From: Acidimicrobiia bacterium | GTDB lineage: Bacteria > Actinomycetota > Acidimicrobiia > Spongiisociales > SHLN01 | NCBI GenBank assembly: GCA_041619515.1 | Contig: JBFKDW010000008.1 | Coordinates: forward strand, 1 to 60,668 | Length of the DNA: 60,668 nucleotides | Direction: 5' to 3' | In this document: one piece after another, positions 1 through 60,668 of the stretch | How the letters are laid out: each line of letters starts with the position of its first letter | Position numbering within the stretch: position 1 is the first letter of the stretch | Notes under the pieces: model-generated | The model's input: only the letters and a program-made list of their open reading frames with translations | The model's database searches: none | Told to the model about the DNA's origin: nothing | Program-made: the position numbers and the translations under genes

Positions 1-3000
1 GCCGTCCTCGACATCGGTGTCGTTGGCAACCACGTTGGCAGTCGTAAACGGGGTGTCCTCCATGGTCGTGAACCCAACCCCGGAATCATCCACCGCCACC
101 GGCGCATCATTGACCGCCGTCACCGTGATCGTCACCGTGGCGCTATCGCAGGCGCCGACCAGGTCGCAGACTTTGTATTCGAAGGTGTCGGTGCCGTTGA
201 AGTCGGGATCGGCGGTGTAGTCGAATGTGCCGTCACCGTTGGCGGCGGCGGTGCCGTCGGTCGGCGGGGTGAAGACGGTCGCAGAGGTGGGATCGAGATT
301 GCCATCCGGGTCGGTGTCATTGGCGGTGGCGTCGACCGCAACGGTGCCGTCTTCCGTGACCGTGCCGGTGTCGTCGACGGCGTCTGGGCCCATGAGTCCC
401 ATGGTGACGGTGGCGGTGTCGCACAGCGCAGACAGGTCACAGATTTGATACTCGAAGCTGTCGCTGCCGCTTTCGCCTTCCGTCGGTGTGTAGCCGATCG
501 TGCCGTCCGGGTTGGCGGTGGCAGTGCCTTTCGTAGGCGCGACCACGACTGAGACAGAGGCGGGGTCGAAGTCACCGTCGGCATCATCGTCGTTGTCCAG
601 GACTGCCACGACGACGACACCCGGGCCGAGGGTGCTCTCGATGTCGTCGAAGGCACGAGGCGCGTCGTTGACGGGAATGACTTCGACGAAGACGGCGGCC
701 GTTGCCGAGCCGCCGGATCCATCGTCGACGAAATACGTGAAACTGTCTGTTCCTGAAAAGTCGGAGGCGGGGGAATATGTGAAGGAGCCATCGGCTGCCA
801 GGGTCACCGTCCCGTTCGCCGGAGCAGAGTCGAGTGCACTATCGAGCGAATCGCCGTCGACGTCGGTGTCGTTGGCGAGCACGCCGGGGGCGATCACGAG
901 AAGAGGCGTGTCCTCGGCAGTCACGTAGCTGTCGCCGACACCAACCGGATCATCGTTCGACCCGAAAACGGTGACCGTCACGGTGACGGTGGTGGTGGCA
1001 CCTTCGGGGTCGGCCACCGTGTAGGTGAACGAATCGGTTCCGACGAAATCAGCCGGCGGGGTGTATTCGAGGCTTCCCTCGACGATGGCGCCACCGCCGG
1101 CGCTGACCGCATCGAAGCCGTCAAGAGTCAACGTTCCACCTTCCGGATCGGATGCCCCGGCCAGGGGGTCAAACGAGATCATCGTGTCTTCAGCGGTGAC
1201 CAGGGGTCCGGGGCCGGGAACGATGGGCGGGTCGTTCACGGCCGCCACTGTGAAGACGATCGTCTTGCTCGTGCAGGTGGTCGGGTCGCAGACATCGATC
1301 GTGATGGACTCGGGGCCGCTGTAATCGGCACCCGGCGTATAGGTGACGGAACCGTCGAGTTCCACGACGGCGGCGCCCGAGGTCGGTCCGGCCACGATGG
1401 TGATGGTCAGCACATCGCCGTCGGCATCAGAAGCGTCCACGAAGATGGTGGCCGGGGTGTCTTCCGTGGTGGCCGGCACCACGACGGTGACGACCGGGGC
1501 ATCGTTGACGGGGGCGACTGAAACCGAGAGTGTGCGCAGCTCACAGGCGCCGCCCTCGTCGCACACCTGCACCCGGAAGCGATCGGTCCCGTTGAAGTTG
1601 GGCGGTGGGGTGTAGGTGAAGGTGCCGTTTCCGTTCGACAAGACCAGCCCGTGGTCGGCCACGCCGACCAAAGAGACGGTGGCGGCGGCGGCATCTCCAT
1701 CGATGTCGAACACGGCCGCCAGGACGTTGATGACCGTCGTCGAGTCCTCGTCCAGGACCGCCGGGACCGGCCCCAGGCTGGGGGGATCATTGACGGGGGT
1801 CACCCGGATGGTCAGGGTGGCGGTATCGCACTGACCGGTGGGACCGCAGGCCCGGTAGGTGAGGGTGTCGGTGCCGGAGAAGTCGGGATCGGGGGTGTAG
1901 GTCAGGGTTCCCAAGCGGCTCAGGACCGCCGTGCCGTGGGACGGGCCGGAGACGACGGTCACGGACCCGTCATCCAAATCGTCGTTGGCGAGCAGGAACA
2001 CGGCTTCGGACCCGTCTTCAGGAAGGGTGAGTGCGTCGTCGTTGGCGGATACGACGGTCGCAGGCAGGGCCTCACGAGCCTCGAGCCTGGGGGCATCGAT
2101 GATGGCGGGGGCAACCACTGCCGTAGCGCCGATGGCAGTTGCGGCCAGGCCGGTTTGAGCTGCCACCGCTGCGTTCTGTGCCAGCGTGGTCGCTCCTTGG
2201 AGGGCGCTCTGGAAGAACGGCACCTGTGCCAGCCAGGAGAGCGGTCCCGCAACCCAGCGCTGGCGGCCCAGCGAGATGTTGAGGAAGGCCCGCACCACCA
2301 CGGGATCGAACTGGCTTCCGGCGCAACGGGCCAGCTCTTCGCGGGCCTCCGAGGCGGGACGGGCTTCTTTGTACGAGCGAACCGAGGTCATGACATCGTA
2401 GGTGTCCGCCACCGATGTGACTCTGGCGGCAAGGCCGATCTCCTCGCCGGCCAGGCCGTTCGGATAACCGTTGCCGTCGAATCGCTCGTGGTGCTGCCCG
2501 ATGGCCGCCGCGAACTCCCCCAGCCAGGGAAGCAGCGGTCCCGCCAGTTCCATCCCCCAGTCGGGATGCTTGCGCATGATCTTCCATTCCTCGTCGGTCA
2601 GCTTCCCCGGCGAGTTGATGACCTCGGAAGGAACTCGCAGCTTGCCGATGTCGTGCAGCATGGCGGCCCATTTGAGCTTGTTGCGCTCCTCCTCGGTGTA
2701 CCCCATCTCCTCGCCCAGCATGTCCGCATAGGCACGCACCCGATCGCCGTGGCCACGGGTGCGGGGATCGTGGGCGTTGAGGGCTGCCGCCAGGGCAAGG
2801 ATGGTCTCGGCCGCCTCGGTGAGGTCGTCGTGCCTGCCGGCGCGTTCGGCCCGGACCAGGAGCTCTTCCAGCGAGTGGGCGTTGCCCGACTTGAGCGAGA
2901 CACCGAAGCGGTTGGGAGCCTTGTCGGGAAAGACCAGGGACAGCTTCATCAGGACCGCCAGCGGCATCAGCCGCTTGGCAAACCGATCGGCCACTCTCAG

Positions 3001-3192
3001 GGCCAGCGTCGAGGCGGCCATCACCAGCAGCCACCAGAAGATCATCCCCGGCCACGTAGCCGGCGTCGGCAGCATGCGGGTGAGCTGCCAGGCAACCAGG
3101 ATGGCGAAGGCCAGCGGCAGCACGAACGCGGCCACTCGGATCAGATATGCCCGTACGGGCTTGCCCTCCCACGATCTAGATTGCTCAGCCAT
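1..3192 (-). CDS. Membrane HD-GYP phosphodiesterase fused to tandem Ig-like (Big_9/cadherin-like) repeats; runs off the left edge
   Basis: Missing from the ORF track because it has no stop in the window. Manual translation from ATG 3192 gives MAEQSRSWEG, two hydrophobic segments, then HDPRTRGH, LHDIGK, HHERFDGNGYP, VADTYDVMT and QFDP, then at least 7 ~90-aa repeats (NDxD...GTLTYTPDPDFSGTD...VTPVND). Confidence 0.9.
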   Translation of the reverse strand, partial: MAEQSRSWEGKPVRAYLIRVAAFVLPLAFAILVAWQLTRMLPTPATWPGMIFWWLLVMAASTLALRVADRFAKRLMPLAVLMKLSLVFPDKAPNRFGVSLKSGNAHSLEELLVRAERAGRHDDLTEAAETILALAAALNAHDPRTRGHGDRVRAYADMLGEEMGYTEEERNKLKWAAMLHDIGKLRVPSEVINSPGKLTDEEWKIMRKHPDWGMELAGPLLPWLGEFAAAIGQHHERFDGNGYPNGLAGEEIGLAARVTSVADTYDVMTSVRSYKEARPASEAREELARCAGSQFDPVVVRAFLNISLGRQRWVAGPLSWLAQVPFFQSALQGATTLAQNAAVAAQTGLAATAIGATAVVAPAIIDAPRLEAREALPATVVSANDDALTLPEDGSEAVFLLANDDLDDGSVTVVSGPSHGTAVLSRLGTLTYTPDPDFSGTDTLTYRACGPTGQCDTATLTIRVTPVNDPPSLGPVPAVLDEDSTTVINVLAAVFDIDGDAAAATVSLVGVADHGLVLSNGNGTFTYTPPPNFNGTDRFRVQVCDEGGACELRTLSVSVAPVNDAPVVTVVVPATTEDTPATIFVDASDADGDVLTITIVAGPTSGAAVVELDGSVTYTPGADYSGPESITIDVCDPTTCTSKTIVFTVAAVNDPPIVPGPGPLVTAEDTMISFDPLAGASDPEGGTLTLDGFDAVSAGGGAIVEGSLEYTPPADFVGTDSFTYTVADPEGATTTVTVTVTVFGSNDDPVGVGDSYVTAEDTPLLVIAPGVLANDTDVDGDSLDSALDSAPANGTVTLAADGSFTYSPASDFSGTDSFTYFVDDGSGGSATAAVFVEVIPVNDAPRAFDDIESTLGPGVVVVAVLDNDDDADGDFDPASVSVVVAPTKGTATANPDGTIGYTPTEGESGSDSFEYQICDLSALCDTATVTMGLMGPDAVDDTGTVTEDGTVAVDATANDTDPDGNLDPTSATVFTPPTDGTAAANGDGTFDYTADPDFNGTDTFEYKVCDLVGACDSATVTITVTAVNDAPVAVDDSGVGFTTMEDTPFTTANVVANDTDVEDG

Positions 3193-3228
3193 GACACGTC
3201 CGTGATGCCGCCGAAAACGTTCAGAATG

Positions 3229-3256
3229 TCATCGGAAGCGGACGGCTGCTCCTGTA
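3229..3256 (-). promoter_or_regulatory. Candidate sigma28/WhiG-type promoter of the HD-GYP gene
   Basis: Minus strand TACA-N16-TCCGATGA versus consensus TAAA-N15/16-GCCGATAA, about 36 nt upstream of the ATG. Confidence 0.45.
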
Positions 3257-3311
3257 GGGCTAGATACGTTCCAACCGGGGGCGGTACCGGCTGTGGCGGG
3301 CGTCGGGACGG

Positions 3312-4562
3312 TCAGTCTGATCCCAGGCCGGCCGGTGCCAGCCGGACTGCCGCCTCGATGGCGTTGTAGACCTGGCGAGTGAGGTTCCTGTCGCCCGGCG
3401 GCATCAGGTTGGACATGACCCGGAATGTCCACTCCATCAGCGGACGAGACCTGAATCCGGCGGTCATGAACGCCCGCATGATGGAGGGATTTCCGATGGC
3501 CCGAACGAACACCCTTCCGACCCGGTAGTAGTCGCCGAACTCGGCTTCGAGCTCCTCGGGAAACCTGCGCAGGATCGACAAGTCATCGGCCACCAGCGCC
3601 CGGTGGGCGGTGTCTGCAGCCATTCGCCCCGTCTGGTACCCGTAGGCGATGCCTTCCCCGGTGAACGGGTTGGTCGATCCCAGCGCGTCTCCCACCAGCA
3701 CCCAGTTGGGTCCGGCGATCGGCCCGCCCGACATGGCCATCGACAGCTTGCCCCCGACCGGTTCGGTGAGCCGGGACGTCCAGTCCACCTGCCAGTGGCC
3801 GGGAAGGTTGTGCAGGTAGGTATCGAGCAACTGGCCCGTGTTGACCCCCTTCCACCGTTTGCTGGTGGACAACAGCCCCACCCCGATGTTGACGGTCCGG
3901 TCACCGAGAGGGAAGGTCCATCCGTAGCCGGGGACGTTCTTTCCTTCCCTGTCTTTCAAATCGAGCAAGCTCTCCATCATGTCGTCGCCGGCGAATGGGC
4001 TCGAGTAGTACGCCCGCAGCGCCAAACCGTACGGGGCTTTGCGGTCCCGGCCGACACCGAGCGGGCGACCGAAACGCGACACTGCCCCGTCGGCGATCAC
4101 AACCATGCGGGGTGTCATGATCTCGGTGTCACCGTTGCGCGAAACGGCGACACCGGCCAGCCGGCCGTCGTCGATGACCGGGGCAGCCAGTGCTCCGTCG
4201 TGGATGACCACCCCCTGCTTCTCGGCCAGCATCGCCACCTGCTCATCGAGGTCGGCCCGGCGGATGATGGCGCCCCACCGCGGGTAGATCGGATGGTCGG
4301 GCCACCGCATCTCGAGCATCGAGCCGGCCCCGTAGGAGCGGAGCCCGTTGATTCTGTGCAGCTCGGGGACGTCGAAATCGAAACCCATCTGCTGGAGCTC
4401 GTGAATCGCCCGCGGGGTGAGCCCGTCGCCGCAGGTCTTCTCTCGCGGATAGGTCTTCTTCTCGATCAGCGCGACCGAGTGACCGGCCTTGGCCAGCCAG
4501 TGGGCGGCGCTGGCCCCGGAGGGACCACCCCCGACCACGACGACATCGAGAGACTGGGACAT
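3312..4562 (-). CDS. Geranylgeranyl reductase family FAD oxidoreductase (MenJ-like menaquinone side-chain reductase candidate)
   Basis: VVGGGPSG, REKTCGDGLTPRA, GYGWTFP and GD...NPFTGEGI motifs. Confidence 0.85.
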   Translation of the reverse strand: MSQSLDVVVVGGGPSGASAAHWLAKAGHSVALIEKKTYPREKTCGDGLTPRAIHELQQMGFDFDVPELHRINGLRSYGAGSMLEMRWPDHPIYPRWGAIIRRADLDEQVAMLAEKQGVVIHDGALAAPVIDDGRLAGVAVSRNGDTEIMTPRMVVIADGAVSRFGRPLGVGRDRKAPYGLALRAYYSSPFAGDDMMESLLDLKDREGKNVPGYGWTFPLGDRTVNIGVGLLSTSKRWKGVNTGQLLDTYLHNLPGHWQVDWTSRLTEPVGGKLSMAMSGGPIAGPNWVLVGDALGSTNPFTGEGIAYGYQTGRMAADTAHRALVADDLSILRRFPEELEAEFGDYYRVGRVFVRAIGNPSIMRAFMTAGFRSRPLMEWTFRVMSNLMPPGDRNLTRQVYNAIEAAVRLAPAGLGSD

Positions 4563-4646
4563 GGTTGCGGAGGTTAGTTGGCGACGTGCATCTGACGGAG
4601 AGGCAATTCGCCGGCTCGCAGTATGTCCGAGAGCATTCCGAACCGC

Positions 4647-5549
4647 TCAGGTCACGATCAGAGCGGTGCCCGCCGAGGCGAGGAGGGCGCCCACCCAGGC
4701 TCCGCCGGCGGGGCGCTCTCGGGTGAACATCCATATCAGCGGAAGCTGAATCACCGGCGACGTCGACACGAGGATGCTGACGATTCCCGGCTCGCCGGTG
4801 CTGAGCGCAACGAGAACCAGCGTCTTGCCGATGACCATGGCCAGGGTGCCCGACACGAGGATGATGCCCCACAGCTTCCAGCCGATGCGAGCCGGATACG
4901 GGATGCGGGCCCGACGCTCGAAGTAGCCCCGCAGAGCGATGAGCGCTCCCAGCCCCACGATCGCCCGGACCGCCGCCGCCGCCCATGGATCGATATCGGT
5001 TTCAAATGCCGGATCGGCGAGCAGGACCCCGCCGGCCTGGCCGGCGGCGCCCAGCAAGCCGAAGCCGACGCCAACCCAGAGGCGGCCCCGGATCTCTTCC
5101 CAGTGATGGTTCTGACCGGGCCGTGTGCCAAACCCGACGGCGAGAGTCACACCCACCATGACGAGCGCCGAACCGAGCAGCGCCGACGGCGAGAAGCGCT
5201 CGGCGAACAGCACCGCGCTGGCGACGGCCGCCATCGGGGCGTTGAGGGAGAACAGTATGCCGGTGCGACGCGGCCCGACGATCGCGAACGCCGAGAACAG
5301 GGCGACGTCGCCGAGCGCCAGCCCAACCACGCCGGAGGACCCGAGCAGCAGCACCTCGCGGGTCCCGAGCGAAGCCCAGTCGCCAAACAGAGTGGCGATG
5401 GAAGCGAGCGCCAACGCCACCCAATACATCCGCAACCGCGTGAACCGGGGCCCTCCCAGCGCTTTGGTGGGAGCGGCGGCAATGAGGCCCCCGAGCGCCC
5501 AGGTGAAGGCGGCCCCGAGCGCGGCTGCTTCGAATGGAAGAGCGCTCAT
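4647..5549 (-). CDS. DMT/EamA family transporter
   Basis: About 10 hydrophobic segments in two repeats; start uncertain (5549 or 5558). Confidence 0.85.
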   Translation of the reverse strand: MSALPFEAAALGAAFTWALGGLIAAAPTKALGGPRFTRLRMYWVALALASIATLFGDWASLGTREVLLLGSSGVVGLALGDVALFSAFAIVGPRRTGILFSLNAPMAAVASAVLFAERFSPSALLGSALVMVGVTLAVGFGTRPGQNHHWEEIRGRLWVGVGFGLLGAAGQAGGVLLADPAFETDIDPWAAAAVRAIVGLGALIALRGYFERRARIPYPARIGWKLWGIILVSGTLAMVIGKTLVLVALSTGEPGIVSILVSTSPVIQLPLIWMFTRERPAGGAWVGALLASAGTALIVT

Positions 5550-5588
5550 GTGTGGCACAGCCCGCGGGCAGGACGGAGTAGACCGGGA

Positions 5589-6524
5589 CTAGGGACTGGC
5601 GGTCGTGTCCTCGCCGACGGTGAGGCAGTCTGCCTCTACCTCGGCGGCGTCGAGGCCGCCGTGCGTGACGCGCTCGAAGATGACGACGGCGGCTATCTCC
5701 TCGGGCGTGAGGCCTGCGTCCTCATAGGACTGCATGACCCCGCCGCCTCCCACCGGCTTGTTCTGGGCCCCATAGGTGTCGCCGACTTCGTTGCGCCAAC
5801 GGTTGCTACCGAGCGCTACCCACGCGATGTGATCGGCGCAGGATGGGAACGTCTCCACCACCGCGCCCCCGGCCAGCGCCGGTCCCGTGCCCCCGCCTCC
5901 GTCTGCTCCATGACAGCTCAGGCAGGCAGGGGACGCGTCTACCGAGTAGAGCGCCGCACCCAGCCGGAGCGGGTTGCCGCCGAGAGAGCCGAATTCGGTC
6001 CCGTCACAATTCTCGGCCACGCCCGTCACCGGATCGACCGCCAGCGCACCCCCGCGACCGCAGCTGGGCCCGGTGGCGAAGGTGGCGGCATAGAAGAGGG
6101 CGACGAGCGGTACCACCATGAAGGTGGCGGCCAGCCAGCGCGGCAGTGACTTGCGCCTCAGCTCGCGAATCCCTGCCGAGCCCACGAGTACCTCCTCGGG
6201 CTCTTCCTCCGGCTCCGGCTCGGGCTCGGGCTCGGGCTCGGGCTCCGGCTCCGCCTCTGTGCTCGGCGACACCACTTCGACGTCGAGGGTGGCGGCGGGC
6301 TCAGCGGCAGGCGCCGCCGGCGTCGCCGGTGCCGCCGGGGCCGCCGGGGCATCCGACTGGGGGGCGGAACTCACCGAGCCGGCGTCGACACCCGCCCACC
6401 CGGCGAGGATCTGCTCGGGAGCGACGCCTTCGGCAGTTGCCCGAGCCCGCGCCGAACGCCCGACGAGCTCGGCAGGGGCCGATAGTGCGTCCGAGGCGGC
6501 TGAGAGAAGCTGTTCGAAATCCAT
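5589..6524 (-). CDS. Membrane-anchored monoheme cytochrome c with N-terminal helical module and Ala/Pro/Glu-Pro linker
   Basis: CLSCH heme motif, candidate axial Met (VMQSY), single TM after RRKSLPRW. Confidence 0.88.
   Translation of the reverse strand: MDFEQLLSAASDALSAPAELVGRSARARATAEGVAPEQILAGWAGVDAGSVSSAPQSDAPAAPAAPATPAAPAAEPAATLDVEVVSPSTEAEPEPEPEPEPEPEPEEEPEEVLVGSAGIRELRRKSLPRWLAATFMVVPLVALFYAATFATGPSCGRGGALAVDPVTGVAENCDGTEFGSLGGNPLRLGAALYSVDASPACLSCHGADGGGGTGPALAGGAVVETFPSCADHIAWVALGSNRWRNEVGDTYGAQNKPVGGGGVMQSYEDAGLTPEEIAAVVIFERVTHGGLDAAEVEADCLTVGEDTTASP
6211..6252 (-). repeat. 6-bp coding tandem repeat giving an (EP)n rod-like linker
   Basis: ggctc(c/g) x7 on the plus strand. Confidence 0.85.
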
Positions 6525-8462
6525 TTACTGCAGGCTCACGATGTACTGGGCGAGCGCATCGAGCTCGTCGTCTGTCAGGTAATCGTAGGAGGGCATCGCG
6601 GACCACGCGCGACCAAGGCGGGGGTTCGCCAGATGGCCGGCCACCCAGTCGACGTCGTCGGTGGGCGCCCGCCGACCGGCATGAGCCAGGTCCGGCCCGA
6701 GGCGGATGCGACCGAGCAGAGCAGGAGAGGTAAGGGTGACGTCCTGCCGACTGGTGACGGCCCCGAGACCGACGTCCGTGACGTTGGCGCGGACCTGTTG
6801 GGTGTGGCAGTACACACACCCCTCGGCGATGTAGATGTCCCGACCCTCGGCGACCAGGCGCAGGTCGAGGCCGAGCTCGGCAAGGAGGTCGGCTGCCTGG
6901 GGCGCACCGGTACCGGCGGCGAACGCCTCGTAGTCACGGGAGGAAACGGCCAGCAGGCTCGGCTCCTCATCGGACGCGTCCAGCACCGGCATGAGCACGG
7001 TGGTCAGGAAGGCGGCTCCGATGATGAGCACCGCTGCTGCCGCGACTTTGTTGGGCGGGAGCACTCCGAGCTCATCGGGCTCGGCAGCGTCACCGGAAGG
7101 GGATCCAATCGGAGAGAAGTGCCACCGACCGCCCACGGCCGTCCTCACGGCGAACCAGACCAGCCCGGCGGCCACGAGGACCCAGGCGAGCCAGCGGACC
7201 GTGTCGAAGCCGGCCAGCTGAGCAGTGGTGTTGACGAAACCTTCGCCGTAGTTGACGAAGTCCTGAGAGGCCGGCCCCGCCGACCAGGTGAAGCCGGTGA
7301 GCAGCCCCCCGAGCCAGAGGGTGGCGACCAGGACCGCCACGCCCGGGAACGCCAGCCGCAGCACGGACTCGCCACCCCCCCGCAGATGTGAGAGCAGCGC
7401 CAGCAGCCACATGCTTCCGGCGCCGAGCACTGTGATCACGAAGGTTGCCTCCGTCCAGGTGGTGAACTGGACGATGGTGCTGGAGGACCGGAAGGCCAGC
7501 GCCAGGATCTGCAATCCGAGCAAAGCGAAGAACGAGGTCCCGGCGAGTGCAAGGCGGACGGGTGTCGAACGGCGGGCGGCCGCCCAATCGATCGACAACA
7601 GCAGGTTGGCCACCGCCGCAGTGATGGGAACGAGCACGGCAATGGCAAAGACAACGGTGATGGTCTCGAGCCAATCCGGCCCCGGCCCGAACGTGAATGT
7701 ATGTGCCCCCACCCAGGCGAAGGTCCCCGCCACCGACCAGAAGCTGACAACCGCCAGCCGCATGCTGAACAGGGGCGTATCGGTCAGCTTGGGAATGATG
7801 TAGTAGGCGATGCCGAGACCGGCCGGAACCACCCAGAGGAAAAGCACTCCGGCCTCGGCGAAGCGGTTGACGAGCTCGAGATCCGTGCCGCGAAACCCGG
7901 CCAGGGAGCCAACGAGGTAGGAGACGAGCAGCCACCACACGGATGCCACGAAGAACCACACCGACACGTACACGTGCGGCTCCCGATGGGCGACGGCCGT
8001 CCGGGTCACAACCCGTGTCACCCCGGTGAGGCCGGCGATGATGGCGATATCGGAGTAGAACGGAAACTCGAAGAGCGGGACGCCCTGGTTGCCTCCCAGC
8101 GCTACCGCCACCAGGCCGATGACTGTGCCGGCGGCGATGAGGACCAGCGACAGCAGTGCCAGCGGCTCTTCGTGCAGTGGCGCCCCGGTGAGCCGCGGCA
8201 GCAAGTAGTAGATGGCGCCGATCAGCCCGATCGTGAGCCATCCGAACAGCAGCGCCCCGGTGAACACCGGGTGCAAGCGACCGTAGCTGAGCGGTCCGGA
8301 ATTGAGGAACCCGGGTGCACTCAGCTCGATAGCGAGCAGGAGGCCTGCCGCCGCTCCGATGGCGAGGAATAGTGCGGCGACCCGGAAGTGGATCTTGGCT
8401 AGTGCATCGGCTCGGGCGCCGATGTCGCTCTCTGGCACTGCCGTGTCTGTTGTCAACCTCAC
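6525..8462 (-). CDS. CcoN-like/CcoO-like fusion (cbb3 oxidase subunit I+II homolog); CcoN part lacks most metal ligands
   Basis: CcoN-like segments SYGRL.P, IYYLLPRLTG, VYVSVWFF and YYIIPK; CcoO-like YIAEGCVYCHTQQVR, RLGPDLAH and SAMPSY. Confidence 0.88.
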   Translation of the reverse strand: MRLTTDTAVPESDIGARADALAKIHFRVAALFLAIGAAAGLLLAIELSAPGFLNSGPLSYGRLHPVFTGALLFGWLTIGLIGAIYYLLPRLTGAPLHEEPLALLSLVLIAAGTVIGLVAVALGGNQGVPLFEFPFYSDIAIIAGLTGVTRVVTRTAVAHREPHVYVSVWFFVASVWWLLVSYLVGSLAGFRGTDLELVNRFAEAGVLFLWVVPAGLGIAYYIIPKLTDTPLFSMRLAVVSFWSVAGTFAWVGAHTFTFGPGPDWLETITVVFAIAVLVPITAAVANLLLSIDWAAARRSTPVRLALAGTSFFALLGLQILALAFRSSSTIVQFTTWTEATFVITVLGAGSMWLLALLSHLRGGGESVLRLAFPGVAVLVATLWLGGLLTGFTWSAGPASQDFVNYGEGFVNTTAQLAGFDTVRWLAWVLVAAGLVWFAVRTAVGGRWHFSPIGSPSGDAAEPDELGVLPPNKVAAAAVLIIGAAFLTTVLMPVLDASDEEPSLLAVSSRDYEAFAAGTGAPQAADLLAELGLDLRLVAEGRDIYIAEGCVYCHTQQVRANVTDVGLGAVTSRQDVTLTSPALLGRIRLGPDLAHAGRRAPTDDVDWVAGHLANPRLGRAWSAMPSYDYLTDDELDALAQYIVSLQ

Positions 8463-8585
8463 TCCCGAACGCTTCGCACGAGGTTACATCGAGCCGTCCT
8501 CGCCGGGCGATTCTCGTCCAAGGGATTGCGAAATCCAAGCCCCGCCGTCCGGGCCGGCCCCATTTGCTCCGGCTAGCGTCCCGAT

Positions 8586-9017
8586 ATGGACGACGCGGAC
8601 GCATTGGCCCGGCTATCCGCGGCTCGGGTTGCGGTTCTGGCGACCGTTCGGCCCGAGGGTGGCCCCCATCTGGTGCCCGTGACATTTGCCTCGCTCGGCA
8701 ATCGGCTCGTCTCGGCCATCGACCACAAGCCGAAGCGGACCGGCCGCCTGCAGCGGCTGGAGAACATCCGGGCCGACCCGCGGGTATCACTGCTGGTGCA
8801 CGGGTACGACGATACGTGGCGCCGGCTCTGGTGGGTGCGAGCCGACGGCTCCGCCGCGATCATCGATCGGGGAGTCGACTTCGAGGCAGCACGAGCGGCC
8901 CTGGTGGAGAAGTATGTTCACTATCGAAGCCGCTCCCCGGCAGGCCCGGTCATCGAGATTGCGGTCGAACGGGTGGTCGGGTGGGAGTCGTCCCCGGGTG
9001 AGGCCATCGGGACGTAG
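8586..9017 (+). CDS. PPOX-class F420-dependent oxidoreductase (Rv0121-like)
   Basis: LATV..PHLVPVTFA, IDHKPK and LWWVRADG motifs. Confidence 0.85.
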   Translation: MDDADALARLSAARVAVLATVRPEGGPHLVPVTFASLGNRLVSAIDHKPKRTGRLQRLENIRADPRVSLLVHGYDDTWRRLWWVRADGSAAIIDRGVDFEAARAALVEKYVHYRSRSPAGPVIEIAVERVVGWESSPGEAIGT

Positions 9018-9107
9018 TCTGCTCATCACGAAGCCGGCGACCACCGGCGCGGTAAAGTGGGCGCCGCATCACCGGGCGTGAAAGACTCGGCAGGATTAGG
9101 ACACGGC

Positions 9108-9695
9108 TTGACTGAGCAACGACGCAAACTCATCGGGATCGGCGGGATCGTCGCCGGGCTCGGCATGGTGGCGGTAGGCCTCGTCGTCGCCCACTTCACG
9201 TTCCTACCCACCGAAGACGCGCTCGGCAACGAGGTGCTCCCGTCGATACCGCGCGGCTGGCAGCTATACACACTCGGCCAGCTCGTCGCCGTCGGGGGCA
9301 GCCAGCTGATCGTGGCGGGGGTCTTTATCGGCTGGCTGTGGGAGAAACCCATCACCTGGGTGCGGGCGGCCGTTGCCTCGCTGCTCGGTTGGTTCCAGCT
9401 CGTCCTGTACTTTGGGATCATCCCCTCCGAGATGCTCAACCTGGCACAGGGGCCGCTCGAGTGGACATCCCGCACGGCCTTCACCATCCCGAGCTGGCTC
9501 GTGCTGAACAACGAGATCTCGATCAGCTGGCTGACCATCAAGGACGCACTGGTCGCCGGCTATTACACCAATGCGTTCATCGTGCTGATCGTCGGCATCT
9601 ACATGGCGCAGGTGTGGATCAAGAAGCGGGCCGAAGCCACCCCGGTCATCGAGATATCCACCTGGGGCAGGCCGATGCGGAAAGGCAGCGCCTGA
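9108..9695 (+). CDS. Uncharacterised multi-pass membrane protein, first gene of the Rieske/cytochrome b operon
   Basis: 3-4 hydrophobic segments; TGATG overlap with the ferredoxin; start uncertain (9057 or TTG 9108). Confidence 0.75.
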   Translation: MTEQRRKLIGIGGIVAGLGMVAVGLVVAHFTFLPTEDALGNEVLPSIPRGWQLYTLGQLVAVGGSQLIVAGVFIGWLWEKPITWVRAAVASLLGWFQLVLYFGIIPSEMLNLAQGPLEWTSRTAFTIPSWLVLNNEISISWLTIKDALVAGYYTNAFIVLIVGIYMAQVWIKKRAEATPVIEISTWGRPMRKGSA

Positions 9696-10138
9696 TGGCC
9701 GGCGAGATCTGGGAGACACCGCCATTCCGGGACGACTATCAGCTGGCAGTGGTCGATCCCACCTACATTCAAGAGGCGGTCCGTCCCAAGCAGTTCCTCC
9801 ACATCAACCAGGCTGAGTGCATCCTGTGCGAGGGCTGCGTGGACATCTGTCCCTGGAAATGCATCCACTACTTGTCGGTCGACGTCATCGAAGAGGCCGT
9901 CAACGTCGCCGACCCGGCCGCCGATGCCGGCAACCTCGGGGTGTTCATCGTCGACGAGGACGAATGTACCCGGTGCGCCCTGTGTATCGATCGATGCCCG
10001 ACGGGTGTGATCACGCTCGGCAAGTTCGCCGGCTCGCTGGCCGACCAGGCCGACCAGCTCGGCCTGCCCGCACCGTGGGAGATCGACACCGGCGATCGGG
10101 ATTTCAAGAACGGCTACGCGTACGGGGTGCGATGGTGA
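9695..10138 (+). CDS. 2x[4Fe-4S] ferredoxin
   Basis: CILCEGCVDICP and CTRCALCIDRCP; ATG at 9695 overlaps the upstream stop; no signal peptide. Confidence 0.92.
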   Translation: MAGEIWETPPFRDDYQLAVVDPTYIQEAVRPKQFLHINQAECILCEGCVDICPWKCIHYLSVDVIEEAVNVADPAADAGNLGVFIVDEDECTRCALCIDRCPTGVITLGKFAGSLADQADQLGLPAPWEIDTGDRDFKNGYAYGVRW

Positions 10139-10150
10139 GAAAGGGCGATC

Positions 10151-10939
10151 TTGGCTAACGGCAATGGGAACGGCAACGGCGGGCTCAGGCTGAAAGAGCG
10201 ACTGTCCGGCGTGGGAACCAAGCTGCGCGACAGTGAGGCATGGGCGAGTATCTTCAGGCCCGGGTCGCCGTTCCGAGCGGGATACTCGGACTCACCGCGC
10301 AACCGGTCGTACGTCATCATGAACAACGTTCTCTATCACCTCCACCCGGTGAAAGTGAAACGCCACGGCGTGCGACTGTCCTACACGCTGTGTCTCGGCG
10401 GCCTGTCGTTCTTCTTGTTCATCCTGCTGACCGTGACGGGCATCTTCCTGATGTTCTATTACACCCCGTCGGCCGAGGCGGCCTACGCCGACGTCCAGGC
10501 GTTGTCGACCAGCGTGACGTTTGGCGGCCTGGTTCGAAACCTCCACCGCTGGGGCGCCCACTTCATGGTCATCACGGTGTTTCTCCACATGAGCAGGGTC
10601 TTCTACCACGGCGCCTACAAGCCACCCAGGGAGTTCAACTGGGTCATCGGCGTGATCCTCCTGCTGCTCACGCTGTTGCTCTCGTTCACCGGATACTTGC
10701 TGCCCTGGGATCAGCTGGCGCTGTGGGCCGTGACCGTCGGTGGCTCGATGGCCGGCTTCACCCCGGTGTTCGGTGACCAGGTGACCTTCGCCCTACTGGG
10801 TGGCGTCGAGATCTCGGGAGCGACGTTGCTCAGGTTCTACGTGCTCCACGTCTTGTTCCTGCCGTTCATCATCGTCATCTTCATGGCCGTGCATTTCTGG
10901 CGGGTTCGCAAGGATGGCGGCATCTCCGGTCCCCTTTAG
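10151..10939 (+). CDS. Cytochrome b6-type (short, 4-helix) cytochrome b of a Rieske/cyt b complex
   Basis: YTLCLGG (heme-ci Cys position), LHRWGAH...[13 protein letters not shown], helix-D H-x14-H and C-terminal GISGPL. Confidence 0.93.
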
Positions 10940-10954
10940 GCTCGAGGAATCCAT

Positions 10955-12133
10955 ATGGCTGACATCCCAGATCCACTGCTCCGCAGATCGGCCGAGGCGA
11001 GGGCGAGCGCCGAGGGCGTGACCGTCGAGGAGATCCTCGCTCGCTGGCGTGGTGAGGCTCCGGCGGAGGCATCGCCGCCTCCGGCGACGCCCGCCGAGGA
11101 TGCTCCGGCCCCCGCCGCCGCACCTGCGGCTGCTGCCATGTCGACCGAGGAGTACGCCAAGGCGGCCGCCGCAGCCTCCGGCATGCCCGAAAAGCTCATC
11201 ATGCGCTCCGCCCAGGCCAAAGCCAAGGCACAGGGAGTCCCCGTCGAAAGCGTCCTCGCCGAGATGGCCGGCCTCCCCGACCCGGGAGCCGCCCCCGCCC
11301 CGGCCGCAGCAGGCGCCGCCCCCACCGCAGGCGCCGCACCGGTGGCTGCTGCCATGTCGACCGAGGAGTACGCCAAGGCGGCCGCCGCAGCCTCCGGCAT
11401 GCCCGAAAAGCTCCTCATGCGCTCCGCCCAGGCCAAGGCCAAGGCACAGGGAGTCCCCGTCGAAAGCGTCCTCGCCGAGATGGCCGGCCTCCCCGACCCC
11501 GGAGCCGGCCCCCCTCCCCCGGCGCTCGCCCCGACGGGCACCAACGGGACTGCCGCGGCCCCCGCCCCGGCGCCGGCTGCCGTTCCTGCCCCGGCCCCGA
11601 GCGGGCCGCCCGAGGGGGTTCGCACCCAACGTCTCCTCACCGTCGTCCAGGCGAAGGCCATCCAGCAGGTCAAGGCAGAGCCGACCGACAAAGTGAACGT
11701 GTGGCCGCACCTGCTTGCCATCGAGTTCGTCGCCCTGCTGGCGGTGACGGCCGTACTCATCGTGATCTCGGTCATCATCAACGCGCCGCTGCTGGAGGCT
11801 GCCAACTTCAACCTCACCCCGAATCCCTCTAAGGCCCCGTGGTATTTCCTCGGGCTCCAGGAGTTGCTCTCCTACTTCGATCCGATGATCGCCGGGGTGC
11901 TCATTCCCGGGCTCATCGGCCTCGTCGGCCTGATGGCGATCCCCTACATCGATCGGAATCCGTCGGTGCGACCCGCCGACCGCAAGCTGGCCATCATGAT
12001 GTTCACGTTCTTCCTGATGGGTGCCGCCACGCTCGTGATCCTCGGATCGTTCTTCCGGGGGCCGGGTTTCAACTTCACCTACCCCTGGAGCGACGGCGTG
12101 TTCTTCGACGACCTCAAGGACTGGCTGGAATGA
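10955..12133 (+). CDS. Cytochrome b6f subunit IV (PetD-like) with long repeated N-terminal extension
   Basis: [24 protein letters not shown] (PEWY-like) and PYIDRNP; 3 TM segments. Confidence 0.9.
11116..11507 (+). repeat. In-frame near-identical duplication (~175 bp units, period 216 bp) within subunit IV
   Basis: [20 protein letters not shown](I/L)[30 protein letters not shown] begins at 11138 and again at 11354. Confidence 0.95.
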
Positions 12134-12960
12134 GCGCAGGACAAGCAGCCGCCTTGGGAATTGCCATCGTCGCCGTCCTCTCCTCGGTGGCCATACTCGC
12201 CCTCGCCTGGCGAAGAGAAAGCGAATCTTCATCGATCGGCACGCTCGATCGCGAGGCGAGACGCGCCCGCGTCCGGCGGCCCGTGCTCGGCGCTTCGGGC
12301 GCGGCCGTGCCGGGGGAAGCAGACCGCCCGGTGGAGGCCGCCGCCGTAGCCGTCGGCGAGCCGGCCGAGGCTTCCTCCCGCGTCGTCGAGCTGACCCCCG
12401 CCCAATTCGGCGAAACTCGCCGCCAATTCCTCAACCGCGCCATAGGGGTCTCCTTCGGAGCCTTCCTGGCATTCTTCGGGATCACCTCGCTTGCGTTCCT
12501 GTGGCCGCGGCTCAGAGGCGGCTTCGGCGGCAAGATCGATGCCGGAGCCATCTCCGACATCAAGGAGGCGATCTTCCAGCCCGACGGCTCCATCGAGCCC
12601 TTCTACGTCGCCGAGGCCAAGACCTACGTTGTTCCCTTCAACCAGGGGTTGATCGACGAAACGGACTTCGCAGGTATCGATGTGGTCGTCGAAGGGCTGA
12701 CCGGGCTGTGGCAAAAGTGCGTGCACCTGGGTTGCCGGGTGCCGTGGTGCAATTCCTCGCAGGGCTTCGAGTGCCCCTGTCACGGATCCAAGTACAACGC
12801 GGCGGGTGAATACGAGGCCGGCCCGGCTCCGCGCAATCTCGACCGGTTCACGCTCGAAGCAGTCGAGGGACGGTTGATCATCAACACCGGGGCCGTGCGC
12901 GATACCCCCCGGGCCAAGGTCAAGACCGTGCCGTACCCACAGGGGCCGAACTGCCTGTGA
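12130..12960 (+). CDS. Rieske [2Fe-2S] subunit
   Basis: CVHLGC and CPCHGSKY; internal Tat motif TRRQFL; ATGA overlap with the subunit IV stop. Confidence 0.93.
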
Positions 12961-12967
12961 GCGCTCC

Positions 12968-14461
12968 GTGAGCCTCGGACCTTTCGCCGTCATCATTGCG
13001 GTCGTGTTCCTGCTGGGCGGCTTGGCCTACCTCGTGAACAGCGGACGCGGCCCCCGGCCCGGCCGCGAGGTGCCGCCCAACCTGGCCCCCTACCTGACCG
13101 ACGAGGAACTGGAGACCTCCCGGCTCAATCGTACGCTGGTCACCGCCCTGTTCTCCTCGGCGTTCCTTGCCATCGCACTGCCGGTGTACTTCCTCACCGA
13201 GTCGGGCCGCCAGGATGATTTCGTGCACATGTTCGAGGAAGAAGCCATCCACATCGGCGAGGCGATCTACCTCAGGCAGACTCCGGACAACCCAGAGGGT
13301 TTTGGCTGCATCGCCTGTCACGGTGCCGAAGGAGTTGGCGGGGGCGCAACCTATGTCGATCCCCGTACCGGCGCCAGTGTCACCTGGCCGGCCCCGGCCC
13401 TCAACGACGTGCTGTATCGATACGACGAGGAGGAGGTGCGCTACTGGCTCATCTGGGGCCGCCCCGGCAGCCCGATGCCGGCCTGGGGCGTCGAGGCAGG
13501 CGGCCCGCTCAACGATCAGCAACTCGATTTCGTCATCGAGTATCTCCGGTCCATCCAGATTTCCCAGGACGAGGCAATCGGAGAGGTCGACAACCGCGTC
13601 GCCGCGGAACTCGCCAAGCTCGAGGCCGCCCCGGCCACGATCGACACGGCCATTGCCGGCCAGCGGGGTCGCCTGGCCGCCATCGTCAGTGCCCCTGATC
13701 GGCTGGAATGGGCCGAGCGCCTGTTTAGCGATCTGGAGCAAGTGCTCGACGCCGCACCCTCAGGGCTCGATACGGACCTCGACGGTCTGTCGGACGACGA
13801 CGAGATCCAGGTCAACCGCATTTCCGAGCTGGCGTTTGCCAACGTCGGCACCGACGCCACCCCGGCGACGGCCTCCGCCGCAGATTTGCTGGTTCTGCTG
13901 CTCGACCCCGCCAACCCCTTCTCGACCAACGACGACGTGGGAGAACCGATACCAGACGCGATCGCGGCCACCCAATTGCTCGCCGAGCTCGAGAGCCAGG
14001 TCGCCACCTTGTCGCCGATCGCTCTGAATGTCGACACGCTTCGATCCGCCGCCGAAGCGGCCCTTTCCAATCTGGAGGCTGCGCGCGCGGCCGAGCGGTA
14101 CACCGTCGACTTCGAGGCCCTCGCCGAGAGCACGTTCGGGGGCGACATCGAGACGGCGCAACGGGCGTACGGCCTGTACTCGGCCTACTGCGCCCGCTGC
14201 CACACCGCCGGGTATTCCGCAGGACCCGCTGCCACCCTCGCTCCCGGCTCCGGGGCGCTCGGCCCTTCCCTGCGAGAGGGCCGCTCCATCGTTCAGTTCC
14301 CGGACTTCGAAGATCACTACGAGTTCATCGTCGACGGATCCGAGAACGGTCAACCGTATGGTGTGAATGGCATCGGCCGCGGCTGGATGCCGGGGTTCGG
14401 CGCTGTTCTCTCGGAGGCCGACATCCGCCTCATCGTCGAGTTCGAAAGGAGCCTCGATTGA
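12968..14461 (+). CDS. Membrane-anchored di-heme cytochrome c
   Basis: CIACH...PMPAW and CARCH...WMPGF; two N-terminal hydrophobic segments. Confidence 0.9.
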   Translation: MSLGPFAVIIAVVFLLGGLAYLVNSGRGPRPGREVPPNLAPYLTDEELETSRLNRTLVTALFSSAFLAIALPVYFLTESGRQDDFVHMFEEEAIHIGEAIYLRQTPDNPEGFGCIACHGAEGVGGGATYVDPRTGASVTWPAPALNDVLYRYDEEEVRYWLIWGRPGSPMPAWGVEAGGPLNDQQLDFVIEYLRSIQISQDEAIGEVDNRVAAELAKLEAAPATIDTAIAGQRGRLAAIVSAPDRLEWAERLFSDLEQVLDAAPSGLDTDLDGLSDDDEIQVNRISELAFANVGTDATPATASAADLLVLLLDPANPFSTNDDVGEPIPDAIAATQLLAELESQVATLSPIALNVDTLRSAAEAALSNLEAARAAERYTVDFEALAESTFGGDIETAQRAYGLYSAYCARCHTAGYSAGPAATLAPGSGALGPSLREGRSIVQFPDFEDHYEFIVDGSENGQPYGVNGIGRGWMPGFGAVLSEADIRLIVEFERSLD

Positions 14462-14805
14462 TCGACATCACTCTGCCCGAGAGCGTCGTCTTCCGCGGAC
14501 TGTTCGTGACGATCGGGTCGATCATCGTGTTCTACGGGAGCGTCTACCTGCTCGTGTACACCAATCTGGGCAAGAAGCTCGCCTTCCTGATTTCGGGCGC
14601 GGCCCTGTTCGGATGGACATTTCTCAACAGCCTCCTGTTCGTCATCTACGCGCCGCGCGGACCGCGCCCCGCCGTTATCGACGGTCTCAACTTCTTCGAG
14701 GTTCGAGTCACGGCACTCAGCTTCATGCTGGGATCGGCCATTCTGTTCATCATGTTCCTGGTGGCACTCAACCGCCTCGAGACCGCGGATTCCGACACGA
14801 CGTGA
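14458..14805 (+). CDS. Small 3-TM membrane protein (possible accessory subunit)
   Basis: Overlaps the cytochrome c stop; three hydrophobic segments. Confidence 0.75.
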   Translation: MIDITLPESVVFRGLFVTIGSIIVFYGSVYLLVYTNLGKKLAFLISGAALFGWTFLNSLLFVIYAPRGPRPAVIDGLNFFEVRVTALSFMLGSAILFIMFLVALNRLETADSDTT

Positions 14806-14921
14806 CCGCCCTATGCTTTCTGGGTAGTGCACCCCTATCCGGCTTGTGCCGCACCTCGAACGGCCTGTCCCGGCCGTGGCTTCGTCGCCATATCGGATGA
14901 GCGCCGCCTGACCGATCCGGC

Positions 14922-15551
14922 ATGAAGGGCATACCTCCTGCCACAGTGCAACGACTCCCCATCTACCTGCGGTGCCTGGGTGAGTACGGCAAGCAGACGA
15001 TCTCATCCGAGAGCCTGGCCGAGCTGGCGAGAGTCAACTCGGCGAAGGTCCGTAAGGACCTTTCTTTCCTCGGCTCGTACGGAACACGGGGCGTCGGCTA
15101 CGACGTCGACCACCTCGTCTATCAAATCGGCCGCGAGCTGGGATTGACCAAGGACTGGGCGGTGTGCATCGTCGGGATGGGGAACCTCGGCCGGGCACTC
15201 TCCAAGTACCGCGGATTCGGTGAGCGCGGATTCGCCGTGCTCGGCCTGTTCGACATCGATCCCGCCAAGATAGGCAAGAAGGTCGCGGGCAGGGTGATCG
15301 AGCCTCTGAGCGCTCTGAGCGACGCAGTCAGGGACCGCCAGCTCTCGATCGGCGTGATCACAACACCGGCCAATGCCGCCCAGGAGGTAGCCGACATCAT
15401 GGTGCAAGCCGGCATCACCTCGATCCTCAACTTCGCGCCGACCGTCCTGTCGAAACCCGACCACGTCGACGTGCGTCGCGTCGATCTCTCCACCGAGCTT
15501 CAAATCTGCAGCTTCTACCTGGCGAGAGCTTCCGGAAAGCGGGCCAGCTGA
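14922..15551 (+). CDS. rex: Redox-sensing transcriptional repressor Rex
   Basis: IPPATVQRLPIYLR, VRKDLSFLGSYGTRGVGY, GMGNLG and ILNFAP. Confidence 0.97.
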   Translation: MKGIPPATVQRLPIYLRCLGEYGKQTISSESLAELARVNSAKVRKDLSFLGSYGTRGVGYDVDHLVYQIGRELGLTKDWAVCIVGMGNLGRALSKYRGFGERGFAVLGLFDIDPAKIGKKVAGRVIEPLSALSDAVRDRQLSIGVITTPANAAQEVADIMVQAGITSILNFAPTVLSKPDHVDVRRVDLSTELQICSFYLARASGKRAS

Positions 15552-15595
15552 CACGCCTGGCCATACCCTCTACGCTGGGTGCAACGGAAGGTTTG

Positions 15596-15862
15596 ATGAT
15601 GGTCGATAGCCTCTACGTCGAGCTCATCACGAAGGACAACTGTCCCCTCTGCGAGGCGGGAGCCGAGACCCTGAATCGAGCAACCTCAAAGCTCGGCATC
15701 GAGGTGCGCGAGGTCGACATCTTCGATGACGACGACATCTACGACGAGTACTCGACGCGGGTTCCCGTCGTCCTCGCTCCCAACGGTTCGGTCATCGACG
15801 AGGGCAAGCTGTCCCAGGCCAAGCTGACACCGGCGCTCTTGCGGCTGAAGGTCAGCGGCTGA
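15596..15862 (+). CDS. Glutaredoxin-like protein (DUF836-type)
   Basis: CPLC and RVPVV; usual neighbour of rex in actinobacteria; start uncertain. Confidence 0.82.
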   Translation: MMVDSLYVELITKDNCPLCEAGAETLNRATSKLGIEVREVDIFDDDDIYDEYSTRVPVVLAPNGSVIDEGKLSQAKLTPALLRLKVSG

Positions 15863-15911
15863 GGAAACCTCGGGGATTGCACGATCCCGGGCGCCGGTAG
15901 CCTTCCTACCA

Positions 15912-15998
15912 ATGCGTCCCGTCACCACCATCGTCGTCGTCGTGCTGCTGGTGATCATCGTCGTGGCGGCGCTCATCAAGATCATCCAGGTCTTTTGA
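15912..15998 (+). CDS. 28-aa single-TM peptide (MRPVTTIVVVVLLVIIVVAALIKIIQVF)
   Basis: GC3-rich codons, clean TM helix, TAGCCT -10-like hexamer just upstream. Confidence 0.6.
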   Translation: MRPVTTIVVVVLLVIIVVAALIKIIQVF

Positions 15999-16791
15999 GC
16001 ACCACCTGATGACCCTCAGTCAGGTTGAGGCGCTCGGCGGCACTGCCCTCACGGATCGCGATCGCCAGCAAACCGTATGAGTCGACGTGCGCCAGCGGCT
16101 GCCCCGGCTCGACGTCTCCGTAGGCGGACACCCACGGCACTTCATGCTCCGTCGCACCGACGCCCAGCACCAGATCCTCGCCCGGGGCAGCTCCGAGGCC
16201 GGCCAGGTCATCCGGTGAGATGTTGGTTTGACAGTTGCCGAACCCATCCAGCCACCAAACCTCGCCTCGCACTCCCGAGCCCTCCGGCTCGACCAGAGGC
16301 AGCAGCAGCGGCGTGAGCGAGTCGTTGGCGAGGGTGGATCCGAGGTCGCCGATCTCAGCCTGTCCGGAAGCCAGCACCGCAGCCGCCGGGGCAAAGACAT
16401 CGCGGCCGTCGAACGTGCTCCCACCCAGGGAGGGAATCCGAAACCGTTCATCCTCCAGGGTGACCACCGCCGAGGCGCCTCCCACCATCGCAACTGCCGG
16501 TGCCAGCACGCCGTTGTCCGGCCCGACGAAGTGCCCCCACGGGGTCTCGGCAGCTATCGGGCGGCGCCCCGTGCCAACGCCGGGGTCGACGACGACCAGG
16601 GCCACCCCCTCCGGGAGGTACTGGACGGCCCGCAGGAGGGCCAGCGCGCCCGCACGCACGTTTCCCCGGTCGATGCCGTGGGTGACGTCGATGACCCGCA
16701 GTCGAGGCTCGATGCGAGCCACCACCCCGTGGACCACCCCGACGAACTCATCGGTGAGCCCGAAATCGGAGAGGAACGAGATGGGATGCAC
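15982..16791 (-). CDS. SAM hydroxide adenosyltransferase / SAM-dependent halogenase family (DUF62)
   Basis: LSDFG, VVDPGVGTGRR, GPDNG, TFDGRDVF and DGFGN. Confidence 0.9.
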   Translation of the reverse strand: MHPISFLSDFGLTDEFVGVVHGVVARIEPRLRVIDVTHGIDRGNVRAGALALLRAVQYLPEGVALVVVDPGVGTGRRPIAAETPWGHFVGPDNGVLAPAVAMVGGASAVVTLEDERFRIPSLGGSTFDGRDVFAPAAAVLASGQAEIGDLGSTLANDSLTPLLLPLVEPEGSGVRGEVWWLDGFGNCQTNISPDDLAGLGAAPGEDLVLGVGATEHEVPWVSAYGDVEPGQPLAHVDSYGLLAIAIREGSAAERLNLTEGHQVVLKRPG

Positions 16792-16841
16792 GGGGAGAGC
16801 CTAGGTTGCTCCTCCTAGGAGAAAGGTTTCCACCCCGGTTC

Positions 16842-17423
16842 TCAGTTCGTGAAGGCCGAATCGAAGGCGCTGCGCAGCTCGGGCGTCGATTGCCCGCTGT
16901 AGCCGCAGTAACCGACCACGCCATCGGTCGCGGTAATGAGGTACTGGTTGCCGGCGACGAAGTCGATCCCACCGATGAGGGCGACCAAGCCGCCGGGGGC
17001 GGTCAGCGACACCGTGGCTGCGTCGCCTCCCCGGTACCAGCGATCCACGTCCAACGCAACGGTCTCCCCGTCGACCGACGAGACGGTGCCTTCGAAAGCC
17101 ACCTCGGCCTGGGCCAGGATGGCGACGTCGAACTCGATGCACATCGCCATTCCCGGCCCCTCACCGAGCGACAGCTCGAGCGGAGGGCCGGCCAGCGCCT
17201 CTGGTGAGGAATCCCGAATAAGGGCCGGGACGGCGACTGCCAGGACGACAACCGCGGCGGCAGTGGCCAGCGCCAGGGAGCGGCGGGTGGGTCGATTGCG
17301 GGTCGGCAGGGGCGAAGAGCTTGTCATGATGTCCTCCAGACGGGCCGAAATCGGCGCTTCAACGGGCACACCTGGATGCATCGGATCGAGTTTGCGAATC
17401 TGCCCACGCAGCTGGTCGTTCAC
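16842..17423 (-). CDS. Putative anti-sigma factor (single TM, extracellular Cys-pair domain)
   Basis: GTG overlaps the sigma-factor stop; TM after RPTRR; MC...YCG. Confidence 0.7.
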   Translation of the reverse strand: MNDQLRGQIRKLDPMHPGVPVEAPISARLEDIMTSSSPLPTRNRPTRRSLALATAAAVVVLAVAVPALIRDSSPEALAGPPLELSLGEGPGMAMCIEFDVAILAQAEVAFEGTVSSVDGETVALDVDRWYRGGDAATVSLTAPGGLVALIGGIDFVAGNQYLITATDGVVGYCGYSGQSTPELRSAFDSAFTN

Positions 17424-17959
17424 GGCGATGCTCCGGTGTCTTTGAGCCCTTTGTGTCCGGCACCGGCCCCGCTCTGTCGGGCAATGTGCTGTGCGAGCTT
17501 TTTCTTGGCACGGGAGAGACGCAAGCTGACTGCATTCGGAGTGGCCCCCACCACCGCCGCGATCTCGTGGGGCTCGAGCCCCTCCCAGGCCCACAATCGG
17601 ATGAGCTCCCGGTCCCGGTCGGGGAGGGCGGCAAGCGCCGACACCAGCTCGGGATACTCGTGCGCTCCGGCTTCGTCGTACCGTGCCGCACGTTGTGTCT
17701 CCAGTCGACGGGTCAGCTGTGTCCGGCGCCGGGTGCTCCGGCGTCGATTGGCCAGGGAGCGCCGGGCCACGCCGTAGCACCACGGCAGCGGGCTCCGGTC
17801 CGGCACGTCGTCGAGCCGGCGCCAGAGCACGAGGAGCACGTCGCCGAGCACTTCCTCGGCGTCACCCGGCGAGGCGCGTCTGGCCAGGTAACGAGCAAGC
17901 GGGTCGTGCACTTCGGCCACGAGCGCTTCGAATCGATCCCGCGGCTCATCGTGTCTCAT
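17420..17959 (-). CDS. ECF sigma-70 factor
   Basis: Region 2 (DAEEVLGDVLLVLWRR, WCYGVARR) and region 4 HTH (EGLEPHEIAAVVG..PNAVSLRLSRA). Confidence 0.93.
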   Translation of the reverse strand: MRHDEPRDRFEALVAEVHDPLARYLARRASPGDAEEVLGDVLLVLWRRLDDVPDRSPLPWCYGVARRSLANRRRSTRRRTQLTRRLETQRAARYDEAGAHEYPELVSALAALPDRDRELIRLWAWEGLEPHEIAAVVGATPNAVSLRLSRAKKKLAQHIARQSGAGAGHKGLKDTGASP

Positions 17960-17969
17960 GTCCGGATCT

Positions 17970-17996
17970 GACGCCGATCATCGTCCGCCGGTTCCC
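17970..17996 (-). promoter_or_regulatory. ECF-type autoregulatory promoter
   Basis: GGAACC-N16-CGTC just upstream of the sigma ATG. Confidence 0.6.
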
Positions 17997-18039
17997 AACG
18001 CTGCGCACTACCCCGCACCCGCCCGAAGGTCCGCGCGGG

Positions 18040-19326
18040 TCAGGAGGCGGGCGTCGAGTTGGTCCGGGGCCGGATCAACCCTGCCACATACAGCGTCTGG
18101 GCTCCGAGTGCCAGCACCCCCGCCGCGGCCAGGCCGGCCCCGGACGGAATGGTCACGGCTGTAGGGATGAGCGCTCCGAACACCCATGACAACTGGAACA
18201 ACGTCTCGGCGCGGACGAAGGCGCGGCCCCGGTCTTCGTGGGAAACCGACCGTTGCAGGAGCCCGTCGAAGGCGAGCTTGGCCACTCCCCAGGCGAACCC
18301 TGCGGCGGCGGCCAGCGCCGCCCCCGCCACCAGCCCGAACGCTTGGGCGGCAATGAAGGCGGCGGCTGCCTCGATGGCGAGAGCGGCAACGACCATCGGC
18401 TCTTCCCGGAGGATCCGTTCCAGCCAGGCGGCGATCACGGCTCCCAGGAAGTACCCGACCCCGGCGGCACCGAGCAGAAAGCCGAAGTCGAGCAGGCCCG
18501 CTTGCTCGTCGCGAAACGCGAAGGCAAGCAGGAACAGGAGGAACCCGTTGACGAACCGGACGCCGGCGGTGGCCAGCTGAGCGAGTCGGACCGAGCGGCC
18601 CACCCGCAGCAGGCCTCGCCGCACACCCTGGGATTCGGGCCGGGGCGGGTACGGTACTCCCTGTGCGGCCACCGCAGAGACTGCGAATGCCACCACCGAA
18701 ACCAGCAGGGCCGATCTGCTCCCGACATCCTCGGAGATCGCGCCCAAGCCGGTGGCGAGGGTGCCGCCCACCACCGCCGCAACGGTTCCCGAGACCACCC
18801 CGATCTTGGCCATGCGGGCATTGGCGGCCACCAGCTCGTGCGGCCCCTCCAGGGCTACCGGCAACAGCGCGTTGCGGCTGATGCCGTGAGCTCGGGAGAG
18901 CACGAGCATGAAGAACGCCAGCGGGAAGAGCACCAGGTCGTTGTCGAGGTTCAGCACCATCAACACCGCCACCACGGCGCGCAAGGCCGACGCAGCGCCG
19001 AGCCCGCGCCGGTAGGCGATGGGGAACCGTGCGAACAACCCGCCGAGCACCGGGCCGATCACGGCAAAGGGAGCCAGCGTCACCGCCAGGTAGAGCACCA
19101 CGTTGCTACGGGCTTCGCTGGGATCGGGCGTGAGGAACAGCACGTCGGCCAGCGCCACCGCCACCAGGGTGTCCCCGGCGGCATTGAAGGCGTGGGTCAG
19201 TGCCAGCGCCCGGAACCGAGGGCCCTTGGCCGACAGGAACGCGTCGACCCGCCGGGCGACCGCCTGTGAGGACTCTCGTGCTGCCCGCCGGGTTCTGGCA
19301 GCTCTTCCGGGCGGAGATGGCTCCAT
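18040..19326 (-). CDS. MFS transporter-like membrane protein
   Basis: About 12 TM segments; LVAANAR and RGRAF..AET..QL.WV.G motifs. Confidence 0.85.
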   Translation of the reverse strand: MEPSPPGRAARTRRAARESSQAVARRVDAFLSAKGPRFRALALTHAFNAAGDTLVAVALADVLFLTPDPSEARSNVVLYLAVTLAPFAVIGPVLGGLFARFPIAYRRGLGAASALRAVVAVLMVLNLDNDLVLFPLAFFMLVLSRAHGISRNALLPVALEGPHELVAANARMAKIGVVSGTVAAVVGGTLATGLGAISEDVGSRSALLVSVVAFAVSAVAAQGVPYPPRPESQGVRRGLLRVGRSVRLAQLATAGVRFVNGFLLFLLAFAFRDEQAGLLDFGFLLGAAGVGYFLGAVIAAWLERILREEPMVVAALAIEAAAAFIAAQAFGLVAGAALAAAAGFAWGVAKLAFDGLLQRSVSHEDRGRAFVRAETLFQLSWVFGALIPTAVTIPSGAGLAAAGVLALGAQTLYVAGLIRPRTNSTPAS

Positions 19327-19345
19327 GGCCTCACGCTACCTGGGG

Positions 19346-20410
19346 TCAGGCGGAATCTTCGTCGGGAGCATCGACCGCCCGCCGCTGCTCGAAACGCGAG
19401 TAGTCGAGGATCTCTTCGAAGAGCCGATGCACGGTCTTGGGATCGAGGCCGAGCCTCTCGGCCTCCTCCCGCACATCGGCGAGCAGATCGACCTCGCGGT
19501 CGGGCGAGCGCAGGGGGATGTTCTCCTCCACCTTGATGTGGGCGATCTCCACGGCCCGTTTCACGCGGCGAGCGAGCAGGCGCACGATCTCCCGGTCGAC
19601 GAGGTCGATATCTGCCCGCAGCCGGACGATGCCGAGTGCGTGCATCAAGGCAAGGTATTCCTCACGGTCGAGCTGATGCGGGCCCTCGGTGAGCGCCTCG
19701 TCGGGTGCCGGATGCACTTCGATCATCAGGCCGTCCGCGCCGGCCGCCCGGCCGGCAAGCGCCAGGGGCGCCACGATTGCACTCGCTCCAGACGCATGGG
19801 AGGGGTCGATGATGACGGGAAGGTGGCTGAGCTGCTTGACGACCGGCACCGAGCTGATGTCGAGTGTGCTGGCCGTCCTGGTGTCGAAGGTCCGGATCCC
19901 CTGTTCGCCGAGCACGACGTCCATGTTGCCCTCGTTGAGGATGTACTCGGCAGCCAGGAGCCATTCATCGATGGTCGCAGAAGGTCCCCGCTTCAGGAGG
20001 ACGGGCCGCTCACTCTGGCCGACTGCCCGCAGCAGCACGAAATTCTGCATGTTCGAAGCCCCCACCTGAAGCATGTCGACGTGCTCGGCGACAATCGGAA
20101 CGTCGTCGGGCTCGGTCACCTCGCTGACTACGGGAAGCTCGTGGGCGTTCCCGGCCCGGCGCAGGTACTCGAGACCTTCTGCACCGAGGCCCTGGAAGTC
20201 ATAGGGCGACCGCCGAATCTTGAAGGCCCCGCCGCGCAACATCGATGCGCCCCCTTCGGCAATGAATGCCGCCGCCTCCATGATCTGGGCTTCGGACTCC
20301 ACGGCGCACGGGCCGGCGATCACGGTGAACGCACCGGCGCCGATCACCACGTTGCCGACCCGCACGGAGGTTCCGCCTCCGCTGCCATTTCTGTGCGCCT
20401 TCATCTCCAT
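19346..20410 (-). CDS. Class I-beta DAHP synthase-like domain (degenerate) fused to C-terminal AroQ chorismate mutase
   Basis: [18 protein letters not shown] and DPSH; C-terminal LRADID..D...LARR....K....PDRE...S..EQ; AGGAGG RBS before ATG 20410. Confidence 0.88.
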
Positions 20411-20437
20411 GGGTCCTCCTCGTGGGGCCCGGGCATC

Positions 20438-20464
20438 AAAAAACCCGGAGCCCTCGCTCCGGGT
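20438..20464 (-). terminator. Attenuator terminator
   Basis: Minus strand ACCCGGAGC-gagg-GCTCCGGGT followed by a T run. Confidence 0.9.
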
Positions 20465-20487
20465 AGTGGTGGTGTATCGCGCGACCT

Positions 20488-20541
20488 CTACCCGGGCTGG
20501 GACCCGGTAAAGAAGAAGGCGAAGTAGCTGGTGGTCGTCAT
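20488..20541 (-). CDS. Phe/Tyr-rich attenuation leader peptide [17 protein letters not shown]
   Basis: 17 codons with a YFAFFF cluster; overlapping alternative hairpins; TACACT -10 upstream. Confidence 0.88.
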
Positions 20542-20613
20542 CAGGAAGACGAGTGTAGCCCCGCCACGGCCAGAACGCCATAGCCCGGCATGGCCCTCTC
20601 GGAGCCGCCTACC

Positions 20614-21522
20614 TCAGAAGAAGAGCCCGTCGACGGCGATGGCGCCGAACAGCAGTGTCAGGTAGACGTTCGAGTAGCCGAAGAAGCGCATCGCTTCGTC
20701 CGGATGGGAACGCAGCCGCAGCGCCCCCCCGACAAACCCGGCGCCGAGCGCGACGGCCGCCCCCAGGTAGAAGAAGCTCATGTCACCGGCCGGGAACAGG
20801 ACGAGAGTGAGAGCGGCCAGCTGGAGGCTGTAGAGGAAGATGCTGTCCAGCGTCGCCTTCTCCCCCATCACCACCGGGAGCATGGGAATCCCGGCTTGCT
20901 CGTAGTCATCCCGGTATCTCAGCGACAGCGCCCAAAAATGCGGCGGCGTCCAGAAGAACACGATCGCGAACAAGAGCCACGGCGCCAGCGACAGCGAGTC
21001 GCTGACCGCCGCCCACCCGACCAGGACCGGCACGGCACCGGCGGCACCGCCGATGACGATGTTCTGACTGGATGACCGTTTCAACCAGAGCGTGTACACG
21101 AAGACGTAGAACAGCAGGGCGGCCGTCGCCAATGCAGCCGCCAGCAGGTTCACGGTCATCCACAGCCAGGCGAAGCCGCCGGCGCCCAGCAGAATCCCGA
21201 AGGTGAGGGCGCGGGCGGGAGCGACCTTGTGGGTCGCCATCGGCCGGTGGGCAGTGCGACCCATCACCTGATCGATGTCGCGATCGATCACGTTGTTGAT
21301 GGCATTGGCGCCCCCGGCCGACATAGCGCCACCGACGAGGGTGGCGAGCACCAGCCAGGTTCCCGGCCACGACCGCTCGGCGAGAATCATCGCCGGTACG
21401 GTGGTGACCAGCAGCAGCTCGATGATGCGCGGCTTGGTGAGCGCCACATATGCCCCTACCTTGCCGATGGCCGTCCGTGGGACCGCCCTGGGGTCGGTGA
21501 CCCGTACTCCGGCGGCGCTCAC
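20614..21522 (-). CDS. ctaB: Heme o synthase (protoheme IX farnesyltransferase)
   Basis: LTKPRIIELLL, DRDID..M.RT..RP, YTLWLKR and WTPPHFWAL. Confidence 0.95.
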   Translation of the reverse strand: MSAAGVRVTDPRAVPRTAIGKVGAYVALTKPRIIELLLVTTVPAMILAERSWPGTWLVLATLVGGAMSAGGANAINNVIDRDIDQVMGRTAHRPMATHKVAPARALTFGILLGAGGFAWLWMTVNLLAAALATAALLFYVFVYTLWLKRSSSQNIVIGGAAGAVPVLVGWAAVSDSLSLAPWLLFAIVFFWTPPHFWALSLRYRDDYEQAGIPMLPVVMGEKATLDSIFLYSLQLAALTLVLFPAGDMSFFYLGAAVALGAGFVGGALRLRSHPDEAMRFFGYSNVYLTLLFGAIAVDGLFF

Positions 21523-22439
21523 GCCGGGACCTCCGATCGGCTCGGTATCAGAACATCGGCTGCCAGCACCACCAGCACGATCCAGACGAGATCCGCCACC
21601 AGCAAATGGGCGAGCTGGATCCAGACGGGGGCTGCCAGAAGCGCATTCACCGTCCCAACCACCAGTTGTCCCAACACCAGTACGCCGACGAGTCGCGAGA
21701 GGCGGGCGATGCTGCCGCCGCGGCCCTCGGCCACCTGGTTGGCCACCCACACGGCCAGTAGGGCCGCGCCGATTGCGATGACCGGGTGGTAGATGCGCAG
21801 CCTCTCGAACAGGTGGGCGGTGGCTGACAGCTCCCGCTCGAGGCCGGCCACGAACGAGTCGACCGGAAAGAGCGTGTCACCCAGGGCGGCGATGGCGCCG
21901 CTGATCCCGACGAGGAGCATCGACCCGAGGGCGCTCAGCAAGAGCCAGCGATCGCGAAGCGTCGGAATCACAGTGCTGTCGGGCCCGGGGGTCGCGGACC
22001 ACCAGGCGGTGAGGGTCGCCGCCGCCAGCAATAGCAGCGTGTTGGCAAAATGGCCCGCTTGCCAGTACGCCCGGCTCACGCCCTCGAAATCGCCGGTCTG
22101 CTCGAACAGGACGAGCCCGGCACCGATCAGCGACTCGGCGATCACCAGTATCAACGTGGCGGTGGCAGCGCGGCGGACCCGATGCCCGGATGGGAACGTG
22201 CGCACGGCTGAAATGAGCAGGTAGAGAATGAGAACGCCGAGCCCGGCGCTGCTCACCCGGTGCACGAACTCAATCGCCGTCTCGGCAGAGCCGCTCAGCG
22301 GAACCACCTCGCCGTTGCAGGTCGGCCAGTTGTTCCCGCACCCCGCACCCGACCCGGTGGCGCGCACGACGGCGCCCCACAGGACGACGAACACGGTGAC
22401 TCCCACGGTCAGCCAGGCGACTCTTGCAAAGCGGCTCAT
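21519..22439 (-). CDS. ctaA: Heme A synthase (CtaA/COX15 family)
   Basis: VRATGSGAGC..WPTCNG, IEFVHR and QLAHLL. Confidence 0.9.
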   Translation of the reverse strand: MSRFARVAWLTVGVTVFVVLWGAVVRATGSGAGCGNNWPTCNGEVVPLSGSAETAIEFVHRVSSAGLGVLILYLLISAVRTFPSGHRVRRAATATLILVIAESLIGAGLVLFEQTGDFEGVSRAYWQAGHFANTLLLLAAATLTAWWSATPGPDSTVIPTLRDRWLLLSALGSMLLVGISGAIAALGDTLFPVDSFVAGLERELSATAHLFERLRIYHPVIAIGAALLAVWVANQVAEGRGGSIARLSRLVGVLVLGQLVVGTVNALLAAPVWIQLAHLLVADLVWIVLVVLAADVLIPSRSEVPA

Positions 22440-22616
22440 AGCTCGGCCAAGGTTACCGACCTGCACAACCATCGGACTCTGGCTAGTGCAGTGACCATTT
22501 CCCAGAAAACCTCGCCGAATGCAACAGCAATCCCGCCGGACGCGCGTACCATGTCGGAGGGGGAAGAACCCCTCCTCGCCGTCCTCGGCGAGATCCCATC
22601 ACTCACGGAGATATCA

Positions 22617-25262
22617 ATGTCGCAGGTACGGAACCGACGCAACCTCTCACTACTCACGGCACTGGTGACCATGCTTACCGTGCTCGTGTTCCCCACCGGC
22701 GGTGCTTTCGCGGCCGACGTGGCCGTCGACTGCAGCACCGACGACCTGCAGACAGCGATCAATGGCGCCACGAGCGGCGACAACATCATCATCACAGATG
22801 GGACAACCTGCACGGGCAACTTCGATGTCAACAAGCCGCTCGTCATCCGTGCCGAAACCGCGGCAGGGGCAACCATCGATGGAGGTGGCGCCGACACCGG
22901 CCCCGTAGTCACCGTGAGCACGGGCGGCACCGTCGCCTTCCAGAACGTGACGATTTCCGGCGGTGTCAACACATCGCCCGCCAACTCCGGCCTCGGTGGC
23001 GGGCTCTTCATCGGTGGCGCCACCGTGAACGTCACCGACTCGACCATCACCGGCAACTCGGCCGACACCGGTGCCGGTATCTACAACGGCGGGATCCTCA
23101 CCATCTCGGGCGGAAGCATCACCGACAACACCGCAGTCACCAACGGCGGTGGGATCTTCTCGAACGGGACCGTCACCCTCTCCGGGGTCATGCTCGGAAC
23201 CCCCGCGCTGCCGAACACGGCAGGCCAGGGTGGAGGCGCCTACAACAACGGCACGATGACGGTCAACAGCTCCTCGGTCGTGGACAGCAACGTCGCAACC
23301 GGCGTCACCGGCGGCGGCGGCGGGCTGTGGAATGACGGCACGCTGACGGTCGACACCTCCGTCATCACCGGCAACGTCGCGACCGACGCCGGCGGCGGTA
23401 TCCACAACACCTCCGGCGGGACGTTGACGGTGACCAGCTCCGAAGTGACCAGCAACGACGCCTCGGCAGCCGGTGGGATCCTGAACAACGGGCTCGGCGG
23501 CACCGGGAGCACGGCCGTGATCACCGATTCACTGGTCTCACTCAACGATGCCGTCAACGCCTCCGGTCTCGGTGGTGGTGGAATCTTCAACATCAGTTTC
23601 GCCGCAGACGTCGTGAAAGCCGACCTGACGGTGACCGACAGCGAGGTGTCCTTCAATACCTCCGCAGCCGAAGGCGCCGGTGGGATCCGCAACCAGGATT
23701 CCGACGCCACCATCGGCGGGTCACTCATCGACAGCAACGACGCAGTCGCCAGTGGCGGAGGGATACGAACCTCCGGCACGCTGGTCGTGACCGACAGCAC
23801 CCTCTCGGGGAACTCGACGGACTCCTCGGGCGGCGCTATTGCCCTCGACGGCGATTCGTCCATCCTCCAGGTGCGAGGCTCGGTGATCGACGGGAACTCC
23901 GCCACCAACGAGGGAGGCGGCCTGTCTGTCGGGCTCACGACGAGCGCCGACATCACCACCTCCTCGGTAACCCGTAACTCCGCATCGGCCGGAGCAGGGA
24001 TCTCCAACGCCGGCACGCTCAGCGTCACCAACACGACGGTGAGCGCCAACACGGCATCGACCCAGGGCGGCGGCTTCCTCACGTCGGGCAGCCTCTCGGT
24101 GTTCTCTTCGACGATCGCCACCAACGACGCCACCAACGAAGGTGGCGGCGTCCGGGTGATCGGTGTCCCGACAGTGACCCTCACCGGCACCATCCTGTGG
24201 GGCAACACCGGCGGATCAGGCAAGGACTGCTCCGGACCTCTCGACAGTGGTGGGTTCAACCTGGTCGGATCGGTGTTGACGCCGTGTGTCTACGGGGGCG
24301 ACGCCACCGATCTCCCGCCGGGCTCCGACCCCATGCCGGGCGCCCTCGGCTTCTACGGCGAGACCACCGAGCATCATCCCCTCAACGCCGGCAGCGATGC
24401 CATCGACGCCGGCGGCGACTGCGGGCTGACCGTCGACCAGATCGGCGCCGCCCGGCCCGACGGTCCAGCCTGCGACGTCGGAGCCATCGAAGGTGTCTCC
24501 ACGCTGATGGCGGATGATGTCCTGCTGGTCGAGCCAAACGGCCGCTGGCACATTCGAGTGCCCGGCAATCCCGACTACACGTTCTTCTTCGGAATCCCCG
24601 GCGACATCCCCATCTTCGGAGACTGGGATGGCGACGGGCTGGATACTCCGGGCGCATGGCGTCAGGGGCCGGGTGGCGGGTTCGCCTACATGACGAACAC
24701 GCTGCCTCCGGATGGCGGATCTGCGGTCGCCGACTTCGACTTCTTCTTCGGGATTCCCAACGACGAGGTGTTCGTCGGCGACTGGAACGGTGACGGGATC
24801 GACACCCTCGGCATCAACCGCAAGGGGCACATCTTCCTGACCGATACCAACGGCAGCGGCGGTGCTCCGGTTCCCACCGACTACGACTTCTGGTTCGGAG
24901 TCGGGGGTGACGTCGCCTTCGGCGGTGACGGAGACGGAGACGGCTCGGACGCCGTGTTCCTCTACCGTGCGGAAGGACCCGGTGCCGGATTCGTGTACTA
25001 CACGAACGAGACCCCGGTCGGGCCGGGCGCAGTGGCCACCACAGCCGACAACTTCTTCTTCGGCATCGCATCGGACAGCTTCGTGGCCGGCGATTGGAAC
25101 AGGGACGGCGTCGATACCGCGGGCATCTTCCGGTCCTCGGACACCACCGTCTACCTGACAAACACCAACGCCAGCGGCGGCGACCCCGCCCCCACCGACG
25201 TCCAGTACGTCTGGGGAACCGCCGGGTGGTTCCCGGTGGCAGGGGTGCACGGCGTCGGCTGA
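22617..25262 (+). CDS. Secreted beta-helix (GGGI repeat, choice-of-anchor Q-like) protein with C-terminal GDWxGDG repeats
   Basis: Signal peptide ending AFA; many N.A..GGGI.N repeats; S.AIDAG and DQ.G..RP..CDVGAIE; GDWDGDG, GDWNGDG and GDWNRDG. Confidence 0.85.
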   Translation: MSQVRNRRNLSLLTALVTMLTVLVFPTGGAFAADVAVDCSTDDLQTAINGATSGDNIIITDGTTCTGNFDVNKPLVIRAETAAGATIDGGGADTGPVVTVSTGGTVAFQNVTISGGVNTSPANSGLGGGLFIGGATVNVTDSTITGNSADTGAGIYNGGILTISGGSITDNTAVTNGGGIFSNGTVTLSGVMLGTPALPNTAGQGGGAYNNGTMTVNSSSVVDSNVATGVTGGGGGLWNDGTLTVDTSVITGNVATDAGGGIHNTSGGTLTVTSSEVTSNDASAAGGILNNGLGGTGSTAVITDSLVSLNDAVNASGLGGGGIFNISFAADVVKADLTVTDSEVSFNTSAAEGAGGIRNQDSDATIGGSLIDSNDAVASGGGIRTSGTLVVTDSTLSGNSTDSSGGAIALDGDSSILQVRGSVIDGNSATNEGGGLSVGLTTSADITTSSVTRNSASAGAGISNAGTLSVTNTTVSANTASTQGGGFLTSGSLSVFSSTIATNDATNEGGGVRVIGVPTVTLTGTILWGNTGGSGKDCSGPLDSGGFNLVGSVLTPCVYGGDATDLPPGSDPMPGALGFYGETTEHHPLNAGSDAIDAGGDCGLTVDQIGAARPDGPACDVGAIEGVSTLMADDVLLVEPNGRWHIRVPGNPDYTFFFGIPGDIPIFGDWDGDGLDTPGAWRQGPGGGFAYMTNTLPPDGGSAVADFDFFFGIPNDEVFVGDWNGDGIDTLGINRKGHIFLTDTNGSGGAPVPTDYDFWFGVGGDVAFGGDGDGDGSDAVFLYRAEGPGAGFVYYTNETPVGPGAVATTADNFFFGIASDSFVAGDWNRDGVDTAGIFRSSDTTVYLTNTNASGGDPAPTDVQYVWGTAGWFPVAGVHGVG

Positions 25263-25281
25263 ACAACCAGCCGAGTTAGAC

Positions 25282-25311
25282 GAACGGGCCCCCGCCAGGG
25301 GGCCCGTTTCG
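25282..25311 (+). terminator. Intrinsic terminator-like hairpin
   Basis: AACGGGCCCCC-gcca-GGGGGCCCGTT followed by TC. Confidence 0.75.
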
Positions 25312-25379
25312 CGTCCACGCCTGGGGTGGCTGGGCCCACGCGACGGCCGGGCCGGGGCTCCTGCTCTAGTTTTGAAGTC

Positions 25380-26207
25380 GTGGCAGTGCTCGTCTACGGC
25401 TCTCTCGTCCCCGACATCGTCTTCGCCGTTCCTCGAGTCCCGCAAACCGGCGAGGATGTCCCCGCTGCGTCGGTCTCTGTGGTTGCTGCCGGCGGCGGTG
25501 GCAATGTGGCGGTGGCATTGGCGGCCTGGGGCTTCGACGTCATGGCGGCCGGCAATTCCGTCGGGGATGACCCGCTCGGCCGCTGGGTGGCAGCGGATTT
25601 CGAGGATCGAGGCATCCGGCTGCCCGCCGATTTCGTCGGCCGGGATGGAATCACCGCCGCCAACGGCATCATCGTCACACCCGACGGTGAACGAACGATC
25701 ATCGGTAGCGACTACTCGTCGGTGACTTGGCTTCCCGTGCCCGATTGGCACGGGATCGAGATCGTCATGGTCGACGGGTACAGCGGCGAGGCCGGCTCCG
25801 CCACCATCCGCCAGGCGGCCGGGCGCAACCTCCCCATCGTGGGAACCGATCGCACCGGACCCGACACGGCCGACCTGACCCTTCTGCTGTGGTCGGCCGG
25901 CGAGCACCCCGATCCGGCCGAGGCGATGTCCACCGCCGGCGGTGGGCCGACGGTCATCGTGACCGATGGACCGCGAGCCGTTGTCGTGTATCAGCCCGAC
26001 GGTTCGACAGTTGAGCTGTCCCCAACACCTCGCCCGGCGGCCGACAGCACCGGAGCCGGCGACCTCTTCGCCGCCGCCGTCACCGCCGGTCTCGCCGATG
26101 GCCTCGCCACGGTCGCAAGCCTCGAGCGGGCAATCGACGTGGCCGGCCGGTACGTCGCGGCGGGACGCGGTTCGGAGGTCCCGCATCTCACTAGACTGCT
26201 CCCATGA
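25380..26207 (+). CDS. PfkB family carbohydrate kinase
   Basis: GGGGNVAVALA, VGDD..G and DSTGAGDLF. Confidence 0.9.
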   Translation: MAVLVYGSLVPDIVFAVPRVPQTGEDVPAASVSVVAAGGGGNVAVALAAWGFDVMAAGNSVGDDPLGRWVAADFEDRGIRLPADFVGRDGITAANGIIVTPDGERTIIGSDYSSVTWLPVPDWHGIEIVMVDGYSGEAGSATIRQAAGRNLPIVGTDRTGPDTADLTLLLWSAGEHPDPAEAMSTAGGGPTVIVTDGPRAVVVYQPDGSTVELSPTPRPAADSTGAGDLFAAAVTAGLADGLATVASLERAIDVAGRYVAAGRGSEVPHLTRLLP

Positions 26208-26284
26208 AGAAGATCTTCTTGCTGCTGATCGTCGCCGTTATCGGCCTGGCGGTCTACAAGTACCTCAACGACGAGAGCTACTGA
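26204..26284 (+). CDS. 26-aa membrane peptide (MKKIFLLLIVAVIGLAVYKYLNDESY)
   Basis: ATGA overlap with the kinase stop; TAGACT 6 nt upstream; GC3-rich codons. Confidence 0.7.
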   Translation: MKKIFLLLIVAVIGLAVYKYLNDESY

Positions 26285-27189
26285 GCCTTCTCGACGAACT
26301 CGACGACGGCGTCGGCGATGTCCGATGCATGGGTGAATATCGCCTCGTGCCTGGCCGCTAGCTCGACCACCGACGGATCCTTGAGCAATCCAGCCAGCTC
26401 GTACTGCACGCCGGCGGGGATGATTTGATCGTGAGTCGGGATGATGACGAGCACGGGGGGTGCGAGCTGTCCGACCCAGCGGCGTGAATCGAAGCGCTTG
26501 ATGGCTCGCAGCGCCCGCATGTTGAGCTCCGGGTCCCGCGCCAGCATCATGTCCCACAGCCACCGATCGTGCTCCGGACCGATCGCCCCGGCGTTCTTCA
26601 GGACCGACCGCGAGATGCGGGCCCCCTCGATGTTGCCGACCTTCCAGAGAATCCGCAGCAGCACCATGCCGACCGCGTCTCGCACCGGATGCCGCAACGA
26701 CTTGGCGGCGGTAGCCGCGAGGACCGCCCGGGCTACCAGGCCAGGGTGCCGGCGCGCCAGCGCCTGGGTGACCATTCCGCCCATCGAATAGCCGAAGACG
26801 GTGGCTTGGCGAACCTCGAGCGCATCGAGCACGGCTGCCACCTCGTCGGCCACCGTCTCGATCTCGTAGTCCTCGTACAGCCTGCTCGAGCCCCCGTAGT
26901 TCCGCTGGTCGACCATGATGACCCGAAACCGGTCCGAGAGGAGCGGCACCAGGCTCCAGAAGGTGGCCAGGCTGTCGTAAACCCATCCGTGGATGAGCAC
27001 GACGGGCTCGGCGGAAGGCAGCCCGGTCTCGCGAACCAGGAACTCCTTGCTCCCCACGAACACGGTGCGGCCGGGAAGCGGCAGCGGGTGTACCTGCGGG
27101 CCGCGTGATCGCGGACGGGTCACCGGGCCGAACACCCTCCACAGCGCCCAGCCCGCCAGCGAAACCCCGGCGACTCTGCGAATACCCAT
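26278..27189 (-). CDS. Alpha/beta hydrolase
   Basis: LIHGW, GYSMGG nucleophile elbow, D..IP and late His. Confidence 0.9.
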   Translation of the reverse strand: MGIRRVAGVSLAGWALWRVFGPVTRPRSRGPQVHPLPLPGRTVFVGSKEFLVRETGLPSAEPVVLIHGWVYDSLATFWSLVPLLSDRFRVIMVDQRNYGGSSRLYEDYEIETVADEVAAVLDALEVRQATVFGYSMGGMVTQALARRHPGLVARAVLAATAAKSLRHPVRDAVGMVLLRILWKVGNIEGARISRSVLKNAGAIGPEHDRWLWDMMLARDPELNMRALRAIKRFDSRRWVGQLAPPVLVIIPTHDQIIPAGVQYELAGLLKDPSVVELAARHEAIFTHASDIADAVVEFVEKAQ

Positions 27190-27234
27190 GGCCGGGAGTC
27201 TACGAAGGCCGGGCCGGCGTCAGACCCGGACCGG

Positions 27235-28275
27235 CTACACGACGCCGATACCGGTGCCGTCCACGACCTCACCGATTACCGCCGCGGCTGACGTTCCGGC
27301 TTCTTCGAGGGCGGCCACCAGGTCGTTGCAGCGGTCCTGCGCCACGGCCAGCAGCAGGCCGCCGCTGGTCTGCGCGTCTGCTAGGACGATTTGATCGACT
27401 TCATCGAGGTCCCCGAAACGGGTGACATGCCCGGCCGCCGCCAGGTTGCGACGTGTGCCGCCGGGAACCACTCCGGCGGCGGCCAGATCCCCTATCCCGG
27501 GGAGGAGGGGCACCCGGCGGTGATCCAGCGTGGCGCCGACCTGTGAGGCCTCGAGCATTTCCGCCAGATGCCCGAGCAGGCCGAACCCGGTCACATCGGT
27601 GGCCGCTCTGACCCCGCAAGCGACGGCGGCTTCCGCCGCCGATCGGTTGAGGGCGGTCATGACCTCCACGGCCGCCTCGATCTGCTCGGCGGTGGCCACG
27701 CCCCGCTTGATGGCGGTGGAGATCAGGCCGGTCCCGAGTGGCTTGGTGAGCACGATGCGGTCCCCCACCCGGGCGGCGTGATTGGTCATCATGACGTCCG
27801 GATCGACCGTGCCGGTCACTGCCAGGCCGTACTTCGGTTCCCGGTCGTCAATGGAGTGGCCCCCGATGAGGGTGCAGCCTGCCTCGGCCAGCACCGAAGC
27901 GCCGCCCCGCTGGACGTCTCCGAGCAACTCCAGCGACAGCTCCTCTCTGGGCCACCCCACGATCGAGAGGGCGGTCAGCGGGACTCCGCCCATGGCGTAC
28001 ACGTCCGACAGGGCATTGGCGGCGGCGATGCGGCCCCAATCGAACGGATCGTCGACCACCGGGGTGAAGAAGTCCACGGTTTGGACGAGGGCGGTCCCGT
28101 CGGCGAGCCGGTACACCCCGGCGTCGTCGGGCCGGTCGAGGCCGACCAGGACGGCGGGATGCCGGGTCACATCGAGATCGTGCAGGGGGCGCAGGACCTG
28201 CGCCAACTCAGCGGAGCTGAGCTTGCACGCTCAACCGGATCCGTGCGAGTACTGCGTGAGCTTGATGTCGGGCAT
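27235..28275 (-). CDS. selD: Selenophosphate synthetase, selenocysteine-containing (in-frame UGA at 28231-28233)
   Basis: MPDIKLTQYSHGSG-TGA-ACKLS matches the SelD HGAGCGCK motif; also DDAGVY, DFFTP, NALSDVYAMGG, GGHS, TDVTGFGLLGH and QTSGGLL. Confidence 0.95.
28207..28224 (-). promoter_or_regulatory. Candidate bacterial SECIS hairpin
   Basis: AGCUCAGC-UCC-GCUGAGUU stem-loop about 7 nt 3' of the UGA. Confidence 0.6.
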
Positions 28276-28398
28276 GGAGTGGAGACTAGGAGCCGAGCCG
28301 TCATGTACCCGGCGAACGCCGGCCCGGACCGCACCTGTTCGTGAACCGAGATCCAAATGCAGTTTCGCATGGGCCGCAACAACGGTATGCTTCACGCG

Positions 28399-28511
28399 AG
28401 GTTGGCTTACACGCCTGACCCCGGCGTTACCAACCGGCAGGAACTCCTCACCCCCCCTGGGGAACCTGCACAATGACGAGCCTCGGCCCCCGCCGGGGCT
28501 CGTCGCTTTCT
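28399..28511 (+). ncRNA. 6C-like small RNA (three hairpins with C-rich loops)
   Basis: TATGCT -10 at 28386; stems GGTTGG/CCAACC, GCAGG/CCTGC and GACGAGCC/GGCTCGTC with C4-C7 loops; short T tail. Confidence 0.6.
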
Positions 28512-28526
28512 AACCTGGAGTAGTTC

Positions 28527-29906
28527 ATGCGATTCAACCTGCCCCGCCCGCGCCAGCTGGCTCGCAACCTGCGAGAGGTCGCTCAGCGTCGTCCGGACAC
28601 CACCGAGGAGTACCTCGAGGCCAACCCCGAGGCGTGGGAGAGAATCGCCGAGGTCGACCCTCACGACGCCGCCGACATCCTCGAGGCCCTCGGCACCGAT
28701 GTGGCCCTCGAATTCCTCGACGGACTCGAGACCGAGAGCGCAGCCCGCATCCTCGAAGAGATGAATGACGGTGCCGCCGCCGAGCTGCTGAACCAGCTGC
28801 CGGCAACCGAGGCGGCGACGATGGTCGGGAACATGGACGCCGACGAAGCCGTCGATGTTCTCAACAAGTTCGACCCCGACGAACTGCAGGACCTGGTGGC
28901 GCATCTCGAACCAGATGCTGCCGTTGAGATCAACCGCCTGCTGGCCTATCCGCGGGACTCCGCCGGCGGGTTGATGACCACCGAGGTCGCATCCCTTCCC
29001 ATGGGCATGACGGCGGGTGAAGCAATCGAAGCACTGCGGAGGATGCACGAGACACTCGATGATCTTTCGTATGTATATGTGACAGACGACGCCGGCCGTC
29101 TCCAGGGGGTGGTCTCGTTCCGGGAGCTCGTGTTTGCCCGCCCCGGAACGGGCCTCGACCAAGCGATGGTTCCAAACCCGGTCAAGGTGCCCGCTGAGGC
29201 TGATCGGGAGGTCGTCTCGGATCTCATCCAGCGGTACAACCTCTTCGCCCTCCCGGTGGTCGACGAGGAGGATCGACTGCTCGGCATCGTGACGGTCGAC
29301 GAGGCGCTGGAGGCGATCCAGGAAGAGGCCAGCGAGGACATGGCGGTCATGGTCGGTGCCGGTTCCGAGGAAACGGTCCGCACCGCCGTCATCGAATCGA
29401 TCGCCAAGCGTCTCCCGTGGATCGCCGTGAACCTGGTGCTTGCGACCATCGTCGCTCTCACGATCGAGCGCCAGAAGGGTGTCTTCGACGAGTTCGTTGT
29501 CCTGGCGGCCCTCATGCCGGTTGTTGCGCTCCTGGGCGGCAACGGAGGAGCCCAGAGCTTGGCCGTGGTGATCCGCTCGATGGCGATCAACCAGGTCCCG
29601 AGCCAGATGGTCCCCAAGGTCCTGCTGCGAGAAGCCCGGATTGGTCTGACCCTCGGCGTTGCCATGGCCTTTCTGTCGGGCCTGATGGCGTACGTCCTCA
29701 GCGGCGGTGAGGTCGAGATAGCCCTGGTGATGGCCCTGGCGGTCTTCGTCAACCTCTCCATCGCCACCACGGCGGGGGCGGGAATCCCCATGCTGCTCCG
29801 CCGACTCGGGCTCGACCCGGCGCTGGCCTCCAACATCTTCCTCACCTTCGTCACCGACATGGTGGGGTTTGCCGGTTTCCTGCTGATCGCGAGCGTCCTG
29901 CTGTAG
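28527..29906 (+). CDS. mgtE: Magnesium transporter MgtE
   Basis: Acidic N domain, SAGGLMT, CBS pair, KRLPW, GGNGGAQ and DPALAS...T..TD..G. Confidence 0.95.
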   Translation: MRFNLPRPRQLARNLREVAQRRPDTTEEYLEANPEAWERIAEVDPHDAADILEALGTDVALEFLDGLETESAARILEEMNDGAAAELLNQLPATEAATMVGNMDADEAVDVLNKFDPDELQDLVAHLEPDAAVEINRLLAYPRDSAGGLMTTEVASLPMGMTAGEAIEALRRMHETLDDLSYVYVTDDAGRLQGVVSFRELVFARPGTGLDQAMVPNPVKVPAEADREVVSDLIQRYNLFALPVVDEEDRLLGIVTVDEALEAIQEEASEDMAVMVGAGSEETVRTAVIESIAKRLPWIAVNLVLATIVALTIERQKGVFDEFVVLAALMPVVALLGGNGGAQSLAVVIRSMAINQVPSQMVPKVLLREARIGLTLGVAMAFLSGLMAYVLSGGEVEIALVMALAVFVNLSIATTAGAGIPMLLRRLGLDPALASNIFLTFVTDMVGFAGFLLIASVLL

Positions 29907-29913
29907 TCCGGGC

Positions 29914-30345
29914 CTAGGTGGGCTCGCCGGATGACCGCTGCACCCACTCCTCGAAGGTCAGCGGCAACGGTGTGAAGTTGACCGCCCGGAATCGCTCGGC
30001 CATCTCGGCGAAGAGCTCGGGTTCCGGATCGCGTTCCATCCCCCACTCGGCCAGGTCGAGCGCGGGCCGCCACCCGGCCGAGCCCAGTGTCTCGTCGACT
30101 CGCATGCGCCAGTCGTCGGGACCTTCCGCCCGTTGCAGCCAATAGCGCTGGAGGCGCTGGGCTCTCCGCACCGCTCGCCGAACGATCTTGAGGGCGTCCC
30201 GGTCGAGCGACTCGCCGTCGAGAATTACCGCCTCCATCCATTCGGCAAAGGCCCGGTCATCCCACGATGATGGATCGAGGACCGCGCCCTCGAACAGCCG
30301 GTCGAATGCCCCGATGAGCTCGAGCGCACGTCCGGCAGCGCTCAC
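29914..30345 (-). CDS. Hypothetical protein
   Basis: Coding-like composition downstream of the aminotransferase; start inferred at GTG 30345. Confidence 0.65.
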   Translation of the reverse strand: MSAAGRALELIGAFDRLFEGAVLDPSSWDDRAFAEWMEAVILDGESLDRDALKIVRRAVRRAQRLQRYWLQRAEGPDDWRMRVDETLGSAGWRPALDLAEWGMERDPEPELFAEMAERFRAVNFTPLPLTFEEWVQRSSGEPT

Positions 30346-30358
30346 GAGCCGCCCGCCC

Positions 30359-31177
30359 TCAAAGGGCGGCTGCCACCCGGGCGGAGAAAGCGCCTGCCAG
30401 GGCGCGGGTCGAGTCACCCGGTTCCCAGTGTGCGTCGCCCACCGCCACCACCGGGGCAACGTCTTTGAGCGTCGACAGCGCTATCACCTCGTCGGCTGCT
30501 TCGACCCGTTGGATCGTCCAGCGTCCCTCCACCACCCCGAGCCCGACGTCGGCGGCGGTCTTGAGGACTTCGGATCTGGTGACCGAGGCGAGGATGCCCA
30601 GGTCCATCGCCGGTGTCTCGAGCATGCCATCAATGAACCAGGCAACCGTCCAGGTCGGCCCCTCCAGCACCCAGCCGTCCCGGGAGATGAGCAGCGCATC
30701 GTCGAATCCGGCGCGCTGCGCCCGGCGGCTGGCGGCCATGTTGGGAGCGTAGGAGATGGTCTTCGCGCCCGTCAGGTCCCACTCGATGCCACCCGAATGC
30801 CAGGGAGCCTCGACGGGCAGGACCCTGAGGCCGTTGTTCGGCTCCGGCATCGGTTCCCACGCCACGATGCATCGTCCGGGCGCGTCGATGTCTGGCAGCG
30901 CCGCACCCCGGGTGACGACGAGCCTGACGAAGCAGTCGCCGCCGTCGGCGGCCACTGCCTGAATCCAAGCTGCGATCTCCGACCGGTCCGGAAGCTCCAA
31001 CCGGAGTTTGGCGGCACCCGCCTCCAACCGGTCCAGATGGGCCTCGAGAGCAAAGAGCCGGCCGCGATAGGACCGCACCACCTCGAAGAGCCCGTCCCCC
31101 CGCTGCAGCCCCAGATCGAACACCGAGATCGCCGCCGCGGCCGGGTCGGTGGGCACGCCGTCGATGAGCACTCGCAT
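30359..31177 (-). CDS. Aminotransferase class IV (BCAT / aminodeoxychorismate lyase-like)
   Basis: D.GLQRGDGLFE, HLDRL, AKTISY and GILASVTR. Confidence 0.9.
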   Translation of the reverse strand: MRVLIDGVPTDPAAAAISVFDLGLQRGDGLFEVVRSYRGRLFALEAHLDRLEAGAAKLRLELPDRSEIAAWIQAVAADGGDCFVRLVVTRGAALPDIDAPGRCIVAWEPMPEPNNGLRVLPVEAPWHSGGIEWDLTGAKTISYAPNMAASRRAQRAGFDDALLISRDGWVLEGPTWTVAWFIDGMLETPAMDLGILASVTRSEVLKTAADVGLGVVEGRWTIQRVEAADEVIALSTLKDVAPVVAVGDAHWEPGDSTRALAGAFSARVAAAL

Positions 31178-31271
31178 GTGCTCGACATTAGTGGGCCTTC
31201 CCCCGAACGCGGTTCCGGCCGGCCCGGCCGGAAGGGCCGGCATCGGCGACCGGTTCCCTAGAGTCGCCGGC

Positions 31272-32123
31272 ATGCGAGTGCTGATCACCGGCGCCACCGG
31301 CTTCCTTGGCACCGCCATGCAAGAACGGGTCCCACCCGGGATCGAGCCGGTGGCCATGGGTTTCTCGCGCGGCGAACGGTCGCTCGACGTCACCGATCAG
31401 GCAGCGGTGGGGCGGGCACTGGACCGCTTTCGACCCGACGCCGTGGTTCATTTGGCCGCAGTGAGCGTGACGGCCGATGCCGACGCCGACCCGACGAGGG
31501 CCGATTCTGTCAATGTCGCCGGTTCTCTCATCGTCGCCCGTGCCACCGCCCGGCGTGACATCAGGTTGGTGGCGCTTTCGAGCGACGTTGTGTTCGACGG
31601 TCGCCATGCTCCCTACGCCGAGGAAGCCCCCACCAACCCGGTGAACGCCTACGGCGCATCCAAGCGGGCAGGTGAGGCGGCGATCCTGGCCGAGCATCCC
31701 GCGCCGCTCGTTCTCCGTACCAGCGTGCTGGTCGGCCGGGACCGGGCGAACCGGCGGGCCTTCTCCTCGTTCATCTTGACCAGGGCAGCCACCGCCGCCG
31801 AAGTTCACCTCTACGAGAACGAACGACGCAATTTCTACCCGGTAACGAGCGCGGCCGCCGCAGTGTGGGAGTGCGCCGGGGCGACGATGACGGGAGTCCT
31901 ACACATAGGGGCGACTACGTCGGCATCCCGATTCGAGTTCGGGCTCCGGCTGCTCGCAGCCGTCGGGTTGGACCCGGGTCTGGCGGTACCGGAGCGGGGC
32001 CCCTCCGACCGTCCCTCCGACCTCACCCTCAACGTCGAGCTCGCTCGGTCGATGCTGGCGACGCCGATGCCGTCCATGGAAGAGGTCATCGAAGAGGTGC
32101 GGCGAGACGTGCTCGTGACCTAG
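31272..32123 (+). CDS. RmlD-like extended SDR (dTDP-4-dehydrorhamnose reductase family)
   Basis: TGATGFLG, SSDVVFDG and P.N.YGASK..GE. Confidence 0.88.
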   Translation: MRVLITGATGFLGTAMQERVPPGIEPVAMGFSRGERSLDVTDQAAVGRALDRFRPDAVVHLAAVSVTADADADPTRADSVNVAGSLIVARATARRDIRLVALSSDVVFDGRHAPYAEEAPTNPVNAYGASKRAGEAAILAEHPAPLVLRTSVLVGRDRANRRAFSSFILTRAATAAEVHLYENERRNFYPVTSAAAAVWECAGATMTGVLHIGATTSASRFEFGLRLLAAVGLDPGLAVPERGPSDRPSDLTLNVELARSMLATPMPSMEEVIEEVRRDVLVT

Positions 32124-32152
32124 GCTCCCCGCGCGGGAAGCAAGGAGCTACC

Positions 32153-33829
32153 GTGAACGAATCTCTGGCCGCTCTCGGCGACGAATACTGGGAGCACCAA
32201 CTCGAAATCTCTCCCGTCACGGCACTTCTCCTCGGCGACCACCGCCATGGTGATCGTTTCGACGAGTACTCACGCGACGCCGAGGATCGCATGATCGCCA
32301 GGCTGCGAGAGTTCGTCGGGCGGGCCGAAGCGATCGAGGAGGCTTCGCTCGACGAGGAGGAGACGATCACCCGCCGGGTGCTCATCTTCGAAGCCTCGGT
32401 CAATGCCGCGGTAGCCGAGACCAGGCAGGCGGAGCTGGCCGTCAACCACATCATCGGGTTCCACTCACTGCTGCCGGTGATGGCTGCGCAGTTCCCGATC
32501 GAGACTCCGGGACACGCCGGAGACCTCGAAGAGATGTATCGCCAGGTCGGCCGGGCGTTGGACGAGATGAGTGAGCGCCTCCGTGAGGGCATCGCCACCG
32601 GACGCACTCCCCCGCGCTACGCCGTCGGCGAGACGATCAAACAGCTCGACGTCATGATGAGCGTCCCCGCCGCCGAGGATCCGTTGCTGGCGGTGCGGGT
32701 CCCCACCGGGTTCGACGAGGCGGCGACGGCTGCCTGGAAGGCCCGGCTGGAGGCGATTGTCGGCGACGTCATCCGCCCGGCCCTGCGACGCCACCGGGAC
32801 CTCCTCGAGCAGGAGCTTCTCCCTGCGGCCCGGCCCGAGGAGCGCTCGGGTGTTTGCTGGCTCCCGGATGGTGAGGAGACCTACGCCCGCGCCATCCACA
32901 AGCACACGTCGCTGCCGATGGACGCCACCGAGATCCACGAGATCGGCCTGCAGGCGGTGGAACGGCTCGCCGATGAGTATCGCCATCTCGGGGCGCGAGT
33001 CCTGGGAACGGAAGACCTGAGCGACATCTTCAGCCGACTGCGGGATGACCCGGATCTTCACTTTCAGGCCGGCACGGACGTCGTGTCCGCCTCGGAGAGC
33101 GCCGTCGCCAAGGCCCGGAAGGAAATGGGCGATTGGTTCGGCCGGCTGCCGGCAGCCGACTGCGTCGTCGCCGAATCGCCCAGCGGCCCCATCGCCTTCT
33201 ACTTTCCTCCTGCGCTGGACGGCTCACGGCCGGGCACCTTCTTCGTCAACACCGCCGACCCCACCCAGTGGGGCCGGTTTGAGATCGAGGCGATGGCCTA
33301 TCACGAGGCCATCCCGGGCCACCACCTCCAGCTCGCCATTTCTCAGGAGCTGGATCACCTCCCGGAGTTCCGCAAGCACGCGTCGATCACGGCCTTCGCC
33401 GAAGGCTGGGGGCTCTACGCGGAGCGGCTCGCCGACGAAATGGGCCTCTACGGCGGGGATCTGGAACGCATCGGCATGCTGGCGCTCGACTCGATGCGGG
33501 CGGGACGCCTGGTGGTGGATACCGGAATCCATGCCATGGGCTGGAGCCGGCAGCAGGCCATCGAGTACCTGGCCCGCAACTCACCGATGAGTGTCCGCAC
33601 GGTCGAAGATGAGATCGACCGCTACATCGGGATTCCGGGTCAGGCGCTTGCGTACATGATCGGGCGGCTCGAAATCCAGCGCATTCGCGCAGACGCCGCC
33701 GAGCGACTGGGCGACGGGTTCGATATCAGGGGCTTTCACGACGCCGTTCTCGGCCACGGCCTGTTGCCGCTCGACGCGATGGCAGATGTCGTCGAGAACT
33801 GGGTGACCGGCCGGGTTTCCTCCGGCTGA
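32153..33829 (+). CDS. DUF885 family protein
   Basis: HEAIPGHHLQ, EGWGLYAE, RLVVDTGIH and PGQALAY. Confidence 0.92.
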   Translation: MNESLAALGDEYWEHQLEISPVTALLLGDHRHGDRFDEYSRDAEDRMIARLREFVGRAEAIEEASLDEEETITRRVLIFEASVNAAVAETRQAELAVNHIIGFHSLLPVMAAQFPIETPGHAGDLEEMYRQVGRALDEMSERLREGIATGRTPPRYAVGETIKQLDVMMSVPAAEDPLLAVRVPTGFDEAATAAWKARLEAIVGDVIRPALRRHRDLLEQELLPAARPEERSGVCWLPDGEETYARAIHKHTSLPMDATEIHEIGLQAVERLADEYRHLGARVLGTEDLSDIFSRLRDDPDLHFQAGTDVVSASESAVAKARKEMGDWFGRLPAADCVVAESPSGPIAFYFPPALDGSRPGTFFVNTADPTQWGRFEIEAMAYHEAIPGHHLQLAISQELDHLPEFRKHASITAFAEGWGLYAERLADEMGLYGGDLERIGMLALDSMRAGRLVVDTGIHAMGWSRQQAIEYLARNSPMSVRTVEDEIDRYIGIPGQALAYMIGRLEIQRIRADAAERLGDGFDIRGFHDAVLGHGLLPLDAMADVVENWVTGRVSSG

Positions 33830-33885
33830 GAGTTGCTGTGCAGCCCGGCCGGATTTCCTCCGGCTGAGGAGTTGCCCCAACCGGG

Positions 33886-34452
33886 TCAGTTCTGTTGCTT
33901 CTTCGCCGCCTGTTTGGCAGCCCGCTTGGCGATGCGAATCTCTTCGATCTTCTCGTAGGTGTCCACGTCGGCGATCGAGGCCCAGTCCGCCGCCTCGTCC
34001 TCCCACCCGGGGGGCGCCTCCCCGAGGCGCTTGCCGACGACGCTGATGAAGATGCGGGCTTTGGCTTCCCCGAAACCGGGCAAATCGCGCAGCCTCCGGT
34101 AGAAGTCGGCGCCGTCGGAAGCCTCCTGCCAGATTCGCTCGGGACGGCCCTCGTAGCCCTCGACGATGGCCTCACAGAGGGCATAGGCCCGCTTGCCCAT
34201 TGAGCCCGGGAATCGGTGGAGGGCGGGTTTCTCGACGAAGTGCCCCACGAGCGCCTCGGGATCCATCGCCGCGATTGCGCCGGCATCGAGTGGCCGGCCC
34301 AGCCTCTCCTGCAGGAGATAGGGTGCCTTGAAGGCCCACTCCATCTTCACCTGCTGGTCGAGGAGCATGCCGAGCATGAGGGCGAGAGGGTTGTCGGCCA
34401 GCAGCCGGTCCGCCTCGGCATCCCCGGTCCACGGAAGGGCAGCAACGGTCAT
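33886..34452 (-). CDS. HhH-GPD-type base excision repair family protein
   Basis: GMLLDQQV.ME.AF, HRFPGSM, LPGFG..KARIF and SIADV. Confidence 0.88.
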   Translation of the reverse strand: MTVAALPWTGDAEADRLLADNPLALMLGMLLDQQVKMEWAFKAPYLLQERLGRPLDAGAIAAMDPEALVGHFVEKPALHRFPGSMGKRAYALCEAIVEGYEGRPERIWQEASDGADFYRRLRDLPGFGEAKARIFISVVGKRLGEAPPGWEDEAADWASIADVDTYEKIEEIRIAKRAAKQAAKKQQN

Positions 34453-34462
34453 GCCGGGCAGG

Positions 34463-36169
34463 TTAACTGGAGCGATACCAGTTCGTGATGGGCAGCCGCC
34501 GATCTTTGCCGAACGCCTTGGTCGTGATCTTGACCCCGAGAGGTGCCTGCCGGCGCTTGTACTCGTTACGGTCGACGAGCCGGGTGATCCGCTCGACCAT
34601 GGCTTCGTCGAACCCGGACGCCGTGATCACACCCTTCGATTCGTCCTGCTCGATGTACATCTCGAGGATGGCATCCAGGATCTCGTACGGTGGCAGGCTG
34701 TCGGTATCCAGTTGATCTGGGCGTAGCTCGGCGGACGGGGGCTTGTCGATGATGGCCACGGGAATGACCTCCTCGTCCCGGTTGCGCCAGGCCGCCAGCC
34801 GGTAGACCCGCATCTTCAGGACATCCTTGAGAACCGAGAATCCCCCCACCATGTCGCCGTAGAGGGTGGCATAGCCGACCGCAAGCTCCGACTTGTTGCC
34901 GGTCGTGAGCACCATCGGCCCGAACTTGTTCGAGAGCGCCATCAGGACGGCGCCGCGAATCCGCGCCTGCAGGTTCTCCTCGGTCACTCCGGGGTCGGTG
35001 CCGGCAAAGGCAGTCTCCAGCGAGCCCAGGTAGGTGCTGAAGATGTCGTCGATGGGGATGATGTCGAAGCGGCATCCAAGCCGCCTCGCCAGCTCTTCGC
35101 TGTCGACGACCGAGCCCTCCGAGCTGAAGCGGGACGGCATCGAGATGCCCCACACCCGGTCACCCCCGAGCGCATCGACGGCGATGGCAGCGCTGAGTGC
35201 CGAGTCGATCCCCCCGGAGAGGCCGACGACGATCCCCGGGAACTCGTTCTTCTGCACGTAGTCGCGCAACCCGAGGACGAGGGCGGCGTAGATCTCGGCG
35301 TCCTCGTCGAGCCGGGGCTCAGAGACGGGGGGAGGCGCCGGCGCCGAGGCGCGAAGCAGATGCTCGGGAGCGCCCGGAAGGCCTTCGAGAGTCGTGAAGC
35401 CGAGCTCGACGTCGGCCCAGAAGCGGTCCTCCTGAAACTGGCGGGCCTGGTACACGATCTTGCCGGTCTCGTCGAGAATCATGCTGCCCCCGTCGAAGAC
35501 GAGCTCATCCTGGCCACCCACCTGGTTGACGTACACGAGCGGGACACCGGCGGCAGCGACGTGCCGCTGCAGCAGTGCCAGCCGTTCCCGGTGCTTGTCG
35601 AAGTGATAGGGGGAGGCGTTGATGTTGATGAGAATCTGGGCACCGGTCTTGGCTTGCAGCAGCGGAGGGCCGTCGTTGACCCAGACGTCCTCGCACACCG
35701 ACACGCCCAGGGTGGCATCGCCGACCCCCCAAACCGGGTTGGGATCGACTCCCGGCACGAAATAGCGCTCCTCGTCGAACACCCCGAAGTTGGGGAGATG
35801 CACCTTGTGGTACACCCCGCGCACCTCGCCGTTGTAGAGCAGGGCAGCTGCGTTTGCGATGGACCGAACCGCCGAGTCTTCGAGTGTTCCTATGGCAACC
35901 GGATCTGTCCGGTCGACGAAGCCCACAACCGTCAGCATCGGGCCGGAGGCAGCAGCCACCTCCCGCAATGTGGCCAGATTGGCTGCGATGAAGGACTCTC
36001 GCAGTAGCAAGTCTTCGGGCGGGTAGCCCGTGATGGCGAGCTCCGGGAGCGCCAGCACGTCGGCGTCTTGGTCCTGCGCCCACGCCATGGCGTCGAGGAT
36101 GCGGTCCCGGTTGCCCGGGAAGTCGCCGATCACCTGGTTGAGCTGGGCGCCGGCAATTCGGATGAACAT
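34463..36169 (-). CDS. nadE: Glutamine-dependent NAD+ synthetase
   Basis: Nitrilase triad (PEL..GYPPED, K..LPN, CED.W), SGGIDS, ENLQARIRG, TGNKSE and PSAEL. Confidence 0.96.
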   Translation of the reverse strand: MFIRIAGAQLNQVIGDFPGNRDRILDAMAWAQDQDADVLALPELAITGYPPEDLLLRESFIAANLATLREVAAASGPMLTVVGFVDRTDPVAIGTLEDSAVRSIANAAALLYNGEVRGVYHKVHLPNFGVFDEERYFVPGVDPNPVWGVGDATLGVSVCEDVWVNDGPPLLQAKTGAQILININASPYHFDKHRERLALLQRHVAAAGVPLVYVNQVGGQDELVFDGGSMILDETGKIVYQARQFQEDRFWADVELGFTTLEGLPGAPEHLLRASAPAPPPVSEPRLDEDAEIYAALVLGLRDYVQKNEFPGIVVGLSGGIDSALSAAIAVDALGGDRVWGISMPSRFSSEGSVVDSEELARRLGCRFDIIPIDDIFSTYLGSLETAFAGTDPGVTEENLQARIRGAVLMALSNKFGPMVLTTGNKSELAVGYATLYGDMVGGFSVLKDVLKMRVYRLAAWRNRDEEVIPVAIIDKPPSAELRPDQLDTDSLPPYEILDAILEMYIEQDESKGVITASGFDEAMVERITRLVDRNEYKRRQAPLGVKITTKAFGKDRRLPITNWYRSS

Positions 36170-36231
36170 CCGCACAGATTACGCAGGCAGCCGGCCGCAG
36201 CCGAGCGTAGCTCCGGGACGGGAGGCTCGTG

Positions 36232-38190
36232 CTAGAACGCCGCCCAGCCGGTTTCGGCCAGGGTCGCCAGGTCGGAGCCGGAGACACCGAGATCGGAGAT
36301 GGTATAGACGGTGCCGCCCACCACGACCGAGCGGCGAATCTGGCCGGCCCAGGAGTTGCCCGGGTTACTCGAATGAACGATCCGTCCGAGCTCCTGGATC
36401 CCGCCCGCTCGGTCGAGCTCGAACCCGAAGGCCCCGACGAAGTAGTCGTCCTTTCCAGTTCGCTCATCCCATCCCCACCGCTGGACGGGTATCACCGCCG
36501 TCGCCGTCGGCTCCCAATACAGGAACGCCCGATGGTCGAACTCGACGTCGCTGTACCCGTCTTTCATCGTGTATTGATGAATCCGGGTCGGGTTTTCCAG
36601 ATCGGACACGTCGAAGATCGACAACTGGGTCCCAGTCGTCCAGCCTTCCTGGGTCGCGTCCTGTCCAACGCCGAGCAGCAGGCCGTCCCCCAGCGGGTGG
36701 AGGTAGGCCGAGTAGCCGAGGATCTTCAGCTCACCGGTCACCGTCGGGTTGGTGGGATCGGAGAGGTCGATTGTGTAGAGAGGGTCGGTCTGGCGGAACG
36801 TGACGACGTAGCCGACGTCGCCCATGAAGCGCACCGAGAAGATCCTCTCCCCCTTGCCGAGACCGCCAACCGAGCCGACTATCTCGAGCTCACCGCCGCC
36901 GTCTGCCAGCACGGTGACGAAGCTCTCAGAGGTCCGCTCGCCACGACCCCACCACGGTGCTTGATTGGTCGTCGCCACCCGCAGATAGCCGTTGTGCTCG
37001 GACATCGAGAACTGGTTGAGGAGGAAGCCGTCGACCTTCCCGCTCGCACGGTAGATGGTGGCGTTCGGGTCGGAGATATCGAACTTGTGGATCTCGGTGT
37101 ACTCACCCGAGACCCGGGCCTCTATCTCGTCGTCGGCCAGCTCGCTCCAATCGACCCATTGGCGGCTGGCAACGTAGAGGCTGTCGGTCGAGGCGTAGAC
37201 CGTGTCGCCGTCGGCGAGCACGCCCACCGCATCGGGCTCGAGCCCATCGGACAAGTCGACCGTAACCACTGTGAGCATCCCGAGCCCGGCGAACTCCTGG
37301 GGCCGGTAGGCATCGTCGCAGGCGACGAGGAGCCCTTCGCTGACCGCCCCACCGGCCTCCTCGAGGACGTAGTAGGGGATCCAGTTTTCCAAAGTCGATG
37401 CGTCGATGATGTCCCGGTTGGCATTCTTGGCCTTGATTTCGGCGAGCAGGCCACCGCCCTCTGGATGACGCCACTGGAAGCCGGTCGGGTGCGCGCGTAT
37501 GACGATGCGAGCAACATCCCCGGTCATGCGAGCGCTGACGTAGCCACCATCGAGGTGGAGCGTCCGCTCTATCCGGATGTCGAATGGGTCGCTCACGTCG
37601 ATCTCGGTGAGAACCGAAACCGGGGTGGATGGGTAGTAGTCGGGGGCAACGATGCCGGCCTCCGGTGCGAAGCCCCGCCCGCCGTACTGAGTGGACAGCA
37701 CGATGATGCGGTCGCCCGCCAGCAGAATCTCTCCCCACCCACTCTCCAGCACCAGGCGATCTGTGATGACCGGTTGGCCGGTGACGTCGACGACATAGAG
37801 GGTGCCGTTGGCAATGGCGTAGATGAAGTCGCCGTCGGTCTTGACGATATCCGGTTCGTCGACACCGGCTTCTTGAACGTTGGTCGTCGAGTAGTCCACT
37901 CCCGCCTGGAGCCCTGTGCCTGCGCCGGCCGAGGCCGTAGTAACTGGGCCGACGGCGTCGCCTTCCAGCGCCACCATGTCACCGCCGAACCAGACGGGTC
38001 CGTGCCAGTCTCCCTCCAACCCATAGGCAGTGACGATCCGCTTCGCCTCTGTCTTCACATGGGTGAGATAGTCCTCACATGCATCGAAGCGCACCAAACC
38101 GGCGGCGAAGGCGGGAACGCCGGTGCCGACCCCGAGCGGCGCGCAGGCGGTGAGCAACATTGCGAAGGCAGCGAACAGTGCACGTTTCAT
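36232..38190 (-). CDS. Beta-propeller domain lipoprotein
   Basis: Lipobox LTAC; TTNVQEAGVDEPDIVKTDG, FRQTDPL and GELKI.GYS.YLHP. Confidence 0.9.
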   Translation of the reverse strand: MKRALFAAFAMLLTACAPLGVGTGVPAFAAGLVRFDACEDYLTHVKTEAKRIVTAYGLEGDWHGPVWFGGDMVALEGDAVGPVTTASAGAGTGLQAGVDYSTTNVQEAGVDEPDIVKTDGDFIYAIANGTLYVVDVTGQPVITDRLVLESGWGEILLAGDRIIVLSTQYGGRGFAPEAGIVAPDYYPSTPVSVLTEIDVSDPFDIRIERTLHLDGGYVSARMTGDVARIVIRAHPTGFQWRHPEGGGLLAEIKAKNANRDIIDASTLENWIPYYVLEEAGGAVSEGLLVACDDAYRPQEFAGLGMLTVVTVDLSDGLEPDAVGVLADGDTVYASTDSLYVASRQWVDWSELADDEIEARVSGEYTEIHKFDISDPNATIYRASGKVDGFLLNQFSMSEHNGYLRVATTNQAPWWGRGERTSESFVTVLADGGGELEIVGSVGGLGKGERIFSVRFMGDVGYVVTFRQTDPLYTIDLSDPTNPTVTGELKILGYSAYLHPLGDGLLLGVGQDATQEGWTTGTQLSIFDVSDLENPTRIHQYTMKDGYSDVEFDHRAFLYWEPTATAVIPVQRWGWDERTGKDDYFVGAFGFELDRAGGIQELGRIVHSSNPGNSWAGQIRRSVVVGGTVYTISDLGVSGSDLATLAETGWAAF

Positions 38191-38227
38191 GGTGATAACC
38201 CCGTTTGTGTTTTGGTCTCGAGCCTGT

Positions 38228-38255
38228 GACGGCCACCGGGGGCGGTGAGGTTCCC
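38228..38255 (-). promoter_or_regulatory. ECF-type promoter candidate
   Basis: GGAACC-N17-CGTC, about 38 nt upstream of the lipoprotein ATG. Confidence 0.5.
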
Positions 38256-38291
38256 CACAGAACGCGAAAACCTGGTCTCAGGGCACCGTCG

Positions 38292-38573
38292 ATGCTCAAG
38301 GCCGCGTCGGCCCGGTCCGATCTTCCGTTCATGCGTGAACGTGCCCGGCGGCGCATGGACCGCCTCGATCGGGCCGGAGGCCGGATCGTGGCCCGGTTTT
38401 GGGGAACGGTGCTGCTGGCCGGGGTGGTCGTGGTCGCGATCCCGATGCTGGTGGGCTTGGCCGCAACCGGATCCTGGGCCGGAGCCCTCGTGGTCACGTC
38501 TCTTTCGATCCCGCCGCTGGCACTTGTTCGATATCTGTTCTCGCCTTCGCGTCGGCTCAGCGAGATCGAGTGA
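38292..38573 (+). CDS. Small 2-TM hypothetical protein
   Basis: Hydrophobic hairpin filling an intergenic gap; start uncertain. Confidence 0.45.
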   Translation: MLKAASARSDLPFMRERARRRMDRLDRAGGRIVARFWGTVLLAGVVVVAIPMLVGLAATGSWAGALVVTSLSIPPLALVRYLFSPSRRLSEIE

Positions 38574-38583
38574 TCCCGAGGCC

Positions 38584-39606
38584 CTAGGCCAGCAACAGCC
38601 CTTCGTCGTGCAAGGCCGAGCGGAGCGTCTCAACCTCGCCGGGACGAACCGAAAGCGTGAGGATGCCTCCGCCTCCATAGGTGGCATGACGGAGCTGAAG
38701 ATCGCGCACGTCCACTTTGCTTCGCTCGAGGGCGCGGCCCACCTTGGCCAGCTCACCGGGCTGGTCGGCAAGGGCTACCGCCACACCCACGGCGGGGGGC
38801 GCCATCGCCCGACGGACGGCGCTGGCGGTGTGCAACGTGTCTCCGACCACGTCCAGCTCGCTGCTTCGAAGGGCGGTCGCCCACCGGTGCAGTCTGGCCG
38901 CGTAGGCCTCGATGACCGCCGCCAGCGGCCCCCCGTTCCTCACGAGCAGCTCCGTCCACCACCCGGGGCTGGACGCCGCCACCCTCGTGAGATCACGGAA
39001 TGATCCGGAGGCCAGACCGAGGCCGGCCGGGTGCTCGGCTGCCTCGCCGACGAGAGCCGCCGCCAGCACCTGGGGCAGGTGGCTGATCACCGCCACGGCA
39101 TCGTCGTGCTCGGCTGCGGTCATCCGAATGGGGCTGGCCCCGAGCTGGGCAACGAGGTTCTCGAGGGCGCCGAGATCAGCTTCGTCGGCGTGATCGGTGA
39201 TCACCACCCAGGCGGCGCCTCGAAACAGCGACGGCGAGGCGGCAGCCGGGCCCGACACCTCCCGCCCGGCCATCGGGTGGCTGGAGACGAAATGCTCGAG
39301 TCTCCGGCCGGGCTCGACGATGCCGGCCTTGACTCCGGCAACATCGGTAACCAGGGCGTCGGTGTCCAGTTTGCCGAGCAGTTCGGGAACGCTGGAAGGC
39401 GGGCCGGCCAAAACGACGAAGTCCGCTCCCGCCACCGCCTGGGCGGCATTATCGGCGAGCTCGTCGAATGAGCCGAGCTGCTCGACGGCTTCGATCACGA
39501 CACGATCCGGGTCCCAGCCGACGGTATCCCAGCCGGCATCGGACAGGCCGAGCGCTACCGAGGTGCCGATGAGCCCCGTCCCGAGGACGGCAACCCGGCT
39601 GCTCAC
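38584..39606 (-). CDS. tyrA: Prephenate dehydrogenase with C-terminal ACT domain
   Basis: GTGLIG, DVAGVK, HPMAGRE, HD..VA.ISHLP, FRDLTRVA and DQPGEL. Confidence 0.93.
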   Translation of the reverse strand: MSSRVAVLGTGLIGTSVALGLSDAGWDTVGWDPDRVVIEAVEQLGSFDELADNAAQAVAGADFVVLAGPPSSVPELLGKLDTDALVTDVAGVKAGIVEPGRRLEHFVSSHPMAGREVSGPAAASPSLFRGAAWVVITDHADEADLGALENLVAQLGASPIRMTAAEHDDAVAVISHLPQVLAAALVGEAAEHPAGLGLASGSFRDLTRVAASSPGWWTELLVRNGGPLAAVIEAYAARLHRWATALRSSELDVVGDTLHTASAVRRAMAPPAVGVAVALADQPGELAKVGRALERSKVDVRDLQLRHATYGGGGILTLSVRPGEVETLRSALHDEGLLLA

Positions 39607-40616
39607 ATGCTCACCCCGACGGCGCTCCCAATCTTGCGCAGCTCGTCCATCAGCTCGGCAAAGTCCTCCGGAAGCAACGCCTGGGCGCCGTCGACACTGG
39701 CGGTCTCGGGAGCAGGATGGACGTCGATGAGCAGACCGTCGGCCCCGATGGCGACGGCCGCCTTGGCAAGGGGCGCCACCAGGTATCTGTGCCCGCCCGA
39801 GTGGGATGGATCCACGATGACGGGAAGGTGGGACAGTCGTTTGACGACTGCTACGGCGGAGATGTCGAGTGTGTTGCGGGTGGAGGGCTCGTAGGTGCGG
39901 ATGCCCCGCTCACACATGATGATGTCGTGGTTGCCCTCCTTGTAGATGTACTCGGCCGCATTGAGCCATTCATCGACGGTGGCGGTGAACCCCCGCTTGA
40001 GCAGCACCGGCTTGTCCTGGCGGCCGATCTCCCGCAGCAGGGTGAAGTTGGCCATGTTGCGAGTCCCCACCCTGATGAGGTCGGCATACTCGGAGACCAA
40101 CTCGACATCCCTCGGGTCGAGCACCTCGGCGATGAACGGCATCCCATACAGCTCCCTGGCCTCCCGCATGTACCGGAGCCCCTCCTCCCCCAGGCCCTGG
40201 AACGAGTAGGGGGAGGTCCGGGGCTTGAAGGCGTCGCCCCGCAGGATCACCGCTCCGGCCTTCTTGACCGCATCGGCCGAAGCCATGAGCTGCTCGCGCG
40301 TCTCGACCGCGCACGGCCCGGCCATCATCGCGAAATGACCGCCGCCGACCGGTACTCCCCCCACGTCGATGACCGAGTCTGCGGCCTGGAACTCGCGGGA
40401 CACGAACTTGAACTCCTTGAGGACCGGGACGGCTCGCTCGACTCCCCGCATGGCCTCCCACGGGAGTTGCTGAATAACACCCCGATCCCCGACCGCCCCG
40501 ATGACGGTCCGCCTCTGCCCTTGCGAGACATGGGCATCGGCCCCGACCTCCCGCAATCGATCGACGACGGCCTGGATTTGCTCGGCGGTGGCATCGAGAG
40601 CCATCACGATGATCAT
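39603..40616 (-). CDS. aroF: DAHP synthase class I-beta with N-terminal regulatory domain (intact motifs)
   Basis: AGPCAVE, KPRTSPYSFQG, GTRNM.N, CERGIRT and DPSH. Confidence 0.95.
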   Translation of the reverse strand: MIIVMALDATAEQIQAVVDRLREVGADAHVSQGQRRTVIGAVGDRGVIQQLPWEAMRGVERAVPVLKEFKFVSREFQAADSVIDVGGVPVGGGHFAMMAGPCAVETREQLMASADAVKKAGAVILRGDAFKPRTSPYSFQGLGEEGLRYMREARELYGMPFIAEVLDPRDVELVSEYADLIRVGTRNMANFTLLREIGRQDKPVLLKRGFTATVDEWLNAAEYIYKEGNHDIIMCERGIRTYEPSTRNTLDISAVAVVKRLSHLPVIVDPSHSGGHRYLVAPLAKAAVAIGADGLLIDVHPAPETASVDGAQALLPEDFAELMDELRKIGSAVGVSM

Positions 40617-40773
40617 GGAGGGATTCTGGCACCAACAACGCCAAAGCTGAACTGGCAGCCGCGAAACGGCAGGCCCGGCCAATTCGAGGTTCTCGTACCA
40701 AACATCGGGCCGAGCACTGCCCGCCGGCAACTGCTTGCTGTTGCTAGCACTTTGGGCTACAATTGCAATTGAC

Positions 40774-41118
40774 ATGAAGGACCAGGTCACGGAACTCGGC
40801 GAGTTCATTCGAGCCCAACGCGAACGAAGCGCCATCTCGGTTCGCAATTTGGCGGAACGGGCGGGGATCTCAAACCCGTACCTCAGCCAGATCGAGCGCG
40901 GGTTGCGCAAGCCCTCGGCGGAGATCCTCAAAGGGATCGCCAAAGGGCTATCCATCTCGGCAGAGACGCTGTACGTTCGGGCCGGGTTGCTGGAGCATCC
41001 CGACGGGACTCCGTCGGTGGTTGAGGCAATCGATGACGACCCGGCACTGACGGCACGTCAGCGCCAGGCGCTGCTCGAGATCTACCGCAGCTTCCTGGAC
41101 CAGAACGACACAACGTAG
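40774..41118 (+). CDS. XRE-family HTH regulator (Rv0474-like)
   Basis: LGEFIR.QR...S.R.LA..AG.SNPYLSQIERGLRKPSA. Confidence 0.92.
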   Translation: MKDQVTELGEFIRAQRERSAISVRNLAERAGISNPYLSQIERGLRKPSAEILKGIAKGLSISAETLYVRAGLLEHPDGTPSVVEAIDDDPALTARQRQALLEIYRSFLDQNDTT

Positions 41119-41130
41119 GAGGGACCGACA

Positions 41131-41655
41131 ATGGTCACAACCAAGGAAGGCAAGAAGGCGGCGTACGCCCTGATCGGCGCGCCGGTCTGGGCGGCCAAGA
41201 AACTCACGGAGATCACGAGCGACGTTGGTGACGCCACCCGTCGCGAGTTCGACGCATGGGTGAAAGAGGGCGAGAAGCTCGCCAAGAAGCTCGGCGACCG
41301 CAAGATGGTCGAGGAGTTGGGTGAGCGCATGGACTTCGACCAGATCCAGGATCAGGTCGAGAAGCTGCGCGATCAGCTCGAGGGAGTCCTCGGGAGCTGG
41401 CGGGAGAGCTTCCGGGCTGAGACCAAGCCCGCCCCAAAGGCACCGGCCAAGACGGCGGCTGCCAAGAAGCCGGCCACCCGCAAGCCCGCCACCAAGACGG
41501 CGGCTGCCAAGAAGCCGGCCACCCGCAAGCCCGCCACCAAGACGGCGGCTGCCAAGAAGCCGGCCACAAGCAAGCCCGCCACCAAGACGGCGGCTGCCAA
41601 GAAGCCGGCCACCCGCAAGCCCGCCACCAAGAAGACGACTGCCGCAAGCAAGTAG
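41131..41655 (+). CDS. HBHA-like coiled-coil protein with Lys/Pro/Ala-rich tail
   Basis: Follows the Rv0474-like HTH as hbhA does in mycobacteria; basic repeat tail. Confidence 0.7.
   Translation: MVTTKEGKKAAYALIGAPVWAAKKLTEITSDVGDATRREFDAWVKEGEKLAKKLGDRKMVEELGERMDFDQIQDQVEKLRDQLEGVLGSWRESFRAETKPAPKAPAKTAAAKKPATRKPATKTAAAKKPATRKPATKTAAAKKPATSKPATKTAAAKKPATRKPATKKTTAASK
41447..41632 (+). repeat. 45-bp tandem repeat x4 (KTAAAKKPATRKPAT)
   Basis: Units start at 41447, 41492, 41537 and 41582. Confidence 0.95.
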
Positions 41656-41668
41656 CGTCGGCCCGAAT

Positions 41669-41706
41669 CAGCAGGAGAGCGCCCCGGTCGGGGCGCTTTC
41701 TTGTTG
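41669..41706. terminator. Terminator hairpin between convergent genes
   Basis: GAGAGCGCCCCG-gt-CGGGGCGCTTTC followed by TTGTT. Confidence 0.8.
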
Positions 41707-41759
41707 CCGGTAGCCCAATGGCGAGCACTCGTGGTGCCCGCCGCGGCGGCGGGGAACGG

Positions 41760-42164
41760 CTAGTGCGATACCGCGGGCGGGAGCGTCTTGGCGTGCTCGA
41801 CCCAGCGCTTCACCATCACCTCGGTGGGAAGGCGGCGCACCAGGCGCTTCTTGGAGTTGATCTGCGTCATCTTGCCGAGCAGAGATTGAGGATTGCGGTT
41901 GCGCAGCTCCTTTGATGTATCCACGCCGGCCGCTTCCAGCAGGTCGGAATACTCCTCGCCGACGCCCTTCACGCGCATGAGGTCGGCCCGATTCACCCAA
42001 TCGAGAATCTGACGCTCGTTCAATCCGGTGACCGAAGCCAGCTCCCGCCGGCCGGACCGGGTACCGGCTCGTCTCAGGAGCTTCTCCGTGGTCCGGACGC
42101 CCGACTTGCGGAGGGTGCGGGCTTCGGCCCTCTTCATGCCATCGATCGTGTCAATTGAACCCAC
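41760..42164 (-). CDS. DUF4332 (helix-hairpin-helix) protein
   Basis: WVNRADL.RVKGVG..YSDLLEAAGVDT..EL..RNP. Confidence 0.88.
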   Translation of the reverse strand: MGSIDTIDGMKRAEARTLRKSGVRTTEKLLRRAGTRSGRRELASVTGLNERQILDWVNRADLMRVKGVGEEYSDLLEAAGVDTSKELRNRNPQSLLGKMTQINSKKRLVRRLPTEVMVKRWVEHAKTLPPAVSH

Positions 42165-42212
42165 GCGATTCCTTTCTGGTCCTTCCCCCACCGGCAATTT
42201 AGCCACAGCCCC

Positions 42213-42800
42213 TTAGGCCGCGCCAAATCGAGAGAGCACCTCGGAAACGTCAGTGGGCACGCGAATGCGACGGGGAGCTCGATCATCGCGCCTGACCTCG
42301 GTCACCCACTCGGGGTGCGCCAGAGCGATGTCGAGCGGATCCAGCCCGCGGCTCATGAACCGATCCCACTGACTGCGGTCGAGGAGCATCGGGTAGCCCG
42401 GCTCATACCGGTACACCGGCAGCGTGACCGCACCGGCATGGGCTTCCTGCAAGGACCGCAGGTGCTCCTCGGTCACTCCCGGCTGGTTGCCGAGAGCTAT
42501 CAGGGCGGGACGATGAATGCGCACCCGCGAGAGGTAGTCGAGCCCGGTCCGCATCGAAGAACCGACCCCTTGCTCCCAGTCGTAGTTGATGATGAAGACG
42601 GCGGGGCCGGGATCCACCGCGGCGAGGATCTCCTCAGCCCGCCAGCCGAGCACGACGACCAGGGGATTCAGCCACTGTGACATGCGACCGACGAGGACCT
42701 CCAGCAGGGGCCGGCCGGCGGTGTGCACCAGCTGGACGGGCTCGCCGAGTGGTTCGGAAGAACCGGCAGCGAGCAGTATCCCCGCCGCCTCCTTCGTCAC
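42213..42800 (-). CDS. MocA/MobA-like nucleotidyltransferase fold protein (degenerate motifs)
   Basis: ILLAAG.S, N.DW.QG..SS...G and LGNQP. Confidence 0.75.
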   Translation of the reverse strand: MTKEAAGILLAAGSSEPLGEPVQLVHTAGRPLLEVLVGRMSQWLNPLVVVLGWRAEEILAAVDPGPAVFIINYDWEQGVGSSMRTGLDYLSRVRIHRPALIALGNQPGVTEEHLRSLQEAHAGAVTLPVYRYEPGYPMLLDRSQWDRFMSRGLDPLDIALAHPEWVTEVRRDDRAPRRIRVPTDVSEVLSRFGAA

Positions 42801-43255
42801 AGCCGGTCCATCAACGCGGTCACCAGCTGGTCCTGGAGATACGAGAGAAACCCGAGGGCGATCCGCTCGGGATCGTCATCTTCGCCGATCTCCCAACCCG
42901 GCTCGGTGATACCGAGGCGGGCGGCCAGGGCGAGCCGGGTGTCGCCGATCACCGTCAGCCAAGCTTCGGCTTCCTCGAGCGTCAGCACCGCGGCACCGGC
43001 TTCGACGGAGGCTGTGAAGCTGGCACGATCGGCGGCTCTCGCTTCGGCCAGCTGCGTCCCCGAGTATTGCGCCATCTCGTCCTGGGCGGCAGGGTCATCC
43101 GGGTACGCCTCGACGTGCAGCCGGGCATAGGCCGGATCGGCGGGCTCGGCATCGGCTGCTTCCAGGATCGGCACCAGCCCGAGCAAGAACTGCCGCTCGA
43201 GATCGGAGATGAGCACGGCCACGCCCTTGGAGTGGGACTTGAAGGCTCGCCTCAC
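42797..43255 (-). CDS. DUF2017 family protein
   Basis: RL..AYPDD, EA.AWL....D.RLALA.RLGI; typical clpS neighbour. Confidence 0.85.
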   Translation of the reverse strand: MRRAFKSHSKGVAVLISDLERQFLLGLVPILEAADAEPADPAYARLHVEAYPDDPAAQDEMAQYSGTQLAEARAADRASFTASVEAGAAVLTLEEAEAWLTVIGDTRLALAARLGITEPGWEIGEDDDPERIALGFLSYLQDQLVTALMDRL

Positions 43256-43539
43256 GATTGCTCGATGGTGGCCCACAGGCCGTAGTGGTGGAGGCGATGG
43301 CAGTCGAGCTCAGCTTTCTCGCGCGGAGCGGTGATCACCACCGACCTCCCCAGCCGGTGCACCTCGAGCATCTTACGGGTTGCCTTCGCCTTGCTGAATC
43401 CGAACAGGCGGCGGAAGACATATACCACGTACGACATGAGGTTGACCGGGTCGTCCCAAACCACCACGTTCCACTCGCGTGACTCGAGGTCGGATTCATC
43501 GGTGCTCGGCGCGTCGACTTCGAGCGGGGCGGTAGTCAT
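43252..43539 (-). CDS. clpS: ClpS N-degron adaptor
   Basis: VWDDPVNLMSYV, MLEVH..GRSVV and LH.YGLWAT. Confidence 0.95.
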   Translation of the reverse strand: MTTAPLEVDAPSTDESDLESREWNVVVWDDPVNLMSYVVYVFRRLFGFSKAKATRKMLEVHRLGRSVVITAPREKAELDCHRLHHYGLWATIEQS

Positions 43540-43745
43540 CGTGCGGTACTCGCTCCATCGCGCCGCTGGTTGAGGAACTCCTCGAAATCCGTCCTCGCCA
43601 CGCGCCACTCGCGTCCGAACTTGACTGCCGGCATCCCCCCGCTTCGCAACATCCGCGTCACCACGAAGGCGGACACGTCCATGTACTCGCAGATGTCGGC
43701 CACCGACAACCACTCCTTTGACAACTCAACCCGTATCCGCTCCAT
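43536..43745 (-). CDS. Excisionase/MerR-like HTH (HTH_17) protein
   Basis: WLSVADICEYM.VS...V.R..R.G.MPAVKFGREWRV. Confidence 0.85.
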   Translation of the reverse strand: MERIRVELSKEWLSVADICEYMDVSAFVVTRMLRSGGMPAVKFGREWRVARTDFEEFLNQRRDGASTAR

Positions 43746-43793
43746 CGGCATCAGGGTATGGTACGTATCCGACCGCGGCAAGAGGATGGATCG

Positions 43794-44675
43794 ATGGACG
43801 ACACACATGCGCCGTTGATCGAAGACCTCACCCGCCGCCGCGGGGTCGTCCTGCTGCTGGGCGCAGCCGACACCGGCAAGACCACCTTCGCCCGTCAGCT
43901 GCTGGCAGCATCGATCGCGGCCGGGAAACAGGCGGCGTTCGTCGACGCCGACATCGCAGAATCGACGGTCGGCCCGCCGACATGCGTCGGGCTCAAATGG
44001 GTCGGCGACGCGGTGGACCTCGATCAGCTCGAGCGCGCCGACCGCCTTCAATTCGTCGGCTCCATCAAGACCAGCGGCCTCGTCCTTCAGCAAGTGGTGG
44101 CCACCGCGTCACTCGTCGAGCAGGCCCGGGAGGCAGTCGACCTGATCGTGGTAGATACCTCGGATGACATTTCCGGGGTTACCGGCCAGACCCTCAAGTA
44201 CCACAAGACCGAATTGACCCGTCCCGAGGTGGTCGTGGCGTTCCAGCGTGGCGAGGAAATGGCGCCGATCGTCGGCATGCTCCGCCGCTTCTTTGGCGCC
44301 GACGTCGAGGAAGTCGCCGTCTCGCCGAGTATCCGCTCGGCCACCCCGCACGAGCGCAGCGCCGACCGGGCCAAACACTTCGAGGCCGAACTAACCCCTC
44401 CCCTCCAGGCGTGGCGGGTTCGCTCGACCGTCTTCGCTCCCACGCTGCCCGCCGGGCTCGACCCGACCCGGCTCGACGCCATGCTGGTCGGTCTTCAGGA
44501 TGGGGAAGGCTCGACCCTCGGATTGGGCGTCCTGCAAGAGGAGGATGGCATTCTTCGAGTTCTCACGAACCATGGCGAGGGCATGCGCGGCCTGCGCCTC
44601 GGGTCCCTCCGCATCGACCTCTCGAATTTCGCCGTCGAGCCGGTCCGGCTGCGGGAAGTGATGTTCGGGCTGTAG
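43794..44675 (+). CDS. Clp1/Grc3-like polynucleotide 5'-kinase family P-loop protein
   Basis: GAADTGKTT, VDADI.ES.VGPP, VVDT and R..R...F; C-terminal LVGL....G..LGLG. Confidence 0.8.
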   Translation: MDDTHAPLIEDLTRRRGVVLLLGAADTGKTTFARQLLAASIAAGKQAAFVDADIAESTVGPPTCVGLKWVGDAVDLDQLERADRLQFVGSIKTSGLVLQQVVATASLVEQAREAVDLIVVDTSDDISGVTGQTLKYHKTELTRPEVVVAFQRGEEMAPIVGMLRRFFGADVEEVAVSPSIRSATPHERSADRAKHFEAELTPPLQAWRVRSTVFAPTLPAGLDPTRLDAMLVGLQDGEGSTLGLGVLQEEDGILRVLTNHGEGMRGLRLGSLRIDLSNFAVEPVRLREVMFGL

Positions 44676-44770
44676 GGGGATCCATCGACAACGTGCCGGG
44701 AAACCCGCACCCAGGGCAGGTGTCGAGGGCTCGCTGTGGGTGGCGCATCCCGTCCCGCAAGGAGGCGCGC

Positions 44771-44864
44771 AAGAGCCCGAGCAACTTCGGCGATTCCAGG
44801 GCCCCGCACTTCCCCAAACGGGGTCCAGGAACCGCCTTGGCTTCTCGGGCTCTTACCTGCGGAA
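44771..44864. ncRNA. 94-nt imperfect hairpin; putative structured RNA or DNA element
   Basis: AAGAGCCCGAG/CTCGGGCTCTT, GGCG/CGCC and TTCCAGGGCCCCG/CGGGGTCCAGGAA nested around loop CACTTCCCCAAA. Confidence 0.45.
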
Positions 44865-44896
44865 GCTACCGAATCGCCCCCACCGAATCAAGGTGG

Positions 44897-44924
44897 GAAA
44901 ACCCCCATTACTAGGGGGTTTTTC
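44897..44924 (+). terminator. Terminator-like hairpin (possibly bidirectional)
   Basis: AAAACCCCC-attacta-GGGGGTTTTT. Confidence 0.7.
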
Positions 44925-44983
44925 GCAGTTCTTGTGCATGTAACTATGTTTAGATGCGTCTAGATGGCCTACGCGACCGCCGG

Positions 44984-45039
44984 TTGTCCACATATCCACA
45001 CAAATCCACAGGTGGTTGTGCACAACCCCCTGTAGACAA
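44984..45039. promoter_or_regulatory. DnaA-box cluster
   Basis: TTGTCCACA 44984, ATATCCACA 44992, AAATCCACA 45002, palindromic TTGTGCACA(A) 45016, and reverse-strand TTGTCTACA 45031. Confidence 0.75.
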
Positions 45040-45086
45040 GTTTCTTAGGGCATTTTTCGCGCCCGTCCAACGTCATCGAACGGTCC

Positions 45087-45512
45087 TCAATCCCGGCTGA
45101 ATCCGGCCCGTACTACCGATCGAAATCCCAGTTCCACCGCCTCGTACACGACGCCCAGCACCGCATCGAACGCCTCGGGACTCCACTCCGCCAACGACAC
45201 CCGGCCGACGAGAAACACGTCGCCGTCCCGGTCGATACTGAAGTGGGCGCGCCACAAGCCGTGGTTGCGAGAGAGGAGCTGTCGGTAGACCTCCTGATGG
45301 CCGTGCGGCGGATTTGGCAGAACATACGCTTCGAAGCCGACGGTTCGCTCCCCCACCTCGAACCACACCGTCGTGAAGTCACGCACCTGCTGGGCCATCC
45401 GGACCGCCCACCGACCCTCGTACTCCTCGGCGTTGACGACATCTGACGCGTCGTCGGAGACCAGTCGCCTGCTGGCGCTCGTGAGCACCTCCCAGGCGGC
45501 GGATCGGTTCAC
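45087..45512 (-). CDS. YbjN domain protein
   Basis: YV.P.P..GH.EVYR.LL.RN, FSID.DGDVFL.GR; conserved downstream of mshA. Confidence 0.85.
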   Translation of the reverse strand: MNRSAAWEVLTSASRRLVSDDASDVVNAEEYEGRWAVRMAQQVRDFTTVWFEVGERTVGFEAYVLPNPPHGHQEVYRQLLSRNHGLWRAHFSIDRDGDVFLVGRVSLAEWSPEAFDAVLGVVYEAVELGFRSVVRAGFSRD

Positions 45513-46717
45513 CCCCCGATGCCCGAGTACAGCTCGAGCAGACGGTCCGCCGTGTAGTCCCAGGAGAACCTCTCGGAATGAGCGACCGCTCCTGCCGAAA
45601 GCCTCTCGGTCTCGCGCAGCACCCGATGAACCGCGTCGGCCCACACTCCCGGGTCGTACCCGTCGACGAGAAAGCCGCTGCTGCCGTGGTCGACTGCGTA
45701 GGCCAGGCCGCCCACGTTGGCGGCTACCACCGGCAAGCCGGACGCCTGGGCCTCTACAGCCACGAGCCCGAACGACTCCGAGCGGGACGGCACCAGCAAC
45801 ACATCGCTCGCCCGGAAGAAGTCGGCGAGGACGGCGTGCGGCTCCGGTGGCCGGAACACGACTCCGTCACCGATGCCACGCTGCGACGCCAGCTGACGGA
45901 GGTGGGCCATCTCGGCTTCCCCGGCGGGGCCGCTGGGCCCCCCGATTACGAGCAAGCGGGCGAGGGGGTGAGCGTCCCGCACCACAGCCAGAGTCTCGAT
46001 CGCGATGTCGAGCCCCTTGAGCGGCTGGATGCGACCCGCCACGACGAGGAGGGGGCCGAACTCGATTCCAAGGCGGCTGCGTGCCTCCTCGGTGGGGCCG
46101 GGTCGAAACACGGCGTGGTCGACACCGGGCGGGGATATGCAGATCGACTCCGGGTCGGTGCCGTAGTGCTCGACGAGATCTTCGAACTCGTACCGGGTGG
46201 AAGCGATGACGCAGTCGGCGAGCTCGATGACCTCCTGCTCGGTGGCGATCCGCAACAGGCTGGCGGGTGGTTGGCCGCGGACGAGGTTGGCATTCTTTAT
46301 CCGCCCGAGGGTGTGGAAGGAGTGGGCCAGCCCGGTGCCGAGCTGCTGCTTGACGATCACACCCGCCCAGCCGGACAACCAGTAGTGAGAATGGACGACG
46401 TCGTAGTCGGCGCGGTTGGCTCCGGCCCATTTCGCCACCCCGAGTGCGAACTCCTGGACCCCGTCGGCCAGATCGACGGTGGGCAGCGGCTCCTCGGGCC
46501 CGGCGGTGATGTGCACCACCCGGTACTGCTCGGCCACCATCACGTCCTCCGGCTGAGCCGGATCGGTGCGGCGGGTGAACACATCGATGGCAATGCCGCG
46601 GGAGGCGAGGGTGCGGGCGAGTCGATCGATGTACACGTTCATGCCGCCCGCGTCCCCGGAGCCGGGCTGGGCCAGTGGGGTCGTGTGCAGCGACAAGAAC
46701 GCCACCCGGTTGATCAT
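45509..46717 (-). CDS. mshA: D-inositol-3-phosphate glycosyltransferase (mycothiol biosynthesis)
   Basis: HTTPLAQPG.GDAGGMNVY, HSHYWLSG, GRIQPLKG and SESFGLVAVEAQA. Confidence 0.93.
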   Translation of the reverse strand: MINRVAFLSLHTTPLAQPGSGDAGGMNVYIDRLARTLASRGIAIDVFTRRTDPAQPEDVMVAEQYRVVHITAGPEEPLPTVDLADGVQEFALGVAKWAGANRADYDVVHSHYWLSGWAGVIVKQQLGTGLAHSFHTLGRIKNANLVRGQPPASLLRIATEQEVIELADCVIASTRYEFEDLVEHYGTDPESICISPPGVDHAVFRPGPTEEARSRLGIEFGPLLVVAGRIQPLKGLDIAIETLAVVRDAHPLARLLVIGGPSGPAGEAEMAHLRQLASQRGIGDGVVFRPPEPHAVLADFFRASDVLLVPSRSESFGLVAVEAQASGLPVVAANVGGLAYAVDHGSSGFLVDGYDPGVWADAVHRVLRETERLSAGAVAHSERFSWDYTADRLLELYSGIGG

Positions 46718-47610
46718 GTTCGTCCTTCCAGCGCGTACAGCGGGCGGGGGTGGGCTCCCAGCCGCAACTTATACGGCTCATCGCCCTTGAGGAAGTCGAA
46801 GATGGTGGCACCCGCCTCGATGGTCGACTCGATCAACAGGCCCAGCAGCACGATGCCGGGCGAAACATGCGCTCCCCGGGGATCGTACGCCGAGTTGTAC
46901 AGGTAGTAGCAGCCTGCGTCCTCGAAGCCGACTGATGCTGCCACCGCTTCGCCCGCCTCACCGGTGAGAATGTCGACGCGGGTCCCGGGAAGATCGGCGA
47001 CGTCACGGAAGAAGGACTCCCTCTCCGGAGTCATGAACGCTCCTTTCGCACCATCGGCTTTGCGGTGTAACTGGACAAACACGCCGATCGGATCAGCTGT
47101 TCCCCGGGCCAGCCGGGGCGCACCGAGCGCCTCGGTGAACCGTCGCCGCTTGCGGCGCAGTTCGTGCCTTTCTTTCTTGCTGAGGCCGGCAAGGAACAGT
47201 TGGAAGGTGGAGGGAAGGTCGAGCCGAAACGCCGCCTCATGCCGGGTCCGGGTGGCTCCCGAGTCGAGACCCGAGGCCAGCTCATCGGCGGCCTCGGCCG
47301 GAAGGGAATCGAGGCGAAACGGCGTCCCGCTCGGGTGCTCACGGAGATACCTGCCCAGCAGATCTCCGGCCCCGCTCCCCAGGGGACAGTGGTAGTCGGT
47401 CAGGTCCGGGTCGCCCACGAACGAGATCCCGCCGTCGGCTGCGCGCCACAGCGCCAGGAGGGCCGTGTCGCTCTCCACCAGCTGGAGCTGCCCAGTACCG
47501 AAATGGCGCCACCACAGCTGGAGGTAGGGACGGCGGACGAATACCGAGACATGCTCGGCCAGCGCGGGCAGACCAAACCCGGCGGTCGTCCAATCCTCGT
47601 GCACCCGCAC
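46714..47610 (-). CDS. GNAT acetyltransferase (CelD/BcsL-like)
   Basis: LSKK.R.ELRRK.RR, YNSAYD...SPG and FDFLKGDEPYK. Confidence 0.88.
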   Translation of the reverse strand: MRVHEDWTTAGFGLPALAEHVSVFVRRPYLQLWWRHFGTGQLQLVESDTALLALWRAADGGISFVGDPDLTDYHCPLGSGAGDLLGRYLREHPSGTPFRLDSLPAEAADELASGLDSGATRTRHEAAFRLDLPSTFQLFLAGLSKKERHELRRKRRRFTEALGAPRLARGTADPIGVFVQLHRKADGAKGAFMTPERESFFRDVADLPGTRVDILTGEAGEAVAASVGFEDAGCYYLYNSAYDPRGAHVSPGIVLLGLLIESTIEAGATIFDFLKGDEPYKLRLGAHPRPLYALEGRT

Positions 47611-47611
47611 G

Positions 47612-48547
47612 TCAGGGAAGTGCCGGCTCGTAGCTACCCACCACCACCCCGCCTCCCAGCAAGGGAGGTCGGGCGTGGATGGCGAGGCCCTCCCGGGCGA
47701 CCGGCTCGAGCACTCCCAGCCGGTCGAGTGCCTCGATCATCCCAACGTACAGCGGCAGGTTCGACCCGTCCCAGCATTTGCCGGCGAGTCCGAGCCTGCC
47801 GGTGAGGGCGACGCCGACGCAGGCCACCGCCCCGCCCTTCACCGCCGCCGGGAGCCACTGCATGAGGGCGGCCTCCGGGCGGTCGGTGTCGGAGGTGAGG
47901 GCGGGCATCGCCGTCATGGCTTCGCGTACCCTGGCAAAACGGTCATCGGTCGCCAGGTGCATGAAAGCAGTCGCCAGGCCCCGGGTGGTTCCCCGCACGG
48001 TGGGAAAGCCGCAGCCGTCCACGCCGACGGGAGCCACGTCCTCGCCGGAAACTTCCGAAGCCAACCTCAGGACCCGCTGCTGGTACGGATGGTCGAGCTC
48101 GAGGTACGTGTCGGTCGGCCAGCCGGCGGCGACACAGGCGGAGAGAGCGGCGGCATGCTTGCCGGAGCAGTTGTGATAGATGGCTCGCCGGCTTGGCTCG
48201 CCGTCGGCGATGAGCCGGTACCGGGCAGACGGCGATAGCGGCCGGTCCGGTGGGCAGCGGAGCGCGTCCTCGGCCAGCCCGGCATCGGCGAGCATTGCGG
48301 ACACCACCGCTCGGTGCACCGCCTGGCCCCCGTGGCTGGCAGCGGCGAGCGCGGTTTGCTCCCGGTTGAGGTCGGCTCCCGCCTCGAGGCTGATGGTGGC
48401 CTGAAAGGGCTTGAGGGCGGACCGGAAGAAGAACGGACGGTCGATATCGCCAAACTGCATGCGGAGTGACCCATCCGGCTCGACCGCGGCGATGGTTCCG
48501 TCGTGATAGCTCTCTGCGAGACCCGACCGAACGGCACGGGCGAGCAT
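47612..48547 (-). CDS. L-asparaginase II (Rhizobium-type)
   Basis: RSALKPFQA, SH.G, NCSGKH and DGCG.P. Confidence 0.9.
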   Translation of the reverse strand: MLARAVRSGLAESYHDGTIAAVEPDGSLRMQFGDIDRPFFFRSALKPFQATISLEAGADLNREQTALAAASHGGQAVHRAVVSAMLADAGLAEDALRCPPDRPLSPSARYRLIADGEPSRRAIYHNCSGKHAAALSACVAAGWPTDTYLELDHPYQQRVLRLASEVSGEDVAPVGVDGCGFPTVRGTTRGLATAFMHLATDDRFARVREAMTAMPALTSDTDRPEAALMQWLPAAVKGGAVACVGVALTGRLGLAGKCWDGSNLPLYVGMIEALDRLGVLEPVAREGLAIHARPPLLGGGVVVGSYEPALP

Positions 48548-48673
48548 CAGGAGGCCGCAGTGCTGCCGGCATCCCGGCGCCGGCCGCCCGTCGGGGCCGG
48601 CACCTCGCCGATCGGGGGATGGGGACACCGGAGCCCGCGCCGGCGAGGGGCGACCGCATCAATCAGAAGCCAC

Positions 48674-49213
48674 CTAGTCCGTGCGTCCGAGAATCTCGTC
48701 GAAATTGGCCAACCCCTCTTTGTAGCGCCTGGTGAGCTCGCTCTGGATGGAGTTGAACGCCTCCTGGACTTCGTGGCGCTGCTGAGAGATCTCGGCTTCG
48801 GTCTCGACGAGCGAGCGCTGAATCTGGTTGAGCTCATCATCCTCCACCAGGGCAATTCTGGTGAGAAAGTCGGCCTCGAGGACCTCGTCGATGTGCCGGC
48901 GCCGTTGTTCTGGCAGGTCGGGAAGCGTGACTCTGGTCGGCCGGCCACTCGGGTCGTACCCGTGAGCGCTGTCGGTGAGGATCTCCGGGAGCGCCTCGAT
49001 GAGGCTCCTGGTTTCCTCGCCGGAGCGGCGCCGGAGCTCGAACCCGAGCAGATCCATGCGGCCGTGGAGCATCCGGCGGTAATAGGAGAGCTCGTTCTCG
49101 ACGGCGTCGCACATGCGGCGCCGGTCCCGGAGGACGTCGAGCGAGAGATCGCCGAGGCCCTCCACGAAGGTGGGGTCCATGATTTGGTCGATACGACGCC
49201 GTTGCTCGGTCAT
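48674..49213 (-). CDS. rsiG: RsiG/AmfC family c-di-GMP-binding anti-sigma factor
   Basis: Twin motifs ENELSYYRRMLHGRMD and EAEISQQRHEVQEAFN; ELTRRYKEG; adjacent to an asparaginase gene. Confidence 0.85.
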   Translation of the reverse strand: MTEQRRRIDQIMDPTFVEGLGDLSLDVLRDRRRMCDAVENELSYYRRMLHGRMDLLGFELRRRSGEETRSLIEALPEILTDSAHGYDPSGRPTRVTLPDLPEQRRRHIDEVLEADFLTRIALVEDDELNQIQRSLVETEAEISQQRHEVQEAFNSIQSELTRRYKEGLANFDEILGRTD

Positions 49214-49221
49214 GCGCTCCC

Positions 49222-50307
49222 TCAGCAGTGCTCAACCAGCGTAGGATACGGGTTCACCGGCGGATTCCCACGACCTCCGGGATGAACTTGGAAATGCACA
49301 TGCGGCACGCCGCCCACAGCGTTGCCACTGTCGCCGTTGTATGCCACCACCTGACCGGCGTTCACCCGGCTGCCGTCCGAGAGATTCTCGGCATATCCGC
49401 TGAGGTGGGCGTAGTAGTACGAGGTTCCGTTGTCGGCGTCGAGCCACAAGCTGATACCGCCGAGATCCGAGTTTCGCTTGAGAATCGTGCCGCCGGCGAC
49501 GGCCTTGACGGGCTGGCCGTACGGAGCGACCACATCGGTCCCCTTGTGGGTACGGCCACCGGAGCGGGTATGCCCCCAGTCGTTCACGAATCGGTACGGC
49601 TGGTCGAAGAAGCAGACGAACCCGGCCGTGGCCGCAGCCGAGGCGCCGGCGGCAGCCCCCTCCAGCCGGGCGAGCTCGGTCAGCCGCCGCAGCCGCTCCT
49701 GCTCTGCCCGCCTCCGTTCCTGCTCGGCGAACTCCTCGCGCAGCTCCTCGTATTCGGTGTTGATGGCGTTGAACAGGAACTCGAACTCGGCCACGTATTC
49801 GGCCTGCTCCCGCTCGAGATCCTGGAGGGCCGCCTGGTCCTCTCTCAAGCGATCCTGCGTTGTCTCCAGCCCGTTGCGGACGGAGGTCAGGCGATCGAGC
49901 AGCGAGATCTCGTTCTGGGCCGCCCGTTCGAGAAATTCTCGTCCGGTGATGAGCTCGGTGAGATTGCTCGGGCCGAACACAACCCCGACACTGTTGGTGT
50001 TGCCGGCCTTGTAGGCGGCGACGGCCTGCTCCTGTACCTGGGCTCGCAACTCCTCGATGTCCCGTTGGTAGCTCGTGACGCGCTCTTCGAACTGCCCGAT
50101 GCGGTAGGTGACCTCGGACAGCTCGTGGTAGACCTCATCGTATTTGGTGATCACTTCATCGAGCCGGGCACTCGCCTCATCGCGCAGCCGGCGAGCCTCG
50201 TCGAGCTCGTCGCGCGACACCTGCGAAACGGCAGGAACCGCAGACGCCAGCATCGTCAACATCAGTGAGAGCGAAACAAAAAGCCGCCCGGTTTTGGTCA
50301 GGGACAT
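49222..50307 (-). CDS. Secreted coiled-coil M23 peptidoglycan endopeptidase
   Basis: Signal peptide, long coiled coil, HKGTD, YAHL and HVHF. Confidence 0.92.
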   Translation of the reverse strand: MSLTKTGRLFVSLSLMLTMLASAVPAVSQVSRDELDEARRLRDEASARLDEVITKYDEVYHELSEVTYRIGQFEERVTSYQRDIEELRAQVQEQAVAAYKAGNTNSVGVVFGPSNLTELITGREFLERAAQNEISLLDRLTSVRNGLETTQDRLREDQAALQDLEREQAEYVAEFEFLFNAINTEYEELREEFAEQERRRAEQERLRRLTELARLEGAAAGASAAATAGFVCFFDQPYRFVNDWGHTRSGGRTHKGTDVVAPYGQPVKAVAGGTILKRNSDLGGISLWLDADNGTSYYYAHLSGYAENLSDGSRVNAGQVVAYNGDSGNAVGGVPHVHFQVHPGGRGNPPVNPYPTLVEHC

Positions 50308-50368
50308 GCGGGAAACAAGGGTAGTGATGACCTAGAGATCGGCAAACGAATTGGCGAGTTGAGCCCTG

Positions 50369-51394
50369 CTAGGCCACCATGGCGAGGACGGCCCAGTACA
50401 CCGGAGCCGCCAACACCGCGGGATCGAGCGGCACGAAGAGGCCCGGAAGGTCTTCCAGCAGGAACAGGTCGCCGGTCCGCAGGGCCGAGCCGAATGCCCG
50501 TCCGGCCAGGAAGGCGGCGGCGACCGCAGCCGCTGCCAGGATCATGGCGAGCAGCGAAGTCTCCCAAACGACGCCTGCCGCCAGGCCCGCAACGAGGGCG
50601 GCAATCGCGGCCGCGGTGTGTGGATCGAGAAACCCGGCGTCTTCTGACCCGAGACGGAGCCACATCACGATGTGGGCCACGAGCAGCATGGCCAGGAAGG
50701 CTGTGATCCGGCTTTGTCCGTGGGCGCCCAGCCGAACCAACACAAGCGAGCCCGACGCAATCGTGACGACCACCGTCGCCAGCAGCGTTCCTCCGGCGGC
50801 ATCGATGGTGTGCATCGACGGCGCCAGCACTGCCCAGGCCAGAACGAGGAGGACACCGAGCGTGACGGCGACGCCGAGCCCCTCAGAGCTCCACGCCCAG
50901 GTGGCAGCGACGGTGCCGACGACGGCGATCAGCGCCGGCCACCGCACCAGGCCACTGTTGCGGCGGGATGCCTCGTCGAACGCATCCCATATCCAGACAC
51001 CGGCGATGCCGACAACGATGATGGCAAACCATCGGGCCGACCCGATATTGGCTGCGAGCAGAACCGCCCACACCAGTAGGGGAAGCACCGGTGTGCGCAG
51101 GACCGGCGTATCCACGCCCACCTGCTCGTGCTCGTGCCCGGGCCGTGCGTCATAGGTCGTGCCACCGGAGACCGGCGGCAACACGGCCACCTCGTCGCTC
51201 TCGCCCACCGGAGTGGCCGCCACGGCCGGTTCCCCGTTCACCCACACCTTGGCCGTCGCCAGCCCTCGCTCGAAGTCGGATCCGTAGGCCTCCGCCGCCG
51301 CCGCCAGCACCTTTTCCACCGAGTCACCGGCGAATTCGACCTCGGAGGCTCCCGCAGCCTGGCGAAGTCCGGCGAACAGCCGAAGCCGAGCCAT
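50369..51394 (-). CDS. MoaD/ThiS ubiquitin-like domain fused to a polytopic membrane domain resembling degenerate CdsA
   Basis: LFAGLRQAAG...VNGE...DEVAVLPPVSGG followed in frame by about 8 TM segments ending LD..VLAAPVYW. Confidence 0.8.
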   Translation of the reverse strand: MARLRLFAGLRQAAGASEVEFAGDSVEKVLAAAAEAYGSDFERGLATAKVWVNGEPAVAATPVGESDEVAVLPPVSGGTTYDARPGHEHEQVGVDTPVLRTPVLPLLVWAVLLAANIGSARWFAIIVVGIAGVWIWDAFDEASRRNSGLVRWPALIAVVGTVAATWAWSSEGLGVAVTLGVLLVLAWAVLAPSMHTIDAAGGTLLATVVVTIASGSLVLVRLGAHGQSRITAFLAMLLVAHIVMWLRLGSEDAGFLDPHTAAAIAALVAGLAAGVVWETSLLAMILAAAAVAAAFLAGRAFGSALRTGDLFLLEDLPGLFVPLDPAVLAAPVYWAVLAMVA

Positions 51395-51591
51395 CAGATC
51401 CCAGCCTTCGACGACAACATTGCCCGCAACGAACGCAGCACGAAACTCCTTCCCGGGCCAGAGGTTAGACGCCCGGCCCCGGCAAGCATGGTTGCCCGTC
51501 ACAGGGGACGAAGCCACGCCCCGGAATACTCTCCATCAAGGTATAGGCTGGAACTGTCGAAAAACCCAGGACCGAAGCTATCAACAGGGGT

Positions 51592-52956
51592 TTGACTGTG
51601 GACACATTCGATCCGGACCCGTTTGGACAGGTCGGCGGAGGCCAGGTGGCGGCGCCGATGCCCGAGCAGCCGGCGCAAGGCAACCGGACTCGCAAGCTGA
51701 TGCTTGGCGGCCTCCTCGCGCTCGCCGTCATCGCGATCGCGGCGGTGGCTTTCGCGACGATGAACGCCGGCCGCAGCAACGACGGCGCCGAGTCACCCAC
51801 AGCCGCCATGGAGAAGTTCTTCGCCGGGCTGAACGACGAGGACCTCGTTGCCGCCGTCGACGCCTTCCTGCCGGGCGAGGCCGACCCCGTCCTCAGCTAC
51901 GCCGGCGCCATCGGCAGCGAGCTGCAGCGCTTGGATGTGGTGACCAGAATCGATCCCCAGGGCATCGCCGGAATCGACGTCGAGTTCACCGATCTCGAGT
52001 TCCGGACCGAAGAGATCGCGCCCGGATTCGTGCGTGTCTACCTCACCAACGGCGACGCCTTCATGGACATCGATCAGGCCGAACTGCCACTCGGCAGCCT
52101 CATCCTCGACAACCTCCCCCCCGATGCCCTGGCCGAGTTCTCTCAGGATCTCCCCCCACAATCCGAGAGCATGGCGGGCAGCGACTTCTACATGGTGGCC
52201 GTCGAGGATGACGGGTGGTACCTGTCGGTGTGGTACACGATGATGGATCTCATCTTCTCTGAGACCGGATACGGCACGCCGGCGTTCGGGTCGGGCATGG
52301 AGGCGATCGGAGCCGGCACTCCGGAAGAGGCAGTTGAAGCCGCCTTCCGTGAGCTGCTCTCCCTCGACCTCGCAGGGCTCATCGGGATGCTTCCGCCCGA
52401 AGAGATGCGGGCGTTGTATGACTACATGCCGCTGGTGATGGACGATTACAACGAGACGGTCGGCGCCTTCGCCAGTTTCGCGACCGTAGACCTGACGGCT
52501 CTGGGAACGTCGGTTTCGGACGCACAGGGCGGTGCGAAGCGGGTCAAGATCGAATCGTTCGACATCACGTTCAGCTCGTTCTTCCTCGAGATCGACGGTG
52601 TGATCAGCTTCGACGGTACGTGCTTCGACATCTCGATAAACGACGCCGGAGGGGCCCTGAGCGGTTTCGGAACCGAGATCCCCGACCATATCAACACGTG
52701 CGACCCGGAAACCGCCGACCTGCTCGGGTCGGGCATGACCGGAGTCGAGACCCCCGATTTCCTCAGCGACCTCGGCGACGCCAACACGGGAGTCGTCACC
52801 GTCGAGGAGGACGGGCGGTGGTACGTCAGTCCGACCGAAACTCTCGGCGACGCGATGCTCCAGGGCCTGAAGATCTGGGACCGGGACACACTGCAGGAGT
52901 ACATCGACTGGCTCATCGAGATCGGCAGTGGAGCAAATTCTGCGCAGCTCTTCTAG
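51592..52956 (+). CDS. Membrane-anchored acidic extracellular hypothetical protein
   Basis: Single TM after RTRK; two similar halves (SP..A.E / TPEEAVE ... EDDGWY / EEDGRWY). Confidence 0.8.
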   Translation: MTVDTFDPDPFGQVGGGQVAAPMPEQPAQGNRTRKLMLGGLLALAVIAIAAVAFATMNAGRSNDGAESPTAAMEKFFAGLNDEDLVAAVDAFLPGEADPVLSYAGAIGSELQRLDVVTRIDPQGIAGIDVEFTDLEFRTEEIAPGFVRVYLTNGDAFMDIDQAELPLGSLILDNLPPDALAEFSQDLPPQSESMAGSDFYMVAVEDDGWYLSVWYTMMDLIFSETGYGTPAFGSGMEAIGAGTPEEAVEAAFRELLSLDLAGLIGMLPPEEMRALYDYMPLVMDDYNETVGAFASFATVDLTALGTSVSDAQGGAKRVKIESFDITFSSFFLEIDGVISFDGTCFDISINDAGGALSGFGTEIPDHINTCDPETADLLGSGMTGVETPDFLSDLGDANTGVVTVEEDGRWYVSPTETLGDAMLQGLKIWDRDTLQEYIDWLIEIGSGANSAQLF

Positions 52957-52974
52957 CCGGGGAACGGTGGTCGT

Positions 52975-54273
52975 TTGACGACAGGAGGCCGGCAGCGCCG
53001 GCGTCTCACTGCTACCGAGACGGACCTGGGCGTTGCCCGCCAGCGCGCGTTCCTGGTCAGCGTGGTCGTCAAGGGCATCACCGAGCATGAGGCCGACCTG
53101 TCGATCGAGGAACTCGGACGGCTGACACTGACGGCCGGGTCGGATCCCGAGGGCCGCGCCGTGCTGCACCGCGACCGCATCGACCCCGCAACCTTCATCG
53201 GTACCGGCCAGGCACAGCGGCTGCAGCGTGAGGCGACCGCAGCAGACGTCGACGTGGTGGTGTTCGACAACGCCCTCAGCCCGGTCCAGCAGCGCAACCT
53301 CCAGGAGATCTTCGGCTGCGACGTGGTGGACCGCACTGCGGTGATCCTCGACATTTTCGCTCAGCACGCCACGTCGAAGGCGGGCATGCTCCAGGTCGAG
53401 CTTGCGCAGTTGCGCTACCGGCTCCCCCGTCTGCGTGGGCGGGGGATCGCCATGAGCCGCCTGGCCGGCGGCATCGGGACCCGCGGCCCCGGCGAGACCA
53501 AGCTGGAGACCGACCGCCGCCGTATCGGCACGCGCATCTCCAAGCTCGAGCGGGAGCTGGCTCACATCGTGAAGGTCCGCCGGACCCAGCGCAAGGCCAG
53601 GAGCAAGGCCGAGGCGACCGTCGCCGCACTCGTCGGGTACACCAACGCCGGGAAATCCACCCTCTTGAACGCCCTCACCGACGCCGAGGCGCTGACGGAG
53701 GATCAGCTGTTCTCGACGGTCGACCCCACGGTACGCCGCCTCGAACTTGCCTCGGGCCCGGTGTTGCTCTCCGACACGGTGGGCTTCGTGCGTGACCTTC
53801 CCCACGAGCTGGTCGAAGCGTTCCGGTCGACGCTGGAGCAAATCTCGGAGGCCGACGTGCTGCTTCATGTCGTGGATGCATCCGATCCCGAACCGGAGCG
53901 CCAGATCGCCGCGGTCCACGAGGTGCTGGGGGAGATTGGTGCCCTCGGGCTTCCGGAGCTCATCGTCTTCAACAAGGCGGACATCGCTCCAGCGTCTGTT
54001 GTGCAGCGCTTGCTGGCGCTGCACGAGGGCTCGATAGCGCTGTCGGCTCGCCAGGGCAGCGGGCTGGATGCGCTGCGCAACCGGCTCGCCGAGGCCGGCC
54101 GCGCCGATCACGTGGTGGCCTCGTTCGTCGTTCCGTACGGCCACGGCGAGGTCGTTGCCGGCCTCCATCGCCACGGCGAGATACTGGAAGAGGTATTCGC
54201 CGACGAGGCGACCCATCTCAAGGTGCGCGGGCCGGTCGGCGCCCTGCACCAATACGACGATTACCGCTCCTAG
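52975..54273 (+). CDS. hflX: GTPase HflX
   Basis: ILDIFAQHA, GIGTRGPGETKLE, GYTNAGKS, DTVGF and NKAD. Confidence 0.96.
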   Translation: MTTGGRQRRRLTATETDLGVARQRAFLVSVVVKGITEHEADLSIEELGRLTLTAGSDPEGRAVLHRDRIDPATFIGTGQAQRLQREATAADVDVVVFDNALSPVQQRNLQEIFGCDVVDRTAVILDIFAQHATSKAGMLQVELAQLRYRLPRLRGRGIAMSRLAGGIGTRGPGETKLETDRRRIGTRISKLERELAHIVKVRRTQRKARSKAEATVAALVGYTNAGKSTLLNALTDAEALTEDQLFSTVDPTVRRLELASGPVLLSDTVGFVRDLPHELVEAFRSTLEQISEADVLLHVVDASDPEPERQIAAVHEVLGEIGALGLPELIVFNKADIAPASVVQRLLALHEGSIALSARQGSGLDALRNRLAEAGRADHVVASFVVPYGHGEVVAGLHRHGEILEEVFADEATHLKVRGPVGALHQYDDYRS

Positions 54274-54301
54274 ACACCCCGCTGCTTCCTACACTCCGGC
54301 C

Positions 54302-54934
54302 ATGCGCAGACTCCTCATCGCCCTGACCGTGATCGGGGTGTCGTGCAGCGGAGGCGAGGCCGGCACCACCGTTGCCCCGACCACGCCCACCACCGTTGCA
54401 GCCACAACCACCACCACCACCGCGACCCCGGCCACCACCACCACCTCCACGACCGCGCCCTCTACTACCACCACCACTACCGTCCCCGAGGGTCTCGTAG
54501 TGTTCACTCATGAGCGTTTCAGCCTCCGGTATCCGGACACCTGGACCGAGAACCCCGAGTTCCCCGGTGACGGGGTCGCCTTCGTCGAGGACCACACTGC
54601 GTTTGCGCTGCCGGCAACGTCGTTCTCCGTGACCATGGAAACCCGGGAGCCGGGCTTCGACCTCGACGAGCACATCGACCGCCTCCAGGAGGACCTGGCG
54701 TTCTTCGTGCCCGACTTCCGGGTGCTCGAGTCCGGCGAGGAGACGATCGACGGCGTCCGATCGCTGTGGTTCCAGTACGCCGAGGACTTCGACGGGTTCC
54801 CGACCGTGATACGCGAGCAGGTGGCGTTGCGCGAGGATGTGCTGGTGTCCTTCACACTCATCTCGCCCGTCGAGTTCTTCGAGTTCGACGTCGATCAGGC
54901 GGTCCAGGTCGTCGAAAGCTTCCGGTTCGCATGA
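54302..54934 (+). CDS. Lipoprotein with Thr-rich linker and PsbP/Mog1-like domain
   Basis: MRRLLIAL...SCSG; poly-Thr linker; FSLRYP..W. Confidence 0.75.
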   Translation: MRRLLIALTVIGVSCSGGEAGTTVAPTTPTTVAATTTTTTATPATTTTSTTAPSTTTTTTVPEGLVVFTHERFSLRYPDTWTENPEFPGDGVAFVEDHTAFALPATSFSVTMETREPGFDLDEHIDRLQEDLAFFVPDFRVLESGEETIDGVRSLWFQYAEDFDGFPTVIREQVALREDVLVSFTLISPVEFFEFDVDQAVQVVESFRFA

Positions 54935-55554
54935 TGGGCCGCCCCGACTACACCGGGCCTCCGCTCGACCCTTCGGAAATGGCGCCCGAGCCCATGGCCG
55001 AGTTCCAGCGCTGGTTCGATGCGGCCGTGGAGGCGGGTCTTGCAGAGCCGAACACGATGAGTCTGGCAACGGTCTCCGGGGAGCATCCGTCGCTGCGGGC
55101 GGTGCTGGTCAAGAGCTTCGATGCATCGGGCTTCGTGTTCTTCACCAACTACGAGAGCCGCAAGGGTCGCGAGCTGAGCGCCAACCCGCACGCCGCCGCC
55201 AGCTTCACCTGGCTGGAGCTGCATCGCCAGGTGCGGATCGAAGGCACCGTCGCCAGGATCGAGGAGGCGGAGTCCGACGCCTATTACGCAAGCCGCCCGC
55301 GGGGTGCACAGCTGGCAGCCGGCATCTCTCGCCAGAGCGAAGTGATCTCGGATCGAGCCGCCATCGAGAGCGCGTTCGAGGCCGCTGCCGAGAAATTCGC
55401 CGATCGACCAATACCGCGCCCCGTCCACTGGGGTGGTCTCCGCCTGCGGCCGGAGGTGATGGAATTCTGGCAGGGCCGACCCGATCGGCTCCACGACCGC
55501 ATCCGCTACCGGCGAGAGGATGTCGACTGGATACAGGAGCGGCTGTCGCCCTAG
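54931..55554 (+). CDS. pdxH: Pyridoxamine 5'-phosphate oxidase
   Basis: FFTNYESRKG, RQVRIEG, EFWQGR..RLHDR and RLSP. Confidence 0.96.
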   Translation: MMGRPDYTGPPLDPSEMAPEPMAEFQRWFDAAVEAGLAEPNTMSLATVSGEHPSLRAVLVKSFDASGFVFFTNYESRKGRELSANPHAAASFTWLELHRQVRIEGTVARIEEAESDAYYASRPRGAQLAAGISRQSEVISDRAAIESAFEAAAEKFADRPIPRPVHWGGLRLRPEVMEFWQGRPDRLHDRIRYRREDVDWIQERLSP

Positions 55555-55574
55555 TTCGGGCGGGCCAGAAACGG

Positions 55575-56426
55575 TCAGGCCTCGGCGGCGATCCGCTGGC
55601 GCGCCAGCTCGACGTACTCGGCGCTGGTGTCGTAGCCGATGTAGTGGCGGCCGGTTTGTTTGGCGGCGACCGCCGTGGTTCCCGAGCCGACGAAGGGATC
55701 GAGCACCAGGTCGCCGGTGAAGGTGTACAGCTCGATGAGACGGCGGGGCAGCTGCACGGGGAAGGGGGCGGGATGCCCAATGCGCCTGGCTGAGGCGGTG
55801 CCCATCGTCCAGATCGAGGTGGTCGCTTCCATGAACTCGTCGCGTTCGATGGTGCTCTCGCCCTTGCGGGCGCGTCCGAACATCTCCTTCGACGCCACGA
55901 TCACGTACTCGTGGATGTCGCGCAGGGTCGGGTTCTGAGCGCTCTTCCACGATCCCCAGGCGCAGGATCCTCCGGCGCCCTTCGCCTTCTGCCATATGAT
56001 CTCCCCCCGCAGCAGGTACCCCAGGTCGCCGAGCAGCCCGGCTACGTAGTGATTGAGCGGCACGTACGGCTTGCGCCCGAGGTTGGCGACGTTTACGGCG
56101 ATGCGACCTCCCGGCTCCAGGACGCGGTAGGTCTCGGCGAAGACGTTCTTGAGCAGTTCGAGGTAGTCGGTTATGTGGAGGTCGTCGTCGTAGTCCTTGC
56201 CGACGTTGTACGGAGGCGAGGTCACCATCAGCGACACACAGTTGTCCGGAAGCTGGTCCATCGACTCGGAGCTCTGGACGAAGAAGCGATCGAGCACCTC
56301 GGCGGGCGCGGCCACCGGCTCTCCGACCACTCCGAGGACGTGGCCGGCCATTCTTCGCTGGTAGTAGCTGCTGGAGTCGTGGCTCTCGCGTTTGCCGGAG
56401 CCAAAACCCGATGTCTCGGTTGCCAT
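55575..56426 (-). CDS. Orphan beta-class DNA methyltransferase (probably N4-cytosine)
   Basis: TSPPY precedes HPAPFP and DPFVGSGTT. Confidence 0.92.
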   Translation of the reverse strand: MATETSGFGSGKRESHDSSSYYQRRMAGHVLGVVGEPVAAPAEVLDRFFVQSSESMDQLPDNCVSLMVTSPPYNVGKDYDDDLHITDYLELLKNVFAETYRVLEPGGRIAVNVANLGRKPYVPLNHYVAGLLGDLGYLLRGEIIWQKAKGAGGSCAWGSWKSAQNPTLRDIHEYVIVASKEMFGRARKGESTIERDEFMEATTSIWTMGTASARRIGHPAPFPVQLPRRLIELYTFTGDLVLDPFVGSGTTAVAAKQTGRHYIGYDTSAEYVELARQRIAAEA

Positions 56427-56556
56427 CGAATTCCTGGGGAAGTTGGGACACAGACTCTAGGGGTGATTTTCGCGACCTGCCAGGTTTGTCGCCGTGGGTC
56501 TTTGGTCCCTATTGGATAGCCTCGGGGTGCCACAAGCTGGAGCCAGGAGGTTGCAC

Positions 56557-56799
56557 ATGGAAAAGGACGTCACATTGACCCTGCATATCAGCGAGGACGA
56601 CGTCGAGACGATTGCCCATGCCGTCCTCAACCTGCGAGGCGACCACTTCGAGGCGATGGGCAAGGCCAAGCGCAAAGCGGGGGATCCGCCCATGCCGGTG
56701 GTGGGCGAGGAACTGGCCATCGCCCGTGCCTTGAGCGACATCACCGCCTCGGTGATGGCAGCTGCGCAGACCAAGATCGAAGAGTTCCTGTCCGACTGA
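56557..56799 (+). CDS. DUF1876 (dsRBD-like fold) protein
   Basis: G.AKR..GDP..P.VGEELA.ARAL. Confidence 0.88.
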   Translation: MEKDVTLTLHISEDDVETIAHAVLNLRGDHFEAMGKAKRKAGDPPMPVVGEELAIARALSDITASVMAAAQTKIEEFLSD

Positions 56800-56830
56800 G
56801 CATCACGCCAGACGAGCAGTCGGCGGACGG

Positions 56831-57640
56831 CTATTCGGCGGCCCGGTAGCTCCCGAGCACGTGCAGGTTGGTGATCGTGGCCGGTGGCGGCTCCAGCACT
56901 TGGCCCAGCCCGGCTTCGCCCACCGGATGCACCAGATCGACGAAGAAGCGGTATTTCCAGCGTTCGGTTGCCGGCCGTGACTCGATGCGGGTGAGGTTGG
57001 CGCCCCGCAATCCCAGCTCGGTGAGCGCCAGCGCCAGCGCCCCGGCGGTGTGGCTGGTTTCGAAGGCGATCGACGTCTTGTCGTCGGTGGCGTCGATACT
57101 CGGCTCGCCGGGGGCCAGCACGACGAATCGGGTCGTGTTGTGATGGCGGTCGATGACTCCGGACAACAGGATCTCCAGTCCGTGAGCTTCTCCCGAATCG
57201 GGCGGCGCCAGCGCCGCCTGTGAAGGGTCGTGCATCTCGGCGACCTCGCGCACCGCTCCGGCCGTGTCGTGGGTGGGCACCGCGGCCCACCCGCGCTCGA
57301 GGAGCAGCTCCTCGGCCTGCCCGAGAGCCACCGGATGGCTGCGCACGGTCTTGACGTCCTCGAGCCGGGCTCCGGGAAGCCCCAGGAGGGCATGGCGCAC
57401 CTCGATGAGATGCTCGGCGACGATCGAAGCCGGCGCCTCCACCAGTCGGTCCAGAACCGGCAGCACGCTCCCGGTGGTCGAGTTCTCGATCGGGAGCACG
57501 AGGCGATCGACGTCTCCGTCGGCGAGCGCATGGAAGGCGGCGACGAAGGAGGGGAACCCGACGAGCTCGGCTTCGGCCAACAGCTCGTGGGCCGCCCGGT
57601 GGCTGTAGGACCCGGGCTCACCCTGGTAACCGACTTTCAT
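56831..57640 (-). CDS. pheA: Prephenate dehydratase
   Basis: GYQGEPGSYS, PIENSTTGSV, SHP.AL.Q, NTTRF and NLTRIESRP. Confidence 0.95.
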   Translation of the reverse strand: MKVGYQGEPGSYSHRAAHELLAEAELVGFPSFVAAFHALADGDVDRLVLPIENSTTGSVLPVLDRLVEAPASIVAEHLIEVRHALLGLPGARLEDVKTVRSHPVALGQAEELLLERGWAAVPTHDTAGAVREVAEMHDPSQAALAPPDSGEAHGLEILLSGVIDRHHNTTRFVVLAPGEPSIDATDDKTSIAFETSHTAGALALALTELGLRGANLTRIESRPATERWKYRFFVDLVHPVGEAGLGQVLEPPPATITNLHVLGSYRAAE

Positions 57641-57783
57641 TGGGTGCACGATACCGGCCGCCGCAGCCGCGGTCGTCACACGCCGCCCGGTCTCGCGGTC
57701 AAATGCCACGCCGCATGCTACGGGCTCCAGCCGGAGCCTGCTCTCCCCAAACCCGCCGTGCTGTTGGCGCTAACGTCTTTGGC

Positions 57784-59667
57784 GTGACATACAACCCGCC
57801 GCCGCTGCTCGCCGACAACGACATCTTCTTGTTCAACGAGGGCACCCATACCCGCTTGTACGAGCATCTCGGCGCCCAGATTCGCGCAGACGGCACCCAC
57901 TTCTCTGTGTGGGCGCCAAACGCGGTCGGCGTGTCGGTGATCGGTGATTTCAACGGCTGGGACCCCGAGCGCCATCCGATGCTCCCCACCGACGCCGGGA
58001 TATGGAAGGCGGTGGCGGCGGAAGCCAGCCCGGGCAACACGTACAAGTTCCTGATCTCGGCTCGGGACGGTGGCAGGCTGGAGAAGGCGGACCCGTATGC
58101 CGTTACCGCCGAGGTGGCACCCAAGACCGCGTCGGTGGTGTGGGATCCGGCCTACGAGTGGGGCGACGGCGACTGGATGAACAGTCGTTCGGCCCACAAT
58201 CGGCACGACGGGCCGATGGCGATCTACGAGGTGCACGTCGGCTCCTGGGCCAAGAAGACCCAAACCGAGTCATATTCGTATCGCGAGCTGGCTCCGCTGC
58301 TGGCCAAATACGTCAGCGACCTCGGATATACCCACGTTGAGTTCATGCCGATCACCGAGCATCCGTACTACCCGTCGTGGGGGTATCAGGTGACCGGCTA
58401 CTTCGCCCCCACCAGCCGCTTCGGCACCCCGCAGGACTTCATGTTCCTGGTCGACACGCTCCACCAGGAGGGCATCGGCGTGATCCTCGACTGGGTCCCC
58501 TCCCATTTCGCCAACGATGAGCATGGCCTGGGGTTGTTCGACGGAACCCACCTCTACGAGCACGCCGACCCCCGCAAGGGATGGCATCCAGACTGGGATT
58601 CCAACATCTTCAACTACGGGCGCAACGAGGTGCGCAGCTTCCTCATCTCGTCGGCTTTCCACTGGCTGGACCGCTATCACGCCGATGGCCTGCGGGTGGA
58701 CGGGGTCGCCTCCATGCTGTACCTGGACTATTCGCGCCAGGAAGGCCAGTGGATCCCAAACGAGTATGGGGGCAACGAGAACCTGGAGGCGATCAGCTTC
58801 ATCAAGCAGCTCAACACAGCCTGCTACGGGGCACATCCCGACATCGTCATGATTGCCGAGGAATCGACCGCCTGGGGCGGCGTGTCGCGTCCGGTCGACG
58901 CCGGAGGGCTCGGCTTCGGCTTCAAGTGGGACATGGGCTGGATGCACGACACCCTGAAGTACTTCCAGGAGGACCCGGTGCACCGCCGGTATCACCAGGA
59001 CACCCTCACGTTCCGCATGATCTACGCCTGGGACGAGAACTTCGTGCTGAGCCTCTCCCACGACGAGGTGGTCCACGGCAAATCCTCACTGGTCAACAAG
59101 ATGCCGGGAGACGAATGGCAGCAATTCGCCAACCTCCGCCTGCTGTACGGCTACATGTACGCCATGCCGGGCAAGAAGCTCGTGTTCATGGGAGGCGAGA
59201 TGGGCCAGCGCGAGGAGTGGGGCGTCGACCACGACCTGGACTGGTGGGTGCTCGACTTTCCCAATCACGCCGGGACCCAGCAATGGACGAGGGCGCTCAA
59301 CGAGGTGTACCGGGAGCTTCCCGCCCTCCACGAGCTCGATCACGAGCAGGACGGGTTCGAGTGGGTCGACGCCTCCGATGCGGCGGCCAGCGTGCTGAGC
59401 TTCCTCCGCAAAGACCGGCAGGGAGAGCACGTTCTCTTCGTCGGCAACTTCACACCGGTGCTGCGGGAGCACTATCGCATCGGCGTCCCCACCGGCGGTG
59501 CATGGGAAGTGGTGCTCAACAGCGACTGGGCGGGGTTCTGGGGCACCGGCGCCGGCCCACGGGGCACCATCGACGCAGACGAGGTCCCGATGCACGGACG
59601 CCCGATGAGCGTCGAGATCGACTTGCCGCCCCTCGGATGCGTGTTCCTCAAGCCCGTAAAGGGCTGA
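57784..59667 (+). CDS. glgB: 1,4-alpha-glucan branching enzyme
   Basis: VWAPNA, YEVH.GSW, DWVPSHF, GLRVDGVASM, AEEST and LSHDEVVHGK. Confidence 0.97.
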   Translation: MTYNPPPLLADNDIFLFNEGTHTRLYEHLGAQIRADGTHFSVWAPNAVGVSVIGDFNGWDPERHPMLPTDAGIWKAVAAEASPGNTYKFLISARDGGRLEKADPYAVTAEVAPKTASVVWDPAYEWGDGDWMNSRSAHNRHDGPMAIYEVHVGSWAKKTQTESYSYRELAPLLAKYVSDLGYTHVEFMPITEHPYYPSWGYQVTGYFAPTSRFGTPQDFMFLVDTLHQEGIGVILDWVPSHFANDEHGLGLFDGTHLYEHADPRKGWHPDWDSNIFNYGRNEVRSFLISSAFHWLDRYHADGLRVDGVASMLYLDYSRQEGQWIPNEYGGNENLEAISFIKQLNTACYGAHPDIVMIAEESTAWGGVSRPVDAGGLGFGFKWDMGWMHDTLKYFQEDPVHRRYHQDTLTFRMIYAWDENFVLSLSHDEVVHGKSSLVNKMPGDEWQQFANLRLLYGYMYAMPGKKLVFMGGEMGQREEWGVDHDLDWWVLDFPNHAGTQQWTRALNEVYRELPALHELDHEQDGFEWVDASDAAASVLSFLRKDRQGEHVLFVGNFTPVLREHYRIGVPTGGAWEVVLNSDWAGFWGTGAGPRGTIDADEVPMHGRPMSVEIDLPPLGCVFLKPVKG

Positions 59668-59764
59668 CCGGCCGCACACCGGGCCGGTGGGCCCGCCCGG
59701 TGAAGGCAGCAGCCGCCGCCCCGCCGCCGTAAACTCGCCGCACCCGCGGCACCCAGGGGAGCAA

Positions 59765-60668
59765 ATGGCCAAGGGACTGGAACGAGACCTCGGGCTCTAC
59801 ACCGTGTTCGCCATCAGCATCGGCGCGATGGTCGGCAGCGGGATCTTCCTGCTACCCGGGCTGGCAGCGGAGATCACGGGTCCCAGCGTGATGCTCGCAT
59901 TCCTCCTCGCCGGCTTGGTCGTGCTGCCCGCCGCCCTCAGCAAGGCAGAAATGGCCACTGCCATGCCGGAGGCGGGCGGGACCTACCTCTACGTGGACCG
60001 GGCGATGGGGCCACTCATGGGGACCGTCTCCGGCATCGGTGTCTGGTTCGCCCTGGTATTCACCGCTGCCTTCGCGCTGGCCGGCATCGGGGGGTATCTC
60101 GAGTTTCTCACCGACGTCGACGTGGAGGTGGTGGCGCTCGGAATCGGATTGTTCCTCATCGCCATCAACCTTCTCGGGGCCAAGATCACCGGAGGCGCCC
60201 AGGCACTGCTGGCAACGGGAGTCCTGGGCGTGATCGTCTATTTCGTCCTGCGGGGAGCCATCCGGGTCGAGCGGGTCAACTTCGAGCCCTTCCTCGAGAG
60301 CAACCTGAGCGGGCTTCTTTCCGCCACCGCCCTGGTCGTCGTGTCCTACGCGGGGGTGACCAAGATCGCCAGCGTCGCCGAGGAGGTGAAGCGCCCCAGC
60401 CGCAACATTCCCCTCGGAATACTCACCTCGGTGGGCCTGATGATGATCCTGTATCCGGTGATCGTCTACGTCATCGTGGGCGTGACGCCTCTCGCCATCC
60501 TGGCGGGGAGCGAGGCCCCCGTCGCCGACGCCGCCGCCCAATTCATGAGCCCGGACGGGGTCGATGTCATCGCCGTCACCGCCGCTTTGGCTCTGGCCGG
60601 GATGGCGAACGCAGCGCTGGTGGCCTCGTCCCGTTACCCGTTTGCGATGAGTCGAAACGCCCTCGCCC
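59765..60668 (+). CDS. APC-family amino acid permease (runs off the right edge)
   Basis: Manual translation MAKGLERDLGLYTVFAISIGAMVGSGIFLLPG...EMATAMPEAGG.Y...AEEVK.P.RNIP; absent from the ORF track. Confidence 0.92.
   Translation, partial: MAKGLERDLGLYTVFAISIGAMVGSGIFLLPGLAAEITGPSVMLAFLLAGLVVLPAALSKAEMATAMPEAGGTYLYVDRAMGPLMGTVSGIGVWFALVFTAAFALAGIGGYLEFLTDVDVEVVALGIGLFLIAINLLGAKITGGAQALLATGVLGVIVYFVLRGAIRVERVNFEPFLESNLSGLLSATALVVVSYAGVTKIASVAEEVKRPSRNIPLGILTSVGLMMILYPVIVYVIVGVTPLAILAGSEAPVADAAAQFMSPDGVDVIAVTAALALAGMANAALVASSRYPFAMSRNALA

Follow-up and report, generated by a model that had tools for sequence, protein, structure and literature searches.

A b6-type complex III operon with its own ferredoxin gene, next to a ligand-less cbb3 homologue, in Acidimicrobiia

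Gene Content of the Locus

The window, that is, the whole stretch of 60,668 nucleotides analysed here, comes from an Acidimicrobiia bacterium (GCA_041619515.1, contig JBFKDW010000008.1). Two divergent operons lie within its positions 3312–15551, where the following genes were identified:

3312–4562, minus strand: MenJ-like geranylgeranyl reductase; a recurrent neighbour that in relatives often precedes the nuo operon, and not a subunit
4647–5558, minus strand: EamA/DMT gene
5589–6524, minus strand: membrane-anchored mono-haem cytochrome c, a CcoP-like relic (Cytochrom_C; weak FixP_N match, E 0.003)
6525–8462, minus strand: CcoN/CcoO fusion with a ligand-less CcoN (COX1, E 8e-37; FixO, E 5e-19; one CxxCH)
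8586–9017, plus strand: pyridoxamine-5'-phosphate-oxidase-like gene (PF01243), between the operons and outside the module
9057–9695, plus strand: membrane protein (four long helices), whose gene opens the complex III operon
9695–10138, plus strand: 2x[4Fe-4S] ferredoxin, predicted cytoplasmic (two CxxCxxCxxxCP motifs)
10151–10939, plus strand: cytochrome b6, with four His for the b haems and the haem-ci motif CLGG at 81
10955–12133, plus strand: subunit IV (APWY Qo motif at 294; WPHxxxxE motif at 250)
12130–12960, plus strand: Rieske [2Fe-2S] protein (high-potential S-x-Y signature, CPCHGSKY)
12968–14461, plus strand: membrane-anchored di-haem cytochrome c, with a long insertion separating the haems
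14458–14805, plus strand: small membrane protein, last gene of the operon
14922–15551, plus strand: rex, encoding the Rex redox-sensing repressor; a recurrent neighbour, mostly on the opposite strand in relatives

Profile matches and motifs recovered, at these coordinates, every gene listed in the initial annotation of the locus, which had nevertheless missed the PF01243 gene between the operons. This gene is present in only 1/40 related loci, and the EamA/DMT gene, previously counted in the module, in none of the 40. The rex gene had been assigned to the right operon, but it is on the same strand as b6 in 2 of the 40 loci, on the opposite strand in 28, and was not seen in 10. None of these three genes belongs to the module. 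From the membrane protein through the small membrane protein, intergenic gaps range from −4 to +15 bp.

A Complex III Kept throughout the Class

The standard complex III in Acidimicrobiia, as in several other deep classes of Actinomycetota, is the one that the right operon encodes: b6 was found at E ≤ 1e-100 in 221 of 251 Acidimicrobiia genomes, and the operon is kept class-wide and in 11 families of other classes. The cytochrome b6 matched best the NCBIfam ExtP model (NF040969; 303 bits, cut-off 290), then Bacillus-type b6 and last the actinobacterial QcrB model (109 bits, cut-off 500). The CLGG motif with the haem-ci cysteine is present in b6 of all 160 loci, pointing to a putative covalent haem ci, and the cytoplasmic side of the protein carries HLHP and WRVRK, which are invariant as HxHP and WR[VI]RK (each in 160/160 loci). 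Subunit IV has APWY in 148 and WPHxxxxE in 146 of 149 sequences; its N-terminal extension of 215 residues contains three copies of a helical domain shared with other proteins discussed below, and its gene has a 216-bp internal duplication. The Rieske protein bears the SxY signature in 141/142 loci, a high-potential signature as defined in the available text of Kao and Hunte (2014; PMC4122944). Both ends of the operon encode membrane proteins. The first, with no Pfam or NCBIfam match (AF2 pLDDT 94), is present in 149/160 loci and is a candidate anchor for the ferredoxin; the last, which matches no family, is present in 141/160, the misses falling mostly at locus ends.

The initial annotation presented the complex as undescribed. 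The split APWY cytochrome b is already published, that of Ilumatobacter coccineus being included in the APWY clade of Rieske/cytochrome b complexes, of which no member had been characterised as of 2014 according to the available text (PMC4122944); for the accessory subunits, on the other hand, we found no paper. Our complex shares with this clade and with the Geobacter ExtP/ExtQ models the split b6 and subunit IV, APWY, CxGG and a Mid+/high Rieske signature, and differs in having the ferredoxin, accessory membrane proteins, tethered domains and pseudo-oxidase, which that text does not mention.

The right operon would encode a b6-type menaquinol:cytochrome c reductase of the APWY clade running a Q cycle, with electrons passing from the Rieske protein to the di-haem c, the tethered mono-haem c and then a caa3 oxidase encoded elsewhere. 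An oxidase outside the locus had been anticipated, and an intact caa3 is indeed present on another contig of the source genome, which also has a second Rieske/b complex (contig C10). In three genomes of about 1 Mb and in G057, the b6 complex is the sole Rieske/b complex and there is one intact A-type oxidase, with a haem c in subunit II; bd oxidase was found in none of five genomes (these four and G000). The b6 complex thus has to serve as the outlet from quinol to oxygen, with a Qi site that still works. We consider it very probable that complex III feeds caa3. The external acceptor envisaged as another destination is unsupported, the locus having no multihaem conduit.

The Ferredoxin as a Candidate Subunit

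The idea of a ferredoxin dedicated to b6 is borne out by the position of its gene, immediately upstream of b6 in 158/160 loci. Both cluster motifs are intact in 158/158 ferredoxins, and dN/dS is 0.056. The protein, of 147 residues and devoid of a flavin domain, is acidic (net charge −15; mean over loci about −11) and, from a comparison of sequence charges, would face the invariant basic residues of b6. The locus of one genome (G173) lacks the gene, so the ferredoxin is no absolute requirement. The ferredoxin is likely to be a bound subunit, in which case it and the membrane protein encoded upstream would be two additional subunits of complex III, the ferredoxin docking on the basic cytoplasmic face of b6, close to haem ci.

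Given such binding, we lean slightly toward an entry rather than an exit port: the ferredoxin could supply a putative cytoplasmic electron port to complex III, most likely by delivering low-potential electrons to the quinone-reduction site. In cytochrome b6f, ferredoxin electrons have been proposed to enter on the n-side through haem cn (available text of PMC7908018). Possible electron sources are the 2-oxoacid:ferredoxin oxidoreductases, found in 5/5 genomes tested. A second complex I gene set of the source genome, without NuoEFG, could oxidise ferredoxin instead.

The opposite direction has been proposed for the anammox complexes (Hauser et al. 2025; PMC12954380). Quinol oxidation would then bifurcate, sending the low-potential electron via haems b and ci, and possibly an extra haem b at the dimer interface, to the ferredoxin, the product being reduced ferredoxin or, through a partner encoded elsewhere, NAD(P)H. 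The Rieske proteins of the similar anammox complexes have potentials of +303 and +335 mV, implying a haem bP near −475 mV (PMC12954380), and the SxY signature is almost universal here. The anammox models also contain haem cN, ligated by Glu and close to a His, and an interface haem, ligated by His and close to a C-terminal Arg/Lys (PMC12954380); judged by motif, WPHxxxxE in subunit IV on the one hand and HxHP and WR[VI]RK in b6 on the other are candidate counterparts. The operon has no flavin or NAD(P) subunit, and the b6 complex is the only quinol outlet detected in the small aerobes, so that most b-chain electrons must go back to quinone there. Moreover, by our estimate, crossing the membrane potential costs about 150 mV to an electron that starts at about −440 mV, which could then not easily reduce a −400 mV ferredoxin. 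An exit port thus seems unlikely to us. The combination of a high-potential Rieske signature with menaquinone, the presumed substrate, fits the anammox exit direction and speaks against an entry port (PMC12954380).

A cbb3 Homologue without Ligands

The CcoN–CcoO fusion retains the cbb3 fold and is under purifying selection. Its CcoN part has 12 transmembrane helices (AF2 pLDDT 93), its top Foldseek matches are 9G83, 3MK7 and 8SMR, and it superposes on 3MK7_A with a TM-score of 0.86 by target length and an rmsd of 2.1 Å; its scores with cbb3 models are far under the cut-offs (166 of 1080; 121 of 583). The ligand loss noted initially is real: compared with solved CcoN chains, other residues stand in place of His60, His207, His258, His345, His347 and the cross-link Tyr. 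His257 alone is kept, so that the source-genome protein has one left of the six histidines that ligate haems b and b3 and CuB. Tyr251, His243, Ser240 and Tyr223, which we take to be the cross-link Tyr and K-channel positions in P. stutzeri numbering, are Phe, Ser, Ala and Tyr, only the last being kept. Among 40 aligned family members, the ligand columns are mostly Ala, Ser, Gln, Ile and Tyr (His257 is His in 1/40), and the columns of the K-channel residues Ser240 and His243 are mostly Ala and Gly across the family. The 83 ligand-less rows form one clade (SH-like 97) within the C-family oxidases.

Databases name this protein "cbb3-type cytochrome c oxidase subunit I," an oxidase that it cannot be. 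The name, the intact fold and two histidines that the source-genome protein keeps (His64 and His254) might suggest that it still works as an oxidase or NO reductase, with unusual ligands or with metal bound by other residues; as neither retained histidine is conserved, the ligand columns have the composition given above, and a 62-row family alignment contains no invariant His, Cys or Met, this is very improbable. The gene could also be a decaying pseudogene, because it evolves faster than b6 and is split into two ORFs in 1/6 about 1-Mb genomes examined (G088), an explanation to which we give almost no weight. The dN/dS of CcoN/O is 0.17 and 0.15 against a same-genus genome and 0.04–0.29 over six pairs, values that are approximate because dS is near saturation; pseudo-CcoN is retained in 18/26 genomes of about 1 Mb and occurs at the same locus in other classes. 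Decay is largely refuted by these selection and distribution data.

The CcoO domain has a CxxCH at 549 and, in the source-genome protein, a likely Met ligand in SAMPSY. Across the family the sixth ligand is Met in 17, His in 21 and Gln in 2 of 40, a poor fit to a tuned high-potential relay.

Do the Two Operons Form One Assembly?

In 40 loci chosen by ligand-less CcoN, from 9 families and including about 1-Mb genomes, the b6 operon is always present inside the 20-kb locus, divergent from pseudo-CcoN and usually 1–3 kb away, which confirms the expected co-occurrence of the two operons. Pseudo-CcoN/O was not found in 150 genomes of the class outside the source's order and three other families, most of which do have the same b6 operon; it is thus optional and no obligate subunit. 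The left cytochrome c is present in 40/40 of the chosen loci and in many Acidimicrobiia loci without pseudo-CcoN. It consists of the shared helical domain at the N-terminus, a Pro/Glu/Ala linker, one transmembrane helix and a predicted outer haem c (one CxxCH, likely Met ligand); given its single CxxCH and weak FixP_N and ccoP matches, it is not a di-haem CcoP. A whole-genome search with the shared domain profile picks out subunit IV and the left cytochrome c alone (iE 1e-8 to 1e-13; next 0.47). The domain also begins 24/25 free CcoO proteins, the profile being seeded without them. Products of both operons are linked by this shared N-terminal domain.

A single assembly, as initially proposed, draws support from this domain and from co-occurrence; the optional nature of pseudo-CcoN/O weakens it, and adjacency is weak evidence because complex I (nuo) genes, in 84/160 loci, as well as ccsAB and menJ, which do not encode subunits, cluster at the b6 loci too. 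Pseudo-CcoN/O may instead work apart from complex III and serve caa3 or cytochrome c maturation, for example as scaffold, assembly factor or redox sensor, and stay at the locus because respiratory genes cluster and share a promoter region. Its lack in most of the class would be explained, as would its vicinity to ccsAB or ccm genes in four genomes (G006, G012, G404 and G300) and the occurrence of the CcoN-like gene and CcoO on different contigs in G253; in addition, the switch of the CcoO ligand to His or Gln would shift its potential far from that of a III-to-IV relay. In G012 the order is ccsB-ccsA-pseudo-CcoN-ctaC-ctaD-ctaE-ctaG-CcoO-cytochrome c-menJ, with pseudo-cbb3 genes on either side of an intact caa3 operon, and the left-arm position is taken by an intact caa3 operon in two families (f61 and f85). 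Separate functioning nevertheless leaves unexplained the confinement of the shared domain to subunit IV, the left cytochrome c and free CcoO, and the longer haem-to-haem spacing of the di-haem c in loci chosen by pseudo-CcoN (276–437 residues in 36/37 scored) than in 19 loci of other orders (125–256), a difference between loci that are kin and to which G006 and G300, pairing pseudo-CcoN with a short spacer, are exceptions. We find it possible but doubtful that the two work apart, and regard a common assembly, plausibly one supercomplex, as an even bet.

The left operon is best read as a degenerate CcoN-O-P. In a common assembly, CcoN would act as a redox-dead 12-helix scaffold holding one or two c haems at the outer face, and pseudo-CcoN/O would be an optional, lineage-restricted attachment, held to complex III by the shared N-terminal domain either directly or via a common partner. 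Our rough probability is 0.5 for the overall reading, in which complex III runs a Q cycle and feeds caa3, has an entry port for ferredoxin electrons and is joined by a cbb3 scaffold that is redox-dead. A bolder scenario, somewhat unlikely when taken as a whole, is that deep-branching Actinomycetota have a third architecture of the aerobic chain: a ferredoxin permanently bound to the b6-type complex III would exchange electrons with haem ci (perhaps via an extra dimer-interface haem), so that the complex would be both a quinol oxidase and a ferredoxin:cytochrome c oxidoreductase, and, in the source's order and the about 1-Mb marine lineage, this complex and caa3 would be united in a supercomplex organised by the catalytically dead cbb3 and clipped together by the tethered cytoplasmic domains.

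Comparison with Known Systems and Implications

The closest parallels come from several systems. The anammox complexes Kuste4569-4574 and Kustd1480-1485 (Hauser et al. 2025; PMC12954380) likewise have a b6-like cytochrome b with subunit IV, a haem cN motif, a high-potential Rieske protein with menaquinone and a cytoplasmic Fe-S-bearing subunit, but our operon has neither their large FAD/NAD(P) oxidoreductase nor their hexa- or octahaem cytochromes; it encodes instead the small flavin-free ferredoxin and a di-haem c, and the sink is an aerobic caa3. Cytochrome b6f and Firmicute b6c share the split cytochrome b and the haem-ci cysteine; here, a di-haem class I cytochrome c replaces cytochrome f, APWY replaces PEWY/PDWY, and the operon of a non-photosynthetic host encodes a 2x[4Fe-4S] ferredoxin. 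Compared with cbb3 CcoNOP (P. stutzeri 3MK7; natural CcoN-CcoO fusions, PRK14485), the 12-TM fold, the CcoO CxxCH and an anchored cytochrome c downstream are conserved, whereas haem b, b3 and CuB ligands, cross-link Tyr and K-channel residues are gone. The actinobacterial bcc-aa3 (III2IV2) supercomplex, from the same phylum, also has a di-haem c subunit and an A-type oxidase sink, but its long unsplit QcrB with PDWY contrasts with the split b6/subunit IV with APWY, and the additional anchored cytochromes c and the haem c of oxidase subunit II are particular to the present system.

Whether ferredoxin feeds the b6 complex via haem cn/ci is an open question in photosynthesis (available text of PMC7908018). 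With a dedicated ferredoxin in a non-photosynthetic operon that is carried by cultured relatives (Aquihabitans sp. G128 and Salinilacustrithrix flava), the entry idea becomes testable without photosystems. Because of the cbb3 name in databases, genome surveys may wrongly credit these bacteria, which belong to abundant marine, soil and sediment lineages, with a high-affinity oxidase. The ligand-less CcoN would also offer a clear example of how a haem-copper oxidase can be put to new use as a pseudoenzyme, one that even genomes of 1 Mb retain.

Gene Content of the Locus

Every gene that the initial annotation had listed for the two operons was located in the window, and a PNPOx-like gene situated between them, which it had missed, was added. 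The right operon (plus strand) encodes a membrane protein, a ferredoxin, cytochrome b6, subunit IV, a Rieske protein, a di-haem cytochrome c and a small membrane protein; the left operon (minus strand) encodes a CcoN/CcoO fusion and a mono-haem cytochrome c, hereafter the left cytochrome c. The DMT and PNPOx-like genes were rejected as parts of the module, as they are not conserved in related loci, and so was rex, which is not a conserved component among them. A search for a Rex-operator-like pattern (up to three mismatches) gave 12 matches versus 13.3 expected, none of them in the divergent region. Two haem o/a synthesis genes, ctaB (UbiA family) and ctaA (COX15), lie 5 kb from the locus (window 20614–22472).

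A Conserved Complex III Variant with a Ferredoxin Gene

In cytochrome b6 all four b-haem histidines are present, as is CLGG; APWY is found in subunit IV and an S-x-Y signature in the Rieske protein. The NCBIfam models ranked b6 first with ExtP, above the cut-off, then with Bacillus-type b6 and last with actinobacterial QcrB, far below the cut-off. By its motifs, the complex III core belongs to the published APWY clade, for which the cited part of Kao and Hunte (2014; PMC4122944) notes CxGG and Mid+/high Rieske proteins and, as of that date, no characterized member. The split form was thus already known, because the same part includes Ilumatobacter and Rubrobacteridae among the carriers of a split cytochrome b, placed in the APWY or PEWY-cyt c clades; the cited part of Dibrova et al. 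(2017; PMC5600118) does not mention Acidimicrobiia.

Cytochrome b6 was matched in 243 of the 251 genomes of the class, 221 of them, by count from the match listing, at E-values of 1e−100 or below, and identities were 75–94% among the best 150 matches listed. Gene order was compared in four sets of loci: set A, 40 loci from the 82 genomes positive for the ligand-less CcoN (pseudo-CcoN), picked for long contigs and family spread; set B, 20 b6 loci from other orders; set C, 20 loci from other classes, chosen by ferredoxin; and set D, the top-ranking 80 among 597 GTDB matches to b6. The sets overlap slightly (L086 and L198 apparently come from one genome), and related loci are not independent. In all four, the remaining subunits come next in an unchanged order as far as the contig extends. 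Named carriers include Ilumatobacteraceae, Microthrixaceae, Egibacteraceae, Aquihabitans sp. G128, and Salinilacustrithrix flava; the last two and Ilumatobacter coccineus are cultured.

The ferredoxin gene lies directly 5′ of b6 in 39/40 loci of set A, 20/20 of set B, and 79/80 of set D; in set C, where it was the basis of selection and the test is therefore whether b6 comes next, b6 followed in 20/20. The two misses are a contig end and a locus of genome G173 at which the gene was not found. This last locus (L068), in which the membrane protein gene abuts b6, is the sole complete one without the ferredoxin gene and offers a natural control. At E-values of 1e−15 or below, the ferredoxin family was matched in 120 of 301 genomes of the phylum, a tally that takes in four genomes marked unpublished.

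For the first membrane protein of the right operon, a fold search gave uninformative helical pairs (best Z 7.9) and a Pfam scan of the family found no meaningful family. In the window's order and the family of ~1-Mb genomes, the two haems of the di-haem cytochrome (window 12968–14461) are set apart by a long insertion, with 276–437 residues between the haem motifs versus ~100–260 elsewhere. A Pfam scan of the insertion also gave no meaningful family; it includes a stretch, DTDLDGLSDDDE, that resembles a calcium-binding loop.

The CcoN Homolog Has Lost Its Metal Ligands

Aligned with CcoN chains of known structure, the protein in the window no longer has His60, His207, His258, His345, His347, or Tyr251. 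Across 40 aligned members of the family, other residues occupy the ligand columns, a histidine occurring in only 1/40 at one column. Judged by these residues, pseudo-CcoN is unable to bind the catalytic metals, and its proton-channel residues are gone, so it is most simply read as a scaffold. The fold is predicted to be retained (AF2 model, pLDDT 93; best structural match CcoN, TM-score 0.86, rmsd 2.1 Å), and dN/dS for CcoN/CcoO is 0.04–0.29 over six pairs, with dS near saturation. The haem motif of CcoO is present in 41/41 sequences. Its aligned sixth ligand is Met in 17/40, His in 21/40, and Gln in 2/40, and is Met in 15/15 fused CcoN-CcoO forms; this switch makes it doubtful that the haem of the CcoO-like protein (CcoO*, fused to CcoN or free) serves as a tuned relay, at least in split lineages.

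In a FastTree phylogeny of 146 rows, from which matches under 360 residues had been removed, the 83 ligand-less sequences including the query formed one branch (SH-like support 97), adjoining partly liganded forms within liganded C-family sequences. A second ligand-poor CcoN-like group (P0188, P0196, P0149, P0165, and neighbors) lies elsewhere in the tree; one of its clusters includes a Verrucomicrobiota member. A homolog 75% identical to the fusion protein is named Acidimicrobiia. By genome, CcoN/CcoO matches occurred in 62/72 of the window's order, 18/26 of the ~1-Mb family f12 (in part covering the CcoO region only), 1/1 each of families f13 and f16, and 0/150 of the remainder. A profile search for full-length pseudo-CcoN found none in 41 class genomes of other orders or in three of family f7; it found copies in 4/22 genomes of other classes, those inspected being likewise without ligands. 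This distribution across orders, families, and classes indicates that pseudo-CcoN is old, patchy, and optional. No carrier of pseudo-CcoN in culture was found. In genome G012 (L056:10093–12219), it has extra transmembrane helices and a C-terminal cupredoxin-like domain and heads an operon for an intact caa3 oxidase.

Links between the Two Operons

In support of the proposal that the two operons belong together, the b6 operon is present and divergent in 40/40 set-A loci. Many Acidimicrobiia that have no pseudo-CcoN/O keep the left cytochrome c and subunit IV, both bearing the domain described below. The left arm of G012 reads ccsB-ccsA-pseudo-CcoN (with its cupredoxin domain)-ctaC-ctaD-ctaE-ctaG-CcoO*-cytochrome c-menJ, and in families f61 and f85 and many set-D loci it consists of ccsB-ccsA and an intact caa3 operon. 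These arrangements lead us to read the locus as a III/IV gene cluster in which the left arm is the side of the oxidase.

A helical domain of ~35–45 residues opens both subunit IV, with three copies in the window, and the left cytochrome c. Matches to these two proteins are partly circular, the profile having been seeded from them. Two results are independent of that seeding: over the window's genome, no other protein scored (next iE 0.47), and 24/25 free CcoO* proteins start with the domain. It is found on 79/81 stand-alone left cytochromes c, with two to six copies per locus among the 40 set-A loci. The profile detected none in set C, and a Pfam scan gave no meaningful family. In the window, a 216-bp internal duplication (10955–11600, 93% identical) adds two of the copies to subunit IV. 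In two loci of other classes (L117:11330–12199 and L127:11430–12287), subunit IV has a different short helical N-terminus with a similar Ala/Pro linker; by eye, and unscored by the profile, it looks like the shared domain, but with the helices having changed places.

Complex I genes lie inside 84/160 loci, and ccsAB and menJ are common neighbors. Because these also cluster there, lying side by side is not enough to demonstrate a complex.

Respiratory Chain and Direction of Electron Flow

The suggestion that the oxidase is encoded elsewhere was borne out: the window's genome has one intact A-type oxidase, a caa3 on contig C51 whose subunit II carries haem c. An external-acceptor pathway at the locus was rejected. 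Contig C10 encodes a second Rieske/b complex (L006:6745–10101) made of a Rieske protein, b6, and a subunit IV that has PEWY and a fused part with seven c haems; ccmF/ccmH/ccmG-like genes and then a six-haem cytochrome follow it. Menaquinone, the quinone of the phylum, is the probable quinone here, in agreement with the MenJ-like neighbor gene.

No bd oxidase was found in 5/5 genomes (87–96% complete). Complex I with NuoF and 2-oxoacid:ferredoxin oxidoreductase were each present in 5/5, in panels differing by one genome. Contig C19 (~10,700–39,600) carries two adjacent complex I gene sets. One is a full NuoA-N; the other has no NuoEFG and may encode a complex I fed by ferredoxin. Four other genomes, three of ~1 Mb and G057, likewise have a second NuoD.

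As the right-operon complex is the only quinol outlet detected in the small genomes, we infer that it would run a normal Q cycle and pass electrons through the di-haem cytochrome and the tethered mono-haem cytochrome to caa3. The ferredoxin may dock near haem ci on the cytoplasmic side of b6: it is acidic (net charge −15), and b6 has invariant basic residues at its two cytoplasmic ends, which would fit such docking. A complex prediction for b6, subunit IV, the membrane protein, and the ferredoxin, in single copies, with no cofactors and run without controls, scored 0.07 against a mark of 0.32 and counts neither for nor against such docking. Electrons would move downhill from ferredoxin to quinone, with a working Qi site as the sink; the cells possess a source of reduced ferredoxin, and the cited part of PMC7908018 has the same route under discussion for b6f. 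The opposite direction, bifurcation to a low-potential acceptor, might apply by analogy with a proposal for anammox bacteria (PMC12954380, as cited in part), and is favored by the high-potential Rieske signature and by motifs resembling the anammox complexes.

We found no description, in the open-licence literature searched, of the dedicated ferredoxin subunit, the two membrane subunits, the shared tethered domain, or the ligand-less CcoN family. The reading that the products of both operons would form a single supercomplex has about even odds. The complex III variant itself is real, strongly conserved, and uncharacterized, and is joined by an optional pseudo-oxidase module.

Follow-up and report, generated by a model that had tools for sequence, protein, structure and literature searches.

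The small cytochrome c and the subunit IV of a cytochrome b6-type complex encoded in the window (the whole 60,668-nt stretch of Acidimicrobiia DNA analysed here) carry four copies of a module which is, judged by its predicted structure, a real, unnamed three-helix domain of 33-45 residues. The module was found on at least six unrelated proteins, whose genes span four loci (the b6/CcoO operons, caa3-oxidase, KorAB and nuo). We tentatively propose that it is a portable docking domain of the swinging-arm kind, which would bind one common cytoplasmic partner; the binding, the identity of the partner and the physical co-assembly of the carriers are what we infer. Pfam, NCBIfam and PDB sequence and profile comparisons of the module gave nothing significant, although such blanks do not prove novelty. 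Foldseek with the predicted structure returned no match at E ≤ 0.001, ESM Atlas look-ups gave no usable match, and no literature on the module was found by title or abstract (subscription journals being mostly outside the coverage).

Table 1. Genes, module copies, repeats and linker in the window
Feature	Position	Strand	Basis
Small cytochrome c with a single CxxCH and a single TM; resembles CcoP in position alone, scoring far under the NCBIfam ccoP cut-off	5589..6524	-	
Flexible linker, Ala/Pro/Glu-rich, 72 aa, with Glu-Pro repeats, from module to TM helix of small cytochrome c	6174..6389	-	
Module of small cytochrome c, long form (H1-H2-H3), protein N-terminus	6390..6524	-	alignment and AlphaFold
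Fused CcoN-like/CcoO-like protein, without module; CcoN-like part without canonical His ligands	6525..8462	-	
Unnamed membrane protein, operon head; second candidate partner	9057..9695	+	
2[4Fe-4S] ferredoxin, operon-encoded, acidic (25 Asp/Glu vs 10 Lys/Arg); candidate partner	9695..10138	+	
Four-helix cytochrome b of b6 type, scoring over the NCBIfam ExtP cut-off	10151..10939	+	
Subunit IV of cytochrome b6-type complex: PF00032, three TM helices, APWY Qo motif, 220-aa cytoplasmic extension	10955..12133	+	
Module, short form (H2-H3), extreme N-terminus of subunit IV	10955..11053	+	alignment
Two 200-nt direct repeats, 93% identical, bearing copies 2 and 3	11102..11517 (11102-11301, 11318-11517)	+	
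Module, long form, subunit IV copy 2	11138..11272	+	alignment
Module, long form, subunit IV copy 3, recent tandem duplicate of copy 2	11354..11488	+	repeat analysis
Rieske protein	12130..12960	+	
Diheme cytochrome c	12968..14461	+	

The four copies lie where the original prediction had placed them and align as it had described. All six pairwise local alignments scored above each of 5000 shuffles (78-214 against shuffled maxima of 41-64), and the cytochrome c copy outscored all 2000 shuffled versions of the entire N-terminal 220 aa of subunit IV, which are rich in Ala and Pro. Copies 2 and 3 arose recently by a single tandem duplication (200-nt repeat units at a spacing of 216 nt, 93% identical) and differ by 2 nucleotides within the 135-nt module, so that the independent alignments number three rather than four. 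The junction between the two duplicated units is bridged by contigs from runs of two other studies, and close homologues of different origin likewise have three copies. When all six frames of the genome were searched with a profile built from the four copies, it matched only these two ORFs (next match at E 0.5), and two wider profiles likewise gave no further copies in the genome. The linkers, predicted to be of Ala/Pro or Glu-Pro type, are indeed rich in Ala, Pro and Glu. The module probably lies on the cytoplasmic side of the membrane, since 5 Lys/Arg occur in the 15 residues before the TM helix of the cytochrome c and the same module occurs on the soluble KorA.

AlphaFold modelling of the cytochrome c copy yielded helices at residues 3-14, 18-32 and 36-44 (pLDDT 97.2, pTM 0.75). 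Across 127 diverse copies P17, R23, S24, A25, A27, A29, G33, L40 and G45 are invariant or nearly so; the V/E-specific positions of the consensus first proposed are variants of this genome. On the helical wheel of H2, residues L20, R23, S24, A27 and A31 lie inside a sector of about 100 degrees, and their conservation is 72-100%. A helix-turn-helix DNA-binding function is not indicated, the best match being HTH_23 (E 0.024, in 11 of the 127 members) and the carriers being membrane or metabolic proteins.

The fused protein next to the small cytochrome c is probably a pseudo-oxidase in its CcoN-like part. No His column exceeded 53% in 51 homologues, as would not be expected of a cbb3-type oxidase, and in the alignment to 6xkw_n, at what we take to be the His ligand positions of the latter, the ligand motifs for heme b, heme b3 and CuB are replaced. 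The host complex of subunit IV has the b6f-type architecture as defined in the accessible part of PMC5600118, with a four-helix cytochrome b bearing the heme-ligand His residues and CxGG, a separate three-helix subunit IV and a Rieske protein.

The module was detected in 104 of 109 genomes of the same order. Its central helix H2 occurs alone throughout the class, as a lone short helix of about 17 residues (P, H, L and R invariant in 51/51 segments) followed by an unconserved linker. Four weak matches outside the class were discarded as unrelated proteins or spurious frames. The library search was examined for the best 150 of 475 matches, 92 of the 150 being fragments or unclassified, and further carriers may exist among the remainder. 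Additional carriers in relatives are a CcoO-like cytochrome and an unnamed membrane protein, X, encoded beside the caa3 oxidase operon (adjoining it in 12/12 wide loci and 11/11 type-B loci). X has a confident predicted fold (pLDDT 88, seven helices), for which structural comparison gave no clear match. Tandem arrays reach 7 per chain among the matches listed, totals per cluster are 2-6 in two-carrier genomes, and some genomes have 7 matches; a fixed tetramer built from four conserved copies per genome was therefore rejected.

In some small-genome marine relatives (family f12) the module is also found on KorA, which is soluble and ferredoxin-reducing and scores above the TIGR03710 cut-off. The fusion is present at the N-terminus, the C-terminus or both in 11 of 14 genomes chosen for extra matches, a recurrence on which an assembly chimera was rejected. 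NuoI carries the module in one genome, whose nuo cluster is without E, F and G between D and H. Both fusions are limited to part of one genus, and the KorA and NuoI of the window's own genome are without the module.

In the proposed mechanism the working part would be helix H2, with the core P-x2-L-x2-R-S-A-x-A-[RK]-A, acting class-wide as a tethered helix of its own and packed, in this order and in family f12, into a stable two- or three-helix domain. A helix this short on a disordered tether would be the usual form of a motif with a folded binding partner. The domain would be displayed in the cytoplasm on disordered Ala/Pro/Glu tethers, every copy would bind the same third molecule, and tandem copies would provide avidity, with which the long arrays among the matches listed and the variable cluster totals fit better than with a fixed stoichiometry. 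Since the arm need only be near the b6-type complex, any protein of the respiratory assembly (subunit IV, small cytochrome c, CcoO-like cytochrome or X) may bear it, and other enzymes needing the same partner, such as KorA and NuoI, could pick it up. The unnamed docking-type domain of the original prediction is supported by the blank library comparisons, the confident fold, the invariant helix core, the flexible tethers and the unrelated carriers.

The narrower forms of that prediction fared less well in family f7. In 5/5 genomes of this family every match lies on subunit IV (2-4 copies each, at least one near-canonical), and the cytochrome b has diverged to 43-46% identity. CcoN/CcoO and X were not found in 5/5 genomes, nor the operon ferredoxin and small cytochrome c in 4/4, a positive control for the ferredoxin search being detected. 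The remnant operon keeps a diverged homologue of the operon membrane protein, recognized by profile search. The module is therefore retained where a second carrier is absent, and is conserved although both the second operon and the operon ferredoxin are missing; it is hence not simply a two-operon tether. A tether between the products of the two operons was also too narrow in view of the carriers at the caa3-oxidase, KorAB and nuo loci. The operon ferredoxin was rejected as an obligate partner, since no orthologue was detected in 4/4 f7 genomes, whereas ferredoxin recruitment in a wider form gains support, because KorA and NuoI are plausible ferredoxin clients and an acidic ferredoxin is universal in the genomes searched.

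An acidic ferredoxin (the universal single-cluster one, or the operon ferredoxin where present) is accordingly named as the leading candidate partner, and takes rather more than half of the weight that we give to the docking arm; after it come the operon membrane protein and the surface of cytochrome b. KorA exchanges electrons with ferredoxin, and so, presumably, would a complex I without E, F and G and a b6-type complex that has a ferredoxin of its own. A small, strongly acidic single-cluster ferredoxin was present in 30/30 genomes searched, f7 included (best match per genome 65-99% identity). The 4 genomes of the order that lack the module all have it as well, which makes its occurrence uninformative here, and no gene whose presence pattern matches that of the module was identified. 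As the net charge of H2 averages just +0.6, and that of the complete module -2.2, the fit to an acidic ferredoxin is weak. In the small cytochrome c, CcoO and X no redox centre lies in the cytoplasm; on these proteins the arm would be only a tether, which self-association explains more simply.

Such self-association is the strongest rival, somewhat doubtful beside the docking arm. Modules would bind each other, alike or short with long, and so fasten the b6-type complex to X and to the CcoO-like and small cytochromes in a single respiratory cluster, which KorA and complex I would join in some lineages. The module is present on CcoO where this is a separate gene (28/28 type-A clusters) and in no case where CcoO and CcoN form one protein (28 type-B clusters, the split being ambiguous in one), as though non-covalent attachment had taken the place of the covalent kind; likewise X carries it in 35/35 type-A and 0/13 type-B genomes and adjoins the caa3 operon. 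However, type A is one clade (SH-aLRT 92) and monophyly of type B is not rejected (p-AU 0.64), so that, on the sequences compared, the contrast is a single evolutionary event, of either direction, and at locus L036 CcoO is separate yet without the module. CcoO and cytochrome c copies share 81% identity within a genome and 59% between genomes (56 loci, some near-duplicates), a point in favour of this rival, but gene conversion between adjacent genes would give the same. Tandem expansions occur in 26/28 two-carrier against 6/28 four-carrier clusters, a further point in its favour, but family f6 expands its copies without carrier loss and f7 has a single carrier. Tandem copies on flexible linkers would also tend toward intrachain pairing. 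Complex prediction for two module copies (alignment A2) scored 0.01 against a mark of 0.42, which speaks neither for nor against binding.

A tag for biogenesis, localisation or turnover, recognised by an insertase, chaperone, protease adaptor or scaffold or fixing the N-in topology, is improbable. It would suit the position of the first copy, at or beside residue 1 in nearly all membrane carriers among the matches listed, and the origin of all membrane carriers in one pathway, but not the internal tandem copies, the copies on the C-terminal side of soluble KorA or the lack of the module on most subunits of the same complexes. Still less probable is a sensor of a small ligand, lipid or metal, in which the complexes would be regulated through a metal or phosphate-containing ligand bound by Arg-Ser (class-wide also by His). 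R23 and S24 are conserved at 99% and 95% (127 copies) and the His is invariant outside the order, but inside it the corresponding column holds His in only 13%, the domain is very small, and the one nucleotide-binding match concerned 1/127 members at E 0.11. An ANTAR-like RNA-binding domain coupling translation or mRNA location to the membrane is very improbable: ANTAR-containing chains are four of the top 7 structural neighbours, but identity is 4-13% over 45 aligned residues (rmsd 2.0-2.3, Z in the tool's common-arrangement range), none of the 127 members matched PF03861, hhalign gave 0.2% (against only 2 ANTAR sequences), and the module is net acidic. Equally improbable is a repeat without function, propagated through duplication and gene conversion, which would account for the recent duplications and the near-identical copies on adjacent genes but not for the class-wide invariant residues, the confident fold or its survival in f7 amid the decay of the remaining operon.

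Acidimicrobiia are common in oceans, sediments and sponges. It is possible, though rather unlikely, that in these bacteria, abundant streamlined marine lineages included, one portable cytoplasmic tag organises the whole energy metabolism. A ferredoxin-capturing or self-clustering arm might then have been grafted onto complex I, the b6-type complex, the pseudo-cbb3 cytochromes, X and 2-oxoacid:ferredoxin oxidoreductase, a suggestion no firmer than the former. Similarly tentative is its corollary, a ferredoxin-to-oxygen assembly tethered on the cytoplasmic side, unlike membrane-packed supercomplexes. To our knowledge, bacterial respiratory supercomplexes are joined through lipids, contacts in the membrane or tails on the outside. 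A mobile cytoplasmic domain common to parts of complexes I and III, to a protein linked to complex IV and to a soluble enzyme that reduces ferredoxin would, if true, be a different wiring of electron transport. As the module is short and soluble and has invariant residues to mutate, its partner should be cheap to find. The identity of the partner would reveal how electrons enter APWY-type b6 complexes from the cytoplasm, and a small orthogonal docking pair would serve as an engineering tag.

Among known systems, the peripheral subunit-binding domain (PSBD, PF02817) and lipoyl arms of 2-oxoacid dehydrogenase E2 work in the way proposed here. In E2 a helical domain of about 40 residues on flexible Ala/Pro-rich linkers captures a partner enzyme; the likeness, a small helical domain on such linkers in variable copy number, is one of working and not of membership. 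None of the 127 members matched PF02817 at E ≤ 1, and hhalign against 21 PSBD sequences gave a probability of 0.3%. The module has three helices without the Gly-rich loop motif of PSBD, and its carriers are KorA and respiratory subunits of the membrane, not E2. The best natural structural neighbour is AROD of archaeal RPA (8aa9, 8aaj; Z 5.4, rmsd 1.9, 45 aligned), a small helical protein-interaction domain, from which the module differs in sequence (9% identity) and in its unrelated context, the Z again being in the common-arrangement range. The ANTAR domains, presumably the aligned ranges of EutV (6wsh), NasR (4akk), Rv1626 (1sd5) and AmiR (1qo0), may have a similar three-helix arrangement (Z 4.8-5.3), but the module has no sensor domain and is membrane-tethered. 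The host complex resembles the APWY-clade complexes in its split cytochrome b, subunit IV and APWY Qo motif; the accessible part of PMC4122944 includes an Acidimicrobiia member among the split forms, states that none of the APWY proteins was characterised at that time, and makes no mention of an N-terminal module or extension. In the bc1-cbb3 supercomplex of Pseudomonas aeruginosa, according to the accessible part of PMC10556555, the 16-residue N-terminal tail of cytochrome c5 contacts cytochromes c1 and c4; there too a cytochrome is kept at a bc complex by a short, linker-borne segment. That tail is unique to one protein, whereas the module is folded, probably cytoplasmic and common to many.

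The window carries two divergent respiratory operons. All four copies of the module were confirmed there at the positions of the original prediction, one on the small cytochrome c and three on subunit IV, and a six-frame search of the organism's own genome found no fifth. The scores of all six pairwise alignments exceed 5000/5000 shuffles. Copies 2 and 3 of subunit IV are a recent duplication and are spanned by contigs from sequencing runs of two other studies. The AlphaFold model, built with a 127-row alignment as input, consists of three helices (residues 3-14, 18-32 and 36-44; pLDDT 97.2, pTM 0.75). P17, R23, S24, A25, A27, A29, G33, L40 and G45 are invariant or nearly so, and one face of helix 2 holds L20, R23, S24, A27 and A31. 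The earlier statement that the module belongs to no named family was borne out, with no meaningful match in Pfam or NCBIfam (best E-value 0.003, in 2 of 127 members) and none among PDB sequences. Foldseek returned nothing for the model at E ≤ 0.001. A wide structural search gave middling neighbours only, namely designed toroids, the AROD domain of RPA (Z 5.4) and ANTAR proteins (Z 4.8-5.3), the natural ones at 4-13% identity. The module is a real, conserved, unnamed domain.

Location of the features described in the text (plain coordinates refer to the window)
Feature	Location	Strand
Module copy on cytochrome c	6390-6524	-
Module copies on subunit IV	10955-11053, 11138-11272, 11354-11488	+
Small monoheme cytochrome c	5589-6524	-
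Fused CcoN-like/CcoO-like gene	6525-8462	-
Operon of unnamed membrane protein, 2[4Fe-4S] ferredoxin, four-helix cytochrome b, subunit IV, Rieske protein and diheme cytochrome c		+
First genes of the b6-type operon	9057-10138	+
Two-TM protein, Rex-like and glutaredoxin-like genes	14458-15862	
Geranylgeranyl-reductase-like gene	3312-4562	
Protein X, genome of the window	G000 C6:61055-62041	+
Protein X	L263:9428-10525	
Remnant operon of family f7	L213:5267-7397; also L402, L403	
KorA of family f12	L279:4645-7335, L285:4508-7219	
Tandem complex I clusters, genome of the window	G000 C19:12384-20942 and C19:26716-39528	

The first genes of the b6-type operon encode, in nearly all clusters examined, a 2[4Fe-4S] ferredoxin preceded by an unnamed membrane protein with a conserved S-x-YGR motif at its C-terminus. 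The operon is followed by a small unnamed two-TM protein, a Rex-like redox regulator and a glutaredoxin-like gene, and a geranylgeranyl-reductase-like gene lies on the other flank; the last three names are putative and were assigned from sequence. All four neighbours are shared by most relatives. A second cytochrome b cluster, ~50% identical and with a fused flavoprotein-ferredoxin gene upstream, occurs in many genomes of the order (e.g. G369, locus L147); its subunit IV was module-free in the single case read.

Loci related to the window come mostly from Acidimicrobiia records. With the four-copy profile, 182 of 401 genomes of the class were positive, among them 104 of 109 of the same order and 65/65 of family f12, whose genomes (~1 Mb) appear to resemble Ca. 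Actinomarina. Among the five module-negative genomes of the order, three have no subunit IV match, in one the contig edge truncates subunit IV, and the fifth has a paralogue only. Among 80 genomes negative with the four-copy profile, 65 gave a match to a profile built around helix 2. In these genomes the motif consists of a single helix of ~17 residues; subunit IV often bears two of them and the small cytochrome c one, and the residues P, H, L and R are kept in 51/51 segments. A sample of the phylum beyond the class gave four weak matches only, all unrelated. A search of 1.84 billion library representatives yielded 475 matches; the best 150 of these comprise small cytochrome c (25), subunit IV (15), CcoO-like proteins (12), protein X (6) and fragments or unclassified chains (92), with up to seven copies per chain. 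One seven-module protein (P0009) has a C-terminal part that resembles a short remnant of subunit IV linked to the small two-TM protein; it could be either a fusion or an artefact of assembly.

The carriers follow two architectures. In type A (families f2, f5, f6, f8 and f12; 28 clusters) CcoN is separate and the module is present on CcoO and the small cytochrome c in 28/28 clusters, as well as on subunit IV (single copy in 22/28), with a fourth copy on the unlinked multi-pass protein X in 35/35 of the genomes whose locus was retrieved. Type B (f1, with the window, f3 and f4; 28 complete clusters, three incomplete ones excluded) has instead a module-free CcoN-CcoO fusion, with one ambiguous split, and 2-6 copies divided between subunit IV and cytochrome c. 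The contrast is attributed to a single event, because type A forms one clade in a tree compatible with either direction of change. Protein X has seven predicted helices, no Pfam family and no clear fold match. It was found in 11 of 35 f3/f4 genomes and both f1 genomes, the type-B form being shorter and module-free (13/13). The gene adjoins the caa3 oxidase operon in 12/12 wide loci and 11/11 type-B loci and in f12 lies directly 3' of ctaG on the same strand; the 12-kb X locus L230 contains no cta genes. X is a candidate for a new accessory subunit or for an assembly factor.

A cbb3 identity for the neighbouring oxidase was rejected, as it fails the defining His-ligand test for heme and copper. 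No histidine column of the CcoN-like subunit exceeds 53% among 51 homologues, and the ligand motifs of solved CcoN are replaced in the alignment. This subunit is probably a conserved pseudo-oxidase whose heme and copper ligands were lost across the 51 homologues. Even genomes of 1 Mb retain it, together with the CcoO-like protein and the small cytochromes. More likely, the products of these genes serve as a scaffold or as a relay of cytochromes, and the real terminal oxidase would be caa3, whose genes are present in the genome of the window.

In family f7 (draft genomes, completeness 95-100%) the operon is reduced to three genes, for a diverged membrane protein, a cytochrome b and subunit IV, with no Rieske protein and no c cytochromes. 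The cytochrome b has kept its four heme histidines and lost the CxGG cysteine; subunit IV bears 2-4 modules, at least one near-canonical. CcoN/O (searched without a positive control) and X were not found in 5/5 genomes, and searches for the operon ferredoxin and the small cytochrome c, in which the control was positive, were negative in 4/4; in 2/4 heme-copper oxidase subunit I is missing altogether. Family f7 is therefore a natural deletion in which the module has been kept without a second carrier and without the operon ferredoxin. The remnant operon may have turned into a quinone-reactive membrane anchor.

Among 14 f12 genomes picked for inspection for their extra module matches, 11 have the short form (helices 2 and 3) on the 2-oxoacid:ferredoxin oxidoreductase subunit KorA, at the N-terminus, the C-terminus or both, and one has it at the start of complex I subunit NuoI, in a nuo cluster without E/F/G. 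The KorA and NuoI copies are 74% and 68% identical to the subunit IV copy, versus 27-48% to other copies, and are therefore derived from the subunit IV type. KorA of f12 is also flanked on either side by very long repeats rich in Glu, Val and Pro, and its C-terminus has a conserved, repeated VTER-like segment; contig breaks are frequent in these regions. In one of the tandem complex I clusters in the genome of the window nuoH directly follows nuoD (no E/F/G); the other has a 4.3-kb gap there.

From its sequence features the module is predicted, with good confidence, to serve protein-protein docking, because a single conserved helix, borne on a disordered tether, was elaborated to a small domain, varies in repeat number and has moved among unrelated proteins. 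Tentatively, each such arm would bind one common third partner. Four points favour this over self-association: the ancestral form is a single helix, family f7 has a single carrier, tandem arrays are variable, and KorA and NuoI are among the carriers. Homotypic binding between modules is less likely; in its favour are the gain of the module on CcoO where this is not fused to CcoN, and a module similarity of 81% within a genome versus 59% between genomes, both of which have other explanations. For a common third partner, ferredoxin would be the most economical client, since a small acidic ferredoxin is present in 30/30 genomes; however, such ferredoxins are also present in genomes without the module, the net charge of the whole module is acidic, and in three of the carriers there is no redox centre on the cytoplasmic side.

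No account of the module was found in the literature searched. The accessible part of a genomic study of the same order covers complexes I-IV and leaves the module unmentioned (PMC12008989), and APWY complexes are given as uncharacterised in the accessible part of another source (PMC4122944). Profile-profile comparisons with the peripheral-subunit-binding domain of 2-oxoacid dehydrogenase E2 chains (PSBD; 21 sequences) and ANTAR (2 sequences) were negative, and by the tests run the module stands outside the PSBD, ANTAR and HTH families. By analogy, it would represent a new form of tethered docking domain, undescribed in that literature, and would work much as the peripheral-subunit-binding arm of E2 does.

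Follow-up and report, generated by a model that had tools for sequence, protein, structure and literature searches.

The gene examined here, which lies in a window of 60,668 nucleotides (the whole stretch of DNA analysed) from an Acidimicrobiia bacterium (GCA_041619515.1, JBFKDW010000008.1:1-60668), appears to encode a real and conserved pseudo-oxidase of known fold, i.e., a CcoN, subunit I of the cbb3 type, that has lost its heme and copper ligands and is fused to a CcoO heme c domain. As the ligands are lost family-wide under purifying selection, we are nearly certain that the fusion protein is not an O2 or NO reductase, and, as the fold is well kept while the heme- and copper-holding residues are lost, it is probably a membrane scaffold. 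The preliminary description of this gene had also proposed a repurposed protein that reduces neither O2 nor NO, which is borne out by the family-wide absence of ligands and by low dN/dS values. Hereafter, CcoN* denotes ligand-less CcoN, CtaD* denotes ligand-deficient A-family subunit I, and "carrier" denotes the monoheme cytochrome c encoded by the next gene; G000 is the genome of the window itself (95.65% complete), and residue numbers are those of P0001, the 643-aa form of the window protein.

Fold and ligand sites of the fusion protein

The fusion ORF is intact over 645 open codons (Table 1) and shows Pfam matches to COX1 at residues 22-423 (E 7.8e-37, 127.6 bits) and to FixO at residues 537-636 (E 5e-19). 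Phmmer searches of the PDB matched the CcoN chains 6xkw_n, 9g6b_A, 9g83_t, 3mk7_A and 8smr_E (E 1e-18 to 1e-22) as well as CcoO chains (E 1e-10 to 3e-14). When the predicted model of the fusion protein (pLDDT 82.5, pTM 0.88) was submitted to Foldseek, ranks 1-7 were all CcoN chains, with TM scores of 0.81-0.84 over the target, and an ESM Atlas search with the CcoN* domain returned COX1 clusters only. These results indicate that the product has the 12-helix COX1 fold and is nearest to CcoN, in agreement with the intact CcoN-CcoO fusion read earlier from the sequence. The fusion itself is secondary; many ligand-less relatives have separate ccoN and ccoO genes. CcoNO fusions in which subunits I and II likewise form one chain (Melioribacter roseus, in the accessible part of PMC5492636; P0036-P0048) keep the six His and the Tyr (P0036-P0050), whereas the present fusion belongs to a ligand-less family in which only some members are fused. 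A promoter/terminator scan gave no signal above shuffled sequence.

The seven diagnostic sites of the window protein are F65, A202, F246 (the Tyr site), H252, T253, T338 and V340. By alignment, the low-spin heme b His pair is replaced by F65 and V340, the high-spin heme b3 His by T338, and the CuB His trio by A202, H252 and T253, which leaves a single His; we take the corresponding residues of P. stutzeri CcoN to be H60/H207/Y251/H257/H258/H345/H347. At the cross-link Tyr site in helix VII, Tyr is present in all 25 intact rows, while the window protein has F246 and other members of the clade have Trp, Ala, Gly or Ser. Profile alignment to the intact relative P0121 required no gaps across all four ligand motifs. 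The loss of five of the six His and of the cross-link Tyr, originally proposed from a manual alignment, was thus reproduced. The surviving H252 is His in 20 of 35 close relatives and is the only ligand site that is ever His among those 35; H62 of "RLHP" occupies a conserved Arg position, with His there in 1 of 32 close relatives. Throughout the clade (128 rows out of a 196-row tree), 118 rows have none of the ligand His and 10 have one, so that retention of the ligands by orthologues, which would have pointed to recent decay, was not found; all 39 aligned genome loci have 0 of the 6 ligand His.

Alternative His residues at the metal sites, raised earlier as a possible objection, were not found by alignment and helix topology, as no His, Cys or Met column lies near the metal sites among 105 dereplicated members. 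In the same members, the six ligand positions vary, none of them conserves a His, Met, Cys or acidic side chain, and the first three His sites mostly have small residues (Ala/Ser/Gly). H23, H157 and H357 were considered as alternative ligands and rejected, as topology places them at cytoplasmic helix ends and none is present in more than 55 of the 105 members. Conservation in the CcoN* clade is concentrated in Gly/Pro/Trp packing residues and in the outer-loop residues R60, E130, D136, D261, R323 and T332, whereas the R62, E127, N108, T210 and G317 positions and all ligands are variable in CcoN* yet invariant in the 25 intact rows. Channel-type positions are likewise altered as compared to intact relatives (T210, from 0.92 to mixed; S235, from 0.84 to Ala at 0.57; Q316 and Y310, degraded), with Y218 retained in the clade (0.85); we take the Y218, T210 and S235 positions to belong to the K-channel. 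No conserved intramembrane polar residues were found in CcoN*, and the charged residues of the window protein are located at helix ends.

The heme c side is well preserved, and the retention of the heme-c motif and axial Met noted in the preliminary description was confirmed for CVYCH and for the Met of SAMP (Table 1). Of the 30 close relatives whose sequences span the sites concerned, all have C547, C550 and H551, and 28 have M621. Over 73 unique sequences, the distal ligand of the CcoO heme is Met in 48, His at the same position or at most 2 columns away in 19, and another residue in 6; Met-to-His swaps occur in several families. The distal Met of the carrier is present in 49 of 51 sequences.

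Compared to cbb3 CcoN/CcoO/CcoP (PDB 3MK7, 8SMR, 6XKW, 9G83), the module has a like fold, the N-O-(P-like) order, the CcoO CxxCH and Met, and the common outer-loop motifs YGRL, ExP and PDW. It differs in that CcoN* has no ligands for heme b, heme b3 or CuB and no Tyr, its channel residues are degraded, a long linker bears the monoheme c (or cupredoxin) of its third subunit, and neither FixG nor FixS was found in G000. Variant heme-copper oxidases (eNOR, sNOR, gNOR, nNOR, NOD) also have a subunit I that is not an O2 reductase and are also easily mis-annotated, but they are still heme enzymes in which the Tyr is lost or a single ligand exchanged, whereas CcoN* has lost every site; the two protein-ligated hemes and the non-heme metal on His/Glu/Asp by which NORs and variant oxidases are recognized are absent from CcoN*. 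According to the accessible text of Murali et al. (10.1101/2021.10.15.464467), gNOR replaces one His and nNOR uses His/Met, and a "degenerate B family" is named in the accessible part of PMC6431628. As far as their accessible parts go, PMC10156729, PMC5492636 and 10.64898/2026.01.22.701106 concern intact enzymes, with PMC10156729 silent on CcoN ligand loss, and PMC12008989 mentions complexes III and IV and never cbb3 or ccoN. Our literature search, which covered main texts and few subscription journals, returned no description of a His-less CcoN or CtaD.

Selection, distribution and gene trees

Among three genomes of about 1 Mb, dN/dS (NG86) of ccoN* was 0.04-0.05, as compared to 0.012-0.036 for four neighbour genes, and the window gene yielded 0.10-0.24 against six orthologues; these values are rough, as dS was near or above 1 (about 1-2). 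The range of 0.04-0.24 is far below 1 and indicates that the shared losses are under purifying selection, a check suggested at the outset. The ligand loss is thus old. While ccoN* evolves faster than its neighbours, as might be expected of a functionless cbb3 gene that decayed recently or is still decaying, the low dN/dS, the frames that are open in nearly all matches listed in the class search, and the presence in 52 of 65 streamlined genomes and in several classes leave this explanation with next to no probability, and recent decay is ruled out by selection and distribution.

CcoN* matches were found in 121 of 301 class genomes by a single-protein search, i.e., in most of the order of the window, in those 52 of 65 genomes of about 1 Mb, and otherwise only in families f13 and f16 among those sampled. 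The relatives are labelled Acidimicrobiia; two close records are titled Gammaproteobacteria and are probably mislabelled. Families f56 (10 of 10), f58 (7 strong matches of 21) and f102 came to light when 401 phylum genomes were searched with a profile; their CcoN* have 0-2 ligand His. The unpublished genomes G412, G345 and G275 were counted only in denominators. Matches in the actinomycetotal families f50, f70 and f72 and in Brocadiales (an anammox lead), Planctomycetota and Elusimicrobia were rejected as members because all ligands are kept, and all of them represent intact relatives. At L087, L088, L096 and L097 (small-genome Actinomycetota families f50 and f72), an intact CcoN lies beside a five-heme CcoO-like protein.

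Trees were built with FastTree only, after 21 near-identical rows were dropped before the first and three quarters of the core clade before the second. No intact sequence was nested within the ligand-less Actinomycetota group; however, basal support was low (0.61 and 0.64) and the position of the lineage with genomes of about 1 Mb shifted with rooting, and one origin of CcoN* is therefore not established. Several further CcoN branches (P0138-P0201; CcoNO fusions of 750-800 aa and forms of about 500 aa) have lost some or all ligands and are nested among intact sequences, which indicates that ligand loss happened more than once. Met occupies the last heme His site in P0111, P0117 and P0191.

Gene neighbourhood and a second ligand-deficient subunit I

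The carrier gene begins at the base right after the stop codon of the fusion gene, and an operon for a Rieske/cytochrome b6 (bc) complex is encoded on the opposite strand (Table 1). Among 20 loci picked for long contigs, ccoN*, ccoO and the monoheme cytochrome c gene are contiguous in 19, and the bc operon is directly divergent from ccoN* in 17 and at most 8 kb away in the other 3; two families outside the class contributed 8 further loci, and in 7 of these it is also near ccoN*. An orthologous cytochrome b6 was found in 58 of 60 genomes carrying ccoN* and an A-family subunit I in 59 of 60, while CcoN*, the carrier and the orthologous b6 are all absent from family f7 (3 of 3). The subunit IV residues A294-P295-W296-Y297 are invariant in 22 rows and the b6 residues C81-L82-G83-G84 in 23 rows, so that the neighbouring complex III is of the APWY-clade split cytochrome b type. 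This clade is defined in the accessible part of PMC4122944 (Kao and Hunte) by the APWY and CxGG motifs, the latter of the heme ci type, and APWY is described there as characteristic of complexes run in reverse, none of which had been characterised. The two small membrane proteins of the bc operon had no Pfam or ESM Atlas match.

Table 1. Features of the window and CtaD* loci of other genomes (motif, shared ~40-residue helical motif)
Feature	Coordinates	Strand	Basis or remark
CcoN*-CcoO fusion gene	6525..8462	-	645 aa from GTG 8462, or 643 aa from TTG 8456
CcoN* domain, 12-helix heme-copper oxidase fold (predicted)	7128..8399	-	5 of 6 His and Tyr replaced; sole kept His 7703..7701
CcoO part, one membrane helix and outer heme c domain	6528..7061	-	CVYCH 6818..6804; axial Met 6596..6594
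Carrier, membrane-anchored monoheme cytochrome c, CcoP-like	5589..6524	-	Weak FixP_N-like helix, E 0.0028, below cut-off
N-terminal motif, carrier copy	6387..6512	-	Motif search
N-terminal motif, three subunit IV copies	10955-11056, 11150-11275, 11366-11491	+	Motif search
Unnamed membrane protein, first bc-operon gene	9057..9695	+	Operon position
2x[4Fe-4S] ferredoxin of bc operon	9695..10138	+	Pfam
Cytochrome b6 (split cytochrome b)	10151..10939	+	Pfam; CLGG heme ci-type motif
Subunit IV, APWY Qo motif and three motif copies	10955..12133	+	Pfam, alignment
Rieske protein	12130..12960	+	Pfam
Diheme cytochrome c of bc complex	12968..14461	+	Domain search, operon position
Small unnamed membrane protein, last bc-operon gene	14458..14805	+	Operon position
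CtaD*, subunit III copy and unnamed membrane protein, upstream of ctaCDE	L124:7954-11057 (G002), L125:6466-9176, L126:7457-9130, L128:13544-15211; L140-L169; L175-L182

Gene order varies around this core. In G012 the order is resA-resB-ccsB-ccoN*(cupredoxin fusion)-ctaC-ctaD-ctaE-ctaG-ccoO-cytochrome c (L037:4183-16939), with ctaC-ctaG on one strand; by length and tree position, P0130 is also a CcoN*-cupredoxin fusion. The third subunit differs as well, with a FixP_N-like helix and a cupredoxin in place of heme c in f56 (L084:16169-16948) and the helix alone at one f58 locus (L098:7871-8092). G303 (L136, L091) has ccoO and the carrier behind ccsB at a bc locus without ccoN*, and a degenerate CcoN with two His on another contig. 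A PPOX-family gene lies between the divergent operons at 8586-9017 in the window and, among the 20 loci, occurs only here and in G234 of the same genus. In most relatives the cluster is flanked by a geranylgeranyl reductase-family gene (window 3312-4562), which we take to be MenJ-like, and by Rex (14922-15551); a scan of the window with what we assume to be the Rex box consensus gave 0 matches, with 0.49 expected.

A motif of about 40 residues was found in 63 ORFs of 54 loci, exclusively in subunit IV, unfused CcoO and the carrier. Subunit IV of G000 has three copies and the carrier one, and the motif occurs nowhere else in that genome. Searches of Pfam and the ESM Atlas gave no match to it and, as it precedes the first membrane helix, it is expected to be cytoplasmic. 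In some genomes of about 1 Mb, the CcoO and carrier copies are identical. The motif is the only sequence-level tie between the products of the two operons and may serve as a clasp or docking tag.

The working oxidase of G000 appears to be its intact caa3, encoded on contig C51 away from the window. No bd oxidase, FixS or FixG was found in G000, and a search of its contigs for a second CcoN, proposed earlier, found none. Contigs C10, C44 and C3 of G000 encode further heme proteins; another Rieske/cytochrome b region, which includes 6- and 7-heme proteins, lies on C10, and there are additional ORFs with 4, 6 and 9 CxxCH. In G138 (95% complete), CcoN*O and the bc operon are kept and no A-family or bd oxidase was found.

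Class genomes without CcoN* were also read; in 4 of 6, the bc operon and the adjacent carrier are kept and ccoN*O is missing, and immediately upstream of ctaCDE the same four genomes carry a copy of CtaE and a divergent copy of CtaD. The profile built from these four CtaD* sequences matched 48 of 301 genomes at <1e-100, none of them among the 121 CcoN* genomes, and all 30 of the 30 CtaD* loci read have 0 or 1 of the six His. Reading of 20 further loci revealed 8 more CtaD*, including three half-stripped copies, of which those of G295 and G171 keep the heme His and have lost the CuB ligands and that of G203 keeps the low-spin pair only. Overall, CtaD* is present in at least 56 of 301 class genomes (including G002, G008, G014 and G024), without overlap with CcoN* genomes, and lies between heme A/O synthesis genes and ctaC. 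Like CcoN*, CtaD*/CtaE* includes an intact, ligand-deficient subunit I with the same bc operon and the same carrier; unlike CcoN*, it is A-family derived, is accompanied by a subunit III copy at its place upstream of ctaCDE, and has no heme c domain.

The carrier was found in 196 of 301 genomes, i.e., in 119 of 121 with CcoN*/CcoO, in 56 of 56 with CtaD*, in 12 more within CcoN*-bearing families and in 9 others (counted by hand, at a threshold of 1e-20 set after the scores were seen). Seven of these 9 belong to f11, and 5 f11 loci that were read have intact CtaD only. G003 and G009 have the bc operon and caa3, while those of their loci that were read contain no pseudo-subunit and no carrier, which indicates that the pseudo-subunit module is optional. 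As the co-occurrence tracks orders and families, it reflects few independent events. Related bacteria appear to have built a second dead subunit from a different oxidase family.

Possible functions of the ligand-less subunits

We consider it moderately probable that CcoN* is a non-catalytic scaffold that holds c-heme relays on the bc complex. The CcoN fold would then be a cofactor-free 12-helix block, without b hemes in the folded protein, whose kept surfaces for CcoO and for a CcoP-like helix anchor and position two outer c hemes (the CcoO heme and the carrier). The block would also link these hemes to the APWY-type Rieske/cytochrome b6 complex of the opposite strand. Menaquinol would deliver electrons to the bc complex, from whose diheme c they would move along the c-heme relay to an outer acceptor, normally caa3; the relay would be a tethered one in a cell that lacks soluble cytochrome c. 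Association of CcoN* with the bc complex, the direction of electron flow and the acceptor are all presumed here. The general principle of a tethered link where soluble cytochrome c is missing is described in the accessible part of PMC8361435 for the bcc-aa3 supercomplex of Mycobacterium and Corynebacterium, which are also Gram-positive with a diheme c on complex III; the present system differs in its split b6/subunit IV APWY complex III with a ferredoxin, its caa3 complex IV and its added dead subunit. Ligand loss, the kept fold, selection, the heme c motifs, gene linkage and co-occurrence support the scaffold, as do the placement of ctaC-ctaG between ccoN* and ccoO in G012, the shared motif, and the presence of CtaD* where ccoN*O is lost and the bc operon and carrier are kept. 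The module may be a physical member of a supercomplex with complex III and/or IV, a proposal on which genomic linkage, co-occurrence and the shared motif are the observations that bear. On the other hand, the module is optional (G003, G009), a carrier-like match occurs with no pseudo-subunit found in 7 f11 genomes (5 of 7 read, intact CtaD only), no A-family or bd oxidase was found in G138, a cupredoxin (f56) or a bare helix (f58) stands in place of the carrier heme, and a 12-helix block is costly for a one-helix anchoring job. The link of APWY complexes to reverse electron flow made by Kao and Hunte (PMC4122944, accessible part) also counts against this reading.

The same scaffold could instead run in reverse, with the c hemes taking electrons from an outer donor and feeding the APWY bc complex backwards to menaquinone or to an attached ferredoxin. 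Besides the link made by Kao and Hunte, the 2x[4Fe-4S] ferredoxin in the bc operon, the persistence of the module in G138 and the Met-to-His swaps at the CcoO heme, which suggest a potential that is not pinned to the needs of an oxidase, are consistent with this direction. Reverse flow is nevertheless unlikely, as the bc complex is the sole ortholog found in most genomes of about 1 Mb, which have caa3 and need forward flow (no bd oxidase was found in G057), and as the G012 operon unites the module with ctaCDE. It is also rather unlikely that the subunit is an empty shell that carries heme or copper, or offers a docking site, while c-type cytochromes or caa3 mature. Such an assembly factor or placeholder would fit the position of ccoN* directly after ccsB in G012, G006 and three f58 loci and facing a ccm cluster in f56, as well as the position of CtaD* beside heme A/O synthesis genes and the three copies that keep some heme ligands and lack those of CuB. 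Respiratory and maturation genes cluster generally in Actinomycetota, however; moreover, in the order of the window the gene is not beside maturation genes, no His, Cys or Met column that could bind heme or copper is conserved in CcoN*, and a permanently attached, conserved heme c suits a redox relay better. A conduit for an ion, gas, lipid or quinone through the vacated heme cavities or the old proton channel, gated by heme c, seems quite unlikely; although the fold has cavities, lined mostly by small side chains, where two hemes and CuB sat, the channel-type residues are degraded, charges lie at helix ends and ligand positions vary freely among orthologues. Very little probability attaches to the idea that CcoN* is still an enzyme, with new chemistry at a rebuilt metal site, as in variant NOR families. 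Ligand-swapped oxidase families do exist (accessible part of 10.1101/2021.10.15.464467) and H252 is kept in some relatives, but the six positions are non-ligating and variable in 105 members, variant families keep most ligands, and neither FixS nor FixG was found in G000. Of the roles suggested in the preliminary description, the scaffold is thus favoured, whereas the channel and the quinone site gained no positive support.

Six invariant histidines are taken to define subunit I of heme-copper oxidases, and a widespread, selected family without them points to a non-catalytic life of the fold. As anticipated, automated annotation miscalls the protein: source records and databases name CcoN* cbb3 oxidase subunit I, so that a high-affinity oxidase and microaerobic respiration would wrongly be attributed to abundant uncultured actinobacteria, including those with streamlined genomes of about 1 Mb; CtaD* copies would likewise count as second aa3 oxidases. 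New here are the CtaD* copies, the sharing of one carrier by CtaD* and CcoN* genomes, and the motif of about 40 residues. For the APWY bc complexes, left uncharacterised in the accessible part of the paper that defined them (PMC4122944), CcoN* or CtaD* and the carrier are likely extra subunits. More tentatively, and with considerable doubt, we propose that Acidimicrobiia with an APWY bc complex possess a supercomplex that needs a cofactor-free subunit I as a structural module, that this slot was filled twice (from CcoN and, in other families, from a duplicated CtaD/CtaE, with half-stripped intermediates that lost CuB first and hemes later), and that subunit IV and the tethered c cytochromes are held together by the 40-residue motif. 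If this is true, then, together with the other ligand-poor CcoN branches, dead subunit I would represent a recurring pseudoenzyme class in bacterial respiratory chains.
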